This document shows positions 1 through 47,020 of a stretch of 47,020 nucleotides of DNA, one piece after another. Source of the DNA: Gemmatimonadales bacterium (GTDB lineage: Bacteria; Gemmatimonadota; Gemmatimonadetes; Gemmatimonadales; GWC2-71-9); NCBI GenBank assembly GCA_036270315.1, contig DATBCS010000035.1:1-47020 (forward strand). The letters are read 5' to 3'. The notes beneath the pieces are model-generated. The model was not told the origin of the DNA, ran no database searches, and saw only the letters and a program-made list of their open reading frames with translations. A program made the position numbers and the translations under genes. Each line of letters opens with the position of its first letter. Positions within the stretch are counted from its first letter, which is position 1.

Positions 1-493
1 GATCGACGAGGATGCTCAACGTGGACGACGACACGAAGTCCTGGACGGTGTCGACGTCGTCCGTCATCGTGCTGAGGAGCAGTCCGGTCTGGTGGGTGTC
101 GTAATAGTTGAACGAGAGGCGTTCGACGTGGTCGTACACCCGCATTCGCAGGTCGTTGGCCACCCACTGCCCCACGCTCTCCGTGTAGTAGTTATCGACG
201 TAGGAGGCAACGCCGCCGACGACGGCGAGCAGCACGAGTCCAAGCGCCGCCGCCCCCGCAAGCGCCATCCCGTTGGCGGTCAGCGCCGGGCCGAGCAGCC
301 GGACGACCCACGCCGGAACAGATTGCTGCCCGACCGCATAGTCGATGACGATTTTCAGCGGCCACGGCCCTGCGAGACTGGCGGCCGTCTCGACCAACAT
401 GGCCAGCAGGATGGTGACGAACCACACCCGGTACGGACCGGCGAGCTCGAGCACGAGGCGCGCCGTCCCTGTCGGCGACCTGTTACGCTTCAT
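1..493 (-). CDS. ABC transporter, fused permease/ATPase type (MsbA-like exporter), N-terminal part; partial, continues past the left edge
   Basis: Absent from the ORF track because there is no stop in the window. Reverse complement from ATG 493-491 reads MKRNRSPTGTARLVLELAGPYRVWFVTILLAMLVETAASLAGPWPLKIVIDYAV...DLRMRVYDHVERLSFNYYDTHQTGLLLSTMTDDVDTVQDFV. This is a typical ABC exporter transmembrane-domain N-terminus. Confidence 0.8.
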   Translation of the reverse strand, partial: MKRNRSPTGTARLVLELAGPYRVWFVTILLAMLVETAASLAGPWPLKIVIDYAVGQQSVPAWVVRLLGPALTANGMALAGAAALGLVLLAVVGGVASYVDNYYTESVGQWVANDLRMRVYDHVERLSFNYYDTHQTGLLLSTMTDDVDTVQDFVSSSTLSILVD

Positions 494-759
494 CGCGGTC
501 ATGTGAAGAACACGCCCTCGCGACCCTCGGCGCCCAGGCGAAGATCACCCGGGCTATCCGTCGCGTTCCGTACCGCTCGACGGATGGTGGCGCGGCCTTC
601 CGCGCCAAGGTATGACGAGCAGCGGTCGGGCGCAGGCGCACGGTTCGCTGCGAGGCGATGCCAGGTCCGCCTCCTCCGACCACACACGGTATTGCGCGCG
701 TCGGGCGTTCACCACGTGACCGCCACACTTGCGGCAGTGAATCGCCATCCGATTGCCCG

Positions 760-1158
760 TCAGACCAGCGAGGGGCATAGGTCGGTCACTCGTCCCGTCA
801 CTCGAACGCGAAACCCTGCACGCAGGTAGACGCGGGTCGCCTCCGGGCTTCGCGCGATGGCCGCGCTCACGGTATTCCCCGGCGCGAGCAACGCAAACCC
901 AGCCTCCGCCGCCGACGGACGCATGCCAGGGCCGAAGCCGGCGAGATCGAGCCGCTGGACCCGGATCGGAGCGGTCCAACGCCTTGCCGCGCCCGCGACG
1001 GAGTTCCCACAACAGATTCGCATCGTCTGCACAGAGTCCTCGACTTGCCGCAGTCCCGTGAGCAGCAACCAGCCCCCGATGCCGATCACCATGCAGATTC
1101 CGGCGAGTCGTCCGAATGGCGACTTGGGCGATGCCCGTGAGAACGCGAAGCGCTTCAC
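760..1158 (-). CDS. hypothetical protein (weak GNAT-like C-terminal motifs)
   Basis: In-frame GTG at 1158, 9 nt after the ALDH stop; the track ORF 760..1257 overlaps the ALDH 3-prime end. Third-position GC is moderately high. GIGGWLL and ATRVYLRAGFRV loosely resemble GNAT motifs, but no N-terminal half is present. Weak call. Confidence 0.25.
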   Translation of the reverse strand: MKRFAFSRASPKSPFGRLAGICMVIGIGGWLLLTGLRQVEDSVQTMRICCGNSVAGAARRWTAPIRVQRLDLAGFGPGMRPSAAEAGFALLAPGNTVSAAIARSPEATRVYLRAGFRVRVTGRVTDLCPSLV

Positions 1159-1166
1159 ATCGTGGC

Positions 1167-2639
1167 CTAGAACGGGTATTGGCGCTGACCTGAGTGCGCA
1201 TTGATCCAGATCATGTCGCTGAAGTCGTCGAGGCTGCGTGGACCCGTACGGCCCCAACCACTATCCCGGACTCCCCCCATCGGGGCATGAATCTCGTCAT
1301 TGACGGTCGGTGAATTGACGTTCACGATTCCAGCAAGCACCTTCGGCGCCATCTCGAACGCCTTGTATGTATTCCCAGCCAGAATCGAAGACGTGAGGCC
1401 GTACAAGGTGCGGTTCGCGGCGGTGATCGCTTCTTCCGCTGTATCAACAACTTCGACGACGACGACCGGTCCGAACGTTTCCTCGTTAGCGATAGCCGCG
1501 TCCAGCGGGACGTCGGTCAAAATCGTCGGGAAGTAGATCTGACCCTCGTACCTCGCGCCCGTGTGCACCTTGGCTCCCCTGGCGACAGCCTCCTTCACGC
1601 GGTCGTCAATCATCTTTACCGCATCACGGGTGATGATCGGACCGATAATGGTCTTTGGGTTCAGGGGATCACCTGCGGGCAGACCATTGGTCCGGGCCAC
1701 GAACTTCCCGAGAAACTCCTGGTAAATCTTGCGCTGAATGATGATGCGTCGTGTATTCAGGCAGATCTGGCCCTGATGAAAGAAGGATCCGAACGTCGCG
1801 GTGCGGACTGCATAATCGACGTCTACGTCGTCGAGAATGATCATCGGATTGAAACCGCCGAGCTCCAGCACGGTGCGCTTCAAGGTTCGGCCAGCGCGCT
1901 CCGCCAGCAGGCGTGCGGTCTTGACTCCCCCGATCAGATTTATGACGCGCACTTCAGGACGATCGAAGAACTCGTCCGCGATGGCAGCCGCGGTCCCTGG
2001 CGCATGCGTCACAACGTTGATCACTCCTGGAGGGAACCCCGCCTCTTCAGCGACCTCGGCGACCATGATCCCGGCCGAGACCGGAGCGAACTCGGATGGC
2101 TTGACTACTACGGTATTTCCAGCCGCGACTGGCGAAATTACCGCCCGCCACGAGAGGACGTTGGCTCCGTTCCACGGCGTGAAACAGGCGACGACGCCCA
2201 GCGGACGCCGAACGCCGACGGAATGGGTGCCTCGTAGATTCGTCTCGAGAACTTCGCCTTTGGGGAGATATACCCAGCCCGCGACCTGCTGGAGCGTTGC
2301 TGCGACCAGGTCCTGCTGGAAGGTCGCGAATGAAATGGTCGATCCAGTTTCACGCGCCAGCACCTCGGCGATCTCGCTGCGCCGGCGCCTGACGATTGCC
2401 GCAGCGTTCAGGAATAGACGCGCTTTGTCCGCCGGTGGGGTTTCCGACCATCCGCTGAACGCTCGTGCCGCAGCGTCGACTGCGACGCGCGCATCAGCGC
2501 CAGAGCCTGCCGCGACACGGGCGAAGAGCTCTCCGCTGAACGGCTCGCGGACCTCAAAGACGTGGTTGTCCTCGGTCTGTCGCCACTGGTTACCAGCGAA
2601 ATAGCCGTATTCTTTGACATCGACTGGTGTGGCGGTCAT
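1167..2639 (-). CDS. NAD(P)-dependent aldehyde dehydrogenase
   Basis: Track ORF 1167..2714 trimmed to ATG 2639 (MTATPVDVKEYGY...), which has GGGAGA 8 nt upstream. ALDH hallmarks are present: VLELGGFNP (catalytic Glu region), FHQGQICLNTRR (catalytic Cys) and FTPWNGAN. Confidence 0.9.
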   Translation of the reverse strand: MTATPVDVKEYGYFAGNQWRQTEDNHVFEVREPFSGELFARVAAGSGADARVAVDAAARAFSGWSETPPADKARLFLNAAAIVRRRRSEIAEVLARETGSTISFATFQQDLVAATLQQVAGWVYLPKGEVLETNLRGTHSVGVRRPLGVVACFTPWNGANVLSWRAVISPVAAGNTVVVKPSEFAPVSAGIMVAEVAEEAGFPPGVINVVTHAPGTAAAIADEFFDRPEVRVINLIGGVKTARLLAERAGRTLKRTVLELGGFNPMIILDDVDVDYAVRTATFGSFFHQGQICLNTRRIIIQRKIYQEFLGKFVARTNGLPAGDPLNPKTIIGPIITRDAVKMIDDRVKEAVARGAKVHTGARYEGQIYFPTILTDVPLDAAIANEETFGPVVVVEVVDTAEEAITAANRTLYGLTSSILAGNTYKAFEMAPKVLAGIVNVNSPTVNDEIHAPMGGVRDSGWGRTGPRSLDDFSDMIWINAHSGQRQYPF

Positions 2640-2710
2640 GAACTCATCTCCCGCAATCCTGCTCGATCGTCTGGTCCGCCGCTGGTACACGATGAACGCG
2701 AGCCTGGGTG

Positions 2711-2801
2711 GCAATTACCGGACCAGTTGCAAAGCGTTGCAATGAGAGATCTTGTGATGGGAAGCGGTGGCGAGTTTTCGACGCTGGTGAAATGCTGGAC
2801 A
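2711..2801 (-). promoter_or_regulatory. sigma-54 promoter module A (-24/-12 element plus three-hexamer upstream array) driving the aldehyde dehydrogenase gene
   Basis: Minus strand: TGGTCCGGTAATTGC at 2725-2711, with GG and GC at consensus spacing, 72 nt upstream of ATG 2639. Upstream array TGTCCA(2801-2796)-gcatt-TCACCA(2790-2785)-gcgtcgaaaac-TCGCCA(2773-2768). Gap from the last hexamer to TGG is 42 nt. Confidence 0.7.
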
Positions 2802-2875
2802 ATCCGCAACGTTCTGGCACCCACCTTTGTTCGGCAGTCCGCGCGCCGTGCGGGGGCCCGTGCGGCCCAACACTG

Positions 2876-3010
2876 TCCCGACTAACGGCTCCCGGACTTC
2901 GAAGAGGTGGTTATCCCCTGCCTCGCCACTGGTTATCGACGAAGAGCCGTATTCCTTGACATCGACTTGCGTTGTCCATGAACGGATCTCGCGCAGTCTT
3001 GCAGATCGCC
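2876..3010 (-). pseudogene. decayed duplicate of the aldehyde dehydrogenase 5-prime UTR plus about the first 35 codons
   Basis: Nucleotides 2886-2979 align with 2541-2639, and 2980-3008 with 2640-2670, at roughly 80 percent identity by eye. The duplicate includes its own ATG (2979-2977). It reads ..VDVKEYG...DNHLFEVREP versus PVDVKEYGYFAGNQWRQTEDNHVFEVREP in the intact gene. Small indels put its ATG out of frame with the conserved peptide. Confidence 0.75.
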
Positions 3011-3045
3011 TTCGCCATGGATGGGTGTCGGCTGGAGGACAAGGG

Positions 3046-3789
3046 CTAACGGCTTGCCTTTTCATCGGGCGACACCATGGCAACGAAGTCCTCATTGCTG
3101 AGGACATGCGACCACAGGGTGTACACGCTATTCAGCATCATCTCAGACAGCGGTTGCGTATACGCCGCCATGGACTCCTTGAGCGCATAGACGTGGTAGC
3201 CGAGATCATACCCGGCCGTCACCGTCGCATAGGCGCACACGTCGACGGTGAACCCGGCAACGGCGATGTTTTTGATCCCGCGTGAGCGAAGAATCTCATT
3301 CAAGCCGGTTCCGCCAAAAGCCGAACTCTGGATGCGCGGCGCCAAAATCAGGTCCTTGTCATTCGGTCCGGGAGCCAGCGGGGGATAGGAAGCGGCCTTC
3401 GGCGTGCCGGTCTTGAAGGCCTGCGCTAGCATTCCATACCGATGAAAAGCGCCAGGATTAGTGGGGTCGAGCTCGCGATAATCGCTCGTGTAGCCCTCAG
3501 TAACGTGGATGATCCAAACGCCGAGCTCACGCGCTTTCTTGACTAACGTGACGGTCCGATCCAGCATCCCACCTTCAATGTCTTTTTTCACCGCGCCGTA
3601 GCTGCCGCCCGCCGGATTCGTGAACGGGTATTGGAAATCGACAAGAATAAGCGCGGTTTCGGTCGGCTTGAGATGCGTTTCAAGTGGTGGGAGCTGGGCC
3701 TGCGCGTCTGTTGCCACACACAGCGACGTCGCCAGCAACATCATCACGAAAGCGCGGCTGGCCCTGCAGATTTTCGCGTCATTGGGCAT
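3046..3789 (-). CDS. isochorismatase-family (cysteine hydrolase) protein with N-terminal signal peptide
   Basis: Track ORF 3046..3885 trimmed to ATG 3789 (MPNDAKICRASRAFVMMLLATSLCVATDAQAQ, signal-like). Family hallmarks: LILVDFQ (Asp), a VTLVKKAREL region (Lys) and AGFTVDVCAYATV (Cys). Confidence 0.85.
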   Translation of the reverse strand: MPNDAKICRASRAFVMMLLATSLCVATDAQAQLPPLETHLKPTETALILVDFQYPFTNPAGGSYGAVKKDIEGGMLDRTVTLVKKARELGVWIIHVTEGYTSDYRELDPTNPGAFHRYGMLAQAFKTGTPKAASYPPLAPGPNDKDLILAPRIQSSAFGGTGLNEILRSRGIKNIAVAGFTVDVCAYATVTAGYDLGYHVYALKESMAAYTQPLSEMMLNSVYTLWSHVLSNEDFVAMVSPDEKASR

Positions 3790-3880
3790 GTGTGGTGACC
3801 TCGAGGTTGGAATGGGGCAGACCGCGTCGCGGAACAGTTGAGAGCTCCCCCCGCGCCCGGAGATGAACAAGAGCTGAGAC

Positions 3881-3971
3881 AGCAATTACCGGACCAGTGC
3901 AAGGCCCTGAGATCACAGCTTTTGTAGACGCGAGCCCTGGCGAGTCTTCGCCGCTGGTGAAATGCTGGACA
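3881..3971 (-). promoter_or_regulatory. sigma-54 promoter module B driving the secreted isochorismatase-family gene
   Basis: Minus strand: TGGTCCGGTAATTGC at 3895-3881, the same 15-mer as module A, 92 nt upstream of ATG 3789. Array TGTCCA(3971-3966)-gcatt-TCACCA(3960-3955)-gcggcgaagac-TCGCCA(3943-3938). Gap to TGG is 42 nt. Confidence 0.7.
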
Positions 3972-4008
3972 ATCAACCGGCGTTCGGCGTGACGGCTCGC
4001 AAATCCTC

Positions 4009-4968
4009 CTATCGTGAGCGGCCGCGGAGTCTCTCAGCGAGAAAAGTTCCTATGGCATCGAGCGCCTCCCCAGCCGCCTTAACAGCGCCAACACTGATGA
4101 CAAAGCCGTGCGGCATTCCCATCCACACGTCGAGCCGTGCGTCGACGCCTGACGCCAACGCCCGCTCGACATATCGCCGGGAGTCGTCGAGGAGTATTTC
4201 GTCATCGCCAACATGAATCTGTAGCGGAGGAAGCGCCGCTAGCGGCGCGTAGAGCGGTGAGGCCCGCGGGTCCTTAGGATCTGCCTTTCCTAAGTAGGAG
4301 TGCACCAAATCCGCAGCTTGTGCTTTGGTGAAGTACGGGTCGGAGGCCGCGCGGGTCTCGTATGTCTCTCCCGACAGTGTGAGGTCAGTAATCGGTGAGA
4401 CCGCCGCTATTCCAACAAGGCGCGCCCCGTCGGCATTTGGATCTGCGCTGACTTGTGAAGCGAGCGCGAGGGCGAGATTACCCCCGGCTGAGTCTCCGGT
4501 AACAACCAGTCGGCGCTTGTCTCCTCTAAGGGCGCCGTAGCAAGCCACCACATCATTGATCGCTGCCGGAAATGAGTGCTCGGGCGCCAGTCGGTAGTCG
4601 GGAACAAAGGCATCGGTGCTCGCTCTGTCCGCGATGTGTGCGACGAGATGACGGTACGCGGTCGCGGTCCCAAAATTGAACCACCCGCCGTGCAGGTGCA
4701 GCAGCGCGGTTGCGGCGTCACTTGAGCGGGCGCGAACCCAAAGCCCCGGCACCCCTCCGACGACGTCGGGTTCGAAGGTGACGCCCGCACGCGGTACAAC
4801 ACGTTCCATCAAGGCGTCGTAGGGAACCCGCGCATTAACACCACGTAAGGCACCCTTCGCTGCGCGCGCCTGCACTCGGATCGCGTCCATGATGGCACTG
4901 TCCTCTGGGGTGACCGGATGAACTACGACCTTGCTTGCGGCCACGCTCCCACTCTTTACACCCTTCAT
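4009..4968 (-). CDS. alpha/beta hydrolase fold-3 esterase/lipase (hormone-sensitive-lipase family)
   Basis: HGGW oxyanion motif (LHLHGGWFNFG), GDSAGG nucleophile elbow and a C-terminal MPHGF His region. Start set to ATG 4968, with AAGGAG 6 nt upstream; the track start at 4989 is a GTG. Confidence 0.88.
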   Translation of the reverse strand: MKGVKSGSVAASKVVVHPVTPEDSAIMDAIRVQARAAKGALRGVNARVPYDALMERVVPRAGVTFEPDVVGGVPGLWVRARSSDAATALLHLHGGWFNFGTATAYRHLVAHIADRASTDAFVPDYRLAPEHSFPAAINDVVACYGALRGDKRRLVVTGDSAGGNLALALASQVSADPNADGARLVGIAAVSPITDLTLSGETYETRAASDPYFTKAQAADLVHSYLGKADPKDPRASPLYAPLAALPPLQIHVGDDEILLDDSRRYVERALASGVDARLDVWMGMPHGFVISVGAVKAAGEALDAIGTFLAERLRGRSR

Positions 4969-5062
4969 CCCAGCTCCTTTATGGACCACCGCGCTCTAGT
5001 GAGACTCAGACCGCCTAATCGGCGAACCGTCTCCTTCATCAGAGTTCTGAGGGGTACTCTCT

Positions 5063-5758
5063 TCACGACGCGCTTCTGGCTTCATTGTCCAACTCCCACG
5101 CCAGAACGGCACCCGAGGCGCCGGCGTGCTCGAAGAGTATCTGTGCCACCTCTCCAAGCTTTTCCGTGCGCGCCCAATCACGCTGTAGCTCTCCGGCCAT
5201 CCCCAACCACGTGATTGGCTGGACACCGGCGGCTACCAGGCGACGGATGGCCATGTCATGCGCCTCTGCGGACACACCGCCAGAGGCATCGGTGACGGCA
5301 TAAACGTCGTAACCGTCACCCATGGCATGGATCGCGGGTTGCGCAAGACACATCTCGGACCACAGCGCAGCAATGACCAGCTTCTTTCGGCCGGTCCTCT
5401 TCACGGCCTCGACAACGCGCCGGTCCTCCCAAGCATTGATAAAGCTGCGGTCGATAGGCTTCTGATCGGGGAACACAGCCTGGAGTTGCTTGATGATGGC
5501 CCCACCGCGGTTCGCGCCGATCGTAGTGAGAATCGTCGGGACTCCGAACGTCTTGGCAGTCCTGGCAAGACCCGTCACGTTGTTAACCACCATGGTTGGC
5601 TCATGGCTGTTCACATTTGCCAGCTGAGACGGCTGATGATCGATCAGGAGAAGGACGCAGTTGTCGGGGGTGAGGAGTGCATCGAGGCCGACCCTCGTAA
5701 ACGTCTGCATAGTCAGTGTGATTCCTCTTTTCGTTGTGGTCTGCGTACGCTTCGTCAT
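5063..5758 (-). CDS. isochorismatase-family hydrolase, YcaC-like
   Basis: VLLLIDHQP, PTILTT, INAWED, KKLVIAALWSEMCLAQPA (Cys) and VYAVTDASGG are collinear with my recollection of E. coli YcaC. ATG 5758 overlaps the upstream stop (ATGA). An alternative ATG lies at 5707. Confidence 0.85.
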   Translation of the reverse strand: MTKRTQTTTKRGITLTMQTFTRVGLDALLTPDNCVLLLIDHQPSQLANVNSHEPTMVVNNVTGLARTAKTFGVPTILTTIGANRGGAIIKQLQAVFPDQKPIDRSFINAWEDRRVVEAVKRTGRKKLVIAALWSEMCLAQPAIHAMGDGYDVYAVTDASGGVSAEAHDMAIRRLVAAGVQPITWLGMAGELQRDWARTEKLGEVAQILFEHAGASGAVLAWELDNEARSAS

Positions 5759-5988
5759 ATGACGGTCAGATGTACTGCTCTCGCACGCCTGCGTACCCGT
5801 TGAGCTGCGTTCACGTGGCGGCCTGGTGAGAAATCGTCTCCCGCGACGGTCACCGTTCCCGTGACATCACTGAAGCGACCTCGCACCGTCGCAATCATCA
5901 GATGTCTCACCGCGAACTCGACGTTCGAGTGGACTGAATCGATCTGCCACATGGTCTTGTTGGACGCTGCGGCTTGCATCGCTGCCAT
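5755..5988 (-). CDS. YceI-like N-terminal fragment (77 aa, truncated relative to the roughly 170-190 aa family)
   Basis: WQIDSVHSNVEFAVRHLMIATVRGRFSDVTGTVTV matches the first strands of YceI-like lipid/polyisoprenoid-binding proteins, and similarity then stops. GGAGG lies 6 nt upstream of ATG 5988. The stop overlaps the next start (ATGA). Confidence 0.5.
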   Translation of the reverse strand: MAAMQAAASNKTMWQIDSVHSNVEFAVRHLMIATVRGRFSDVTGTVTVAGDDFSPGRHVNAAQRVRRRARAVHLTVI

Positions 5989-6057
5989 TCAAACCTCCAC
6001 CAAGTGCTCGGTGCACTGCGGCACGGCGCTAGCATGTAGAGATGATCCGAGGATCTA

Positions 6058-6150
6058 GCAATAGCCGGTCCATCTCATAAGTTGTTGACATCAAACGATG
6101 TCCTAGTCGATCACGACTGGCGATAATTCGACAATGGCGAATTCTGGACA
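6058..6150 (-). promoter_or_regulatory. sigma-54 promoter module C driving the YceI-fragment, YcaC-like and esterase genes, divergent from the regulator gene
   Basis: Minus strand: TGGACCGGCTATTGC at 6072-6058, 70 nt upstream of ATG 5988. Array TGTCCA(6150-6145)-gaat-TCGCCA(6140-6135)-ttgtcgaatta-TCGCCA(6123-6118). Gap to TGG is 45 nt. Confidence 0.7.
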
Positions 6151-6175
6151 GAGGGCAGACTTGGAGAGGCGATCA

Positions 6176-8728
6176 ATGGACCAGCCATTTGAAATACAGC
6201 TGCGAGCCATGCTTGACATGATTCCGGCGCACACGTGGTACGCAGCGCCCTCGGGCGCCCTCCTCTTCGTCAACCAACGGAGCGCGGAATACCTTGGCCT
6301 CGCGCAGGATCACCCACTTCGGCTCGGAACCGACACCGCTGCGGCTTGGGATTCCCATCTCTCGTCGTTTCTGCATCCGGACGATCAGGAAGCCACCGGG
6401 AAAGCCTGGTCAGAGTGCTTACGTACTGGCTGCCCTGGTGAAGCGAGTTTTCGAGTCCGCGACTGCGAAGGCAATTACCGTTGGTTCCTGAGTCGCGCGG
6501 CGCCTCTCCGGGGGAACGACGGAACGGTGCTCTACTGGATCGGCATCACTCTCGACATCGAAGAACACAAGCAGGCCGAGTTTCAACTTCGGCGGGGCAA
6601 GGCGCATTTGGCAGATGCGCAAAGACTCAGCCGGACCGGAGCTGTCGGAATCGCAGTAAGCACGAAGCGGCTATTCTGGTCCGATGAAGCGGCTCGGATT
6701 TATGGGTACCCTCCGGGAACGGAACCCACGCCTGATTTGATACTGCAAAGATCTCATCCTGACGATTTGGATCTTCTCAAAGACGTTCTTCAGCGTGCGG
6801 CGCAGGGTGGCAGCGCCTTCGACTTTGAGCATCGGTTGCTGATGCCCGACGGCTCGATAAAGCACCTTCATGATCTTGCACATGGCCTTAAGGACGAAGC
6901 AGGCAATGAAGAAATTGTCGGCGCGATCATGGATGTCACGGAACGTAAGGTTGGGGAGGAAGCGATACGGCGAAGCCAGGCGTATCTGGCCGAAGCCCAA
7001 AACCTCAGCCATACAGGCAGCTTCGGGTGGAAAGTTTCCAGCGGGGAGATCTTCTGGTCTGAAGAAACGTTCCGAATATTCCAATGCGATAGAACCACCA
7101 CACCGACGGTGGAATTTGCCCTTTCGCGAGTCCATCCGGCGGACCGGGATCTCGCACAGCAACTAGTCGACCGCGCATCCGGTCACGGTGAGGCGTTCGA
7201 CGTCGAGCTTCGGCTCCAATTGCCCGACGGCTCTGTCAAGCATGTCCGTGTGACCGCCCATCCCACCCACGATACCTCGGGCAACCTTGAGTTCATAGGA
7301 GCAGTTACCGATGTCACAGAGCAAAAGCAGTTAACCAAAGCGTTGCGCGAGAGTGAGATGGAGCTCAGACAAACGCTGGATTTCGCGCCACAACTGATCT
7401 GTGTCTTCGGACCCCACTTCCGGCCCCTATACGCCAACCGCGCCTGTCTTGAGTATGCCGGCGTCAGCGTCGACGAGTGGAGGCAGGGCGAACCCCACAC
7501 TCATCCTGACGATCTCGAACGGATTAAGCCGCTTGCAGAGCGGGCGTTATTGACCGGCATGCCCTTCGAAGCGGAACAACGCATACGGCGTAGCGATGGA
7601 AGCTACCGCTGGTTTCTCGCTCGGTACAATTCGGTGCGCGACGACGACGGCCAGATGATTCGCTCGTACATCGCCTGCACCGATATCGACGATCGCAAGC
7701 GCGCTGAGGAGCGGTTGCGAGAGGAAAACGTGGCGCTCCGCGAGGAAATTGACAAAGCATCGATGTTCGAAGAGATCGTTGGCGGGTCGCCAGCGCTGAC
7801 GGCCGTGCTCTCGCGCGTCTCTAAGGTCGCAAGCAGCGATTCGACCGTTCTCATCACCGGTGAGACCGGCACCGGAAAAGAGCTCCTGGCGCGAGCTATT
7901 CACCGGCGATCCAAACGCGCCTCCAGAGCTTTCGTGGCCGTAAACTGCGCGGCCATTCCGCGCGATCTGATCGCGTCTGAACTCTTCGGTCACGAAAAGG
8001 GAGCATTCACCGGCGCCACCCAGCGGCGGCTGGGCCGGTTCGAGCTGGGGGACGGCGGCACGATCTTCCTGGATGAAATTGGCGAATTGTCACTTGAGAT
8101 GCAGATCGCGTTCTTGCGCGTCCTCCAAGAGCGAGAATTCGAGCGCGTGGGAGGACAGGAGCGGATCCGGATTGATGTTCGTGTCATCGCCGCAACCAAT
8201 CGTGACCTGACGGCTGCGGTCGCCGAGGGCGCCTTCCGCCAGGATCTCTTCTACAGGCTCAATGTGTTCCCTGTCGAGATGCCATCTCTCCGAGTGAGGC
8301 AGGATGATATTCCCGTCTTGGTGGAGTACTTTATCGGCCGTTACGCTCGGAAGGCAGGGAAGACTTTCCGGCGCGTAAGCAAGAAGACCCTGGACCAGCT
8401 GCAGGCGTATCCGTGGCCCGGCAACATTCGAGAGTTACAGAACGTAATTGAACGATCGGTGATCGTCTCTGACACCGAGGACTTTCAGGTGGACGAGAAC
8501 TGGCTGTCCGCAAAGCCCCGAATGGACAGTCGGCTCGGCCTGGCCGGCGCCGTAGCAGCTCAGGAGAAGGCGCTCATCGAAGATGCTTTGGGCGCGAGCG
8601 GCGGACGTGTGTTCGGGCCTTCAGGAGCGGCTGCGCGATTGGGGGTTCCTCGTTCCACCCTCGAATCGAGAATCAGAGCCCTGAAGATAGACAAGGCTCG
8701 TTTTCGTGCGGGAGCCACGCGCTCGTGA
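6176..8728 (+). CDS. sigma-54-dependent transcriptional activator (bacterial enhancer-binding protein) with four N-terminal PAS domains
   Basis: AAA+ sigma-54 interaction module: Walker A GETGTGKE, the diagnostic GAFTGA loop (EKGAFTGA), Walker B TIFLDEIG and WPGNIRELQNVIE. C-terminal Fis-type HTH (AARLGVPRSTLESRIRALKI). Four PAS-like repeats each end in a DVTE/DIE-type motif. Start set to ATG 6176 with GGAGAGG 7 nt upstream; the track ATG 6134 would lie inside upstream array C. Confidence 0.92.
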   Translation: MDQPFEIQLRAMLDMIPAHTWYAAPSGALLFVNQRSAEYLGLAQDHPLRLGTDTAAAWDSHLSSFLHPDDQEATGKAWSECLRTGCPGEASFRVRDCEGNYRWFLSRAAPLRGNDGTVLYWIGITLDIEEHKQAEFQLRRGKAHLADAQRLSRTGAVGIAVSTKRLFWSDEAARIYGYPPGTEPTPDLILQRSHPDDLDLLKDVLQRAAQGGSAFDFEHRLLMPDGSIKHLHDLAHGLKDEAGNEEIVGAIMDVTERKVGEEAIRRSQAYLAEAQNLSHTGSFGWKVSSGEIFWSEETFRIFQCDRTTTPTVEFALSRVHPADRDLAQQLVDRASGHGEAFDVELRLQLPDGSVKHVRVTAHPTHDTSGNLEFIGAVTDVTEQKQLTKALRESEMELRQTLDFAPQLICVFGPHFRPLYANRACLEYAGVSVDEWRQGEPHTHPDDLERIKPLAERALLTGMPFEAEQRIRRSDGSYRWFLARYNSVRDDDGQMIRSYIACTDIDDRKRAEERLREENVALREEIDKASMFEEIVGGSPALTAVLSRVSKVASSDSTVLITGETGTGKELLARAIHRRSKRASRAFVAVNCAAIPRDLIASELFGHEKGAFTGATQRRLGRFELGDGGTIFLDEIGELSLEMQIAFLRVLQEREFERVGGQERIRIDVRVIAATNRDLTAAVAEGAFRQDLFYRLNVFPVEMPSLRVRQDDIPVLVEYFIGRYARKAGKTFRRVSKKTLDQLQAYPWPGNIRELQNVIERSVIVSDTEDFQVDENWLSAKPRMDSRLGLAGAVAAQEKALIEDALGASGGRVFGPSGAAARLGVPRSTLESRIRALKIDKARFRAGATRS

Positions 8729-8734
8729 AGTGAT

Positions 8735-8825
8735 TGGTCAGGATTTCACCACTGGGGAACATTCGTACGTTTGCCTCTCGCACAACCCGCGCCATCTCCA
8801 TCACATGGGGTGGCCCGCCAGTTGC
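8735..8825 (+). promoter_or_regulatory. sigma-54 promoter module E upstream of the STAS gene
   Basis: Plus strand: TGGCCCGCCAGTTGC at 8811-8825. Degenerate array with the same architecture: TGGTCA(8735-8740)-ggatt-TCACCA(8746-8751)-ctggggaacat-TCGTAC(8763-8768). Gap to TGG is 42 nt, as in A and B. The GC element is only 15 nt before ATG 8840. Confidence 0.55.
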
Positions 8826-8839
8826 ACTACAGCGCAGCT

Positions 8840-9106
8840 ATGTCGTTGCTAAAGATCCAGCGTACGGCGGGTCGAACGGTCGTGTTCACCGTCAGCGGGT
8901 GCCTCGACACGGACAACGTGGACGAGCTCTGCCAATTGATTGATGCAGAACCGGTCGGTGCCGTTGTCACTCTCGACCTAACTGACTTGGTTTTGGCGGA
9001 TCGTGACGCGGTGCGCTTACTGCGCGACCGCGAAAGCGATGCGCGCGTCCTGCTTCGAAACTGTCCCGCATACATCCGTGCTTGGATGGCCTCCCAGGAA
9101 GACTGA
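8840..9106 (+). CDS. STAS-domain protein (anti-sigma-factor-antagonist-like)
   Basis: Track ORF 8771..9106 trimmed to ATG 8840. MSLLKIQRTAGRTVVFTVSGCLDTDNVDELCQLID...VTLDLTDLVLADRDAVRLL has the layout of a small STAS/SpoIIAA-like protein. Confidence 0.65.
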   Translation: MSLLKIQRTAGRTVVFTVSGCLDTDNVDELCQLIDAEPVGAVVTLDLTDLVLADRDAVRLLRDRESDARVLLRNCPAYIRAWMASQED

Positions 9107-9243
9107 CGAACCCTGGCACTAAACGCCCCCTGCCAACCGAGGCGGTTCTCGCGTTAAGCAGCGATTGTCCAGGAGATGGTCCGTTGGCACCGCTTGTGAG
9201 GCGTCGACCCCCGCTTCAATCGCTCGCGCGGGCTCCTCTGAAC

Positions 9244-9347
9244 TGTCCAGCCGTTCGCCACTGACGGTATCTCGCCAGCGCGGCAGCCCCGGAAATCGCT
9301 TTCGATGCAAGAACTTGGAGCATGACGGTCATTGGCACCTTCGTTGC
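9244..9347 (+). promoter_or_regulatory. sigma-54 promoter module D upstream of the DoxX gene
   Basis: Plus strand: TGGCACCTTCGTTGC at 9333-9347, a near-perfect consensus, 146 nt upstream of ATG 9493. Array TGTCCA(9244-9249)-gccgt-TCGCCA(9255-9260)-ctgacggtatc-TCGCCA(9272-9277). Gap to TGG is 55 nt. An extra GATTGTCCAG 10-mer, identical to that in A and B, lies at 9163-9172. Confidence 0.7.
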
Positions 9348-9492
9348 TACTACGGCGGGTAACTCCCTCGAGGGGCCCAACACCGGTGCGTTGGAAACCC
9401 CGCAAACGCTCCAGGCGAGCGTTGCGCGACGAGGGACGACGGCGGGCGTGGATTTGAAGACATAGCCATCCAATTAAGAGCGGAGACTAATC

Positions 9493-9906
9493 ATGTCGTT
9501 CCCACAATCAGTCACCAAAACATCCCCAGTCCTGCGCGGTCGTGCCGCGCGCATCACTCTCTGGGTTATCCAAATTGCGCTCGCCGGAATGTTCCTTATG
9601 GCCGGCGGCTCCAAGCTCTTCGGCGCCAAGGATATGGTTGTGCTGTTCGATCAGGTCGGCGTCGGCCAGTGGTTTCGCTACGTCACGGGGTTGATCGAAG
9701 CTGGTGCGGCGCTTGCCCTGTTCGTCCCTTCGTTGGCGGTGTTCGGTGCACTGGCACTCGTCGCGACGATGTTGTGTGCGGTCGTGGCGCAGATCTTCAT
9801 CATTCATCAGTCCCCTGTACCGCCAGCGATCTTGCTACTCGCCGCCGCAGCCGTCGTCTGGGCCCGTCGGGATGAGCTTCTCCGCCGCCAGCCGACGGTG
9901 CGCTAA
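9493..9906 (+). CDS. DoxX-family inner-membrane protein
   Basis: 137 aa with four predicted TM segments. GMFLMAGGSKLFG, WFRYVTGLIEAGAALAL and the overall size are typical of DoxX. Confidence 0.8.
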   Translation: MSFPQSVTKTSPVLRGRAARITLWVIQIALAGMFLMAGGSKLFGAKDMVVLFDQVGVGQWFRYVTGLIEAGAALALFVPSLAVFGALALVATMLCAVVAQIFIIHQSPVPPAILLLAAAAVVWARRDELLRRQPTVR

Positions 9907-9920
9907 ACACCCCAACCCGC

Positions 9921-10361
9921 GTGCCCCGTCCACCCATGAGCTCATGGCGACGTCGATCAGTCTGGTTCAGCCGGTTCGTTTTAGGCGGAGCGACCCTAAT
10001 GATGGCCCGCCTCGGCACAGGGAACGTCCTTGACCCCATCGGGGATGCGAGCAAGCGCAACATGACCCTCACCTCACCAGATGCGATTACGGTCATGCGC
10101 GTCCAGGGCGGCCTCGTCGTGGGCTTCGCGGCAATTCTGGCCTTCTGCGTGGTGTCCGAGCGACGACTGCTTGCCGGTCTGGGGGTCCTCGCAACGATCA
10201 GCGCCGCGATTGCCGGAACCCGGGTTTTGGGCTTGGCACTCGATGGCCCCGGGACGTTCACGCTGATGGTTGTGAAACCGGAAGTCATTCTCGCGGTCTT
10301 GTCGACGCTCGCTCTTTTCTTGGAATGGCGAAGGTCTCGGGCTGGCGCGCGTCAGCTTTGA
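9921..10361 (+). CDS. hypothetical membrane protein (about four hydrophobic segments)
   Basis: ORF starts 15 nt after the DoxX stop. Hydrophobic stretches include VQGGLVVGFAAILAFCVV, LAGLGVLATISAAIAG and VILAVLSTLALFL. The start is ambiguous (GTG 9921 or ATG 9936). Confidence 0.5.
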   Translation: MPRPPMSSWRRRSVWFSRFVLGGATLMMARLGTGNVLDPIGDASKRNMTLTSPDAITVMRVQGGLVVGFAAILAFCVVSERRLLAGLGVLATISAAIAGTRVLGLALDGPGTFTLMVVKPEVILAVLSTLALFLEWRRSRAGARQL

Positions 10362-10398
10362 ATGCGGCGAGCTCCCTTCCGCGCCTGCGCCTCAAGGA

Positions 10399-10452
10399 AG
10401 TGTTACTGATGGGCCTGAGTGGAGTTGAACCACTGACCTCACGCTTATCAGG
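10399..10452 (-). repeat. 54-bp direct repeat copy 1: orphan 3-prime part of tRNA-Ile (anticodon loop to 3-prime end) plus 11 nt of flank; att-like
   Basis: agtgttactgatgggcctgagtggagttgaaccactgacctcacgcttatcagg is identical, base for base, to 12796-12849. The tRNA 5-prime half is absent here. Confidence 0.9.
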
Positions 10453-10460
10453 ACTCCGAC

Positions 10461-10577
10461 GCACGCCAACCAGCGCCAGCCAGCGCCAACCAGCGCCAGT
10501 TTTTCGCGGCATCCGCCAATGGGCGCAAACCAGCGCCAACCAGCGCCAACTAGAGTTGGCACCACATTGGCACCACA
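10461..10577. repeat. helically phased decamer repeats (two blocks of CAGCGCCAAC-like units) followed by two inverted-sense 11-mers
   Basis: 10461-10500: gcacgccaac cagcgccagc cagcgccaac cagcgccagt. 10511-10550: atccgccaat gggcgcaaac cagcgccaac cagcgccaac. 10556-10577: ttggcaccaca ttggcaccaca. No credible ORF covers them. Confidence 0.85.
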
Positions 10578-10742
10578 GCCTCTGTCGCGACAGCGACACG
10601 AGGGTGCGGAGAGATTTTCAACCTCGCGGCGCCGACCTACTGTGGCAGAGGCTGGTACTTATCCAACCAGCTCAGGATTTCTTGGATCAGCCTACCTATC
10701 TTGCCGGACACCTTGTGTTACCTATCTCCCCGGCTGCTCAGC

Positions 10743-11312
10743 TTATGTAATCATGTGAAGGTCGCAACGACGAACCTTCCAGATCGGCCCTTCGCGCGCA
10801 ACCCGACATTTGTGCGTTGTCGCGAAGCCGAGATACCGCGTCCACGACGTGTCACCCTGTTGAGAACGGCTTCCCTGCCCTACAAAAATGACGACTGCGG
10901 TGTCACCGAGAGGAATTGGTCGTGAGAGCCGAAGCTCGCCGCCCGCAGAGTCAGCCTGGCACCTAGGCACTTCGTTGCTTGAGTCAAGGGGCGCGCAGAC
11001 CTCAGTCACAATTTCATGACTTAGGAGGTAAGCGACAACCGTATCTGGAAGGCGACCGGAAGCTTCATAAGTGGCCGAATCAGACATCAGGTGGCGCTCG
11101 AGCGCGAGCCGGTGACGGTAGCGCAGCAACCCGGGTGCGCTTAACGCAGCGGCGTAGGCGGGTACGGGGTCGACAACAGTCGCGCGCTGCTCCAGACGGC
11201 AGTCCGCCGCGGCGATTGTGAGAAGGACGGGGAGGCCGTAGCGCCAAGTAGCGCGCGAGTTACGAATGCACATCGGACTGGCTCTCGGGTGGGGCCCGAC
11301 AAAATGGTACAC
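10743..11312 (-). CDS. hypothetical protein
   Basis: ORF only; lower-GC segment; no recognisable motifs. The track start is a GTG; an internal ATG at 11273 gives MCIRNSRATWRYGLPVLLTIAAADC... Confidence 0.3.
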   Translation of the reverse strand: MYHFVGPHPRASPMCIRNSRATWRYGLPVLLTIAAADCRLEQRATVVDPVPAYAAALSAPGLLRYRHRLALERHLMSDSATYEASGRLPDTVVAYLLSHEIVTEVCAPLDSSNEVPRCQADSAGGELRLSRPIPLGDTAVVIFVGQGSRSQQGDTSWTRYLGFATTHKCRVAREGPIWKVRRCDLHMIT

Positions 11313-11529
11313 TAGATGGATGGCGAGGGGGTTTCAGGTGCCTTTCGTTAGTGTGACAACCGAATGCCAAGAAGAGTGACTGCCTCTAACACATCGCGCT
11401 CAAGCTGCTGCGAATGCCCGACAGCTTCAAGCCCATGTTCGGCGCTCGTATTCATCGTGGGCGGCGTGGTGGCGGCGCTGGGGCCAGAGCAGCGTGGCGT
11501 GGCGTTCGGACGCGGGCCGTGAGCCCCCG

Positions 11530-12519
11530 CTAGAAGCCGATACGTACCAGATGCGCGCCGGCGCCGAGGACACGATACAGGCCGCCGCGGACCGTCGCGG
11601 GGGCGTTCACGAAGTCGCGCAGGATAGCGAGCTCCTCGCTCGTGAAAAACAGTCGTCCGTCTGCGGGAGTGATCGTGGGCTGACCACCGTCCGGTATGAG
11701 GATCCCGCCTACCTTCGCCAACGGCACATCGTCAACGGTTACGGTCTCGTCCCACGACCTGCCCGTGTTGAACCGGCCGGTGCTCCCTTTCAGCTCCGCG
11801 ATCGAGCCGGCGTGGCTGGCCGTGAGATCCAGGCCGTCTGAATAGGTATCCACGCCCATCATGGCCGAATAGTGCAGCACTTCGTGATAGTCCGCTGCCG
11901 AATCGTCGAGCTGCACCGTGGAGACCGTCGTGTTGACCCCTGAGCCCGGACTACCGCTCACCTCAAAGACCAAGCGCTGCTGCCCGTCGCTCACGAAGCC
12001 ACTCGCACTCGTTACCGCCGGCGGATCTCCGACCGCGTGCGTGATGGTGTAGTCGACCACCGGTTGGCCCCCGCCCCCGCTCTCACGCACGGTGCCATGC
12101 ACCGCTGTCGTGCCGGTCGTGCTCGCGTCGAACAGATCCAGCTGTCCGATGGCCGTAGCGGGACACGGGATCGAACCCGCCGGAGCAAGCTCGTACAGCA
12201 GGAACCGGACTCCGGTCGCGGGGGCGCCCGAGTCGTTCGTCACGGCATAGCGCTGGGTAGTGCAACTCCCCGCCATCGTCTTCCCGAGTAACGAGTCTGG
12301 TACGAGGGGCGCGCCTGCCGCGGGCGGGGGTAATGGCACGACCAGTGGAAAGTACCCGAGGGAGCGAACGATCGGTGACGTGAAGATGGTATCGACCAGG
12401 GTGAGCTCGGCGCCGAGGTCGCTCAGATCGGTGAGCGGGCCCGTCGAGCTGTCGCAACCGGCGGCGGTGAGCGCGACCGCCCCGGCGCTGATGACGCGGA
12501 TCACCCCTGGGACGCGCAT
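11530..12519 (-). CDS. putative lipoprotein, function unknown
   Basis: MRVPGVIRVISAGAVALTAAGCDSS carries a lipobox (LTAAGC). The frame has high third-position GC, GAGG lies 6 nt upstream of ATG 12519, and the protein ends in ...HLVRIGF. Confidence 0.7.
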   Translation of the reverse strand: MRVPGVIRVISAGAVALTAAGCDSSTGPLTDLSDLGAELTLVDTIFTSPIVRSLGYFPLVVPLPPPAAGAPLVPDSLLGKTMAGSCTTQRYAVTNDSGAPATGVRFLLYELAPAGSIPCPATAIGQLDLFDASTTGTTAVHGTVRESGGGGQPVVDYTITHAVGDPPAVTSASGFVSDGQQRLVFEVSGSPGSGVNTTVSTVQLDDSAADYHEVLHYSAMMGVDTYSDGLDLTASHAGSIAELKGSTGRFNTGRSWDETVTVDDVPLAKVGGILIPDGGQPTITPADGRLFFTSEELAILRDFVNAPATVRGGLYRVLGAGAHLVRIGF

Positions 12520-12751
12520 TGCAACCTCACGGTTCGAACCCTACCTACAATACCCTGCGTCTCCAGGGCGACGTCACACTACCGAATCGCTAAGGTAGGG
12601 CCCAGCGCAGGGACAGCATGGTCGAGAGGTACCGCCACTGGGCGATGGTCGCGGCCTCGGTCGCTAACCCTGAGTCCGAGTTTAGACGTGAACAAGGCAA
12701 ATCGTGACGCCAGTCGGGGGCGCCTGTCGGCTCCGCTGACGTATTGCTCAT

Positions 12752-12795
12752 CAAAAAGCATAAAGCCAAGCAGCATGTAATGTACTGCTTGGCTT
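12752..12795 (-). terminator. intrinsic terminator downstream of tRNA-Ile
   Basis: On the minus strand, an 11-bp perfect stem AAGCCAAGCAG / CTGCTTGGCTT (12795-12785 and 12773-12763) with an 11-nt loop, followed by TATGCTTTTTG. Confidence 0.6.
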
Positions 12796-12880
<85 letters not shown>

Positions 12881-12887
12881 TACCGCG

Positions 12888-13136
12888 TCACTCCCACTCC
12901 CGCTTCGGCCCCTTGCGCGGCCGAAACTCGTCGTCCTCTTCGTCATCAAATTCGTCGTCCAGATCGTCGTACTCGTCGAGGTCGTCCAGATCCTCCTCGT
13001 CCAGCTCGTCCTCCTCCAGCTCGTCGTCGAAGTCCTCGTCCAGGTCCTTGTCCTCTTCGAAGTCTTCGAACTCCTCTTCGTCGAGACTGTCGCTGCGACG
13101 CTTGAGAGACCAATCCGACGTCTCACGGGACAACAT
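12888..13136 (-). CDS. small, extremely acidic protein (over half Asp/Glu by eye) with a short basic C-terminal tail
   Basis: MLSRETSDWSLKRRSDSLDEEEFEDFEEDKDLDEDFDDELEEDELDEEDLDDLDEYDDLDDEFDDEEDDEFRPRKGPKREWE. GAC/GAG/CTG codon preference matches the GC3 bias. A G-rich SD lies about 8 nt before ATG 13136 (track start is GTG 13142). Same strand as typA and the tRNA. Confidence 0.55.
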   Translation of the reverse strand: MLSRETSDWSLKRRSDSLDEEEFEDFEEDKDLDEDFDDELEEDELDEEDLDDLDEYDDLDDEFDDEEDDEFRPRKGPKREWE

Positions 13137-13194
13137 TGTCACCCCCGGCTAGGGTTGTGGTTGACGGTGAACGAGCTTCCGGTTCCGCCCCCTG

Positions 13195-15042
13195 TTAAGA
13201 CTCTTCAGCCGCCCGCGCGTTACGGGCGAGCTTGCGACGCTCGGTGGCGCCCAGGGCTCGCTTACGGAGCCTGATGGACGATGGCGTCACCTCGATCAGT
13301 TCGTCGTCCTCAATGTACTCGAGCGCGAGTTCCAACGTCACGAACCGCGGCGGCTCCAGGGCGATCATCTCGTCTGACGCCGTTGTCCGCATGTTCGTGA
13401 GCTTCTTCTCCTTCGAGGGGTTGACGTCCATGTCCCCCGTCCGGGCGTTCTCCCCCACGATCATCCCCTCGTACACCGCATCCCCCGGCTTCACGAACAT
13501 CGTGCCGCGCTCCTGCAGGTTGAACAGCGCAAAGCCCACGGCCACGCCTTGCCGGTCGGCCACGAGGACCCCCCGGCTCCGCCCGGAAAGCGGCCCCGCC
13601 CAGGGGCCATAATTGAAGAAGCGGTGATGCATGATCCCGGTCCCCCGGGTATCCGTCAAGAACTCCGAGCGGTAGCCGAGCAGCCCCCGGGCCGGGATCT
13701 TGAAGCGCATTCGCACCATCCCCACGCCCGGATTCCGCATGTCGAGGAGCTCCGCCCGCCGGGGACCCAGCTTCTCCATCACCACCCCGACATACCCTTC
13801 GGGGCAATCGATCATCAGCTCCTCGTACGGCTCGAGGCGTTCCCCGTGCGGCCCCTCCCGGGGAATGATGCGGGGGCGGCTCACCTGGAACTCAAAGCCC
13901 TCGCGCCGCATCGTCTCCATCAGGATGCCGAGGTGCAGCTCCCCCCGTCCCGAGACCGTGAACGTCTGAGGGTCGTCGGTCTCCTCGACGCGTAGCGCGA
14001 CGTTGCGCTCGAGCTCCCGGAACAGGCGTTCGCGCAACTGCCGACCCGTGACGAACTTGCCCTCGCGTCCCGCGAACGGCGAGTCGTTCACCTTACAGTC
14101 GACCGAAATCGTCGGCTCCTCGACCGCGATCCCCGCGAGCCGTTCGAGGTAGTCGGGCGCCGTCACGGTCTTCCCGATCTCGACCCCCGCCAGGCCGGCG
14201 AGCGCCACGATCTCCCCGGCCGACGCCTCCTCCAGCTCCACCCGCTCGAGGCCCTCGAACCCGAACAGTTTCACCACGCGCGCCTGCTCATAGGGGCTGT
14301 CCCCGATCGGACCCGGCTCCCCGAGAGGCAGGAGCGCCACGGTCTCCCCCACCCGTACCCGGCCGCGTTCAATGCGGCCGATGGCGATGCGTCCCAGGTA
14401 CGACGAGTAGTCGAGCGTCGAGACCAGCATCTGAAACGGCCCGTCGCCGTCCGCCCGGGGAGGCGGGATGGTGTCGAGAATCGTTTGGAACAGGGGCTTC
14501 AGGTCCGTCCCGGGCGTCTTGAGATCGAAGGTCGCCGTTCCCGCGCGGCTCGACGTATAGAGGAAGGGGCAGTTGAACTGCTCCGGCGTCGCCTCGAGGT
14601 CGAGGAACAGCTGGAGCACCTCGTCGTGGACGCGGAGCGGCTCCGCGTCCTGACGGTCGATCTTGTTCACAAGGACGATCGGCTTCAAGCCCAGCGCCAG
14701 CGCCTTCCCCGCCACGAACCGGGTCTGCGGCATCGGCCCTTCGGCGGCATCGACCAGCAGCAAGAACCCGTCCACCATCCGGAGAATGCGCTCCACCTCG
14801 CCGCCGAAATCGGCGTGCCCCGGCGTATCGACGATGTTGATCTTGGTGTCACCCCAGCGCACCGCCGTGTTCTTGGAGAGGATGGTGATGCCGCGCTCGC
14901 GCTCCAGCGGGTTCGAGTCCAGCACCCGCTCGGTGAGCCGCTCGTTGGCGCGAAATACGCCCGCCTGGCGGAGCATCTGGTCCACCAGCGTGGTCTTCCC
15001 GTGGTCCACGTGGGCGATGATGGCGATGTTGCGGATCTGCAA
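13195..15042 (-). CDS. typA: translational GTPase TypA/BipA
   Basis: [36 protein letters not shown] and the EF-G-like domain order match TypA/BipA. The start is uncertain: TTG 15042 gives the family-typical MQIRNIAII, whereas the track start TTG 15108 adds 22 aa. Confidence 0.9.
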
Positions 15043-15134
15043 GGGGCTACGTCCTGACGGTGCCGGAATCGAGGGGCGCAGTATAGGGAGGTGGGTCGGA
15101 AAACACAAGCCGGGACGTCACATCCCTGCCCCGC

Positions 15135-16031
15135 CTAGTCACACGTCTGGTCCCGCTCCATCTGCACGGTGACATGCGCGATCCCCATGTTCCCGAGCCG
15201 CTCTTGCACGGCCTCCAGGACGCGCTGGTTCTCACCGGGGTTCTGGACCAAGAGGTGACCGCTCATCGCGATCACTCCGCTCGTCACCGTCCACACGTGC
15301 AGGTCGTGCACGGACGCGACCCCGGGGATCGAGGCGATGCGATCGTGCACACGGTCGAGGGGGATGTGGGCCGGCGCCGCCTCGAGCAAGATGTCCGCGC
15401 TCTCCTTCACCAGCCGCCACGCGCTGCCCAGGATCAGGACCGAGATCAGGACCGAGATCACGGCGTCCGCCCGCATCCAGCCGGTCGCCAGGATGATCGC
15501 TCCGGCGGCGAGGGCCCCGATGGAACCGAGGAGGTCGCTCACGATGTGGAGATAGGCGCCCCGCTGGTTGAGCGAGTGGTCGTGCCCCCGGTGGAGGATC
15601 GCTGCACCGACCGCGTTCGCGGCCAGGCCGATCGCCGCCACGACCACGAGCACGGTCCCCTGCACCTCCTGGGGCGCGCGGACCCGGTGGTAGGCCTCGA
15701 GCGCGACCCCCAGCGCGATCGCGATCAGGGCCGCGCCGTTCACCAGGGCGGCGAGAATCTCGAGGCGCAACAGGCCGAACGTCCGCTCCGGCGTCACCGG
15801 CCGCTGCGCCCAGTGGGCGACGGCGAGCGACAGGCCGATCGCCGCCACGTCCGCGAGCATGTGCCCCGCATCGGCGAGCAGCGCCAGGGAGTGGGCGACC
15901 CAGCCACCGATGGCCTCCGCCACGAGCACCGCCGCCGTGATGGCGAGCACCGTCTGCAGCCGCCGCCGGCTCTCGAGGCGCAGCGGCGCGCGGTGGGTGC
16001 ACTGGACTTCCAGGGGAAGCGTCGCGCTCAT
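15135..16031 (-). CDS. cation diffusion facilitator (CzcD/ZitB-like divalent metal efflux)
   Basis: [16 protein letters not shown] (TM2 HxxxD) and HIVSDLLGS (TM5 HxxxD) are present, with six TM segments and a C-terminal cytoplasmic domain. ATG 16031; GTG 16034 is an alternative. Confidence 0.88.
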
Positions 16032-16248
16032 CACTCCGGGAACTCCTTCGCCCCGATCGGTCTTACCGGACGCACAGCGGTGCCGCCGCGTAGGCCGTCA
16101 TCGAGAGGTGCCACAGGTAGATCTGCCTCCTGCAACGACGAAACATAGGACGCGGCTCCGGGCGGGGGCAACACGGACGACGGCCGGCCGCCCGGCCGCG
16201 GCGGACGGCGCTTGAAGTCGAGGTCGCAGGGGGTATGTTCCGGCCCCT

Positions 16249-17562
16249 ATGCCCAGCCCAGCCACGGAATCGCTCGGTCTGCGCCTGCTCGCGCTCGTGG
16301 CCCTCGTGCTCGCCAACGCGTTCTTCGTCGCCGCCGAGTTTGCGCTGGTGGCGGCGCGCCGCACCCGGATCGAGGCGCTGGTCCGGCGCGGCGACCGGAA
16401 GGCGAAGACCGTGCAGACGGCGCTGCAGGATCTCTACCGCCAGCTCTCCGCGGCGCAACTCGGCATCACCGTCGCCTCGATCCTCCTCGGCTATGTGGCC
16501 GAGGACACCGTGGCGCATCTGTTTCGAGACTGGTTCGCGGCGCTGCCGCGGGCGCTCGATTTTCTCACGCGCGGCGGGATCGCTTCGGTCCTCGCCGTTG
16601 CGCTCATCTCGTTCCTCCATGTGGTGTTCGGCGAGCAGGCGCCGAAGGCGTGGGCGATCACCTACCCGGAGCGCACCAGCCGCTGGATCGCGGCCCCGCT
16701 GATCATGTTCTCGTGGATCACCCGACCGTTCACCGAGCTCTTGAATCGCAGCGCCAACCGCGTGGTGCGGCTGCTCGGCGTGAAGGGCCTCGCGGCCGAG
16801 CTCGACCGGATCCACTCGCCGGAGGAGCTCCGCATGCTCGTCGAGCAAAGCCGGCAGCGAGGCAAGTTGGATGCGGACGACGCGCGGCTCCTGCAGGGCG
16901 TGTTCGAGTTCAGCGAGAAAACCGCCCGCGAGGTCATGACCCCGCGCACCGAGATGATCGCCCTGCCGGTGGGTCTGACGTTGGAGGAGGCGACGGACCA
17001 GGTGGCCGTCGCCGGGCGCTCCCGCTATCCCGTCTACGGCGAGTCGCTCGACGACATCGTCGGCGTGGTCCACGCGAAGGACATCCTGGCTGGCCTGCGC
17101 TCCGCGAAAGGGGGCGGCCTGCGCGACGTGGTGCGCCCCGCGGCGTTTGTTCCGGGCACGCGCGAGGTCGAGGACGTGCTCGCCGACATGAAGCGACAGA
17201 AGTTCCATCTCGCCATCGTGCTCGACGAGTTCGGCGGCACGGCGGGCCTCGTCACCATGGAGGACCTGCTCGAGGAGATCGTGGGCCAGATCTACGACGA
17301 GTATGACCGGCCCACGGGGGAGCAGCGGGTTGCGCCGGTGGGCAGTGCGCCGCTGCTCGCGGGCTCCACGCCGATTCGTGAGGTGAACGACGTCTTCGGG
17401 CTCGGGTTGGACGAAGGCGCCTACACGACCATTGGCGGCTACTTGTTCGGGGTGTTGGGTCGGCTCCCCAAGGTCGGCGACCAGGTGGCCGTGAAGGGAG
17501 CGGTGTTCGAGATCATGGAAATGGACAACCGCCGGGTCGGCGTCGTGCGTGTGCTGCGCTGA
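16249..17562 (+). CDS. CNNM/DUF21-CBS-CorC_HlyC family protein (hemolysin-like, putative Mg/Co efflux)
   Basis: FFVAAEFALV (DUF21), a CBS pair (AREVMTPRTEM..., IVGVVHAKDIL) and the C-terminal CorC_HlyC region (GGYLFGVLGRLPKVGD). Confidence 0.88.
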   Translation: MPSPATESLGLRLLALVALVLANAFFVAAEFALVAARRTRIEALVRRGDRKAKTVQTALQDLYRQLSAAQLGITVASILLGYVAEDTVAHLFRDWFAALPRALDFLTRGGIASVLAVALISFLHVVFGEQAPKAWAITYPERTSRWIAAPLIMFSWITRPFTELLNRSANRVVRLLGVKGLAAELDRIHSPEELRMLVEQSRQRGKLDADDARLLQGVFEFSEKTAREVMTPRTEMIALPVGLTLEEATDQVAVAGRSRYPVYGESLDDIVGVVHAKDILAGLRSAKGGGLRDVVRPAAFVPGTREVEDVLADMKRQKFHLAIVLDEFGGTAGLVTMEDLLEEIVGQIYDEYDRPTGEQRVAPVGSAPLLAGSTPIREVNDVFGLGLDEGAYTTIGGYLFGVLGRLPKVGDQVAVKGAVFEIMEMDNRRVGVVRVLR

Positions 17563-17585
17563 CTAGGGCTGCTCGCCGGCCCGGG

Positions 17586-18383
17586 TCAGCGCTGCTGCCG
17601 GGCCGCGAGCGCCACCCCCAGTTCCAGCGCGGCGCGCATCGACCGGGGGTCGGCGATCCCGCGGCCCGCAATGTCGAACGCCGTGCCGTGATCGGGACCG
17701 ACGCGGGGGAATGGCAAGCCCAGCGTGACGTTTACGCCCGTCCCGAAGCCCGCCACCTTCACCGCCGTCATGCCGACGTCGTGATACGGCGCGAGCACCG
17801 CGTCGAACTCGCCCCGCAACGCCCGAACGAACACGGTGTCCGCGGGCAGCGGTCCCCGAGCCCCCAGGGCCTCGGCCGCCGGCCGGAGCACGCGCTCGTC
17901 CTCGTCGCCGAACAGGCCCGATTCACCGGCGTGGGGGTTGAGGGCGCAGACGGCGAGGCGCGGCCGCGCGATCCCCCACCACGTCGTGAGCGCCTGTGCG
18001 GTGAGCCGGCCGCAGCGCATCACCCGCTCGGTCGTCACGTGGGCGGGCACGTCCTTCAGGGCGATGTGGGTGGTCACGAGCGCCACCCGGAGGGCGCCCG
18101 CCGCGAGCATCATGGCAACGTCCACGTCGCCCGCGAGGTGCGCCAGGAACTCGGTGAGCCCGGGATAGCGAAACCCCGCCACGTGGAGCGCGTGCTTATG
18201 CACCGGCCCGGTGACGATCGCCTCCACCTCGCCCGCCCGCGCGAGCGCCACCGCCTGTTCGACGGCGAGCGCCGCCAGGCGACCGGCCTGGCGCTCCTCC
18301 GCGCCCGCGCCCCAGGATCCCACGCCGACCTTCCGCGCCGCGGCGATCCCGGCGATCTGATCGTCGGCGCCAATGAGCGTCAC
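17586..18383 (-). CDS. pdxA: 4-hydroxythreonine-4-phosphate dehydrogenase PdxA; coordinates are the minimal ORF, and homology continues upstream to about 18467
   Basis: ITGPVHK, ALNPHAGE, APYHDVG and TLGLPFPRVGPDHGTAFDIAGRG match PdxA. The conserved N-terminal RLAVTLGDPRGIGPEVV is encoded in frame at 18467-18417, upstream of the first canonical start (GTG 18383). See finding. Confidence 0.85.
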   Translation of the reverse strand: MTLIGADDQIAGIAAARKVGVGSWGAGAEERQAGRLAALAVEQAVALARAGEVEAIVTGPVHKHALHVAGFRYPGLTEFLAHLAGDVDVAMMLAAGALRVALVTTHIALKDVPAHVTTERVMRCGRLTAQALTTWWGIARPRLAVCALNPHAGESGLFGDEDERVLRPAAEALGARGPLPADTVFVRALRGEFDAVLAPYHDVGMTAVKVAGFGTGVNVTLGLPFPRVGPDHGTAFDIAGRGIADPRSMRAALELGVALAARQQR

Positions 18384-18486
18384 GTCCGCGTCGAGCCCGG
18401 CGGCGAGGGCGCGCGTGACAACCTCCGGCCCGATGCCGCGCGGATCGCCGAGCGTGACGGCGAGGCGGGGACGGGGTGGGACGACG

Positions 18487-19800
18487 CTAGAGGCGGACGT
18501 CGACGTAGGTCGTGCGGCGCAGCGTGTCGAGGTAATGCTTGATGGCGAGCTGCTGGCCGAGCGCCTCGCGGATCCGGTCCTTCACGTCGGGGAAGGTGAG
18601 CTCCCCCTCTGGCAGGCGCTTGACGAGCTCGAACACCACGAAGCGCGGCCGGGCCGAGGTGGCGCCGACAACGAACACGGGCTTGAGCCCCGGCACCGTG
18701 TCGTTCCCCACCGCCTTAGCGTAGTCGGGCGGAAGCTGGGAGAGCGGCAGCGCGTCGGCCAGTTTGGGCTCATTGGGATCCGAATAGCGGCGCGCCAGCG
18801 TGTCGAACGGGGCGCCGGCCGCCAGGGCAGCGTGCACCGAATCCGCTTGCCGCCGGGCGATGGCGATTTGCGCAGGAGAGATCGTAGGCTGGATCAGGGC
18901 GTGGCGCGCGAGCACCTCGGCGGGCTGGGCCCGCTCCACCTGGATGATGTGATAGCCGAATTCCGTCTCCACCGGGTCCGAGATGATGCCCGGCCGCAGC
19001 GCGAACGCGACGTCTTCGAACTCCTTCACCATGATGCCGCGACGGAACCACCCCAGCTCGCCGCCCTGTTCGCGCGACGCGCTGTCGGCCGAGTACTTCT
19101 TCGCTACATCGGCGAAGGTCGCCCCGTGGCGCAGCGCCACGGCGAGCGACTCCGCGAGTTGCCGCGCGCGGGCCTGGGCGGCCGAGTCGGGCTTGGGCAC
19201 GATGACGATCTGGCGGAAGGAGATCGCCGCGGGGCGCTTGGGCTGTTGGGCCCGGTTCGCCTCCCAGAAGGCGCGCATCTGGGCTTCCGTGGGTGCGATC
19301 GGCCGGAGCTTACCCTTGCTCTTCAGTGTCTCGATCAAGCGCGACTGCAGGATCTGGCGGCGCTGCTGCTCCGCGAGCCAGCGGCGCCACTCCTCCTCGG
19401 AGCCGAACTGCGCCGCCTTGAGCTGCGCCTGAAACTCCACGGTCGACGGGAATTGCTTCTTCACGTTCTGGACCGTCTGCTCCACGTTGTCCTGGATTTC
19501 TTGGTCCGTCACCTTGATGGTCGTGTCGCGCTCCGCCTGCTGCACCATCAGCTGCTCGTCCACCATGTCGGAGAGCATCTGGCGCCGGGTCGCCTCGCGG
19601 CCCGCGGAGTCCTCCGGGATCTTCGCGCCCTGCGATTGGGCGAGCACGATCTGTTCCTCGATCTGCGACGCGAGGATCGGCCTCGAGCCCACAATGGCCA
19701 CGATGCGGTCGACCGGGTGGGGAGTTGTGGACGCGCCCTGCGCCGGGGCGCGCCGGGCCGCGCCGGCGGCAACGCCCAGCAGCAGGAGGGCTCGCCCCAT
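18487..19800 (-). CDS. surA: SurA-like periplasmic chaperone / parvulin-type peptidyl-prolyl isomerase
   Basis: Track ORF trimmed to ATG 19800 ([22 protein letters not shown], a signal peptide). Parvulin domain: [21 protein letters not shown]...[11 protein letters not shown]. Sits directly upstream of pdxA, as in the classical surA-pdxA arrangement. Confidence 0.82.
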
Positions 19801-19810
19801 CGCGCGCACG

Positions 19811-21271
19811 TTAGCGCGCCCCTCGCTTGCCGCTGTCGCGCGCCACGGGCGGCGGACCCGGGGCCCGTTTGAAGCCCGTGGGCGGCGCGCCACCCGGCGG
19901 CGTCGAGTCGACGGTCGCGCGGATCGCCTGCGCGCGCTCCAGCGCCCGCGCGATCCCCGCTTCGTTGAGCGACCACGGCTCACCCTGGCGCAGGGCGTTG
20001 GCGAGGAAGGGTGGCACCGGGAACAACTGCGCCTTGCCCTGCTTGAGCGCGTCGTCGAGGTAGGCGTCGAGATGCGCCATCGCGAGGCGGGTGCGTGCCG
20101 GCGCCGTGGTCGCCGAGTCCTTGAGCAGGCGCGGCGAGATGCCGCTCAACCGCTCCAGCCTGGCCAGCGCGGAGTCGTGCTCGGCACGCACCTGCTTCCA
20201 GTCCGCGGCGGTGAGGGGCACCCCCGCCGAGTCGACTTGGTGCAGCAGCATTTCCCGCTCCGTCAGGACGCGCAGGAACTGGTTGAGCTGCGCGTCGCTC
20301 GCCGTCGCGATGCCGCGCACGTCGTTCGGGTCCAAGGCGAGGAGCCAGCGCGCCAGGTCCTTCACGCGGAACGCCCCGCCCTGGTAACTCGCGAGCGTGC
20401 GGTCGTCGTCGCGCGCCGCCACGATTTGGGACACTGCCTGCCGCACCACCGCCGGCGCCGACGCGCGCAGCTCGAGGCGGCGCCGCGTGGAGAGGCTGTC
20501 CAGGTACAGGGAGTCGAAGTGCACCGTGCGGGCGGCCTGCAGGGCGACGCGGAAGGAGTCGCGCACCTCCCCGAGCGGCGGCCGCCGGATGATGTGGAAC
20601 CCGTACGGCGAGCGGACCAGCCCGCTCACGCCTCCGGGTGCGAGAGCCCAGGCGGCGCTGTCGAACGCCGGCACGAACTGACCGCGGCCGCCGGCCGGAA
20701 GGTAGCCGCCCCGAGTCTTCGAGCCCGGATCGTCGGAATAGCGGCGTGCTAACTCAGCCAGATTGGCCCCGTGCTGCGCGACGACTTGCCGCAGCAACCC
20801 TTGCGCCTGCTTTTCCTTGCGCGCGAGCTCGGGGGGCGCGGCACTGGGGGGCACTTGGAGGAGGAGGTGCTGGAACAGCCGGACCGTGCCGGCCCCGTAC
20901 GCCGAGTCGGTCGCTTGGGGTGTGAGGCTCGTGCGCGCCGCCATCGCGCCGTCGTGGAACCGCTCCCACCGGATCTGCGCCACGGCCGGCCACTGGGCCG
21001 CGAGCACCAGCGCGGAGTCGTCCAGGTCGCGGCCGCGCGCCGCCTCGACGGCGAACAGCGTGTAGTCCAAGTACACGCTCGCGAGGCCCGTGAGGACGTC
21101 CACCCGGAGCGGCACGCGCTTCGCGTGCCCGGCCAGGTCCGCCAGCCGCTCGACGCTCAGGGTCTGGCCGGCGGCCGACCCCGCCACCTCCGGGTGCGCC
21201 GAAAACGCATCCCGCACCGCGGTGCACCCGGCGAGCGTGAGGACCGCGAGCATCAGCCCCAACCGTCGCAT
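19811..21271 (-). CDS. parvulin-type peptidyl-prolyl isomerase lipoprotein (PrsA/SurA-like)
   Basis: Track ORF trimmed to ATG 21271 ([16 protein letters not shown], with a lipobox). Parvulin domain: [21 protein letters not shown]...SPYGFHIIR. Confidence 0.8.
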
Positions 21272-21281
21272 GCCGTCTCCT

Positions 21282-24200
21282 TTAAGCGTGAGCGTCCTCG
21301 AGGACCGCCGTGAGGGCCCGCACGAGACCGCGGCCCAGCGTTTCGCCCCCGACCCGGCGCAGCCGGAGTGACAGCGGTGTCGTCCGTCGCACCTCGGCTT
21401 CGAACTGCACCACATCGAGCGCCGCCGTGAGGCGGGCGAGCCGGGGTCGCGCGTCGCGGCGAAACGTCAGCCGCGCCTCGTCGCCCGCGATCAGGACCGT
21501 TTCCAGCCCCACCCGGGCGCCGAGCGCGCGGAGCTCGGACACCAGGAGCAGCCGCTCAGCCGTGTCGGGCAGCGGCCCGAACCGGTCGCGCAACTCGTCG
21601 CGGATCGCTTGAATCTCGCCAGCCTGGTCGGCCTTCGCCAGCCGCCGGTACAGATCGAGCTTCACTGCCTCGTCCGGTACGTACGCGTCGGCGAGGTGCG
21701 CCGGCTGATCGAGCGTCACGTCCGGCGGCACCGCCGTCGCGCCCCCGTTCCCGTCGCCGCGCAGGGTGGCCACCGTTTCTTCGAGCCAGCGCAGATAGGT
21801 GTCGAAGCCGACCGCGTGGGCGTAGCCCGACTGCGCGGCGCCGAGCAGATTCCCGGCACCGCGCAGCTCGAGATCGCGCAACGCGATGCGATACCCCGAC
21901 CCCAGGTCGGTATGATGCTCGAGCACCTGCAGGCGTTGCTCGGCGTCGGGGTCCACGAGGTCCGGCACCAACAGGTAGCAGTAAGCCCGGCGGTGGCTCC
22001 GCCCCACCCGACCGCGCAGCTGATACAGTTGCGCGAGGCCGAACTGGTCGGCGCGGCTCACGAGCATGGTATTGGCGTTCGGGACGTCGAGCCCGGACTC
22101 GACGATCATCGTGGACAGGAGCACGTCGACCTCGCCGCGCACGAAGCGCGCCATCACGCGGTCGAGCTCCGCCTCCTTCAGCTGGCCGTGCGCCACGGCG
22201 ATCCGCGCCTGGGGCGGTGCCAGGGCTCGCACCCGCGCGGCGATCGTGTCGATCGTTTCAATCCGGTTGTGGACGAAGTACACCTGGCCGCCCCGGTCCA
22301 GCTCGCGCGCGAGCGCTTCTTCGATCAAGGCGTCGTCCCAGGGCTCGATGAAGGTGAGCACGGGCGAGCGGTCCTTGGGCGGTGTCTCGAGCAACGTCAT
22401 GTCCCGGAGGCCGGCGAGCGACAGGTGCAGGGTGCGCGGGATTGGCGTCGCGGTGAGCGTCAACACGTCGACGGCGAGCTTCAGCGCCTTGAGGCGTTCC
22501 TTGTGCCGCACCCCGAAGCGGTGCTCCTCGTCCACGACGAGGAGCCCGAGGTCGCGAAACGTCACATCGCGCGACAACAGGCGATGGGTCCCGATGACCA
22601 CGTCGACGTCGCCCCGGGCCATCCGTTCGGTGACGAGTTTCGTGTCCTTCGAACTGCGGAACCGCGACAACACCTCAATCCGCACCGGATAATCGGCCAG
22701 CCGCTCGCGGAAGGTGCGGCCGTGCTGCTCCGCGAGAATCGTGGTGGGGACGAGCACCGCGACCTGCTTGCCGGCCTGGATCGCCTTGAACGCCGCCCGC
22801 AGCGCCACCTCGGTCTTGCCGTAGCCCACGTCGCCGACCAGCAAGCGATCCATGGGCCGCGGGCGCTCCATGTCGCGTTTCACTTCCTCGGAGGCGCGGC
22901 GCTGATCGGGGGTGTCCTCGTACAGGAACGCGGACTCGAGCTCCTGTTGCCACGGCGTGTCGGGCGGGAACGCGAACCCGGAGGCGAGCTGGCGCCGCGC
23001 ATACAGGTCGAGCAGCTCAACCGCCATGTGCTGGATCGCGGCGCGCGTCTTGTCGCGCTGGCGTTGCCAGGTGGTGGCGCCGAGGCGATGCAGCCGCGGC
23101 GGCGGCGCGTCGCCGTCCCCGCCGGCGCGGTACGGCTCGAGCTGGTCCAGGCGGTAGACCGGTACGTTGAGACGGTCGCCGCCTTCGTACTCGACGACCG
23201 CCACCTCGAGCGTCCCGCCCGCGGCACCCACGGCGATCGTCTGGATCCCGCGGTAGATCCCGATGCCGTGCTCCAGGTGCACGACGTAGTCGCCCGCCTT
23301 GAGCGCGCGCGTCGCTGCCGTGGGGGCGGCCGCGCGGTAGCGCCGGGGCCGCCGCAGCCGCCGCGCGCGCCGGAAAATCTCGTGGTCGGTGAGCACGCGG
23401 AGCCCGGGCAGCACAAACCCACCGTCGAGCGCGCCCACGACGAGGGTCGCGCGTCCCGCGGCGAGCAGCTCCTCCAGCCGCTCGAGCTGCCCCTCGTTGT
23501 CGCACAGGATGACCGTGGGCGGCTCCGTCGCGATGATCTGGCGCAGCCGGCGGAGGTCGCGATCGACGGCGTCCGGGGGCGCCACGGGGAACCGCGCGTC
23601 AGGGTCCGGCGCCTCGAGCGCCAGACGGCCGAAGCGGGCGACCCGCGTCCGCCACTCGTCGGGATCGACGAACAGCGCTTCGCGCGCCGGTGCCTCCTCG
23701 CCCAGCCGGCGGGCCACTTCGAGGTGGTGCGCCGCCTCCGCCCAGGCACGGTCGACCTCCCGCCCCAGCGCCGCCTCTTGCTCCAGCACGACCACCGCGT
23801 CCCCGGGGAGCAGCTCGAGCAGCGAGGAGCGCACCGTCGGGCCCTCCCGAAACGCCTCGGCGGGCTCCGCCCGAATCGGCAGGATGGTGACTCGCTCCAC
23901 GGGGTCGCCGGAGCGTTGGGAATCGAGATCGAAGGCCCGGAGGGACACGATTTCGTCGCCCCACCATTCGATCCGCGCCGGTGCCGCCATCCCGAATCCA
24001 TAGACGTCGAGAATGCCGCCGCGGACACTGAACTGGGCCACTTCCGTCACCGTGGGCACGCGCGCATAGCCCATCCGCTCGAGCCGCCGGACGGCGGCGC
24101 TCAGCGTCGCCTCCGGCACCGCCGGCGACCCGGCGGACAGCACCAATCGCATGGACTGGAGGGCGGCGGGGACGCCGGTGCGCTCCGCGGTGGCGCGGGC

Positions 24201-24563
24201 GGTCGTGACGAGCAGGCGGATGCGCCCCGACAACAATCCCTCGAGCGTCTCGATCCGTTCGCCGGCGATCTCGAAATGCGGTTCCTCGGCGCCCAGCGCT
24301 TCGCGCTGCGGGTACAGCGCCGCCGCGTCACCGCTCAGAGCCGCGGCATCGGCGAGCCAACGCTCGGCGTCGGTCGGCGTGGGCGCCACGATCACGAAGA
24401 CGCGCTGGGGGAGACGGCGAGCCAGGGTAGCGAGCAGCACGACCGGGCTCGAGCCCGGGAGCCCTGCGAGCCCGAGGCCGGTACCGGGGGCGGGCAGGCG
24501 GTCGGCCAGCGCGCGCGTCGCCGGCAGCGTGTCGAAGCGGTCGAGCAGGAAGTCGAGCGGCAT
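21282..24563 (-). CDS. mfd: transcription-repair coupling factor Mfd
   Basis: Track ORF trimmed to ATG 24563 (MPLDFLLDRF...). CarD-like segment (GDYVVHLEHGIGIY), superfamily-2 helicase motifs (GDVGYGKTEVA, VVDEEHRFGV, TLTATPIPRT, LRGRVGRS) and a TRCF C-terminal domain. The start overlaps the upstream stop (TGATG). Confidence 0.93.
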   Translation of the reverse strand: MPLDFLLDRFDTLPATRALADRLPAPGTGLGLAGLPGSSPVVLLATLARRLPQRVFVIVAPTPTDAERWLADAAALSGDAAALYPQREALGAEEPHFEIAGERIETLEGLLSGRIRLLVTTARATAERTGVPAALQSMRLVLSAGSPAVPEATLSAAVRRLERMGYARVPTVTEVAQFSVRGGILDVYGFGMAAPARIEWWGDEIVSLRAFDLDSQRSGDPVERVTILPIRAEPAEAFREGPTVRSSLLELLPGDAVVVLEQEAALGREVDRAWAEAAHHLEVARRLGEEAPAREALFVDPDEWRTRVARFGRLALEAPDPDARFPVAPPDAVDRDLRRLRQIIATEPPTVILCDNEGQLERLEELLAAGRATLVVGALDGGFVLPGLRVLTDHEIFRRARRLRRPRRYRAAAPTAATRALKAGDYVVHLEHGIGIYRGIQTIAVGAAGGTLEVAVVEYEGGDRLNVPVYRLDQLEPYRAGGDGDAPPPRLHRLGATTWQRQRDKTRAAIQHMAVELLDLYARRQLASGFAFPPDTPWQQELESAFLYEDTPDQRRASEEVKRDMERPRPMDRLLVGDVGYGKTEVALRAAFKAIQAGKQVAVLVPTTILAEQHGRTFRERLADYPVRIEVLSRFRSSKDTKLVTERMARGDVDVVIGTHRLLSRDVTFRDLGLLVVDEEHRFGVRHKERLKALKLAVDVLTLTATPIPRTLHLSLAGLRDMTLLETPPKDRSPVLTFIEPWDDALIEEALARELDRGGQVYFVHNRIETIDTIAARVRALAPPQARIAVAHGQLKEAELDRVMARFVRGEVDVLLSTMIVESGLDVPNANTMLVSRADQFGLAQLYQLRGRVGRSHRRAYCYLLVPDLVDPDAEQRLQVLEHHTDLGSGYRIALRDLELRGAGNLLGAAQSGYAHAVGFDTYLRWLEETVATLRGDGNGGATAVPPDVTLDQPAHLADAYVPDEAVKLDLYRRLAKADQAGEIQAIRDELRDRFGPLPDTAERLLLVSELRALGARVGLETVLIAGDEARLTFRRDARPRLARLTAALDVVQFEAEVRRTTPLSLRLRRVGGETLGRGLVRALTAVLEDAHA

Positions 24564-26296
24564 CAGCGGCTGAGCGTCGCGACCCCCAATTCCGCAAAGG
24601 CGACGAGCAGCGCCAATGCGAGGAGTGGGCCGCTCGCGTCGCTGCGCCGCGTGCCGGCGAACCGCTCGGCCGCAAAGCTGACATCGTCGAGCACGGCTGC
24701 GCCGAGCACGTGGCGCACGAGGTCGGGGGTCGCGGGCGTGAGATCCGATTCCCGGGGGTCGATGCCGTACACCGTGGCGCCGATGGTGTCGGCGCCGCGC
24801 GTCTGGAACGCCACATGCGGCGCGCCCTCCGCCTCGACCACCGACGCCTCCCCCCGGGCCAGCCGGTTCACGAGCGCGTCGATGAACGGGACGAACGCCG
24901 GCGCGCGCGGGAGGGCCGTCCAGGCGGTGTCGAGTCGGCTGCCCAGGAGCACCACGCCGGCGTCGCGCACAAGCCACGCCTCGCCGTTCACCGTCGCGAG
25001 CACGGCGCTGTCGCCCGGCCACCGCGGTGCTCCCGTGCCCGCGGCCCGCTCGCCGTCGCGCGGTGGGGGGTCAAGCTGGTAACGATGCGTGACCTCGAGC
25101 CCGCCGATACCCGCGACCGCCGTGACGAGCGGACCGGGGGTGCCCGGGGCCCCGAACCGCCAGCGCACCCCCCGGCCGGCGAGCCCGCGGTTCGCCTGGC
25201 CGACGAGCGCCGGGTCCGCCGGCGGGAGGATAATGCTCGCTCGCGCACCCGCGGCCGGGCGGTCGCCGATCGACAGATCGGGCCCGCGCGTCACTTTGCG
25301 GGCCTCCTCCAGCACCGCGAGCGCCGCCGCGACAAACGGCCCAGCGCTCGGGTCGGCGGCGACCCGCGCGGGGGGCGCCACGCGCCACACGAAGAGCCGC
25401 CGATCGTCCGCCCGGAGCTCGTCTGGGTCGAGCGTCGCCTCGCCCAGCCACCAGCCCGGCGCGAGCGGGGGCAGGGAGATCGCTACAGCGGCTCCCGGGG
25501 CCGCGAGCGCACGCCCCGTCTCGCGCCCCCGGACGCGCACCGTCACGGGCGCGGGGGCTGCTCCCGGCGTCCCCACGACGGTGATCGCGACCGCCGCATC
25601 CGACACGCGCGCCGCCCCGATGCCCCGGTTCAGCGGCGTCTGGCCCGACGGCGCCAGCGCGAACACGCGTACGCCGCGGGGCACGTCCGCCTGCCCCGGG
25701 CCGAGCGCGCTCCGCTGCAGGTCGCTCACGAGGTGTACTTCTCGCGCCGCCCGGGGCTCCGCGTCCACCAGCCGGGCGGCCTGACGCACCGCAGCGGTGA
25801 GGTCGAGCCGCACGGGGGACACCGCGATGCTGTCCACGGTCGCGAGCAAGCGTTCCCGCGTCCCGGCCCGGGCCACGCCGTCCGCCAGCAGGAGCCACAG
25901 GCGGTCCTCCGGCGTGGTGCCCGCGAGCGAGCCGCGCGCCACGGTCTTGAGGCGATCGAGCACCGGCCGGCCGTCGACCACGGCGCCCGACGAAGGCGAG
26001 TTGTCGAGGATAAGCGCGAGGGCGGTGGGCTCGTGTGTAGACGGGTTGCCACGGCGGGACGGCACGAGTGGCCGCGCCGCGGCCAGTACGATCAGCGCGA
26101 TCAGGGCGGTCCGCAGCAGCAGCAGCAGGAGGTGGCGGAGCCGCAACCGTCGCGCGCTCTGGCGCTCCGCTTCGGTGACGTAGCGCAGCGGCGGGAACTC
26201 GGCCTCGGGCGGCTCGCGCCGCCCGAGCAGGTGGAGCAGCGTCGGGATCCCCGCCGCGACGAGCCCGACCAACACCAGGGGATGCAGGAACGTCAC
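24563..26296 (-). CDS. BatA/aerotolerance-regulator N-terminal domain membrane protein
   Basis: Track ORF trimmed to GTG 26296, which overlaps the DUF58 stop (GTGA). VTFLHPLVLVGLVAAGIPTLLHLLGRR is the typical BatA-type N-terminus, followed by a second TM segment and a long extracytoplasmic region. Confidence 0.72.
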   Translation of the reverse strand: MTFLHPLVLVGLVAAGIPTLLHLLGRREPPEAEFPPLRYVTEAERQSARRLRLRHLLLLLLRTALIALIVLAAARPLVPSRRGNPSTHEPTALALILDNSPSSGAVVDGRPVLDRLKTVARGSLAGTTPEDRLWLLLADGVARAGTRERLLATVDSIAVSPVRLDLTAAVRQAARLVDAEPRAAREVHLVSDLQRSALGPGQADVPRGVRVFALAPSGQTPLNRGIGAARVSDAAVAITVVGTPGAAPAPVTVRVRGRETGRALAAPGAAVAISLPPLAPGWWLGEATLDPDELRADDRRLFVWRVAPPARVAADPSAGPFVAAALAVLEEARKVTRGPDLSIGDRPAAGARASIILPPADPALVGQANRGLAGRGVRWRFGAPGTPGPLVTAVAGIGGLEVTHRYQLDPPPRDGERAAGTGAPRWPGDSAVLATVNGEAWLVRDAGVVLLGSRLDTAWTALPRAPAFVPFIDALVNRLARGEASVVEAEGAPHVAFQTRGADTIGATVYGIDPRESDLTPATPDLVRHVLGAAVLDDVSFAAERFAGTRRSDASGPLLALALLVAFAELGVATLSR

Positions 26297-27177
26297 GTCA
26301 GCAGTCGCAGCGCCATGCCGAACGGCAGGTCGGTGAGGACATGATAGTACGCGATCCCATGCCGGCGACACGCTGTGCGCCACGCGGCGATCTCCTGACG
26401 GACCGTCGCGCCGTAGACGCGCGCCAGCTCGCGCGGCCGTACCACGACGCTGGCGGCGGATTCGGGATCCCGCAACCGTACCTCGGGAGGCCCGGAGAGG
26501 TCGGCCTCCGCCGGATCCATGAGGTGCACGACGATCACCTGGTGCCCGCGGTGGCGCAGATAGCGCAGCGCCGTGAGCGCCAGCGCGCGGTCGAACAGCA
26601 GGTCGGACACGAGGACGACGAGCCCGCGGCGCGTGAGCAGCGCCGTGAGGCGGACCAGTGCGGCTTGCGCCGCTGTGCCCCGCCCGTCGGGGGTGCGCAC
26701 CAAGGCGCGGACCAGGCGGGCCCACTGCCCTGCCTTCACCCGCGCCGGCACGACCTCGCGGACGACCTCGTCGAACGTGATGAGTCCCGTCGCGTCGCGT
26801 TGGCGCAGGAGGATCAGGGCGAGCGCCGCCGCGAGCCGGTCGGCGTAGGCGCGCTTGGTGAGCCGGGACGGCGCGCCGCGCCACGCCATCGAGCGGCTCG
26901 CATCGACCACGATCATCGCCCGCAGGTTGGTTTCCTCTTCGAACTGCTTGACGAACAGCCGATCGGCGCGGGCGAGGATCTTCCAATCGAGGTAGCGCAG
27001 CTCGTCGCCTGGCTGGTAGGCGCGATGTTCGGTGAATTCAACCGAGAACCCGCGGAACGGCGAGCGGTGGATGCCCGCGAGGAACCCTTCCACGACCCCC
27101 GGCGCGACGATCTCGATCCCACCCAGGCGAGCCACCTCGGCGGGGTCCAGGAGATCAATGCGCAGGGCGTCGCTCAT
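26293..27177 (-). CDS. DUF58-domain protein (vWA-like, normally partnered with a MoxR AAA ATPase)
   Basis: HRSPFRGFSVEFTEHRAYQPGDELRYLDWKILARADRLFVKQFEEETNLRAMIVVDASRSM is the characteristic DUF58 core. Confidence 0.85.
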   Translation of the reverse strand: MSDALRIDLLDPAEVARLGGIEIVAPGVVEGFLAGIHRSPFRGFSVEFTEHRAYQPGDELRYLDWKILARADRLFVKQFEEETNLRAMIVVDASRSMAWRGAPSRLTKRAYADRLAAALALILLRQRDATGLITFDEVVREVVPARVKAGQWARLVRALVRTPDGRGTAAQAALVRLTALLTRRGLVVLVSDLLFDRALALTALRYLRHRGHQVIVVHLMDPAEADLSGPPEVRLRDPESAASVVVRPRELARVYGATVRQEIAAWRTACRRHGIAYYHVLTDLPFGMALRLLT

Positions 27178-27336
27178 GCGTGGCGGAAGCTAATGACCAG
27201 CCGTTTGTCCCGGGTAGAGGACAGTGGGGGCAGCGTGACGCCCGTTCCACTCTCGCAACATCATTCCTGACAGCAGGTTAGCATGGCACCGATCTGGCAC
27301 GCAACGTGCCCCTGCACGGTATCGAGGGGAGGAACC

Positions 27337-28902
27337 ATGTTCACCACGGTAGCCGTGCTCGGCGTACTCACGATCGCCGGAGGGGCGCCCGCCGGCGCAC
27401 CTGCGGCGCTGGCCACCCGCGCCCGCGTCCAGGTCTGGACCAATCGGGGCGAGGACCCGTATGCGACCGGGCAGTCGGTGCGGGTCTACTTCCGGACCGA
27501 CCAGGACGCCTACGTCACGATCCTGCGGGTCGACACCGATGGGCGCGTGCGCGTCCTGTTTCCGCGCGACCCGTGGGACGACAATTTCGCGACCGGTGGC
27601 CGCGAGTACGAGGTCCTGGACCGGTTCGAGCGACCCGCGTTCGAGATCGACGACTATCCGGGTGAGGGCTACATCTTCGCGGTGAGCGCCCCCGATCCTT
27701 TCGTCTATGACGGCATCAAGAGTGACGACCACTGGGACTACCGGGTGATCGCCGACGGGCGGGTACGCGGCGACCCCTACGTCGCCCTGACCGATCTGGC
27801 GCAGCGCATCGTGCCCGACGGCTACAGCGATTGGGACTACGACATGGTCCCCTACTACGTCCAGCAGCACTACGCCTACCCCCGGTTTCTGTGCTACGAC
27901 TGCCACGCCTACGCGAGTTATCCGTACTGGAGTGCGTACGACTACACCTGCGTTCGCTTCCGGATGGTCGTGTACGACGATCCCTACTACTACCCCTACG
28001 CCTACGGGGGCACACAGGTGGTGTTCACGCGGCCGTTGCGGCCCGAGCCGCGCTTCATCTTTAAGGACCGGCAGTCGGGCGATGCCTTCATCACGCGCGT
28101 CCGCGCGCGGCCGGTGAGCGGCGGCGTGGGGGTGCGGGGGCGGGACCTCGGCGGTACGGGCGTCATCCCGCGGCCGCGCGGCGGTCGTCCTGGCGGCGGC
28201 GACCAGGGCGGTGGCGGTCAGCCAGACCACCCGCGGGATCGTGGGCAGCCCGATCGGCCGGACCAGGGTCGGGATCGGTCCGATCAGCGGTCGCATCCCG
28301 ATCGGCCGGACCAGCCAGGCCGTGACCGGTCCGATCAGCGGTCGCATCCCGATCGGCCGGACCAGCCGGGCCGTGACCGATCCGACCAGCGGTCGCATCC
28401 CGACCGGCCCAATCAGCCGGGCCCCGATCGGTCCGATATGCGGTCGCATCCCGACCGGCCCAATCAGCCGGGTCCCGATCGGTCCGATCAGCGGTCGCAT
28501 CCCGACCGGCCCAATCAGCCGGGCCCCGATCGGTCCGATCAACGGTCTCGTCCGGATCGGCCGGACCAGTGGCGCGGCGCGCTGCGTCCCGATAACTCGA
28601 CCGTCCCCAACCGCCCTGACCGTCCAGCGGTAGGGGACCGGCCCAGCCGTGTCGACCGCCCGAGCGACCGCTTCGACGGCGGCGGGCCCGCGGCGCGGCC
28701 CGGACGCGACAACACGCCTGACGTCGGCCGCCGGTCGGCGCCGGCTCCGGAGTTCCGCCGCGAGCCCGCGCCGCCGCCGCCGGCCGCGCCGCGGAACGAG
28801 CCGCGCGTCGAGCGCGCGCCCGAGCCACCGCGCGAACGGCCTGCGCCGCCGTCTCAGCCAGCGCCGCGCGGCGAACCTGAGCTCAAGCGCCGCAAGCCGT
28901 AG
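27337..28902 (+). CDS. secreted DUF4384-like protein with a Tyr/Cys-rich middle and a tandem 17-aa repeat, Pro/Arg-rich C-terminal region
   Basis: Track ORF trimmed to ATG 27337, preceded by GAGGGGAGG. Signal-like MFTTVAVLGVLTIAGGAPAGAPAALA; VRVYFRTDQDAYVTILRVDTDGRVRVLFP resembles DUF4384; the C-terminal part carries (RSDQRSHPDRPDQPGRD)n. Confidence 0.7.
   Translation: MFTTVAVLGVLTIAGGAPAGAPAALATRARVQVWTNRGEDPYATGQSVRVYFRTDQDAYVTILRVDTDGRVRVLFPRDPWDDNFATGGREYEVLDRFERPAFEIDDYPGEGYIFAVSAPDPFVYDGIKSDDHWDYRVIADGRVRGDPYVALTDLAQRIVPDGYSDWDYDMVPYYVQQHYAYPRFLCYDCHAYASYPYWSAYDYTCVRFRMVVYDDPYYYPYAYGGTQVVFTRPLRPEPRFIFKDRQSGDAFITRVRARPVSGGVGVRGRDLGGTGVIPRPRGGRPGGGDQGGGGQPDHPRDRGQPDRPDQGRDRSDQRSHPDRPDQPGRDRSDQRSHPDRPDQPGRDRSDQRSHPDRPNQPGPDRSDMRSHPDRPNQPGPDRSDQRSHPDRPNQPGPDRSDQRSRPDRPDQWRGALRPDNSTVPNRPDRPAVGDRPSRVDRPSDRFDGGGPAARPGRDNTPDVGRRSAPAPEFRREPAPPPPAAPRNEPRVERAPEPPRERPAPPSQPAPRGEPELKRRKP
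28225..28581 (+). repeat. in-frame 51-bp tandem repeat, six near-identical units plus one degenerate leading unit
   Basis: Units begin at 28276, 28327, 28378, 28429, 28480 and 28531 (cggtccgatcagcggtcgcatcccgatcggccggaccagccaggccgtgac and variants). The period of exactly 51 nt equals 17 codons. Confidence 0.9.
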
Positions 28903-28993
28903 CGCCCTCGCTCCCGCAGCCCCCGCGTCCGGCCGTGGTCCTCCGCGGCCGGACGCGCTAGGTTTCCGTCCCCTGCCCTCGAGGTATGGACTC

Positions 28994-30514
28994 GTGCGCT
29001 CCTTGTGCGGGCTCTCGCTGTTGCTTGTGCCCTGCGCCCTTGCCGCGCAAATCCCCCCCTCCGCCGCGCGGGCCCTGAGTGCCGTCACGCCTGCGGACGT
29101 TCAGCGCCGCGTCGCGCTGCTCGCGGACGACTCGATGATGGGGCGGGCCACCCCGAGTCCCCAGCTCGAGAAGGCAGCGAACTACATTGCGGCCGAATTC
29201 CAGCGCTGGGGCCTGAAGCCCGGCGGGGAGGGCGGCACCTTTCTCCAACGCTACCCGTTGAGTTCGCTCCATGTGGACTTCGGGAGCTCAATGATCCGGG
29301 TGACGGGGACGGCGAACGCCACGTGGCGGGTGGGCGCGGACGCGCTGCACTACCGCGGCACCGTGCCCGCCGCGGGGGTGTCCGGGCCCCTGGTGCTCGT
29401 GACCGGCCAGTTCGCGGATTCGGCGCGCCCCGATTCGGCCGCGCTGAGCGGCAAGGTGGTGGTATTCGCCGAAGTGGGGGGAGCGCGGACGCTGCAGCAA
29501 GTGCTCGGCAGCGCCCGGCCCGCCGCGGTCTTGTCGGCGGTCGGGTGGCCCGACCCGGCCTGGCAGCGGGAAGCCGAAGCCCAGGTGCGCCCGCGGATGC
29601 GCTACGCCGCTCGCGAGGCGGCGAGCCCGCCGATTCTGCTCGTGCGGCGCGCCGCCGTGCTGGCGCTGCTCGCGCGGGCCGGGGTGGCGCTCGACACGGC
29701 CACGGGCCGAGACGAGCCGTTTCGGGTCGTGCCGCTGCCGACGCTCGCGGCCCGGGTGCAGGTCCAGCAGCGGGGACAGGCACAGCTCTCCGCCCCCAAC
29801 GTGATCGGGATCCTGTGGGGCAGCGATCCCGTACTCAAGCACGAGTACGTGTTTATCACCGCCCACATGGACCATCTCGGGACGCCGGGCGCGGGCGAAG
29901 GGTGCGTCGCCAAGGGCGCCGACTCGATCTGTAATGGCGCGGACGACAACGCCTCGGGCACGACGGCGGTGCTCGAGGCGGCGCAGGCGTTGGCGCGGCT
30001 CTCCCCGCGTCCCAAGCGCTCGCTCGTGTTCATGACGGTGAGCGGCGAAGAGCGCGGGCTGTGGGGCTCGAACTACTTTGTCGACCACCCCACCGTCCCG
30101 CTGTCCCGCGTCGTCGCCGATCTCAACATCGACATGGTCGGCCGGAACTGGAAGGACACGATCGTGGTGATCGGGAAGGAGCATTCCGACCTGGGGGCGA
30201 CGCTCGATCGGATCGCCGCGGTGCACCCCGAGCTGCGCATGACGCCGATCGGCGACCTCTGGCCCGCGGAGGGGTTCTATTTCCGCTCCGATCACTACAA
30301 CTTCGCGCGGAAGGGCGTGCCCATTCTGTTCTTCTTCAACGGCACGCACCCCGACTACCATGAGGTCAGCGATTCGCCGGACAAGATCGACGCGGAGAAG
30401 GAGGCCCGGATCATCAAGCTGCTCTGCTACGTGGGCCTCGACGTCGCGAACGCGCCCGAGCGCGCGAAGTGGAATCCCGACAGTTACCGGCGCATCGTCC
30501 AGGGGGCGCCCTAA
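28994..30514 (+). CDS. M28-family metallopeptidase (aminopeptidase-like), secreted
   Basis: FITAHMDHLG, GADDNASGTTAVLE, TVSGEERGLWGS, DLNIDMVG and RSDHYNF are the M28 zinc-ligand blocks. Start set to GTG 28994 (VRSLCGLSLLLVPCALAAQ, a signal) with GAGG 8 nt upstream; the track start 28649 is an over-extension. Confidence 0.85.
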   Translation: MRSLCGLSLLLVPCALAAQIPPSAARALSAVTPADVQRRVALLADDSMMGRATPSPQLEKAANYIAAEFQRWGLKPGGEGGTFLQRYPLSSLHVDFGSSMIRVTGTANATWRVGADALHYRGTVPAAGVSGPLVLVTGQFADSARPDSAALSGKVVVFAEVGGARTLQQVLGSARPAAVLSAVGWPDPAWQREAEAQVRPRMRYAAREAASPPILLVRRAAVLALLARAGVALDTATGRDEPFRVVPLPTLAARVQVQQRGQAQLSAPNVIGILWGSDPVLKHEYVFITAHMDHLGTPGAGEGCVAKGADSICNGADDNASGTTAVLEAAQALARLSPRPKRSLVFMTVSGEERGLWGSNYFVDHPTVPLSRVVADLNIDMVGRNWKDTIVVIGKEHSDLGATLDRIAAVHPELRMTPIGDLWPAEGFYFRSDHYNFARKGVPILFFFNGTHPDYHEVSDSPDKIDAEKEARIIKLLCYVGLDVANAPERAKWNPDSYRRIVQGAP

Positions 30515-30529
30515 GCGCGCGCTCGGGCG

Positions 30530-31675
30530 TTACGGGGCCAGCGCCTTCAGCAGCTCGGCGTTGGTCTTCGTGCGCCGCACCTCGGTGAGGAGCGTTTCCA
30601 TCGCCCGCTCCGGCGGCAGGCCCACGAGGCCCCGCCGGAGCTTCTGTTTCGCCTCCACCGTCGCCGGGTCGGCCAGCAGCTCCTCGCGTCGCGTGCCACT
30701 CGCGGCGATGTCCACCGCCGGGTAGATCCGGCGATCGGCGAGGGCGCGCGTGAGCCGCAGCTCCGCGTTCCCCGTGCCCTTGAATTCCTCGAAGATCACG
30801 TCGTCCATGCGGCTTTCGGTCTCCACCAGCGCCGTGGCGATGACGGTGAGGGAGCCGCCGCTCGGCACGGCGCGCGCCGCGCCGAACAACCCCTTCGGTT
30901 TGGCCAGCGCCGTCGCGTCGAGGCCCCCCGTCATCGTGCGGCCGCTGCCCCGCCCCGTGGTGTTGTGCGAGCGCGCGAGCCGCGTGAGCGAGTCGAGCAC
31001 GATCACCACGTCTTTCCCCAGCTCCACCTGGCGGCGCGCGTGGTCGAACACCATGTCCGCGACCGCGACGTGCCGCTCGTGCGGCAGGTCGAAGCTCGAG
31101 GCGATCACCTCGCCGCGACCCCAATCGATCATCTCGCTGACTTCTTCGGGCCGCTCGTCCACCAGCAGGATGAGGAGAATGGCGGCGGGATGGTTCAGGG
31201 CGACTGCTTCAGCCACGGCCTGGAGCATCATCGTCTTCCCCGCCTTGGGGGGGGAGACGAGCAGGGCCCGCTGGCCGAAGCCGAGCGGGCAGATGAGGTC
31301 GACGACGCGCTGGGTTTCAGCGGTACGCGGGCTCGACGCGGCGGAGCTCTCGAGCCCGAGCAGTCGGGACGGATGCACCGCGCCCAGGTCGGCGAACGCG
31401 GGGCGCTCGGCGAGGCCCGTGGGCGGTCCGCCGTTCACGCCCAGCACCCGGCCGTTGTCGAGCGCCACCAAATCGCCGCGCCGCAGCCCCGGGAGGCGCA
31501 GGGCGGGATCGCCCTTCGCGGGCAAATACCCGTTCGCGGCGAGCCGCAAGGCGCCGCCGTGGGATGTCGGGTCGAACCAGCCGGTGATGGGAGTCAGGAG
31601 AGCCTCTCGGAGTATATCGCGTTGGCGGCGCTCCGTCACTATGCCCCGGCCGCCGCGCGCCGGGGAGCCCGCCAC
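30530..31675 (-). CDS. rho: transcription termination factor Rho (short N-terminal region)
   Basis: [16 protein letters not shown] (Walker A), [13 protein letters not shown] (Walker B), Q- and R-loop regions and the C-terminal KALAP end match Rho. The start is ambiguous (GTG 31675 or GTG 31639). Confidence 0.88.
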
Positions 31676-31697
31676 CCCGGGCTATATTTTAGCCCCA

Positions 31698-33497
31698 ATG
31701 CGCCTAGACCACATCCGCAACTTCTGCATCGTGGCCCACATCGACCACGGCAAGTCAACCCTGGCCGATCGGCTGATCGAGCTGACCGGAACGCTCGACA
31801 AGCGGTTGATGCGCGAGCAGGTGCTCGACACCATGGACCTGGAGCGCGAACGCGGGATCACGATCAAGCTCAACGCCGTCCGCATGAACTACCACGCGCG
31901 CAACGGCGGCATCTACGAGCTGAACCTGATCGACACCCCGGGGCATGTGGACTTCACCTACGAGGTGTCGCGGTCGCTCGCGGCGTGCGAGGGGGCGATC
32001 CTGGTGGTGGACGCCTCGCAGGGGATCCAGGCGCAGACGATCTCGAATCTGTTTCTCGCGCTCGACGCCGGGCTCGAGATCATTCCGGTACTCAACAAGA
32101 TCGACCTCCCGGGGGCCGAGCCGGACCGCCGGGCGGCGGAGCTGCACGAGCTGATCGGCGTCAAGCCGGAGGAGATCCTCCGCATCTCGGCGAAGGAAGG
32201 CACGAACGTCCCGGAGCTCTTGGAGGCGGTCGTGGCGCGGGTGCCGCCTCCGCGCGGCGCGGCGGACGCCCCGCTCCGCGCCCTGATCTTCGACTCCTAC
32301 TACGATCGCTACCGCGGCGCGATCCCGAGCATTCGCGTGGTGGACGGCGTGGTCCGTCCCGGCATGAAGATCGCGTTCGGCGCGCACCGCGACGACCTGT
32401 ACCAAGTCGACGAGGTCGGCTACCTGCAACTCGGCCACAAGCCGACCGAGGAGCTCGCGGCAGGCGAAGTCGGGTATGTCGTGGCGAACGTGCGGGGCGT
32501 GCGCGAGACCCGCCCCGGGGACACCGTGTTCGACGCGGAGCACCGCGCCGTCCCGTTGCTACCCGGGTACCGCGACATCAAGTCGATGGTCTTCGCCGGG
32601 CTCTATCCTACGAACGCCGAGCAATTCGAAGAGCTGCGCGACGCGCTCGCGAAACTGCAGTTGAACGACGCGTCGCTGCACTACGAGCCCGAGTCGTCGG
32701 TGGCGCTCGGGTTCGGGTTCCGCTGCGGCTTCCTCGGGCTGCTCCACATGGAGATCGTGCGGGAGCGGCTGGAGCGGGAATTCAACCTCGACCTGATCAG
32801 CACCGTGCCGAACGTGGAATACCACGTCCACAAGACCGACGGCGCGGTGGAGGTGGTGGAGAATCCGAGCCTCATGCCACACGGCTCAACGGTGGACCAC
32901 ATCGAGGAGCCGTACGTCAAAGCGCGGATTGTGGCGCCAGCCGAGTACATCGGCGCGATCATGAAGCTCGGCCAGGAGCGCCGGGGCGTGTATCGGGGGA
33001 TGCATTACGTCGACCCGACCCGGGTCGACTTCGGCTGGGAGTTTCCGCTCGCCGAGATCATCCTCGACTTCTACGACAAGCTGAAGACGATCTCGCGCGG
33101 GTACGCGTCCCTCGACTACGAGTTCCTCGAGTACCGGCCGGCGGACCTCGTAAAGCTGGACATGCTCCTAAATGGCGACGCGGTGGACGCCTTCTCGGTG
33201 ATCATTCACCGCGACAAGGCGTTCGACTGGGGGCGCAAGATCGCGGAAAAGCTGCGGGAGTTGATCCCGCGGCAGCTGTTCGAAGTCGTGATCCAGGCAG
33301 CGATCGGGACCAAGGTGATCGCGCGCGAGACGATCCGCCCGTTGCGCAAGAACGTGACCGCCAAGTGCTACGGCGGCGACGTGACCCGCAAGCGCAAGCT
33401 GCTCGAGAAGCAGAAGGAAGGGAAGAAGCGGATGAAGCAGGTGGGCACGGTGGAGATCCCGCAGGAAGCCTTTCTCGCGGTCCTGCAGGTTGACTAG
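31698..33497 (+). CDS. lepA: elongation factor 4 (LepA)
   Basis: Track ORF 30750..33497 trimmed to ATG 31698. [41 protein letters not shown] and the LepA-specific C-terminal [18 protein letters not shown]. Confidence 0.95.
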
Positions 33498-34488
33498 CCT
33501 CGTTGTCCAGACGGCGTTTCTGGGGGACGTCGTCCTCACGACGCCGCTCCTCGTGGCGCTCGCGCGCCGCCACGGGCCGGTGGACGTCGTCACCACACCG
33601 GCGGCGGCGCCGCTACTCGAGACCCATCCGGCGGTGCGGCGTGTGGTGCCCTACGACAAGCGCGGCCGCGACGGCGGGCCGCGCGGACTGCTGGCGCTCG
33701 CCCGGCGGCTCCGGGCGGAGCACTACGAAGCGGCGTATCTTCCCCATCGGTCGCTGCGGAGCGCGGCGCTGGCGTGGCTCGCCGGCATTCCCCGGCGGGT
33801 CGGGTTCCGCGACGGGTGGCCGCTCCTCTACACCGCCGTCCGGAAGCGGCCGCGGGGGGCCCATGAGATCGATCGCCTGCTGGCGCTTGCCGACGCCGCC
33901 CCAGGCGTCGAGCGGCCGTCGCTCGAGCTGACCGGCGCCGATCGTGCGGCGGCTGAAGGCTTCCTCGGGGAGCACGGCATCCGGGAGCCGTTCATCGCGC
34001 TCGCGCCGGGCGCGATCTGGGGCACGAAACGCTGGCCGTACTATCAGGAATTGGCCGCGCAGCTCAGCACGCGCGTCCCGCTCGTGATCGTCGGGGGCCC
34101 CGAAGACGCCGCGCTCGCCGGCGAGATCACCACGGCGCTCGCGCACCGCGGGCGGGCCACGGCCAACGGCTGTGGCCGCCTGAGCGTGCGCCAGTCGGCC
34201 GAGGTGATCCGACGGGCCGAGGTGCTCGTGACGAACGACAGCGCCCCGCTGCACCTGGCGCAGGCGGTGGCGACGCCGACGGTGGCGATCTTCGGCTCCA
34301 CGGTGCCCGCGTTCGGCTTCGGGCCGCGCGGGGCGGACGACCGGGTCGTCGAGCTCCCCGGGCTTGCCTGTCGGCCGTGCTCCGCGCACGGCCCGCCGCG
34401 CTGCCCGCTGGGGCACCACCGCTGCATGCGGGAGCTCACCGTGCAACAGGTGCTGGCGGCGATCGACCGCGCTTGGAAGGGGGAGTGA
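33490..34488 (+). CDS. glycosyltransferase family 9 (ADP-heptose:LPS heptosyltransferase-like)
   Basis: [28 protein letters not shown] and [23 protein letters not shown] are GT9 signatures. The TTG start overlaps the lepA 3-prime end. Confidence 0.82.
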
Positions 34489-34492
34489 GCCT

Positions 34493-34606
34493 GTGAAGCA
34501 CGTGATGCGCGAGGGCAAGATCGGCTGCCTCCCGGTGATCGATGCCGGCAAGCTCGTCGGGATCGTGTCCGCGCACGATCTCTTGAGCCTCGTCGAGCAA
34601 CTCTAA
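34493..34606 (+). pseudogene. orphan half CBS motif (37 codons), likely relic of a CBS-containing gene
   Basis: VKHVMREGKIGCLPVIDAGKLVGIVSAHDLLSLVEQL is the C-terminal strand-strand-helix of one CBS motif. Sequence in the same frame upstream overlaps the GT9 gene and is not CBS-like. Confidence 0.45.
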
Positions 34607-34614
34607 GGAGACCG

Positions 34615-35580
34615 ATGCGGTACGTCGTGGGGCTGGACATCGGCGGGACGAACCTGGTGGCCGGCGCCGTCGCCGAGGACGGCTCCGAGGTGTTGGGCCT
34701 CGTGTCGGAGCCCACGCGCGCCGAGCAAGGGGCCGAGGGGGTGGTGGGTCGGCTCGTCAAGCTGGCGCGCGCCGCGATCGCCGGAGCCCGCGGCAAGGAG
34801 GTCGTGGGGATCGGCGTCGGTTCGCCGGGGCCGCTCAACACGACGACGGGCGTGGTGCTCCTGACGCCGAATCTCGGCTGGACGAACTTCCCCTTGCGGG
34901 ATCGGTTGGCGGCGGCGTTGGGGCTGCCCGCCACGCTCGACAACGACGCTAACTGCGCCATCTTCGGCGAGTGGTGGCGGGGCGCGGCGCGCGGCGCGGA
35001 CCACGTCGTCGGGCTCACGATCGGCACGGGGATCGGCGGCGGGATCGTGCTCTATGGCAAGATCTACCACGGCGCGTCCGACATCGCCGGCGAGATCGGC
35101 CACATGACCATCGATTTGAACGGCCGGCGCTGCAAGTGCGGCAACTACGGCTGCCTCGAGGCGTACGCCTCGGGGCCGGCCATCGCGGCGCGGGCGACCG
35201 AGGGCATCGAGGCCGGCGCGGACTCGGCCCTCCCGCGCTATGTGAACGGCGACCTGTCGCGGATCACCGCCCAGCTGGTGTACGAAGCGGCCAACGACGG
35301 CGACCCCTACGCCCTCGACATCGTACGCGAGACGGCGAAGTTCCTGGGCGCGGGCGTCGCCAACATCGTCAACATCTTCAACCCCCAAGTCGTGGTGATC
35401 TGCGGCGGGGTGACGCTCGCCGGGGACACGCTGTTCGTGCCGTTGTGGGGCGAGGTGCAACGCCGCGCGTTCAAGCCCGCCGTGGAGGCGTGCCGCGTCG
35501 TCCCTGGCGCGCTCACGGGCACGGCCGGGGTGTACGGCGCCGCGGCGGTGTTCATGCTGCGCACTTGGGGGAACGTGTGA
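34615..35580 (+). CDS. ROK-family sugar kinase (glucokinase-like)
   Basis: GLDIGGTNL (ATP site), GIGGGIVL..GEIGH and the ROK zinc motif CKCGNYGCLEAYASG. Confidence 0.88.
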   Translation: MRYVVGLDIGGTNLVAGAVAEDGSEVLGLVSEPTRAEQGAEGVVGRLVKLARAAIAGARGKEVVGIGVGSPGPLNTTTGVVLLTPNLGWTNFPLRDRLAAALGLPATLDNDANCAIFGEWWRGAARGADHVVGLTIGTGIGGGIVLYGKIYHGASDIAGEIGHMTIDLNGRRCKCGNYGCLEAYASGPAIAARATEGIEAGADSALPRYVNGDLSRITAQLVYEAANDGDPYALDIVRETAKFLGAGVANIVNIFNPQVVVICGGVTLAGDTLFVPLWGEVQRRAFKPAVEACRVVPGALTGTAGVYGAAAVFMLRTWGNV

Positions 35581-36488
35581 AACGGCTGGGGGTCGTCGGC
35601 TCGATGGTGTGGGACACCATCTATGGCCGTGACCCGGCGCAGCCTGCAGTCGAAGAGTGGGGCGGGATCTCGTACTCGCTCGCGGCGCTCGACGCGACGC
35701 TCGCGGCCGACTGGCAGATCGTGCCGCTCGTCAAGGTGGGCCGCGACCTCGCGCCCCGGGCGAACCAGTTCCTCGGGGCGCTCGACCACGTGGCCCCGGG
35801 GGCGCGCTTCCTCGAGGTGGCGACGCCGAACAACCGTGTCACGCTCCGCTACTACCAGCGCGAACGGCGCTGCGAGCAGATGGCGGGCGGCGTGCCCCCG
35901 TGGACCTGGCCGGAGCTCGGGCCCCTCGTGAGAGACTTGGACGCCCTGTACGTGAATTTCATCTCGGGCTACGAATTGGACTTGGCCACCGCCGCGCAGC
36001 TGCGCCGCGGCTTTCCGGGCCTGATCTACGCCGACTTGCACAGCCTGTTTCTCGGCAAGACGGCCGACGGCACCCGTGTGCCGCAGCCACTCGCCGACCC
36101 CCCGGCCTGGTTCGGCTGTTTCGACGTGGTGCAGTTGAACGAGGAGGAGCTGCACCAGTTGGGTGACGACGCGCTGGCCGTGGCCGCCCGGGCGCTCGCG
36201 TGGGGCTGCCGCACCCTGGTCGTCACCCTCGGCTCCCACGGCGCGCAGTCCTTCTCTGGGACGCCGGTGCGTGCGGCGCGCATTCACGCGGAGGGGCCGG
36301 CCGAGCCCGAGGGCGACCCCACCGGGTGCGGCGACGTGTTCGGTGCCACGGTCATAGCGTCGCTCGTCGCCGGGGCGAGTCTCGACGCCGCGCTGCGCCT
36401 CGGCACGCGGATGGGCGCGCGCAACGTGTCGCACCACGGCGCGACCGGGTTGCGCGACCACCTGCTCGGCCGCCTCTCCCCGGCGTGA
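35577..36488 (+). CDS. PfkB-family carbohydrate kinase
   Basis: Track ORF trimmed to GTG 35577, overlapping the ROK stop (GTGTGA). PfkB signature 2 DPTGCGDVFGATVIASLVAG, plus VVTLGSHGA. Confidence 0.8.
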   Translation: MKRLGVVGSMVWDTIYGRDPAQPAVEEWGGISYSLAALDATLAADWQIVPLVKVGRDLAPRANQFLGALDHVAPGARFLEVATPNNRVTLRYYQRERRCEQMAGGVPPWTWPELGPLVRDLDALYVNFISGYELDLATAAQLRRGFPGLIYADLHSLFLGKTADGTRVPQPLADPPAWFGCFDVVQLNEEELHQLGDDALAVAARALAWGCRTLVVTLGSHGAQSFSGTPVRAARIHAEGPAEPEGDPTGCGDVFGATVIASLVAGASLDAALRLGTRMGARNVSHHGATGLRDHLLGRLSPA

Positions 36489-37393
36489 CCCGCCTCGTCG
36501 AGGTCCCGGCGCAGTTCGACGACCGCTCCTTCGATCAATTCGCGGGCGCGTTCGCCGCGGCGGCCACGGACGGCGAGCGGCTGTTGTTCGACGCGCACGC
36601 CGCGGAATGGGCGTCGCCCTACGGTCTGGTGGGGCTCCTCGTGGCGGGCCAGGCGGCCCGCCGCAGCGGGGCCGCGGACAAGCCGCTCCTCACGGCCCCC
36701 ACGCACGGTGACGTGCTGAGCTACTGGGCCCGGGCCGGGTTCTTCCGCGAGGCGGGGGAGTTGTTCGAGATCCATGGCCGCGTGCCGAAAGCGAAGGCCG
36801 ACGACGAGAGCGACGTGCTGGTGCCGGTGACGCCGGTGCGCGCGGCCGAGGACGTCCACGCCGTGGTCAGCAAGTTGCAACAGCGGGCGTCTGCCATCCT
36901 GGCGTCCGAGTTGGGGCTCGACCCGAAGGCGACGATGGGTTTCGCTATGGCGCTTTCGGAGGCGTGTCAGAATATTGTAGAGCACGCGGGCACGGGCGGG
37001 TGGGTGGCGGTGCAAGCCTACCACTGGCGCCGCACGCTCGCGCGGCGGGTCGTGGTGATCGCCGTCGCGGATGCCGGGGTGGGATTCCGGCATTCGCTCG
37101 AGCCGACTCAGGGGAAGCGGTTCGGCGCGCGCTGGGGCGATGCGGCAGCGCTGGAAGCAGCGCTGATCCAGGGCGTGAGTCGATTCCGGGATCCCGGACG
37201 CGGGCAGGGGCTCGCCGGGATCCGGCGCTATCTCGCCCGCTGGGACGGCAAGATCGCCATTCGGAGCGGCACCGCACGGATCGCGATCGTGCCGCCATGG
37301 GATGACGACGTACCCTTGAAAGACGGCCTGCCGCCGTTCCCCGGCGCCCAGGTGCTCATCATCATACCCGAGCAGGGGTCCACGATCCGGTGA
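36485..37393 (+). CDS. GHKL (histidine-kinase-like) ATPase-domain protein with an uncharacterised N-terminal domain
   Basis: Track ORF trimmed to GTG 36485 (GTGA overlap with PfkB). N-box-like SEACQNIVEHAG, G1 VADAGVGF and G2 GRGQGLAGI. No HisKA/DHp or transmembrane segments are visible. Confidence 0.7.
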   Translation: MTRLVEVPAQFDDRSFDQFAGAFAAAATDGERLLFDAHAAEWASPYGLVGLLVAGQAARRSGAADKPLLTAPTHGDVLSYWARAGFFREAGELFEIHGRVPKAKADDESDVLVPVTPVRAAEDVHAVVSKLQQRASAILASELGLDPKATMGFAMALSEACQNIVEHAGTGGWVAVQAYHWRRTLARRVVVIAVADAGVGFRHSLEPTQGKRFGARWGDAAALEAALIQGVSRFRDPGRGQGLAGIRRYLARWDGKIAIRSGTARIAIVPPWDDDVPLKDGLPPFPGAQVLIIIPEQGSTIR

Positions 37394-37839
37394 TACAGCA
37401 TATCGACATGCACGCGGTGCTCCAGGAATCGGTGGCGGGCGTCTACGCCGATCTGGTGACCCGGCCGACCGGTCGGGTGGTGCGCGAGCGGATCGAGCGG
37501 GCGATCGCGCCGGCGGTGCGGGCCGGGGACGTGACGGTCGCGCGCATGGATTTCGCGGGTGTCGGGTGCATCGATTACTCCTGCGCCGACGAGATCGTGG
37601 CGAAGCTGGTGCAGGGCCGGCCCGCCGTGGTCGTCCTCTCGGGCATTTCCGACGGGCACCGCGAGGCGATCGAGCCAGTGCTGGCGCGCGCGGGGCTCGC
37701 CGCCCTGATCGAGGGACCGGGCGGCACGCTTGACACGTTGGGCGCCCCCGCGGCCGCCGCCGTCCTCGTCGAGGAACTGGTGGCGCGCGGGCTTGCGATG
37801 CGCATCCCGGTGGGGACCATCGCGCTGACGCTCGCGTGA
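37390..37839 (+). CDS. STAS-like (DUF4325-like) protein
   Basis: GTGA overlap with the GHKL gene. LVTRPTGRVVRERIERAI...VARMDFAGVGCIDYSCADEIVAKLV resembles my recollection of the DUF4325 pattern (TRxxGxxxR ... DFxGVxxxxxSFADE). Confidence 0.6.
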   Translation: MIQHIDMHAVLQESVAGVYADLVTRPTGRVVRERIERAIAPAVRAGDVTVARMDFAGVGCIDYSCADEIVAKLVQGRPAVVVLSGISDGHREAIEPVLARAGLAALIEGPGGTLDTLGAPAAAAVLVEELVARGLAMRIPVGTIALTLA

Positions 37840-37846
37840 GGGTCGG

Positions 37847-39001
37847 GTGAAGCGTCGCCTCGGCTTCTCGACCCGCGCCGTGCACGGTGATCCGGAGGCC
37901 CGGCCGGACTGGGCGCCCGTCGTGGCGCCGCTGTACCAGAGCGCCACCTTCACCAATCCCATCGGGTCCACCCAAGAAGTCATCTACACCCGCTACGGCA
38001 ACAACCCCAACCATCTGGCGATCGCGCGGCGCCTCGCCCTGCTCGAGGGCGCCGAGGCCGCGCTATTCGTGGCGAGCGGGATGGGGGCCACCGCCCTGGC
38101 GCACCTCGCAGTGCTGCGTCCGGGGGATCACCTCATCTCAAGTGAGTGGATCTACGGAGGGGTGCAGCGGCTGTTCGCCCAGGAGTTCGGCCGCTTCGGC
38201 ATCGACGTGTCGTTCGTGAATCCGCTGCAGGCGCGCGAATGGAAGCGGGCCATGAAGAAGACGACCCGGGCCATCTTCGTCGAGACCCCCACGAACCCAC
38301 TGTTGCGGGTGCTGGACCTCGAGCCCATCGCCGCGCTGTGCAAAACCGAGGGGTTGGCGTTGGTCGTCGACTCCACGTTCGCCACGCCGCTCAACTTCCG
38401 GCCGCTCGAGCATGGCGCGGACGTGGTGATCCACAGCGCCACGAAGTACTTGAACGGGCACAGTGATGTGCTCGCGGGCGCGGTGGCGGGCACCGAATCG
38501 GTGATCGAAGAGGTACGCCGCCTGCTGCAGGTGTGGGGCCAAGCGTTGGATCCGATGGCCGCGTGGTTGATCGATCGCGGCATGAAGACGCTGGCGGTGC
38601 GCGTCGAGCGGCAGAACCGCACGACACTCGCGGTGGCGGAGTGGTGTACCGAACAACCGGCGTTTGCCAAGGTGCACTACCCCGGCCTGCCATCCCACCC
38701 CGACCACGACGTGGCGCGGCGCATCCTGAATGGGTTCGGGGGGATGCTGGGGGTGGAGCTGAAGGGCGGCGCCCCGGCGGCGGAGCGGTTTCTGCGTGCG
38801 CTCACGATCGCGGCGCACGCGCCCAGCCTGGGGGGGGTCGAAACCCTGGTCTCCGAGCCCCGGCTCACGTCGCACGCGATGGTCACGCCGGAGGACCGGG
38901 CGCGGGCTGGCATTCCCGATGGCTTCCTGAGATTTTCCATCGGACTGGAGGACGTCGACGACATCGTTGCGGACTTCGCGCAGGCCCTGGCGCAACTCTG
39001 A
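37847..39001 (+). CDS. Cys/Met-metabolism PLP-dependent enzyme (cystathionine gamma-synthase / beta- or gamma-lyase family)
   Basis: YTRYGNNPN, VASGMGA, VVDSTFATP and SATKYLNGHSDVLAG (PLP lysine). Length is 384 aa. Confidence 0.88.
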   Translation: MKRRLGFSTRAVHGDPEARPDWAPVVAPLYQSATFTNPIGSTQEVIYTRYGNNPNHLAIARRLALLEGAEAALFVASGMGATALAHLAVLRPGDHLISSEWIYGGVQRLFAQEFGRFGIDVSFVNPLQAREWKRAMKKTTRAIFVETPTNPLLRVLDLEPIAALCKTEGLALVVDSTFATPLNFRPLEHGADVVIHSATKYLNGHSDVLAGAVAGTESVIEEVRRLLQVWGQALDPMAAWLIDRGMKTLAVRVERQNRTTLAVAEWCTEQPAFAKVHYPGLPSHPDHDVARRILNGFGGMLGVELKGGAPAAERFLRALTIAAHAPSLGGVETLVSEPRLTSHAMVTPEDRARAGIPDGFLRFSIGLEDVDDIVADFAQALAQL

Positions 39002-39697
39002 GTGATCAAATTCACGAATGTCTTCAAGGCCTTCCCTAAGGGGGGGCTCGCCCTGAAGGACGTGTCGTTCCACATCGCGAAGGGCGAGTTCGTGTTCCTC
39101 ACGGGCCACTCGGGCGCGGGGAAGTCCACCGTCCTCAAGCTGATCTACGCCGATGAGCCGGTGACGAGCGGCGAGGTGCGCGTCTCGGGCTTCAACATGG
39201 CCGAGCTGCGTCCCCGCGACGTCCCGATGCTCCGGCGCCGCCTGGGCATCGTGTTCCAGGACTTCCGACTGCTCGAGGACCGCCCCGCTGAGGAGAACGT
39301 GGCCTTCGCGCTCGAGGTCACGGGCGCGCGGCGCGCGTCGATTCCGGCGCGCGTGATGCGCGTGCTCACGCAGGTGGGGCTCGCCGCGAAGGCGCAAGCC
39401 TACCCGCGCGAGCTGTCCGGGGGCGAGCAACAGCGCGTCGCGATTGCGCGCGCCCTCGTGAACGAGCCCACCGTGCTCCTGGCGGACGAGCCCACCGGGA
39501 ACCTCGACGAGCGAGCCACGCGCGGCGTGTTCCAGCTATTGCGCGACATCAACGCCAGCGGGACCGCTGTGCTGATGGCGACGCACGACCTCGACTTGGT
39601 GCGCCAGGCCCCCTATCGGGTGATCGAGCTGCAGGAGGGGGCGCTGGTGTACGACTCCCAGGTGGACGAACCGCGCGATCAGGCGGCGACGCCGTGA
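39002..39697 (+). CDS. ftsE: cell-division ABC transporter ATP-binding protein FtsE
   Basis: IKFTNVFKAFPKGGLALKDVSF, GHSGAGKST, LSGGEQQRVAIARAL and LLADEPTGNLD, followed directly by ftsX. Confidence 0.92.
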   Translation: MIKFTNVFKAFPKGGLALKDVSFHIAKGEFVFLTGHSGAGKSTVLKLIYADEPVTSGEVRVSGFNMAELRPRDVPMLRRRLGIVFQDFRLLEDRPAEENVAFALEVTGARRASIPARVMRVLTQVGLAAKAQAYPRELSGGEQQRVAIARALVNEPTVLLADEPTGNLDERATRGVFQLLRDINASGTAVLMATHDLDLVRQAPYRVIELQEGALVYDSQVDEPRDQAATP

Positions 39698-40551
39698 ACC
39701 TGGTCATCCGCGAGGCGCTACTGGCGTTCCGCCGCGCGCCCCTGCTCTCGGCGCTGTCCGTGACGACGATTGCGTTCTCCCTGTTCGTGGTCGGCCTGTT
39801 CGGCCTCGTGGCCGTGAACCTGCAGGACGCTCTGCGGGGGGTGGCCGAGCGGGTCGAAATCGTCGCCTATCTGCTCCCCGGCACGCCGATCGAGACGCGC
39901 ACCATCGCCGAGAAGGACATCGAAGCGTTCCCCGAAGTCCAGTCGGCCACGTACGTGAGCGAGGACTCAGCGCTCGCCCGCGCGCATGCCGAGCTGATCG
40001 AGTTCCGCGACGTGTTGCAGGAGCTCGAGCGCAATCCGCTTCCCCCCTCGATCGAGGTGAAGCTCAAGCCCCGGTTCCGTGATGCCGAGCACGTAAACGA
40101 CGTCGCCGACCGGCTGCGCGGGTTCGGGTTCGTGGACGACGTGCGGTTCGGTCGCGACTGGGTGGAAAAGCTCGACCGCCTCCGCCAGATCGCCGCCGCG
40201 GTGGGACTCGTGGTGGGCGCCGCCTTCGCCGTGGTCGCGATCATCATCATCGGGACGACCATCCGGATGGCGGTACTGCAGCGGAGCCGCGAGATCGCGA
40301 TCATGCGGCTCGTCGGCGCCACCGACGGATTCATCCGCCGACCGTTCCTGCTCCAGGGGGCGATCAAAGGGACGCTCGGCGGGCTCGTGGCGATCGCGCT
40401 GTCGTTCGGCGCCTACACCTTGATCAACCGCTGGCTGCTCCAAGCGGCGTTCTTCTCGCGCGAGCAGGCGATCGCGATCGTGGGGTTCGGGGCCTTGATC
40501 GGGCTGTGTGGCAGCGCGGCGTCGGTGGGTCGACACCTGCGACGCGTGTGA
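39694..40551 (+). CDS. ftsX: cell-division permease-like protein FtsX
   Basis: 4-nt overlap with ftsE. One N-terminal TM segment, a periplasmic domain and three C-terminal TM segments (IAIMRLVGATDGFIRRPFLLQG). Confidence 0.9.
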   Translation: MNLVIREALLAFRRAPLLSALSVTTIAFSLFVVGLFGLVAVNLQDALRGVAERVEIVAYLLPGTPIETRTIAEKDIEAFPEVQSATYVSEDSALARAHAELIEFRDVLQELERNPLPPSIEVKLKPRFRDAEHVNDVADRLRGFGFVDDVRFGRDWVEKLDRLRQIAAAVGLVVGAAFAVVAIIIIGTTIRMAVLQRSREIAIMRLVGATDGFIRRPFLLQGAIKGTLGGLVAIALSFGAYTLINRWLLQAAFFSREQAIAIVGFGALIGLCGSAASVGRHLRRV

Positions 40552-41768
40552 GCCGGCGGACCCGGTCGGGGGCGCGCGCCGGGGTGTGGTCCCGCGTGCC
40601 GCTCCCGCTCGTCGTGGCCGCGTGGTGCCACGGCGCGCTGCTCGCCCAACGGCCGCAGCCCTTCGACCAACAGCTGCGCGACAACCAGCAACGGCTTGAG
40701 GGCATCCGGCGCGAGCGCTCGGAGGTGGAACAGGAGCTCGAGCGGCTGCGGACCCAAGCCCACTCCCTGTCCGACGAGCTCTCGAACATCGAGCGGCAGA
40801 AGGAAACGACGAACCGCATCGTCAACGAGCTCGACCGCCAGATCAACAGCCTGTCGGGCCAGATCGACCACACCACAGTGGACCTGCTGCTCGCGCAGGA
40901 CGCCTTGAGCGAGAAGCGCGCCGTGCTCGAGCGGCGGCTCGTGGACATCTACAAGCGCGGGCCGCTGTACGCCTACCAGGTCTTATTCGCCGCCGAGAGT
41001 TTCGGCGATCTCCTGTCGCGCTACAAGTATCTCTACCTCGTGACGCGCCAGGACCGCTTGCTCGCGAACGACATGTCGAAGTTGCAACGGCGCATCGCGC
41101 GTGAGCGCCAGACGCTCGTGGATGGGCGGGACGCGTTGGGACGCCGCAAGAACGAGCGGACCGAGGAGCTGGACCGCTATCAGCAGCTGGAGCACGAGCG
41201 CCAAGCGTCGTTGCGCGCCACGCGCCGCAGCGCGCGCGAGGCTCAGCAGCGTCTGTCCGAGCTCGAGCGGGACGAAAAGAGCCTGAACGACCGGATCGCG
41301 GCCCTGGAGCGGGCGCGCCGGGAGGCCGTGGCGCGGGGCGCCGCGACCGCCGCCGCGATCACGACGGCCGACCTGGGCCAGCTCGACTGGCCCGTGGAGG
41401 GCCGCCTCCTGTATCAGTTCGGGACCGCGGCGGGGCCCAACAACACCCGCATCCCATGGCACGGCATCGGCATCGCGGCCCCGGTGGGCACGCCGGTGCG
41501 CGCGATCGCCGCGGGCACAGTGAGCCTCGCAGGGCCGCTGGGGACCTATCTCACCTCGGTATTGCTGGACCACGGCGGCGGGTACTACTCCTTCTACGGC
41601 TACCTCAACGACGCGACCGTCACGCAGGGGGAGCGCGTGGTGAAGGGGCAGGTCCTCGGCCACGTCGGGGGCCAGTCGAGCGACCAGGGGCCCCACCTGC
41701 ATTTCGAGATCCGCGGGCAGGGGGGTATCGCCCTCGATCCCATCAACTGGTTGCGGAGCCGGCGCTGA
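40548..41768 (+). CDS. M23-family peptidase with N-terminal coiled coil (EnvC-like murein hydrolase activator)
   Basis: Long heptad-like region (LEGIRRERSEVEQELERLRTQ...) followed by an M23 domain (GIGIAAPVGTPVRAIAAG ... GPHLHFEIR). GTG 40548 overlaps the ftsX stop; ATG 40506 is an alternative. Confidence 0.85.
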   Translation: MSRRTRSGARAGVWSRVPLPLVVAAWCHGALLAQRPQPFDQQLRDNQQRLEGIRRERSEVEQELERLRTQAHSLSDELSNIERQKETTNRIVNELDRQINSLSGQIDHTTVDLLLAQDALSEKRAVLERRLVDIYKRGPLYAYQVLFAAESFGDLLSRYKYLYLVTRQDRLLANDMSKLQRRIARERQTLVDGRDALGRRKNERTEELDRYQQLEHERQASLRATRRSAREAQQRLSELERDEKSLNDRIAALERARREAVARGAATAAAITTADLGQLDWPVEGRLLYQFGTAAGPNNTRIPWHGIGIAAPVGTPVRAIAAGTVSLAGPLGTYLTSVLLDHGGGYYSFYGYLNDATVTQGERVVKGQVLGHVGGQSSDQGPHLHFEIRGQGGIALDPINWLRSRR

Positions 41769-41833
41769 GCCGGTGACGCTGCCAGGGTGGTCCGGGACCG
41801 GCCAGGTCCGCCGGTACTACGCCCGCGGTTGGC

Positions 41834-43318
41834 CTAGTGCTTCTCTCCCGCCACGCCGATGCGGTCCGCCTCGTTCTGTTTCCCCCGCTCGAGCGCCGCT
41901 TCGACCTGGGCGAACAGATCTTCGGGCCGCAGCACTTCGGAGTGCGGGAACGCCACCACCCCCGCCGACACGCTCGGCACCTGTCCCGGGCCGAGGTCGG
42001 GGAACGTGTGGCGGGCGATGACCTGACGGAGCCGGTCCACGAACTGGCGTCCCCCTTGGGTGTCGGTCTCGGGCAGGATTAGCGCGAATTCGTCGCCGCC
42101 GTAGCGCGCCACGAAGTCCGGCGCCCGGATCTCGCGCTGCATCATCGCCCCGATCTCGCCGAGCACCCGGTCGCCCGCTTGCTGGCCCAGGCGTTCGTTG
42201 ACGTCGCGCAACCGGTCCACGTCGACGAGCACGAGGGCGAAGTGGAGCGAGTAGCGGCGGGCGCGCTCGAACTCGTCGCGTAGCCGCCGATCGAGCGCGT
42301 CCAGGCTGGCGCAGCCGGTTAGCACGTCGGTCACGCCGGCGCTGATTTGGCGCCGATAGATGGCAGCGCGGCGCTCCTCGTTCTCGAGCACGCGGGCCGC
42401 CGCCTGCGCGATCGTATTGGCGAATCCCACGTCCTGCGACCGGAGCTGCGGGTCGCCCTGCACCGTGCGCAGGAAAAAGACCCCGGCCGCGCGCCCCTGC
42501 ACGAACACGGGCAGCGCCACGGCCGCCTGCACATTCACGTCGATCTGCTGCTCCGTCCACCGCTTGCGGATCGTCTCGAACAGCGGGTGCTCGTGCACGT
42601 CCTGGATGATCACGGGGCGCTCGGTGCGGATCGCTTCCTGGATCTCTGGGTAGCGCTCGAGCTCGACGCGCAAGTCGCGGATCGCGGGGTTCTCGTAGAC
42701 CGCAACCACGCGGCCCTTGTCCTCGCCCGGCGCGGTGAGCACGAACGAGCAGTGCGTCAACCCGAACGCCTGCCCCACCCGGCGCACCAGCGTCTGGAAG
42801 ATCTCGTCCGCGCGCAACGCGGCGGAGACTTCTTGGAAGATGTCGAACAACAAGTCGCGCGAACGCAGTGCGTCCCGCGCCTCCCCGACCTCACGCCGCA
42901 CCCGCAAGTCGGCGTCGATGCGGGCGCGTAGCTCGCCAAAATGCACGGGGCTCGCCATCGCGTCCTGCGCCCCCGCCTGCAGCGCGTCCGCGACCACCTC
43001 GGCGGCGCCGTCGGCGACGAGCACGCACACGGGCGCGCCGCCAAAGCGCGGGGCGGTGACGATATCCCGCACCGCGTCGGCGAGCCGGGCATGCTTGGCG
43101 GCGACGCAGAAGATCACGAGGTCGGGGGGCTGGGGCTCCACCCGTTCGAGGGCCGGCAGCGGGAAGGGCGCTTGGGTGACCTGGAAGCCGCCGCGCACGA
43201 GGAACCGCTCCAGGCCCTCGGGCCGGGCACTGGCGTGGCCGAGCAAGAGGATCTTCGGCTGGATCGATTCGGGCAAGGTTCCGGGCCGCACCGTGGAGGG
43301 TGTCAAGCTATAGTTCAC
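41834..43318 (-). CDS. pseudo-receiver-GAF-GGDEF protein (putative diguanylate cyclase)
   Basis: GGDEF active site RYGGDEFALIL, with RAPD (an RxxD I-site) five residues upstream. Central GAF-like region and an N-terminal CheY-like fold lacking the acidic pocket. The start is uncertain: track ATG 43390 would overlap the divergent pcm start, so GTG 43318 or a nearby TTG is more plausible. Confidence 0.8.
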   Translation of the reverse strand: MNYSLTPSTVRPGTLPESIQPKILLLGHASARPEGLERFLVRGGFQVTQAPFPLPALERVEPQPPDLVIFCVAAKHARLADAVRDIVTAPRFGGAPVCVLVADGAAEVVADALQAGAQDAMASPVHFGELRARIDADLRVRREVGEARDALRSRDLLFDIFQEVSAALRADEIFQTLVRRVGQAFGLTHCSFVLTAPGEDKGRVVAVYENPAIRDLRVELERYPEIQEAIRTERPVIIQDVHEHPLFETIRKRWTEQQIDVNVQAAVALPVFVQGRAAGVFFLRTVQGDPQLRSQDVGFANTIAQAAARVLENEERRAAIYRRQISAGVTDVLTGCASLDALDRRLRDEFERARRYSLHFALVLVDVDRLRDVNERLGQQAGDRVLGEIGAMMQREIRAPDFVARYGGDEFALILPETDTQGGRQFVDRLRQVIARHTFPDLGPGQVPSVSAGVVAFPHSEVLRPEDLFAQVEAALERGKQNEADRIGVAGEKH

Positions 43319-43388
43319 CTGATGGGTCGGCAACTTGAGAGAATCGCGCGTGCCGCCGTCGCCTGAGACTCGGCGCCGCCGCCGCCGC

Positions 43389-44015
43389 ATGGTCGAGCGT
43401 CAGCTCGCCGCCCGCGGCATCCGCGACTGCCGGGTGCTTGCGGCGATGGCATGGGTGCCGCGCGAGTGGTTCCTCCCATCGCACCTCGCCGGCGAGGCGT
43501 ACGACGATGCGCCGCTCCCGATCGGCAGCGGCCAAACCATTTCCCAACCCTACATCGTGGCATTGATGACCGCGGCGCTCGCGCCGCGGCGCGGCGACCG
43601 CGTGCTCGAGATTGGCACGGGCTCGGGGTATCAGACGGCCGTCCTGGCGCACCTCGGCGCGCGCGTGTATACCATCGAGCGCCTGCCCGACCTGTTGGTC
43701 GAGGCCGAGGAGCGGTTCCGGCGGCTGGGGCTCGACACCATCGAGACCCGCTTGGGTGACGGTGCGGGCGGCTGGCCGGACCAGGCGCCGTTCCAGGGGA
43801 TCATCGTCGCGGCCGCGGCGCCCGCCGTGCCGCAGCCGCTGGCCGATCAACTCGCCCCGGGTGGCCGGCTGGTGATTCCGGTCGGCGACCTCGCCACCCA
43901 GGAGCTCGTCATCCTCGAGCGCGGGCCCCACGGGCTGGAGGAGCGGCGGGCGGGGGGCGTGCGCTTCGTGCCGCTCATCTCCCGCCTCGCCTTCACCGAG
44001 GAACCGTGGCACTGA
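43389..44015 (+). CDS. pcm: protein-L-isoaspartate O-methyltransferase
   Basis: Track ORF trimmed to ATG 43389. GQTISQPYIVA, VLEIGTGSGYQTAVLA and GGRLVIPVG match Pcm. Confidence 0.92.
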   Translation: MVERQLAARGIRDCRVLAAMAWVPREWFLPSHLAGEAYDDAPLPIGSGQTISQPYIVALMTAALAPRRGDRVLEIGTGSGYQTAVLAHLGARVYTIERLPDLLVEAEERFRRLGLDTIETRLGDGAGGWPDQAPFQGIIVAAAAPAVPQPLADQLAPGGRLVIPVGDLATQELVILERGPHGLEERRAGGVRFVPLISRLAFTEEPWH

Positions 44016-44917
44016 GCGGCGGGCCTGACGACCTCCTGGGCGCCCATGTTTCCACCCAGGGAGGCGTCGCCCTGGCGCCGGCGCGCGGCCGCGCGATCGG
44101 TGCAACCGCGATGCAGGTGTTCACTAAGACGCCGAACCAGTGGCGCGAACCGGTGTTGGCCGACGCGGAAGCGGCCCGGTTCCGGGACGCGCTCGGGGCG
44201 AGCGGGATCCGGGCCGTGGTGGCGCACGACAGCTATCTGATCAACCTCGCCTCGCCGGATGACGCGCTCCGAGCCCAGAGCGCCCGCGCCTTCGCGGGCG
44301 AGCTCGCGCGGTGCCGGGCCCTCGGGATTCCCTGGGTCGTCTCGCATCCTGGCAACTACATCGCCGATCGGGACGCGGGGCTCGCGCGCAACGCTCGCGG
44401 CTACGCCGAGGGTCTGACGGCGGTGCCCGGCGAGGTCGGCGTGCTGATCGAGGGCACGGCGGGCGCGGGCACGGCGCTGGGCTCCACGTTTGAAGAGCTG
44501 CGGGCGCTGCGGGAGGCGCTGCCCCAAGCGGTCCGCGGGCGCGTGGGGTTCTGCCTGGACACGGCGCATCTGCACGCGGCTGGGTATGATGTGGCCGGCG
44601 GGCTCGACGGGGTGTGGGAGCAGTTCGATCGGGAGATCGGGCTTGGGCTCCTCAAATGCCTGCATTTGAACGACTCCAAGGCGGCGCCGGGATCGCATCT
44701 GGACCGCCACCAGTGGATCGGCGAGGGCACCATCGGGCCCGAGGCGTTCCGCCGCATCATGCGCGACCCGCGGTTTGCCATAGTGATTAAGATTATCGAG
44801 ACGCCCAAAGGGGACGATCCGGTGCGGCACGACCGGCGCATGCTCCGGCGGTTGCGCGCGTACGGGCGCGGGCCGCGCTCCCACAGCCGAACGAGGCAAG
44901 CCGTAGGGGAAGCGTGA
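44006..44917 (+). CDS. nfo: endonuclease IV (AP endonuclease)
   Basis: GAHVSTQGG, HDSYLINLASP, SHPGN, LIEGTAGAG, CLDTAHLHAAGYD and HLNDSK...DRHQWIGEG are collinear with my recollection of E. coli Nfo. Confidence 0.92.
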   Translation: MALSGGPDDLLGAHVSTQGGVALAPARGRAIGATAMQVFTKTPNQWREPVLADAEAARFRDALGASGIRAVVAHDSYLINLASPDDALRAQSARAFAGELARCRALGIPWVVSHPGNYIADRDAGLARNARGYAEGLTAVPGEVGVLIEGTAGAGTALGSTFEELRALREALPQAVRGRVGFCLDTAHLHAAGYDVAGGLDGVWEQFDREIGLGLLKCLHLNDSKAAPGSHLDRHQWIGEGTIGPEAFRRIMRDPRFAIVIKIIETPKGDDPVRHDRRMLRRLRAYGRGPRSHSRTRQAVGEA

Positions 44918-45267
44918 TCCCACTGTCGACAACGCGCGGCCGCTCGACCGCGCCCCTGGCCCTGGCGCTCCTCGTGATCCAAGGACTCGCGGGAGGCGCC
45001 GTGCCGTTGGCGCACGCCTCGGAGCACTTCAGCGCCCCTGCCCACGTCGAGGCCCACCACGACGCCGGGTGTCTCGCGCTCCATGATGAATTGCGCTGCG
45101 CGTTGTGTCAGTTCGCGGGCTCCCAGGTCGCGCCCGAGCTGGTCCGTTCCATCGCCGTCACCGCGCCGCGCGCTGCACGCCGGCCTCCGCGGCCCCGCGT
45201 CGCGCCAGCCGCCGGCTCGCAGCACCGCACCGCCCCGCCCCGGGCCCCTCCCACCTCCCGGTCCTGA
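44914..45267 (+). CDS. small secreted His/Cys-rich protein (DUF2946-like?)
   Basis: GTGA overlap with nfo. Signal-like APLALALLVIQGLAGGAVPLAHA, then SEHFSAPAHVEAHHDAGCLALHDELRCALCQF. High third-position GC. Confidence 0.5.
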   Translation: MIPLSTTRGRSTAPLALALLVIQGLAGGAVPLAHASEHFSAPAHVEAHHDAGCLALHDELRCALCQFAGSQVAPELVRSIAVTAPRAARRPPRPRVAPAAGSQHRTAPPRAPPTSRS

Positions 45268-45359
45268 GCAGGCCGGCGGCCCCGCACCGTGCGGCGGCCC
45301 ATCGGGAGCGCTCGCGCCTCATGGCACAGCGCACGCAGGGACAAGGGAATGGGAGACCC

Positions 45360-46616
45360 ATGACTCGACATCGCCATGCTGTCGTCGCCGCGCTCGCGGC
45401 GCTGGTCGCCCTTCCTGCGGCCGGGAGGGCGCAGCAGCCGACCCAACGGCAACTCGATTCGCTCGCGGTTCAGGTCCGCGCGCTGAAAGCGGAGCTCGAG
45501 AGCCTACGCGCCGCGGTGGCGCACGCCGCGACTGGGGCACCCGCTGCGCGGGCGGACACGTCGCTCGCCGCGTTACGCGCCGCCGCCGCCGCCGCCGCGG
45601 GGACAGACACCGCCCGACTCAAGGCGGACACGCTGCAGCCGACCCGCTTCATTGGGCGGGAGCGTAACCAGGCGCAGCTCAATCCGGAAATAAGCGCGAC
45701 CGGCGACGTCCGCGCCTACGGCCAGACGCCCGGAGTACAGCGCAACAACTTCGACGCCCGGGAGTTTGAGCTCGGATTTCAGTCGGCACTCGATCCCTAC
45801 TCCAATACCAAAATCTTCATTAGCCTCGAAAACGGTGCGGTGAGCGTCGAGGAAGGGTACGCCTACTGGACTGGGCTGCCGGGGCACCTGCGCTTCGACA
45901 TCGGCAAGTTCCGCCAACAATTCGGGGAGCTGAACCGGTGGCATTTGCACGCCCTGCCCGAGACCGAGTATCCCCTCGCCCTGCGGACCTATCTCGGAGA
46001 CGATGGGCTCGCCGGCACCGGCATCTCGCTGTACCGAGCGTTCGGCGGGCTGGGCACGCACGAGCTGACGGCGCAAGTCACGCGGAGCGCGAGCGACGTC
46101 GAGCTATTCGGCGGCAGTGCTCGGCCGACCTACCTGGTGCGCCTGCTGAACTTTTGGCAACTCACGTCGTCGACTTACCTCCAGATCGGGGGCACCGGCC
46201 TGTATGGCACCAACCCTGACTCCGCCCTGCGTACGAAGGTTGGCGGGCTCGACTTCCGGCTGACCTGGCGCCCTCCGGCGCAAGCGCTCTACCGCAACTG
46301 GACGCTCCGGGGCGAGGTGTACGGGTTGCGCAAAGAGGTTTCTGCCGCGGGCCAGACGCACCTCGGGTGGTATGTGGGGACGACCTACAAGCTCGATCAG
46401 CGGTGGATCCTCGGGGCCCGCTACGACTACGTGGAACAACCCGTGGGCGGCCGCATCGCGCGCCAGGTGATCCCGTCGCTCACGTGGTGGGAAAGCGAGT
46501 GGGTCGAGCTGCGGGCCCAATACACCTGGGCGAAGCTCACGGGCCTGAGCGCGGCTGGTCAGCTCGCGATCCAAGCCGTCTGGGCAATCGGACCACACAA
46601 ACACGAGACATACTGA
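45360..46616 (+). CDS. putative outer-membrane beta-barrel (porin-like) protein with an N-terminal coiled segment
   Basis: Track ORF trimmed to ATG 45360 (MTRHRHAVVAALAALVALPAAGRAQQ, a signal). Alternating-hydrophobic strands with frequent Y/W/G, and a C-terminal aromatic residue (..HKHETY). Confidence 0.6.
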   Translation: MTRHRHAVVAALAALVALPAAGRAQQPTQRQLDSLAVQVRALKAELESLRAAVAHAATGAPAARADTSLAALRAAAAAAAGTDTARLKADTLQPTRFIGRERNQAQLNPEISATGDVRAYGQTPGVQRNNFDAREFELGFQSALDPYSNTKIFISLENGAVSVEEGYAYWTGLPGHLRFDIGKFRQQFGELNRWHLHALPETEYPLALRTYLGDDGLAGTGISLYRAFGGLGTHELTAQVTRSASDVELFGGSARPTYLVRLLNFWQLTSSTYLQIGGTGLYGTNPDSALRTKVGGLDFRLTWRPPAQALYRNWTLRGEVYGLRKEVSAAGQTHLGWYVGTTYKLDQRWILGARYDYVEQPVGGRIARQVIPSLTWWESEWVELRAQYTWAKLTGLSAAGQLAIQAVWAIGPHKHETY

Positions 46617-46617
46617 C

Positions 46618-47020
46618 ATGCTCCCACTCCTCGCCTGGGTCGTCGCGCTCCACGGCGTTGCGGCGCCGGCACCACCGCGACCGGCGGACAAGGTCAAGGT
46701 CGTGACGTCGCTCACCACGTACGCCGCGATCGCCCGCGAAGTTGTCGGTGATCGGGGGGTCGTGACCTCCATCGGCACCGGCTATGAGAATCCGCACTAC
46801 GTGGAGCCGAAGCCGAGCTTTGTGCCGGCGCTGGCCGCCGCCGACCTGTTCGTCACGACGGGGCTCGATCTCGAGCTGTGGGTGCCTGCGCTGCTCGACA
46901 AGGCGAGCAACCCCAAGGTCACGGAAGGGGGACCGGGCTACGTCGCCGCGTCCGCGGGGGTGCGCTTGCTGGACGTGCCCACGAGCTTTTCGCGGGGCCA
47001 GGGCGACATCCACGTTTTCG
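46618..47020 (+). CDS. ZnuA/TroA-family metal ABC substrate-binding protein, N-terminal part; partial, runs off the right edge
   Basis: Absent from the ORF track (no stop in the window). ATG 46618 gives MLPLLAWVVALHGVAAPAPP..KVKVVTSLTTYAAIAREVVGDRGVVTSIGTGYENPHYVEPKPSFVPALAAADLFVTTGLDLELW, a typical cluster-9 SBP N-terminal lobe. Confidence 0.75.
   Translation, partial: MLPLLAWVVALHGVAAPAPPRPADKVKVVTSLTTYAAIAREVVGDRGVVTSIGTGYENPHYVEPKPSFVPALAAADLFVTTGLDLELWVPALLDKASNPKVTEGGPGYVAASAGVRLLDVPTSFSRGQGDIHVF

Follow-up and report, generated by a model that had tools for sequence, protein, structure and literature searches.

In Escherichia coli, the sigma-54 activators PspF and NorR are encoded divergently from their target operons, pspA and norVW, with the enhancer in both cases overlapping the promoter or leader region of the activator gene itself. 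NorR has three adjacent activator sites and senses NO through its GAF domain. In the psp system, IHF takes part, PspF is without a sensor domain and the small regulated protein PspA feeds back on the activator. In the syp locus of Vibrio fischeri, the STAS protein SypA sits with the sigma-54 activator SypG. FhlA, NifA and a large number of Clostridiales activators are reported to use an enhancer of the form TGT-N10-12-ACA (PMC6615313), and a report on Mesorhizobium loti places nifA/rpoN2 on the mobile element ICEMlSymR7A (PMC3538637).

The locus described here lies in a 47,020-nt stretch of Gemmatimonadota DNA (hereafter the window). It resembles the NifA-nifH, FhlA-hyc/fdhF and XylR-Pu units in having promoters with GG-N10-GC spacing, an activator sequence less than about 100 bp upstream and a putative bend site in between. 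Its probable activator shares a sensory N-terminus, an AAA+ domain with the GAFTGA motif and a Fis-type helix-turn-helix (HTH) with the classical NtrC-family units. Analysis of the sequence supports the presence of five sigma-54-type promoters with one common enhancer-like array, grouped around the gene of this activator:

6176–8728, plus strand: predicted enhancer-binding protein of 850 aa (ATG at 6176) with four PAS domains, an AAA+ sigma-54 interaction domain and a C-terminal Fis-type HTH
2711–2725, minus strand: candidate sigma-54-type promoter A, TGGTCCGGTAATTGC; 71 nt 5' of the aldehyde dehydrogenase (ALDH) start codon; orthologous ALDH promoters in loci L016 and L026
3882–3896, minus strand: candidate sigma-54-type promoter B, 15-mer identical to A; 92 nt 5' of the start of a secreted isochorismatase-family gene; orthologous site in L079
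6058–6072, minus strand: candidate sigma-54-type promoter C, TGGACCGGCTATTGC; 69 nt 5' of the start codon of the YceI fragment, the first gene of unit C, and pointing away from the activator gene
8811–8825, plus strand: candidate sigma-54-type promoter E, TGGCCCGCCAGTTGC; 14 nt 5' of the mini-STAS ATG
9333–9347, plus strand: candidate sigma-54-type promoter D, TGGCACCTTCGTTGC, equal to the consensus; 145 nt 5' of DoxX

Pfam assigns four PAS_3 stretches, Sigma54_activat (PF00158, E = 2.5e-72) and HTH_8 to the activator, the HTH (PF02954) scoring 22.4 bits against a cut-off of 22. Both GETGTGKE (Walker A, residue 562) and GAFTGA (residue 609) are present; a single activator homologue was found, in agreement with the first-pass annotation, which had named this gene as the only sigma-54 activator of the window. 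The closest solved relatives are CapR, ZraR, NifA and NtrC1, and the ZraR alignment spans the HTH.

A pattern scan of the window recovers all five promoter-like sites that the first-pass annotation had proposed, with the exact GG-to-GC spacing claimed for them, and each of the five fits TGG-N8-TTGC (GG-N10-GC). Only the position of B had been given one base off, as 3881–3895. All five are located upstream of a gene and on its strand. The motif TGG-N8-TTGC by itself occurs 10 times in the window against 4.2 ± 2.0 expected, a count reached in 1 of 100 shuffles, and the remaining five matches are without an array. rpoN is absent from the 47,020 nt, where a search for the RpoN box gave no match.

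The upstream arrays claimed earlier are present at all five promoters:

2768–2801, minus strand: array A, TGTCCAG-ca-TTTCACCA-g-CGTCGAAAAC-TCGCCA; gap to the TGG 42 nt; right dyad arm with 2 mismatches
3938–3971, minus strand: array B; gap to the TGG 41 nt; right arm CGGCGA, 1 mismatch
6118–6150, minus strand: array C, a 33-nt form with a first spacer of 4 nt; gap to the TGG 45 nt; end 26 nt from the activator start codon
8735–8768, plus strand: array E; start 7 nt past the activator stop codon; gap to the TGG 42 nt
9244–9277, plus strand: array D; gap to the TGG 55 nt, which is the modal 43 nt plus about one helical turn

These gaps agree with the earlier values at A, C, D and E, while the gap at B had been taken as 42 nt. 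The arrays are located at about -69 to -102 relative to the inferred transcription start. Their first two boxes, searched as TGTCCA-N4-5-TCRCCA, match four times in the window with 0.00 expected, and the full array-plus-promoter pattern of the first-pass annotation matches exactly the five sites and nothing else. In 500 shuffles of the window the mean number of arrays was 0.002 and combined array-plus-promoter matches numbered 0; the analytic expectation per window is 1.6e-4 arrays and 1.8e-7 combined matches, of which five are observed. The weakest copy is array E, with TGGTCAG as box 1, TCGTAC as box 3 and no IHF-like block; it scores 20.8, where shuffled sequence reaches 9.5 at most.

When public genomes and soil metagenomes were scanned, the cassette was recovered at 19 loci in the former and at no fewer than 120 in the latter. 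The sources are Acidobacteriota and Gemmatimonadota, together with some Pseudomonadota, and one MAG has as many as three cassette loci (L050–L052). The elements, their conservation and their fixed geometry were observed directly over at least 130 loci. The family consensus reads gT-TGTCCAG-nA-TTTCGCCA-t-TGGCGArAT-c-TCGCCA, followed by 41–44 nt including the IHF-like block and then by TGGACCggcAATTGC. When the genomes were searched with the first-pass pattern, which fixes boxes 1–3 and leaves the spacer free, an exact TGGCGA was present within the spacer in 17 of the 19 related sites. Together with the middle hexamer, this inverted arm makes a dyad of 17–19 bp, TTTCGCCA-n-TGGCGAAA. The family enhancer, as read from these sites, is a classical dyad flanked by two more boxes of the same orientation. 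In the window, the 11-nt spacer of the first-pass annotation holds a degenerate inverted copy of the hexamer. The "direct-repeat design" proposed there is wrong for the family. It does hold for the lineage of the window and its closest relative, L079, in which the inverted arm carries 1–3 mismatches at 7 of 7 sites (1–2 at each of the five window sites) while boxes 1–3 are perfect in 5 of 7. Three direct boxes is thus an accurate description of this lineage.

A second, non-redundant set of 109 sites was found through box 1 and the dyad, with box 3 and the promoter not used in the search. In this set box 3 (gATcTCGCCA) reaches up to 1.5 bits, and TGG-N8-YTGC is present in 81 sites, with gaps of 41 nt (13 sites), 42 nt (15), 43 nt (43) and 44 nt (6). 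Dyads with a 2-nt centre (n = 4 sites, two MAGs) all adjoin activators carrying the HTH variant GRVYGPAGAA.

Comparison with the classical units reveals both similarity and difference. The dyad of the family enhancer has the 17–19 bp length of the classical NtrC-family enhancers. However, its motif, TCGCCA-n-TGGCGA, is unlike the TGT-N10-12-ACA of FhlA and NifA (PMC6615313), the two additional same-orientation boxes TGTCCAG and TCGCCA stand at fixed distances from the dyad, and the enhancer–promoter gap is short and almost invariant at 41–44 nt.

Within this gap, 81 promoter-anchored family sites share a block ATTCAR-N4-TTR, preceded by TTT, at -17 to -5 relative to the TGG. It resembles the IHF consensus WATCAA-N4-TTR, from which one position deviates systematically (ATTCAR for WATCAA), and is unusually near to the -24 element. 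Written as TTTAGATTCA-N4-CTTG, this family block lies between enhancer and promoter. In the window it is present at B, C and D and absent at E, and A shows no clear block:

3899–3916, minus strand: putative IHF-like block of unit B, TGTGATCTCAGGGCCTTG; assigned by comparison with the consensus, fits the family block TTTAGATTCA-N4-CTTG if one extra nucleotide is allowed for
6078–6097, minus strand: putative IHF-like block of unit C, TTTGATGTCAACAACTTA, assigned by comparison with the family consensus
9300–9318, plus strand: putative IHF-like block of unit D, TTTCGATGCAAGAACTTGG; its distance is kept to the array, not to the promoter

The genes behind the five promoters are as follows:

1167–2639, minus strand: aldehyde dehydrogenase (Pfam), unit A; 87–88% identity to the orthologues in L016 and L026
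3046–3789, minus strand: isochorismatase-family hydrolase (Pfam) with a signal-peptide-like N-terminus, unit B; 86% identity to the L079 orthologue
4009–5988, minus strand: unit C (Pfam), comprising a truncated YceI (5755–5988), an isochorismatase-family protein (5063–5758) and an Abhydrolase_3 HSL-type esterase (4009–4989)
8840–9106, plus strand: mini-STAS protein of 88 aa, unit E; ADRDAV at the SpoIIAA Ser position, no phosphorylatable Ser
9493–10361, plus strand: unit D (Pfam), comprising DoxX (9493–9906) and a DUF4345 membrane protein (9921–10361)

Pfam bears out the earlier gene calls (ALDH, two isochorismatase-family proteins, Abhydrolase_3, YceI, DoxX, DUF4345 and the activator). From this gene content, a catabolic or detoxification pathway under a PAS-sensed signal is plausible.

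The earlier assignment of a STAS protein falls below the Pfam threshold for the window protein itself, but its homologues carry PF13466 and its predicted fold is that of STAS proteins. The model has a pLDDT of 83, and its top PDB matches in Foldseek are STAS proteins (probability 1.00), with query-normalised TM-scores of 0.67–0.72 to 4hyl, 1vc1 and 1tid. In the motif LADRDAV, an invariant Ala-Asp-Arg takes the place of the conserved phosphorylatable Ser/Thr. The predicted fold and the PF13466 domain of the homologues are shared with SpoIIAA/RsbV and SypA, and its gene shows the linkage to a sigma-54 activator known from syp. In contrast to these systems, the protein is only 88 aa long, its phosphorylatable Ser is replaced (ADRDAV) and it would itself be the main target of the activator. 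No partner kinase or anti-sigma factor is present among the annotated ORFs between 1 and 12.5 kb. The mini-STAS gene is the commonest single target of the family cassette. Position E, right after the activator gene, is the most frequent array position in the family, yet it is the weakest site in the window.

The segment has a GC content of 61% in comparison to 71% for the core Gemmatimonadota chromosome, and it stands beside a tRNA-Ile (12807–12880), so that it was probably acquired horizontally. A perfect 54-nt att-like direct repeat is present at 12796–12849 and 10399–10452, the two main ORFs between the repeats are both without a Pfam hit, and synteny with the relatives L239–L242 stops at 12799–12807, exactly at the tRNA. 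There is no third copy of the repeat in the window, and the outer end of the segment would fall beyond coordinate 1. The locus is like ICEMlSymR7A in that an activator and its target promoters travel together on a tRNA-adjacent segment of atypical GC; it differs in that the window shows neither an integrase nor transfer genes nor a copy of rpoN, and in that the outer boundary of the segment is outside the window.

It is possible to read this setting as a decaying cassette, with donor-derived cis-elements that work poorly or not at all in the Gemmatimonadota host. The atypical GC, the tRNA with its repeat and the synteny break would fit such a history, as would the truncated YceI (77 aa), the ALDH 5' fragment between A and B, the degenerate dyad arm at all sites and the weak site E, and the locus could be partly decaying in a foreign host. 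We nevertheless consider the full version of this explanation unlikely. Neither the 850-aa activator nor any of the main target reading frames is disrupted, and at A–D boxes 1–3, the -24/-12 elements and the spacing are perfect while the spacers have diverged, which is the opposite of neutral decay. L079, a related locus labelled Gemmatimonadota, has kept the same pattern. Array, spacing and -24/-12 elements are also kept over diverging spacers at orthologous ALDH, isochorismatase, YceI, esterase and DoxX genes elsewhere (those of YceI and esterase in L014 and metagenome loci). At the DoxX orthologue of L079, the gap is 42 nt, against 55 nt at D. This supports the earlier view that selection maintains the boxes and that they are no remnants of a recent copy.

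Another explanation accepts promoters and arrays as real and has the array read by a paralogous activator encoded elsewhere or some other DNA-binding factor; the activator next to the sites would then be one input among several, or irrelevant to them. Near-identical enhancer consensus sequences do occur in hundreds of loci whose activator paralogues differ, several per genome, and of the 43 metagenome loci that span 4 kb or more, 14 are without a nearby activator gene. However, of the 19 true genome loci, 18 have an activator homologue next to the array, against 1 of 99 chance loci; among metagenome loci, which are mostly short, the count is 67 of 120, and 29 of the 43 that reach 4 kb. The array typically abuts the stop or start codon of the activator gene, with 43 arrays less than 80 nt after an activator 3' end and 18 divergent from an activator gene. 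Among the family members (120 homologues), conservation of the helix-turn-helix GRVFGPSGAAARLGIPRSTLESKIRALKINK equals that of the motif, and the window has only one activator to offer. A different reader thus appears quite unlikely.

Chance similarity or a recent local duplication without regulatory meaning is already refuted: the identical 15-mers of A and B, their 34-nt arrays differing at 2 positions and the ALDH fragment between them do indicate that some local duplication occurred, but the 41–42 nt between array and promoter have visibly diverged, sites C, D and E show no copy relationship to A or B beyond the boxes, about 2e-7 combined matches are expected, and the cassette precedes orthologous as well as unrelated genes in at least 130 other loci.

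We consider it likely that the locus is a self-contained sigma-54 regulon, in which the PAS activator acts on the five -24/-12 promoters through a common enhancer. The four-PAS, cytoplasmic activator (6176–8728) probably binds, through its C-terminal Fis-type HTH, a 33–34 bp enhancer about 70–100 bp upstream of each promoter. In the family, this enhancer is composite: the TGTCCAG box is followed, one helical turn on, by the dyad ATnTCGCCA-n-TGGCGAnAT and then by the same-orientation TCGCCA box; in the window, the inverted arm is degenerate at all five sites and the three forward boxes are retained at A–D. The IHF-like bend block and the nearly fixed gap of 41–44 nt (about one turn more at D) suggest a sharply bent loop that depends on the face of the helix, by which the oligomerised AAA+ domain with its GAFTGA loop would remodel the sigma-54 holoenzyme.

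Array C stops 26 nt short of the activator start codon, and distances of 20–26 nt are also found in L016, L026 and L079; the activator therefore probably also limits its own transcription. Site C in this respect resembles PspF-pspA and NorR-norVW, where the activator is likewise divergent, the enhancer covers its promoter or leader and autoregulation is implied; a series of adjacent activator sites is also found at NorR, and a part for IHF would be shared with psp, although the motifs of PspF and NorR are unrelated to that of the window and PspF has no sensor domain in contrast to the four PAS domains here. Site E would drive the non-phosphorylatable mini-STAS protein, which probably feeds back on the activator in a manner analogous to PspA on PspF, although PspA is not a STAS protein. 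The outputs of the units are oxidoreductases, hydrolases and envelope proteins, which suggests small-molecule handling.

A wider reading can be offered only tentatively, and we regard it as rather doubtful. The multi-PAS sigma-54 activators of soil Acidobacteriota and Gemmatimonadota would form one very large family that uses a single cassette of fixed geometry (TGTCCAG box, dyad, TCGCCA box, bend site, -24/-12), with a non-phosphorylatable STAS protein of 88 aa that binds back to the activator as its commonest single output; the lineage of the window would have dispensed with the dyad arm and kept three same-orientation boxes, and the regulon would move between phyla as a plug-in. If this is true, it would add a previously undescribed, phosphorylation-independent partner-switch layer to sigma-54 activators, and the DNA would be read by individual HTHs of different dimers in the hexamer and not by one dimer on a palindrome.

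The conceptual value of the finding is modest, as the architecture is that of a textbook sigma-54 system; what is unusual is the composite enhancer, the dyad arm lost in this lineage and the recurring mini-STAS target. It is probably a conventional sigma-54 regulon of an activator family for which no description was found in the searchable literature, and the enhancer motif likewise had no match there. The family is abundant: a search for homologues of the activator gave 6,981 matches at E <= 1e-50 among 8,000 candidates. To our knowledge, almost no experimentally defined regulons exist for the Acidobacteriota and Gemmatimonadota that dominate soil. Experiments are possible, because the isolate Paraburkholderia oxyphila NBRC 105797 carries the cassette (L033). 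For this uncharacterised family, the enhancer, bend site, promoter and spacing together provide a cis-regulatory code, and the motif lets the targets of its activators be predicted straight from metagenomes.

Sites A to E, the five sigma-54-type promoters of the window, are part of a regulatory cassette which recurs in other genomes and in metagenomes, and whose family enhancer has a different design from the one proposed in the first-pass annotation. All of the elements listed in that annotation were located by reading of the region and by pattern searches. The 47-kb window contains 10 matches to the motif TGG-N8-TTGC, where 4.2 +/- 2.0 are expected, and five of these matches are the promoters listed here, each with its gap (distance from the last box, box 3, to the TGG).

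Promoters of the window, all of the form TGG-N8-TTGC
2711-2725, minus strand: promoter A, gap 42 nt
3882-3896, minus strand: promoter B, gap 41 nt
6058-6072, minus strand: promoter C, gap 45 nt
9333-9347, plus strand: promoter D, gap 55 nt
8811-8825, plus strand: promoter E, gap 42 nt

Positions reported earlier are retained for A, C, D and E, but that of B had been shifted by one base. The box pair TGTCCA-N4-5-TCRCCA is present four times in the window, where none is expected, and TCRCCA-N11-TCGCCA matches at the same four places. The full combined pattern proposed earlier matches exactly five times in the window and was absent from 500 shuffles, the chance expectation per window being about 1.6e-4 arrays and 1.8e-7 combined matches. 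The -24 elements vary within the window (TGGTCC, TGGACC, TGGCAC and TGGCCC), and box 1 read in reverse complement (TGGACA) is similar to TGGACC, the -24 element of the family. A sixth array-like match at 2243-2276 (plus strand), on the opposite strand of the ALDH gene, scored 19.7 with a matrix whose scores are inflated at those positions that the search pattern had already fixed. It was rejected for want of a downstream promoter, and its likeness to the array is explained by PKGEVLET, a protein motif that the orthologues conserve too. Searching the entire window against Rfam returned tRNA only, which means that no known RNA accounts for the conserved blocks. A scan for sigma-70 promoters and terminators between 2500 and 10900 gave no promoter for the activator gene, and its counts, being at or below chance, are uninformative on the promoters of this organism.

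The genes of the units had been correctly called as ALDH, two isochorismatase-family proteins, Abhydrolase_3, a YceI fragment, the activator, DoxX and DUF4345. The activator, which is indeed the sole sigma-54 activator homologue within the window, contains four PAS stretches, an AAA+ domain with GAFTGA at residue 609 and an HTH_8 domain. The YceI gene (5755-5988, minus strand) is truncated to 77 aa, which cover positions 1-42 of the 150 in the Pfam model, and runs into the start of the following gene; in relatives, a full-length YceI of 185-189 aa is situated immediately behind the cassette. A remnant of about 100 nt of an ALDH 5' end (2880-2980, minus strand), with ribosome-binding region and start codon, is located between array A and the gene for the secreted isochorismatase; it was left by an earlier duplication or recombination involving cassette-led units.

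Scanning of a genome collection with the array pattern, with any sequence allowed in the 11-nt spacer, gave at least 118 loci. Among the matches listed, 99 are scattered across unrelated taxa without a downstream promoter, whereas 19 carry TGG-N8-TTGC or a close variant 40-47 nt downstream. Of the 19 promoter-bearing loci, 18 have an activator homologue adjoining the array, compared with 1 of the 99 chance loci. The 19 comprise loci of Acidobacteriota (among them Vicinamibacterales) and of Gemmatimonadota, together with four records from Pseudomonadota, one of which belongs to an isolate, Paraburkholderia oxyphila NBRC 105797. Short MAG contigs may carry wrong taxonomic labels; neither this isolate nor the synteny analysis depends on such labels. 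In P. oxyphila (locus L033), the full cassette directly follows an activator gene and precedes a gene for an acetoacetate-decarboxylase-family protein (PF06314). A metagenome scan using only box 1 and the dyad as query gave at least 120 loci (109 non-redundant), on contigs whose names look like soil samples. Across the 109 sites listed, box 3 (gATcTCGCCA), which is outside the search pattern, reaches up to 1.5 bits, and TGG-N8-YTGC follows at gaps of 41-44 nt (mode 43) in 81 sites. The promoter consensus of these sites is TGGACCggcAATTGC, with the block cTTTagATTCAnnnnCTTg directly upstream of the -24 element.

At homologous loci, the array is conserved before orthologues of the window's units while the spacers differ. 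The cassette is kept at ALDH orthologues with 87-88% protein identity (L016 and L026), at the 86% identical secreted isochorismatase and at DoxX (both in L079, the closest related locus, the latter with a gap of 42 nt), and at YceI and esterase orthologues (L014). Its retention despite differing spacers, the footprint across relatives that the first-pass annotation called for, supports the earlier proposal of selection on the boxes. In another locus (L075, 5664-5849), the array occurs twice in tandem, at a distance of 152 nt. Behind the second copy, in front of an activator paralogue, comes a -24/-12 element which lacks 1 nt (TGGACCGCAATGGC) and may be an inactivated promoter.

The family consensus of the enhancer is gT-TGTCCAG-nA-TTTCGCCA-t-TGGCGArAT-c-TCGCCA. 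An exact TGGCGA is present inside the supposed spacer in 17 of the 19 promoter-bearing genome loci listed, and together with the middle hexamer it forms a dyad, TTTCGCCA-n-TGGCGAAA. The middle hexamer therefore serves as left arm in this dyad, whose length of 17-19 bp is usual for Fis-type HTH dimers. The three hexamers described earlier as a direct-repeat design are real and have the same orientation; however, the design of the family is a dyad with the right arm TGGCGA. This right arm is imperfect at every site of the window (1-2 mismatches at each of the five) and at both sites of L079 (2-3 mismatches), whereas it is exact in 17 of 18 sites from other genomes listed in the same search. Because of this distribution, the direct-repeat design would be a derived state of the window's lineage rather than the design of the family. 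Simple decay of the array might also leave a degenerate right arm. However, boxes 1-3 are perfect at A-D, and their preservation along with that of the -24/-12 elements, in the face of drift in the right arm and in the spacers, argues against it. The same pattern suggests that the three forward boxes carry most of the function. In the family, an IHF-like block, TTTAGATTCA-N4-CTTG, lies downstream of the array. The gap of 55 nt at site D equals the modal 43 nt plus about one helical turn, and the extra bases are located between this block and the -24 element, as expected if the helix face matters.

The activator is a standard NtrC-family protein, with CapR, ZraR, NifA and NtrC1 as its closest solved relatives, and its HTH (GRVFGPSGAAARLGVPRSTLESRIRALKIDK) is conserved throughout the family. 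At four sites (L051, L052, L082 and L117), the cassette differs in that the centre of its dyad is 2 nt long (CCAATTGG); all four adjoin activators with the HTH variant GRVYGPAGAA, though they come from only two MAGs. This covariation points, tentatively, to the neighbouring activator as the putative binding protein of the array. In several of these four loci, a second activator gene, about 43% identical, is present after the mini-STAS gene, the counterpart of the gene behind site E. In divergent arrangements (site C; L016, L026 and L079), the array ends 20-26 nt from the activator start codon, and autoregulation of the activator is therefore likely.

The genes downstream were counted by site for the 104 cassette sites among the matches listed.

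Outputs of the cassette, by number of sites out of the 104 listed
88-aa protein of site E: largest group, 16 sites matching the window protein, cluster of 20
SnoaL-like proteins: 11
Alginate_exp outer-membrane proteins: 11
Abhydrolase_3: 7
Activator paralogues: 6 sites matching the window activator, cluster of 7
ALDH: 6
Omp85-like outer-membrane protein: 5
Short-chain dehydrogenases: 5
YceI: 4
Others make up the remainder

Among the matches listed, the 88-aa protein is driven by 18 of the 38 arrays directly after an activator stop codon. Its 675 homologues typically share 70-80% identity, and many have PF13466. The model of the protein (pLDDT 83) has a STAS fold, and its sequence lacks the phosphorylatable serine. 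We infer that this protein may modulate the activator.

GC content is 60.7% in positions 1-10395 and 70.8% in 12881-47020, with tRNA-Ile(GAT) located at 12807-12880 (minus strand). The 3' half of this tRNA plus 11 nt forms a perfect 54-nt direct repeat (10399-10452 and 12796-12849), which is an att-like duplication flanking a 2.35-kb segment. The high-GC part contains the housekeeping genes TypA, Mfd and LepA, and the TypA encoded there shares 93-94% identity with proteins from Gemmatimonadetes MAGs. In related Gemmatimonadota chromosomes, collinearity with the window extends to 12799-12807, the tRNA 3' end, and stops there. All related cassette loci have a GC content of 59-64%, and the nearest gene relatives of the regulon are in Acidobacteriota MAGs. 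The GC step, the tRNA repeat, the end of synteny and the GC of the relatives indicate that the regulon is probably on a horizontally acquired, strain-specific segment at a tRNA hot spot of a Gemmatimonadota genome. No recognisable integrase is present in the 2.35-kb segment, and neither an integrase nor an outer boundary of the segment is visible in the window. Beside the att copy, at 10454-10577, phased repeats of GCGCCA/CGCCAACCAG with a 10-nt period (3.5 and 2.8 copies) and two copies of TTGGCACCACA lie in an ORF without Pfam match. GCGCCA superficially resembles box 3, but the repeats at 10454-10558 are regarded as unrelated to activator boxes because they lie just inside the att-flanked segment, beside the tRNA repeat copy; they are possibly arm-type recombinase sites. 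The high-GC core also contains, at 28245-28569, a tandem repeat of 51/102 nt (6.4 or 3.2 copies with 82-87% matches), which probably reflects repetitive coding sequence.

The window shares the textbook architecture of enhancer, putative bend site, -24/-12 promoter and divergent activator gene. However, its family motif differs from the TGT-N10-12-ACA type reported for FhlA, NifA and many Clostridiales activators (PMC6615313). The literature searched contained nothing describing the motif or the regulon of this activator family, nothing relevant on sigma-54 regulons of Acidobacteria and no STAS partner of a sigma-54 activator. Binding, a role for IHF, the sites at which transcription begins, the signal and what the STAS protein does are what we infer from sequence. 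The features which go beyond the routine are the composite enhancer, the loss of a dyad arm in the window's lineage and the recurrent mini-STAS target, and P. oxyphila NBRC 105797, a cultured betaproteobacterium with the cassette, is a possible experimental model.

Follow-up and report, generated by a model that had tools for sequence, protein, structure and literature searches.

A GHKL-type ATPase gene and a gene for a small STAS-like protein, chained to two sugar kinase genes, raise the question of what such a pair does when it is not attached to a sigma factor or an immune operon. The pair lies on contig DATBCS010000035.1 of a Gemmatimonadales bacterium (GCA_036270315.1), of which positions 1 to 47,020 of the forward strand, here called the window, were analysed. 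A sequence-only reading of the window had compared the two proteins with RsbW and RsbV and had proposed an undescribed system acting as a metabolite-linked switch. The 302-aa protein is called K and the 149-aa protein S below.

The gene chain and its extension

The four open reading frames described in the sequence-only reading were all found, together with their three GTGA start/stop overlaps (35577-35580, 36485-36488 and 37390-37393). The first of these had been written as GTGTGA at 35577-35580; the GTGA overlap is indeed located there, but the six letters actually span 35575-35580. The features are as follows.

34615..35580, + strand: ROK-family glucokinase-like gene, opening the tight chain (Pfam ROK, E 3.8e-68)
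35577..36488, + strand: PfkB-like kinase gene, substrate unspecified (Pfam PfkB, E 8.8e-15); its stop overlaps the K start (GTGA)
36485..37393, + strand: K, CapK-like predicted soluble kinase gene, 302 aa (STAS and GHKL domains; hhalign against CapK)
36485..36775, + strand: STAS domain of K, residues 1 to about 95-97 (profile and Foldseek), with the loop W42-x-S44-P45-Y-G
36854..37384, + strand: GHKL ATP-binding domain of K, residues about 124-300 (Pfam, Foldseek); Asn163 codon at 36971-36973
37390..37839, + strand: S, CapS-like putative substrate gene, short form, 149 aa (AlphaFold2, Foldseek, CapS profile match)
37579..37581, + strand: Ser64 codon of S, predicted phospho-acceptor, in the motif D62-x-S64-C-A-D-E at the start of STAS helix alpha2
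37726..37836, + strand: winged helix-turn-helix remnant of S, one helix and a beta hairpin (alignments, lengths)
37847..39001, + strand: cystathionine gamma-synthase-like (CGS) gene for a PLP enzyme of Cys/Met metabolism (Pfam Cys_Met_Meta_PP, E 1.5e-123)
39002..41768, + strand: ftsE, ftsX and an M23 (EnvC-like) peptidase gene, in the same tight co-directional array (ORF coordinates, class-conserved synteny)

The Pfam matches back the earlier assignment of the first two genes to a ROK glucokinase-like protein and a PfkB kinase. Against the NCBIfam ROK glucokinase subfamily the first scores 228 bits, which is under the cut-off of 260 bits, and the glucokinases 2qm1 and 3vgk are the top PDB sequence matches of its product. 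The Pfam match of the PfkB-like protein is confined to the C-terminal half (residues 176-290); its EWGG, NE.E and DPTGCGD motifs are conserved to at least 95 % across 93 orthologues.

The overlaps exceed what chance would give, since 84 of 93 related loci share a 4-nt overlap at the PfkB-to-K junction, which is the least variable in the block, and 63 of 96 Gemmatimonadetes loci have one between K and S, most of the remaining K-to-S junctions being no longer than 10 nt. The tight chain extends past these four genes: the CGS gene begins 7 nt downstream of the S gene (a gap that does not exceed 13 nt in 76 of 87 loci) and is followed by ftsE, ftsX and the M23 peptidase gene. Because the tight junctions run on into CGS and ftsEX, the sugar kinases are not set apart by packing alone. 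No terminator-like site was found between 34.6 and 39 kb of the window. The earlier remark that a sigma factor is absent nearby agrees with the conserved 10-gene block, in which no sigma factor gene was present. A PADLOC search for defence proteins at the locus returned only a GHKL-domain match of K to DrmA and nothing for S.

Domain structure of K and S and their relation to CapK/CapS

K had been described as a soluble GHKL-fold ATPase of 302 aa, and its Pfam matches to HATPase_c_2 (E 5e-8) and HATPase_c (E 5e-7) bear this out. The N-box, G1 and G2 motifs reported for it do occur and are unchanged among its relatives (E159, N163, H167, D196, G198, G200 and G238-G242). In the AlphaFold2 model (pLDDT 84.8), Foldseek related the C-terminal domain to GyrB24, CheA P4 and SiaB, and the N-terminal domain to RsbV (6m36, probability 0.96-0.97) and TM1442 (1vc1, probability 0.99). 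The STAS assignment of the N-terminal domain is also backed by the family profile, which matched the SpoIIAA-like PDB entry 4hyl (E 0.005). In the loop of this domain P45 and G47 are invariant, position 44 is S, T or D, and position 42 is a conserved aromatic residue (W or F). The STAS domain at residues 1-95 had been overlooked in the sequence-only reading. K is encoded once in the genome and is about as conserved as FtsX, with a median identity of 81 % within the family. By homology, it is predicted to act as a soluble, RsbW/SpoIIAB-type Ser/Thr kinase.

The description of the 149-aa protein as STAS-like also stands: its AlphaFold2 model (pLDDT 91.9) found RsbS, stressosome proteins, SLC26 STAS domains, SpoIIAA and RsbV as best PDB matches in Foldseek, with modest E-values (best 1.5e-3) at probabilities of 0.99-1.0. 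That it is DUF4325-like is true of its relatives rather than of the protein itself. S of the window has no Pfam match and none to DUF4325 (PF14213) even at E 10, whereas the gathering cut-off of 23 bits is exceeded by homologues in other phyla (25.7 and 28.0 bits), and UniRef labels the Brocadia homologue a DUF4325 protein. Three of 26 class members have an S that matches DUF4325, with E up to 9e-4. DUF4325 is a definition of a STAS-like domain without a function.

A function for this kind of pair has been described for CapK/CapS, a DNA-damage switch of phage-defence operons found mostly in proteobacterial accessory loci (Chambers, Rani, Min, Villa and Corbett, EMBO J 2026, PMC13373217; bioRxiv Feb 2026). 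Gemmatimonadetes are absent from the datasets of that study (PMC13373217). In both cases a STAS-GHKL kinase gene is directly followed by a gene for a STAS-wHTH protein, whose winged helix is cut short in the window, and both proteins have statistically supported profile matches. An hhalign comparison of K with CapK gave 96.4 % probability (E 1.1e-9) over 236 columns that cover both the STAS and the GHKL domain, and paired the K residue N163 with the catalytic Asn218 of CapK. The S family profile matched CapS with 90.7 % probability (E 1.2e-6) across STAS and wHTH domains; the similarity is remote, and a profile of class members only gave E 0.002 and 13 % probability. When the S profile was compared with PDB sequences, the CapS structures 9Z71 and 9Z72 ranked first and third. 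Phosphorylation of CapS has been demonstrated at Ser54, an absolutely conserved Ser in STAS helix alpha2 with polar and acidic surroundings (PMC13373217). Ser64 of S aligns with it and lies in the model in a helix formed by residues 63-75. Like D62, D67 and E68, which flank it, Ser64 does not vary among 28 sequences taken from Gemmatimonadetes and other phyla. The profile comparison thus places the pair among the distant homologues of CapK/CapS, so that the pairing of such a kinase with a STAS protein is no longer uncharacterised and the claim of an undescribed system falls.

The likeness has its limits. K lacks the N-terminal HTH of CapK: STAS strand 1 opens the protein, and all homologues within and outside the class align from residue 1. 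Deletion of the HTH from CapK had no effect, and VapK is naturally devoid of it (PMC13373217). Trp68 of CapK is required for activation by ssDNA (PMC13373217). Among the CapK residues that contact ssDNA, W68 aligns with the variable Q10 of K, K237 with the variable H180 and K239 with the conserved R182; at the Trp68 position, which is variable and non-aromatic in K, the sequence does not support sensing of ssDNA. S differs as well. In most of the class it is 175-200 aa long, matches TrmB, MarR and HTH_24 and aligns with CapS across both domains, but in the clade of the window about 30-36 residues are missing relative to this form, comprising H1, H2 and the first half of H3. The missing stretch includes the position of CapS Asn145, mutation of which weakens DNA binding (PMC13373217). 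With most of the winged helix lost, the published output mechanism cannot apply unchanged to S of the window. The operators bound by CapS are palindromes, located in the capK-capS region and in the promoter of the downstream operon (PMC13373217). There is no intergenic room for such operators at the K/S and S/CGS junctions, the K and S genes overlapping and the gene after S starting no more than 13 nt away; a crude search for a conserved palindrome upstream of ROK found none that was shared.

VapK/VapS/VapC, a toxin-antitoxin-like system described in the CapK/CapS study (PMC13373217), offers a second comparison. VapK is an HTH-less STAS-GHKL protein of about 300 aa, as is K, and the short C-terminal region of VapS resembles that of the 149-aa S of the window. 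The profile match to VapK is limited to the GHKL domain (E 6.6e-5), the STAS domain being left unaligned by hhalign, while the match of S to VapS is non-significant. Most forms of S in the class have a full winged helix and VapS has none, and a VapC/PIN gene does not adjoin the K/S pair. A motif around Phe54 of VapK (R-F-L-R-P) resembles E-W42-A-S-P in K, albeit by eye and without an alignment score.

Distribution and genomic context of the pair

K and S co-occur exactly: all 180 genomes sampled from eight families of Gemmatimonadetes have both, and the 21 other genomes sampled in the phylum have neither. Both belong to the core genes of the class Gemmatimonadetes, in single copy and by vertical inheritance; CapK/CapS, by comparison, is accessory. 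Class-wide, the gene order is lepA-ROK-PfkB-K-S-CGS-ftsEX-M23, with a heptosyltransferase gene also among the constant neighbours. The pair thus stands behind a PfkB-like kinase gene and ahead of CGS and ftsEX where CapK/CapS would stand upstream of an immune or stress operon under its control, and no immune genes were present near it in the Gemmatimonadetes loci examined.

The census of neighbours that the sequence-only reading had called for gave a divided answer. Of 20 diverse class members, 18 retained ROK-PfkB-K-S, as did almost all of another 80 loci, so that the link to the sugar kinases is class-wide. In Nitrospirota, Nitrospinota and Brocadia, however, the relatives of the pair lie beside neither a ROK nor a PfkB gene. 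Restriction-modification cassettes are often located between K and S in these relatives, and in many relatives from other phyla 0.7-5.5 kb separates the two genes. In Nitrospirota and Nitrospinota the pair may act as a frame ("K-cargo-S") that has repeatedly taken up restriction-modification cassettes and perhaps regulates them.

A candidate phospho-switch and its alternatives

We consider it likely that K and S form a kinase-substrate phospho-switch of the CapK/CapS family, probably serving a housekeeping stress or growth response. The analysis establishes the folds, the homology, the conservation of catalytic and acceptor residues, the distribution and the synteny; phosphotransfer, cue and target are all inferred. 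Upon a cue, K would bind monomeric S and, by homology, phosphorylate the invariant Ser64, which would change how S oligomerises or how it binds a partner. The winged helix is complete in most Gemmatimonadetes, and S is there most likely a DNA-binding regulator that would be freed by phosphorylation. In the clade of the window, with the DNA-reading helices gone, the output is more likely to be a protein-protein interaction, as in VapS, or to be reduced. CapK and VapK suggest by analogy that single-stranded DNA or DNA damage may be the cue; this is the weakest step of the scheme. A more specific version, which we put forward tentatively and think rather unlikely as a whole, is that a CapK/CapS-type switch was domesticated as a core housekeeping regulator of the class, co-translated with a PfkB-like kinase and placed just upstream of CGS and the ftsEX-envC-like cell division genes, and that S of the window acts in a VapS-like way on a protein partner (e.g., the PfkB-like kinase or the PLP enzyme), coupling DNA damage or another stress to carbon entry or cell division; the "K-cargo-S" frame of Nitrospirota and Nitrospinota would be a related arrangement.

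The metabolite-linked switch of the sequence-only reading is compatible with CapK/CapS ancestry: K/S would sense or control the ROK and PfkB-like kinases, for example by binding the PfkB-like enzyme or the sugar phosphate that it makes. The frequent overlap of the PfkB-like stop with the K start, the retained four-gene order and the conserved catalytic motifs of the PfkB-like protein speak for it, and a protein partner is plausible as S of the window lacks the DNA-reading helices. The link to the sugar kinases is real, but it is missing in the relatives from other phyla, and the tight junctions run on into unrelated genes. Within the class, one member (L043) has K and S and no PfkB gene, another (L040) has K apart from both sugar kinases, and no ligand site was identified. 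We regard such a switch as a doubtful, if conceivable, explanation. A classical RsbW/RsbV partner switch, with its sigma factor target encoded elsewhere in the genome, appears improbable. In switches of this type an anti-sigma kinase sequesters a sigma factor, whose gene is usually part of the operon. The resemblance to RsbW/RsbV that had been pointed out, and with it that to SpoIIAB/SpoIIAA, is borne out by the GHKL and STAS folds, the latter confirmed in both K and S: K has the E-x3-N-x3-H N-box of the GHKL Ser kinases RsbW and SpoIIAB, matches HATPase_c_2 as well as, weakly, the NCBIfam models for RsbA and RsbW, and has a STAS protein as its predicted substrate. Complete relatives also have a gene for a PP2C (SpoIIE-type) phosphatase, but it is located hundreds of kb away, beside a separate canonical STAS gene, and the locus itself has no cognate PP2C gene. 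The STAS domain fused to K and the DNA-binding winged helix of the S family set the pair apart from these systems and constitute the CapK/CapS architecture, and no sigma factor target is evident in the conserved block.

It is very improbable that K works as a GHKL ATPase and not as a protein kinase, i.e., as a clamp or chaperone like MORC, GyrB or Hsp90 with S as a mere binding partner. GyrB 24-kDa ATPase domains do lead the Foldseek list of its C-terminal domain; these matches have a low TM-score and reflect the shared Bergerat fold, and the SiaB kinase and CheA P4 score alike. Moreover, the N-box is of the RsbW/CapK type, K has no transducer (S5-fold) domain, and the invariant Ser of S occupies the phosphorylation position of CapS. 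Control of an adjacent anti-phage system in this genome would fit the homology with CapK/CapS and the way in which relatives in other phyla bracket restriction-modification cassettes. Against it stand the class-constant neighbours (lepA, heptosyltransferase, sugar kinases, CGS, ftsEX and M23), the PADLOC result and the single-copy, vertical inheritance of the pair, and we consider a role of this kind extremely improbable here.

For the putative CapK/CapS-like phospho-switch, what is new here is its context, a class-wide housekeeping operon and not a defence operon. If an entire class retains a single-copy relative within one constant housekeeping operon, the kinase-STAS module would be a stress switch of greater age and wider use than work on defence systems implies. 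Gemmatimonas aurantiaca, a cultured species, offers a host in which to ask what the pair controls without an attached immune operon. The shortened S in the clade of the window is a natural experiment, in which the DNA-binding output was lost and the phospho-acceptor face retained. The K-[restriction-modification]-S layout in Nitrospirota and Nitrospinota suggests a second mode of coupling the module to defence genes.

Locus and gene order in the class Gemmatimonadetes

K, a 302-aa protein with a STAS and a GHKL domain, and S, a 149-aa STAS protein, belong to the chain of four genes proposed in the sequence-only reading, which had placed all four open reading frames exactly:

34615-35580, + strand, ROK (glucokinase-like) gene; Pfam ROK, E 3.8e-68
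35577-36488, + strand, PfkB-like (sugar-kinase family) gene; Pfam PfkB, E 8.8e-15, C-terminal half only (residues 176-290)
36485-37393, + strand, K gene (302 aa); Pfam HATPase_c_2 and HATPase_c
37390-37839, + strand, S gene (149 aa); open reading frame without a match in Pfam, NCBIfam or PADLOC

The three GTGA start/stop overlaps between these genes are also present, although the first had been written as GTGTGA at 35577-35580, which is off by two bases. The overlaps are real, but the array is longer than was thought: in the window, S is followed without gaps by the genes of a cystathionine gamma-synthase-like PLP enzyme (CGS), FtsE, FtsX and an EnvC-like M23 peptidase. Ten genes in the same direction (lepA, heptosyltransferase, ROK, PfkB-like, K, S, CGS, ftsE, ftsX and M23) occupy 31755-41768; neighbours overlap or lie no more than 7 nt apart, the sole exception being a gap of 126 nt before ROK. 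No terminator-like site was found within 34.6-39 kb of the window. In the PfkB-like protein, whose best PDB relative is the uncharacterised Chlorobium PfkB-family kinase 3kd6, the EWGG, NE.E and DPTGCGD motifs are kept in at least 95 % of 93 orthologues.

The source is a metagenome-assembled Gemmatimonadales genome, 84 % complete, with a single copy of K. Over the 201 genomes sampled from the phylum, K and S are distributed identically: both occur in 180/180 genomes of families f1-f8 and in 0/21 of f9-f12. Across the class the genes follow one another as lepA-(heptosyltransferase)-ROK-PfkB-K-S-CGS-ftsE-ftsX-M23; of 20 diverse loci, two deviate. PfkB and K overlap by 4 nt in 84/93 loci, as do K and S in 63/96, and S and CGS are at most 13 nt apart in 76 of 87. 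The tight S/CGS junctions and the gapless run from CGS to M23 thus indicate a long compact array rather than a unit of four genes. The conservation of K (median identity 81 % at the family level) is close to that of FtsX; within the block, S is conserved least (60 %).

As for the two exceptions, L043 (G097:C2) has no PfkB-like gene and K directly follows ROK; in L040 (G106:C20), K lies apart from ROK and PfkB, and a gene for a cyclophilin-type isomerase separates K from S. One bin, G078, contains two complete copies of the lepA-to-M23 block on separate contigs (L220, G078:C4:3072-11070), whose kinases are about 52 % and 61 % identical to the K of the window. The second K/S copy was rejected as a paralogue in another context; repetition of the entire block points to two populations in one bin.

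Domains of K and S and comparison with CapK/CapS

The AlphaFold2 model of K (pLDDT 84.8) consists of two domains. The C-terminal one resembles the GHKL ATP-binding domains of GyrB24, CheA P4 and the SiaB kinase, and the N-box, G1 and G2 motifs, found as they had been quoted, are invariant across relatives. The N-terminal 95 residues match the folds of RsbV and TM1442, and the family profile matches the SpoIIAA-like PDB entry 4hyl, from which it follows that K carries a STAS domain of its own. The earlier description of K as a GHKL protein without DHp was borne out by Pfam and fold for the GHKL domain but had overlooked the STAS domain. Residue 44 of K is S, T or D and is followed by an invariant Pro45; its placement on the phosphoserine of SpoIIAA is inconsistent between the 4hyl and CapK alignments. 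A helix N-cap before the proline would explain the S/T/D variation as well as would a phosphosite with phosphomimetic replacements. Assignment of K to DISARM DrmA (PADLOC, E 4e-8) was rejected, as the match covers only the GHKL domain of a model of 1750 positions.

Since direct family scans with the 149-aa S were empty, its identification needed relatives and structure. The model, built on an alignment of 45 homologues, is confident (pLDDT 91.9), and the PDB folds closest to it are those of STAS proteins or domains (RsbS, stressosome subunits, SLC26 STAS domains, SpoIIAA and RsbV), with modest E-values and probabilities of 0.99-1.0. The label DUF4325-like holds by transitivity: S relatives from other phyla score 25.7 and 28.0 bits against DUF4325, above the Pfam cut-off, and UniRef names the Brocadia homologue a DUF4325 protein. 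In most relatives S is 175-200 aa long, and the C-terminal part of these longer forms matches the winged-helix families TrmB, MarR, IclR, HTH_24 and ArsR. The 149-aa form, common to a clade of several genera that includes that of the window, is without some 30-36 residues corresponding to H1, H2 and the first half of the recognition helix.

A similar kinase/STAS pair has been described in phage-defence operons. Single-stranded DNA (ssDNA) activates CapK, a kinase of HTH-STAS-GHKL architecture; its partner, CapS, is a repressor built of STAS and wHTH domains (Chambers et al., EMBO J 2026, PMC13373217). When CapK phosphorylates CapS at Ser54, in STAS helix alpha2, the CapS dimer comes apart and repression of the neighbouring immune operon is lifted; mutation of Asn145 weakens DNA binding by CapS (PMC13373217). 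In the related VapK/VapS/VapC trio, the kinase has no HTH and the STAS protein has a short tail (PMC13373217). Using the sequences in the source data of that paper, the K family was found to match CapK over both domains (236 columns, 96.4 % probability, E 1.1e-9), with N163 on the catalytic Asn218 and R182 on Lys239; the match to VapK (E 6.6e-5) is confined to the GHKL domain. The S family, extended with members from outside the class, matches CapS over STAS and wHTH (141 columns, 90.7 % probability, E 1.2e-6) with Ser64 on Ser54; its profile match to VapS is below significance. Searched against the whole PDB, the extended profile retrieves the CapS crystal structures 9Z71 first and 9Z72 third. 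Ser64, D62, D67 and E68 of S do not vary among 28 sequences drawn from several phyla, in agreement with the published surroundings of the CapS phosphosite (PMC13373217).

The two systems also differ. K has no HTH, unlike CapK, and Trp68 of CapK aligns with a variable, non-aromatic position. The gene junctions leave no space for operators, no immune operon is present at the Gemmatimonadetes locus, and the stretch missing from the winged helix of the window's S covers the position of CapS Asn145. A crude search upstream of ROK, in mostly coding DNA, revealed no palindrome shared by more than 3 of the 41 loci whose S is full-length. The sequence-only reading was right in kind in proposing an RsbW/RsbV-like kinase/STAS pair, while its claim of an undescribed system has been overtaken by the 2026 paper (PMC13373217). 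No Gemmatimonadetes occur in the datasets of that paper, and what is new here is a core, class-wide, HTH-less CapK/CapS-like pair built firmly into a housekeeping operon, together with a naturally truncated S substrate in the lineage of the window.

Relatives in other phyla

A scan of 1.84 billion representative proteins gave 98 matches at E<=1e-30 and 446 at E<=1e-10, among them full-length proteins of 30-43 % identity. The sources outside the class are labelled Nitrospirota/Thermodesulfovibrionales, Nitrospinae, Nitrospira, Candidatus Brocadia and, in one case, a metagenome-assembled Bacillota genome. On the same strand as K, these loci carry a downstream S homologue (E 1e-40 to 1e-46 against the class profile), often at a distance of 0.7-5.5 kb or more. 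What lies between is mostly restriction-modification cassettes of varied kinds (MmeI-like; methyltransferase with Bpu10I, EcoO109I or GIY-YIG; HinfI; BsobI) and DUF3368/PIN genes. Of 52 loci whose downstream flank extends for 1 kb or more, 27 have a DNA methyltransferase homologue downstream on the same strand and none has one upstream, counts that are not independent as the loci are related to each other. Restriction-modification systems lie upstream of adjacent capK-capS rather than between them (PMC13373217); the split arrangement of the other phyla, K-[restriction-modification]-S, is likewise new. After S comes a gene for MutS or RmuC or, at loci with K directly next to S, one for a UvrD/PD-(D/E)XK helicase-nuclease.

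Split loci were seen in metagenome sequences labelled Nitrospirota, Nitrospinota and Nitrospira (L211, L214, L216, L217, L218 and L219), with mostly type II or IIG restriction-modification cargo and also SLFN_AlbA_2 genes. Genes for DNA transactions lie 3' of S on the same strand at 9001-13915 in L221/L222, 12919-16146 in L211 and 10297-12291 in L217; they encode an MJ0043_C protein together with a UvrD/PD-(D/E)XK helicase-nuclease (4-nt overlap), MutS, or RmuC. In the Nitrospinae-labelled L214 (9337-10843), MazE-like antitoxin and PIN toxin genes directly precede the K homologue, ending 7 nt before its start, an association with PIN reminiscent of vapKSC, although the genes are ordered differently.

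Proposed switch and alternative readings

The best supported reading is that K is a Ser kinase which would phosphorylate S at Ser64 and so switch the interactions of S. By the precedent of CapK, the activating cue may be ssDNA. In most of the class the output of S is probably DNA binding via the winged helix. For the clade of the window, analogy with VapS suggests, most simply, a protein partner instead of winged-helix DNA binding.

The sequence-only reading had proposed a metabolite-linked switch from the coupling to sugar kinases. That link is kept across the class, and with the constant 4-nt overlap of PfkB and K the idea still stands as a secondary hypothesis, compatible with phosphorylation of S by K, but it is not general to the family of the pair: a ROK or PfkB neighbour was found in none of 80 metagenome loci of the out-group. 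A classical sigma-factor partner switch is unlikely; the canonical STAS and PP2C phosphatase genes of complete relatives sit elsewhere in the genome; in the 84%-complete genome of the window, PP2C gave a sub-threshold match only. K/S standing in for a missing SOS repressor was rejected, as lexA is present in five complete relatives and the pair is thus no substitute for LexA.

In complete Gemmatimonadetes genomes, a canonical STAS gene and a gene for a SpoIIE-type PP2C phosphatase are no more than about 2 kb apart and far from K/S (G142:C1:2756809-2759139, G136:C1:2332710-2335187, G127:C1:3420935-3423279 and G061:C1:2785104-2787338), which looks like a separate, conventional partner-switching module.
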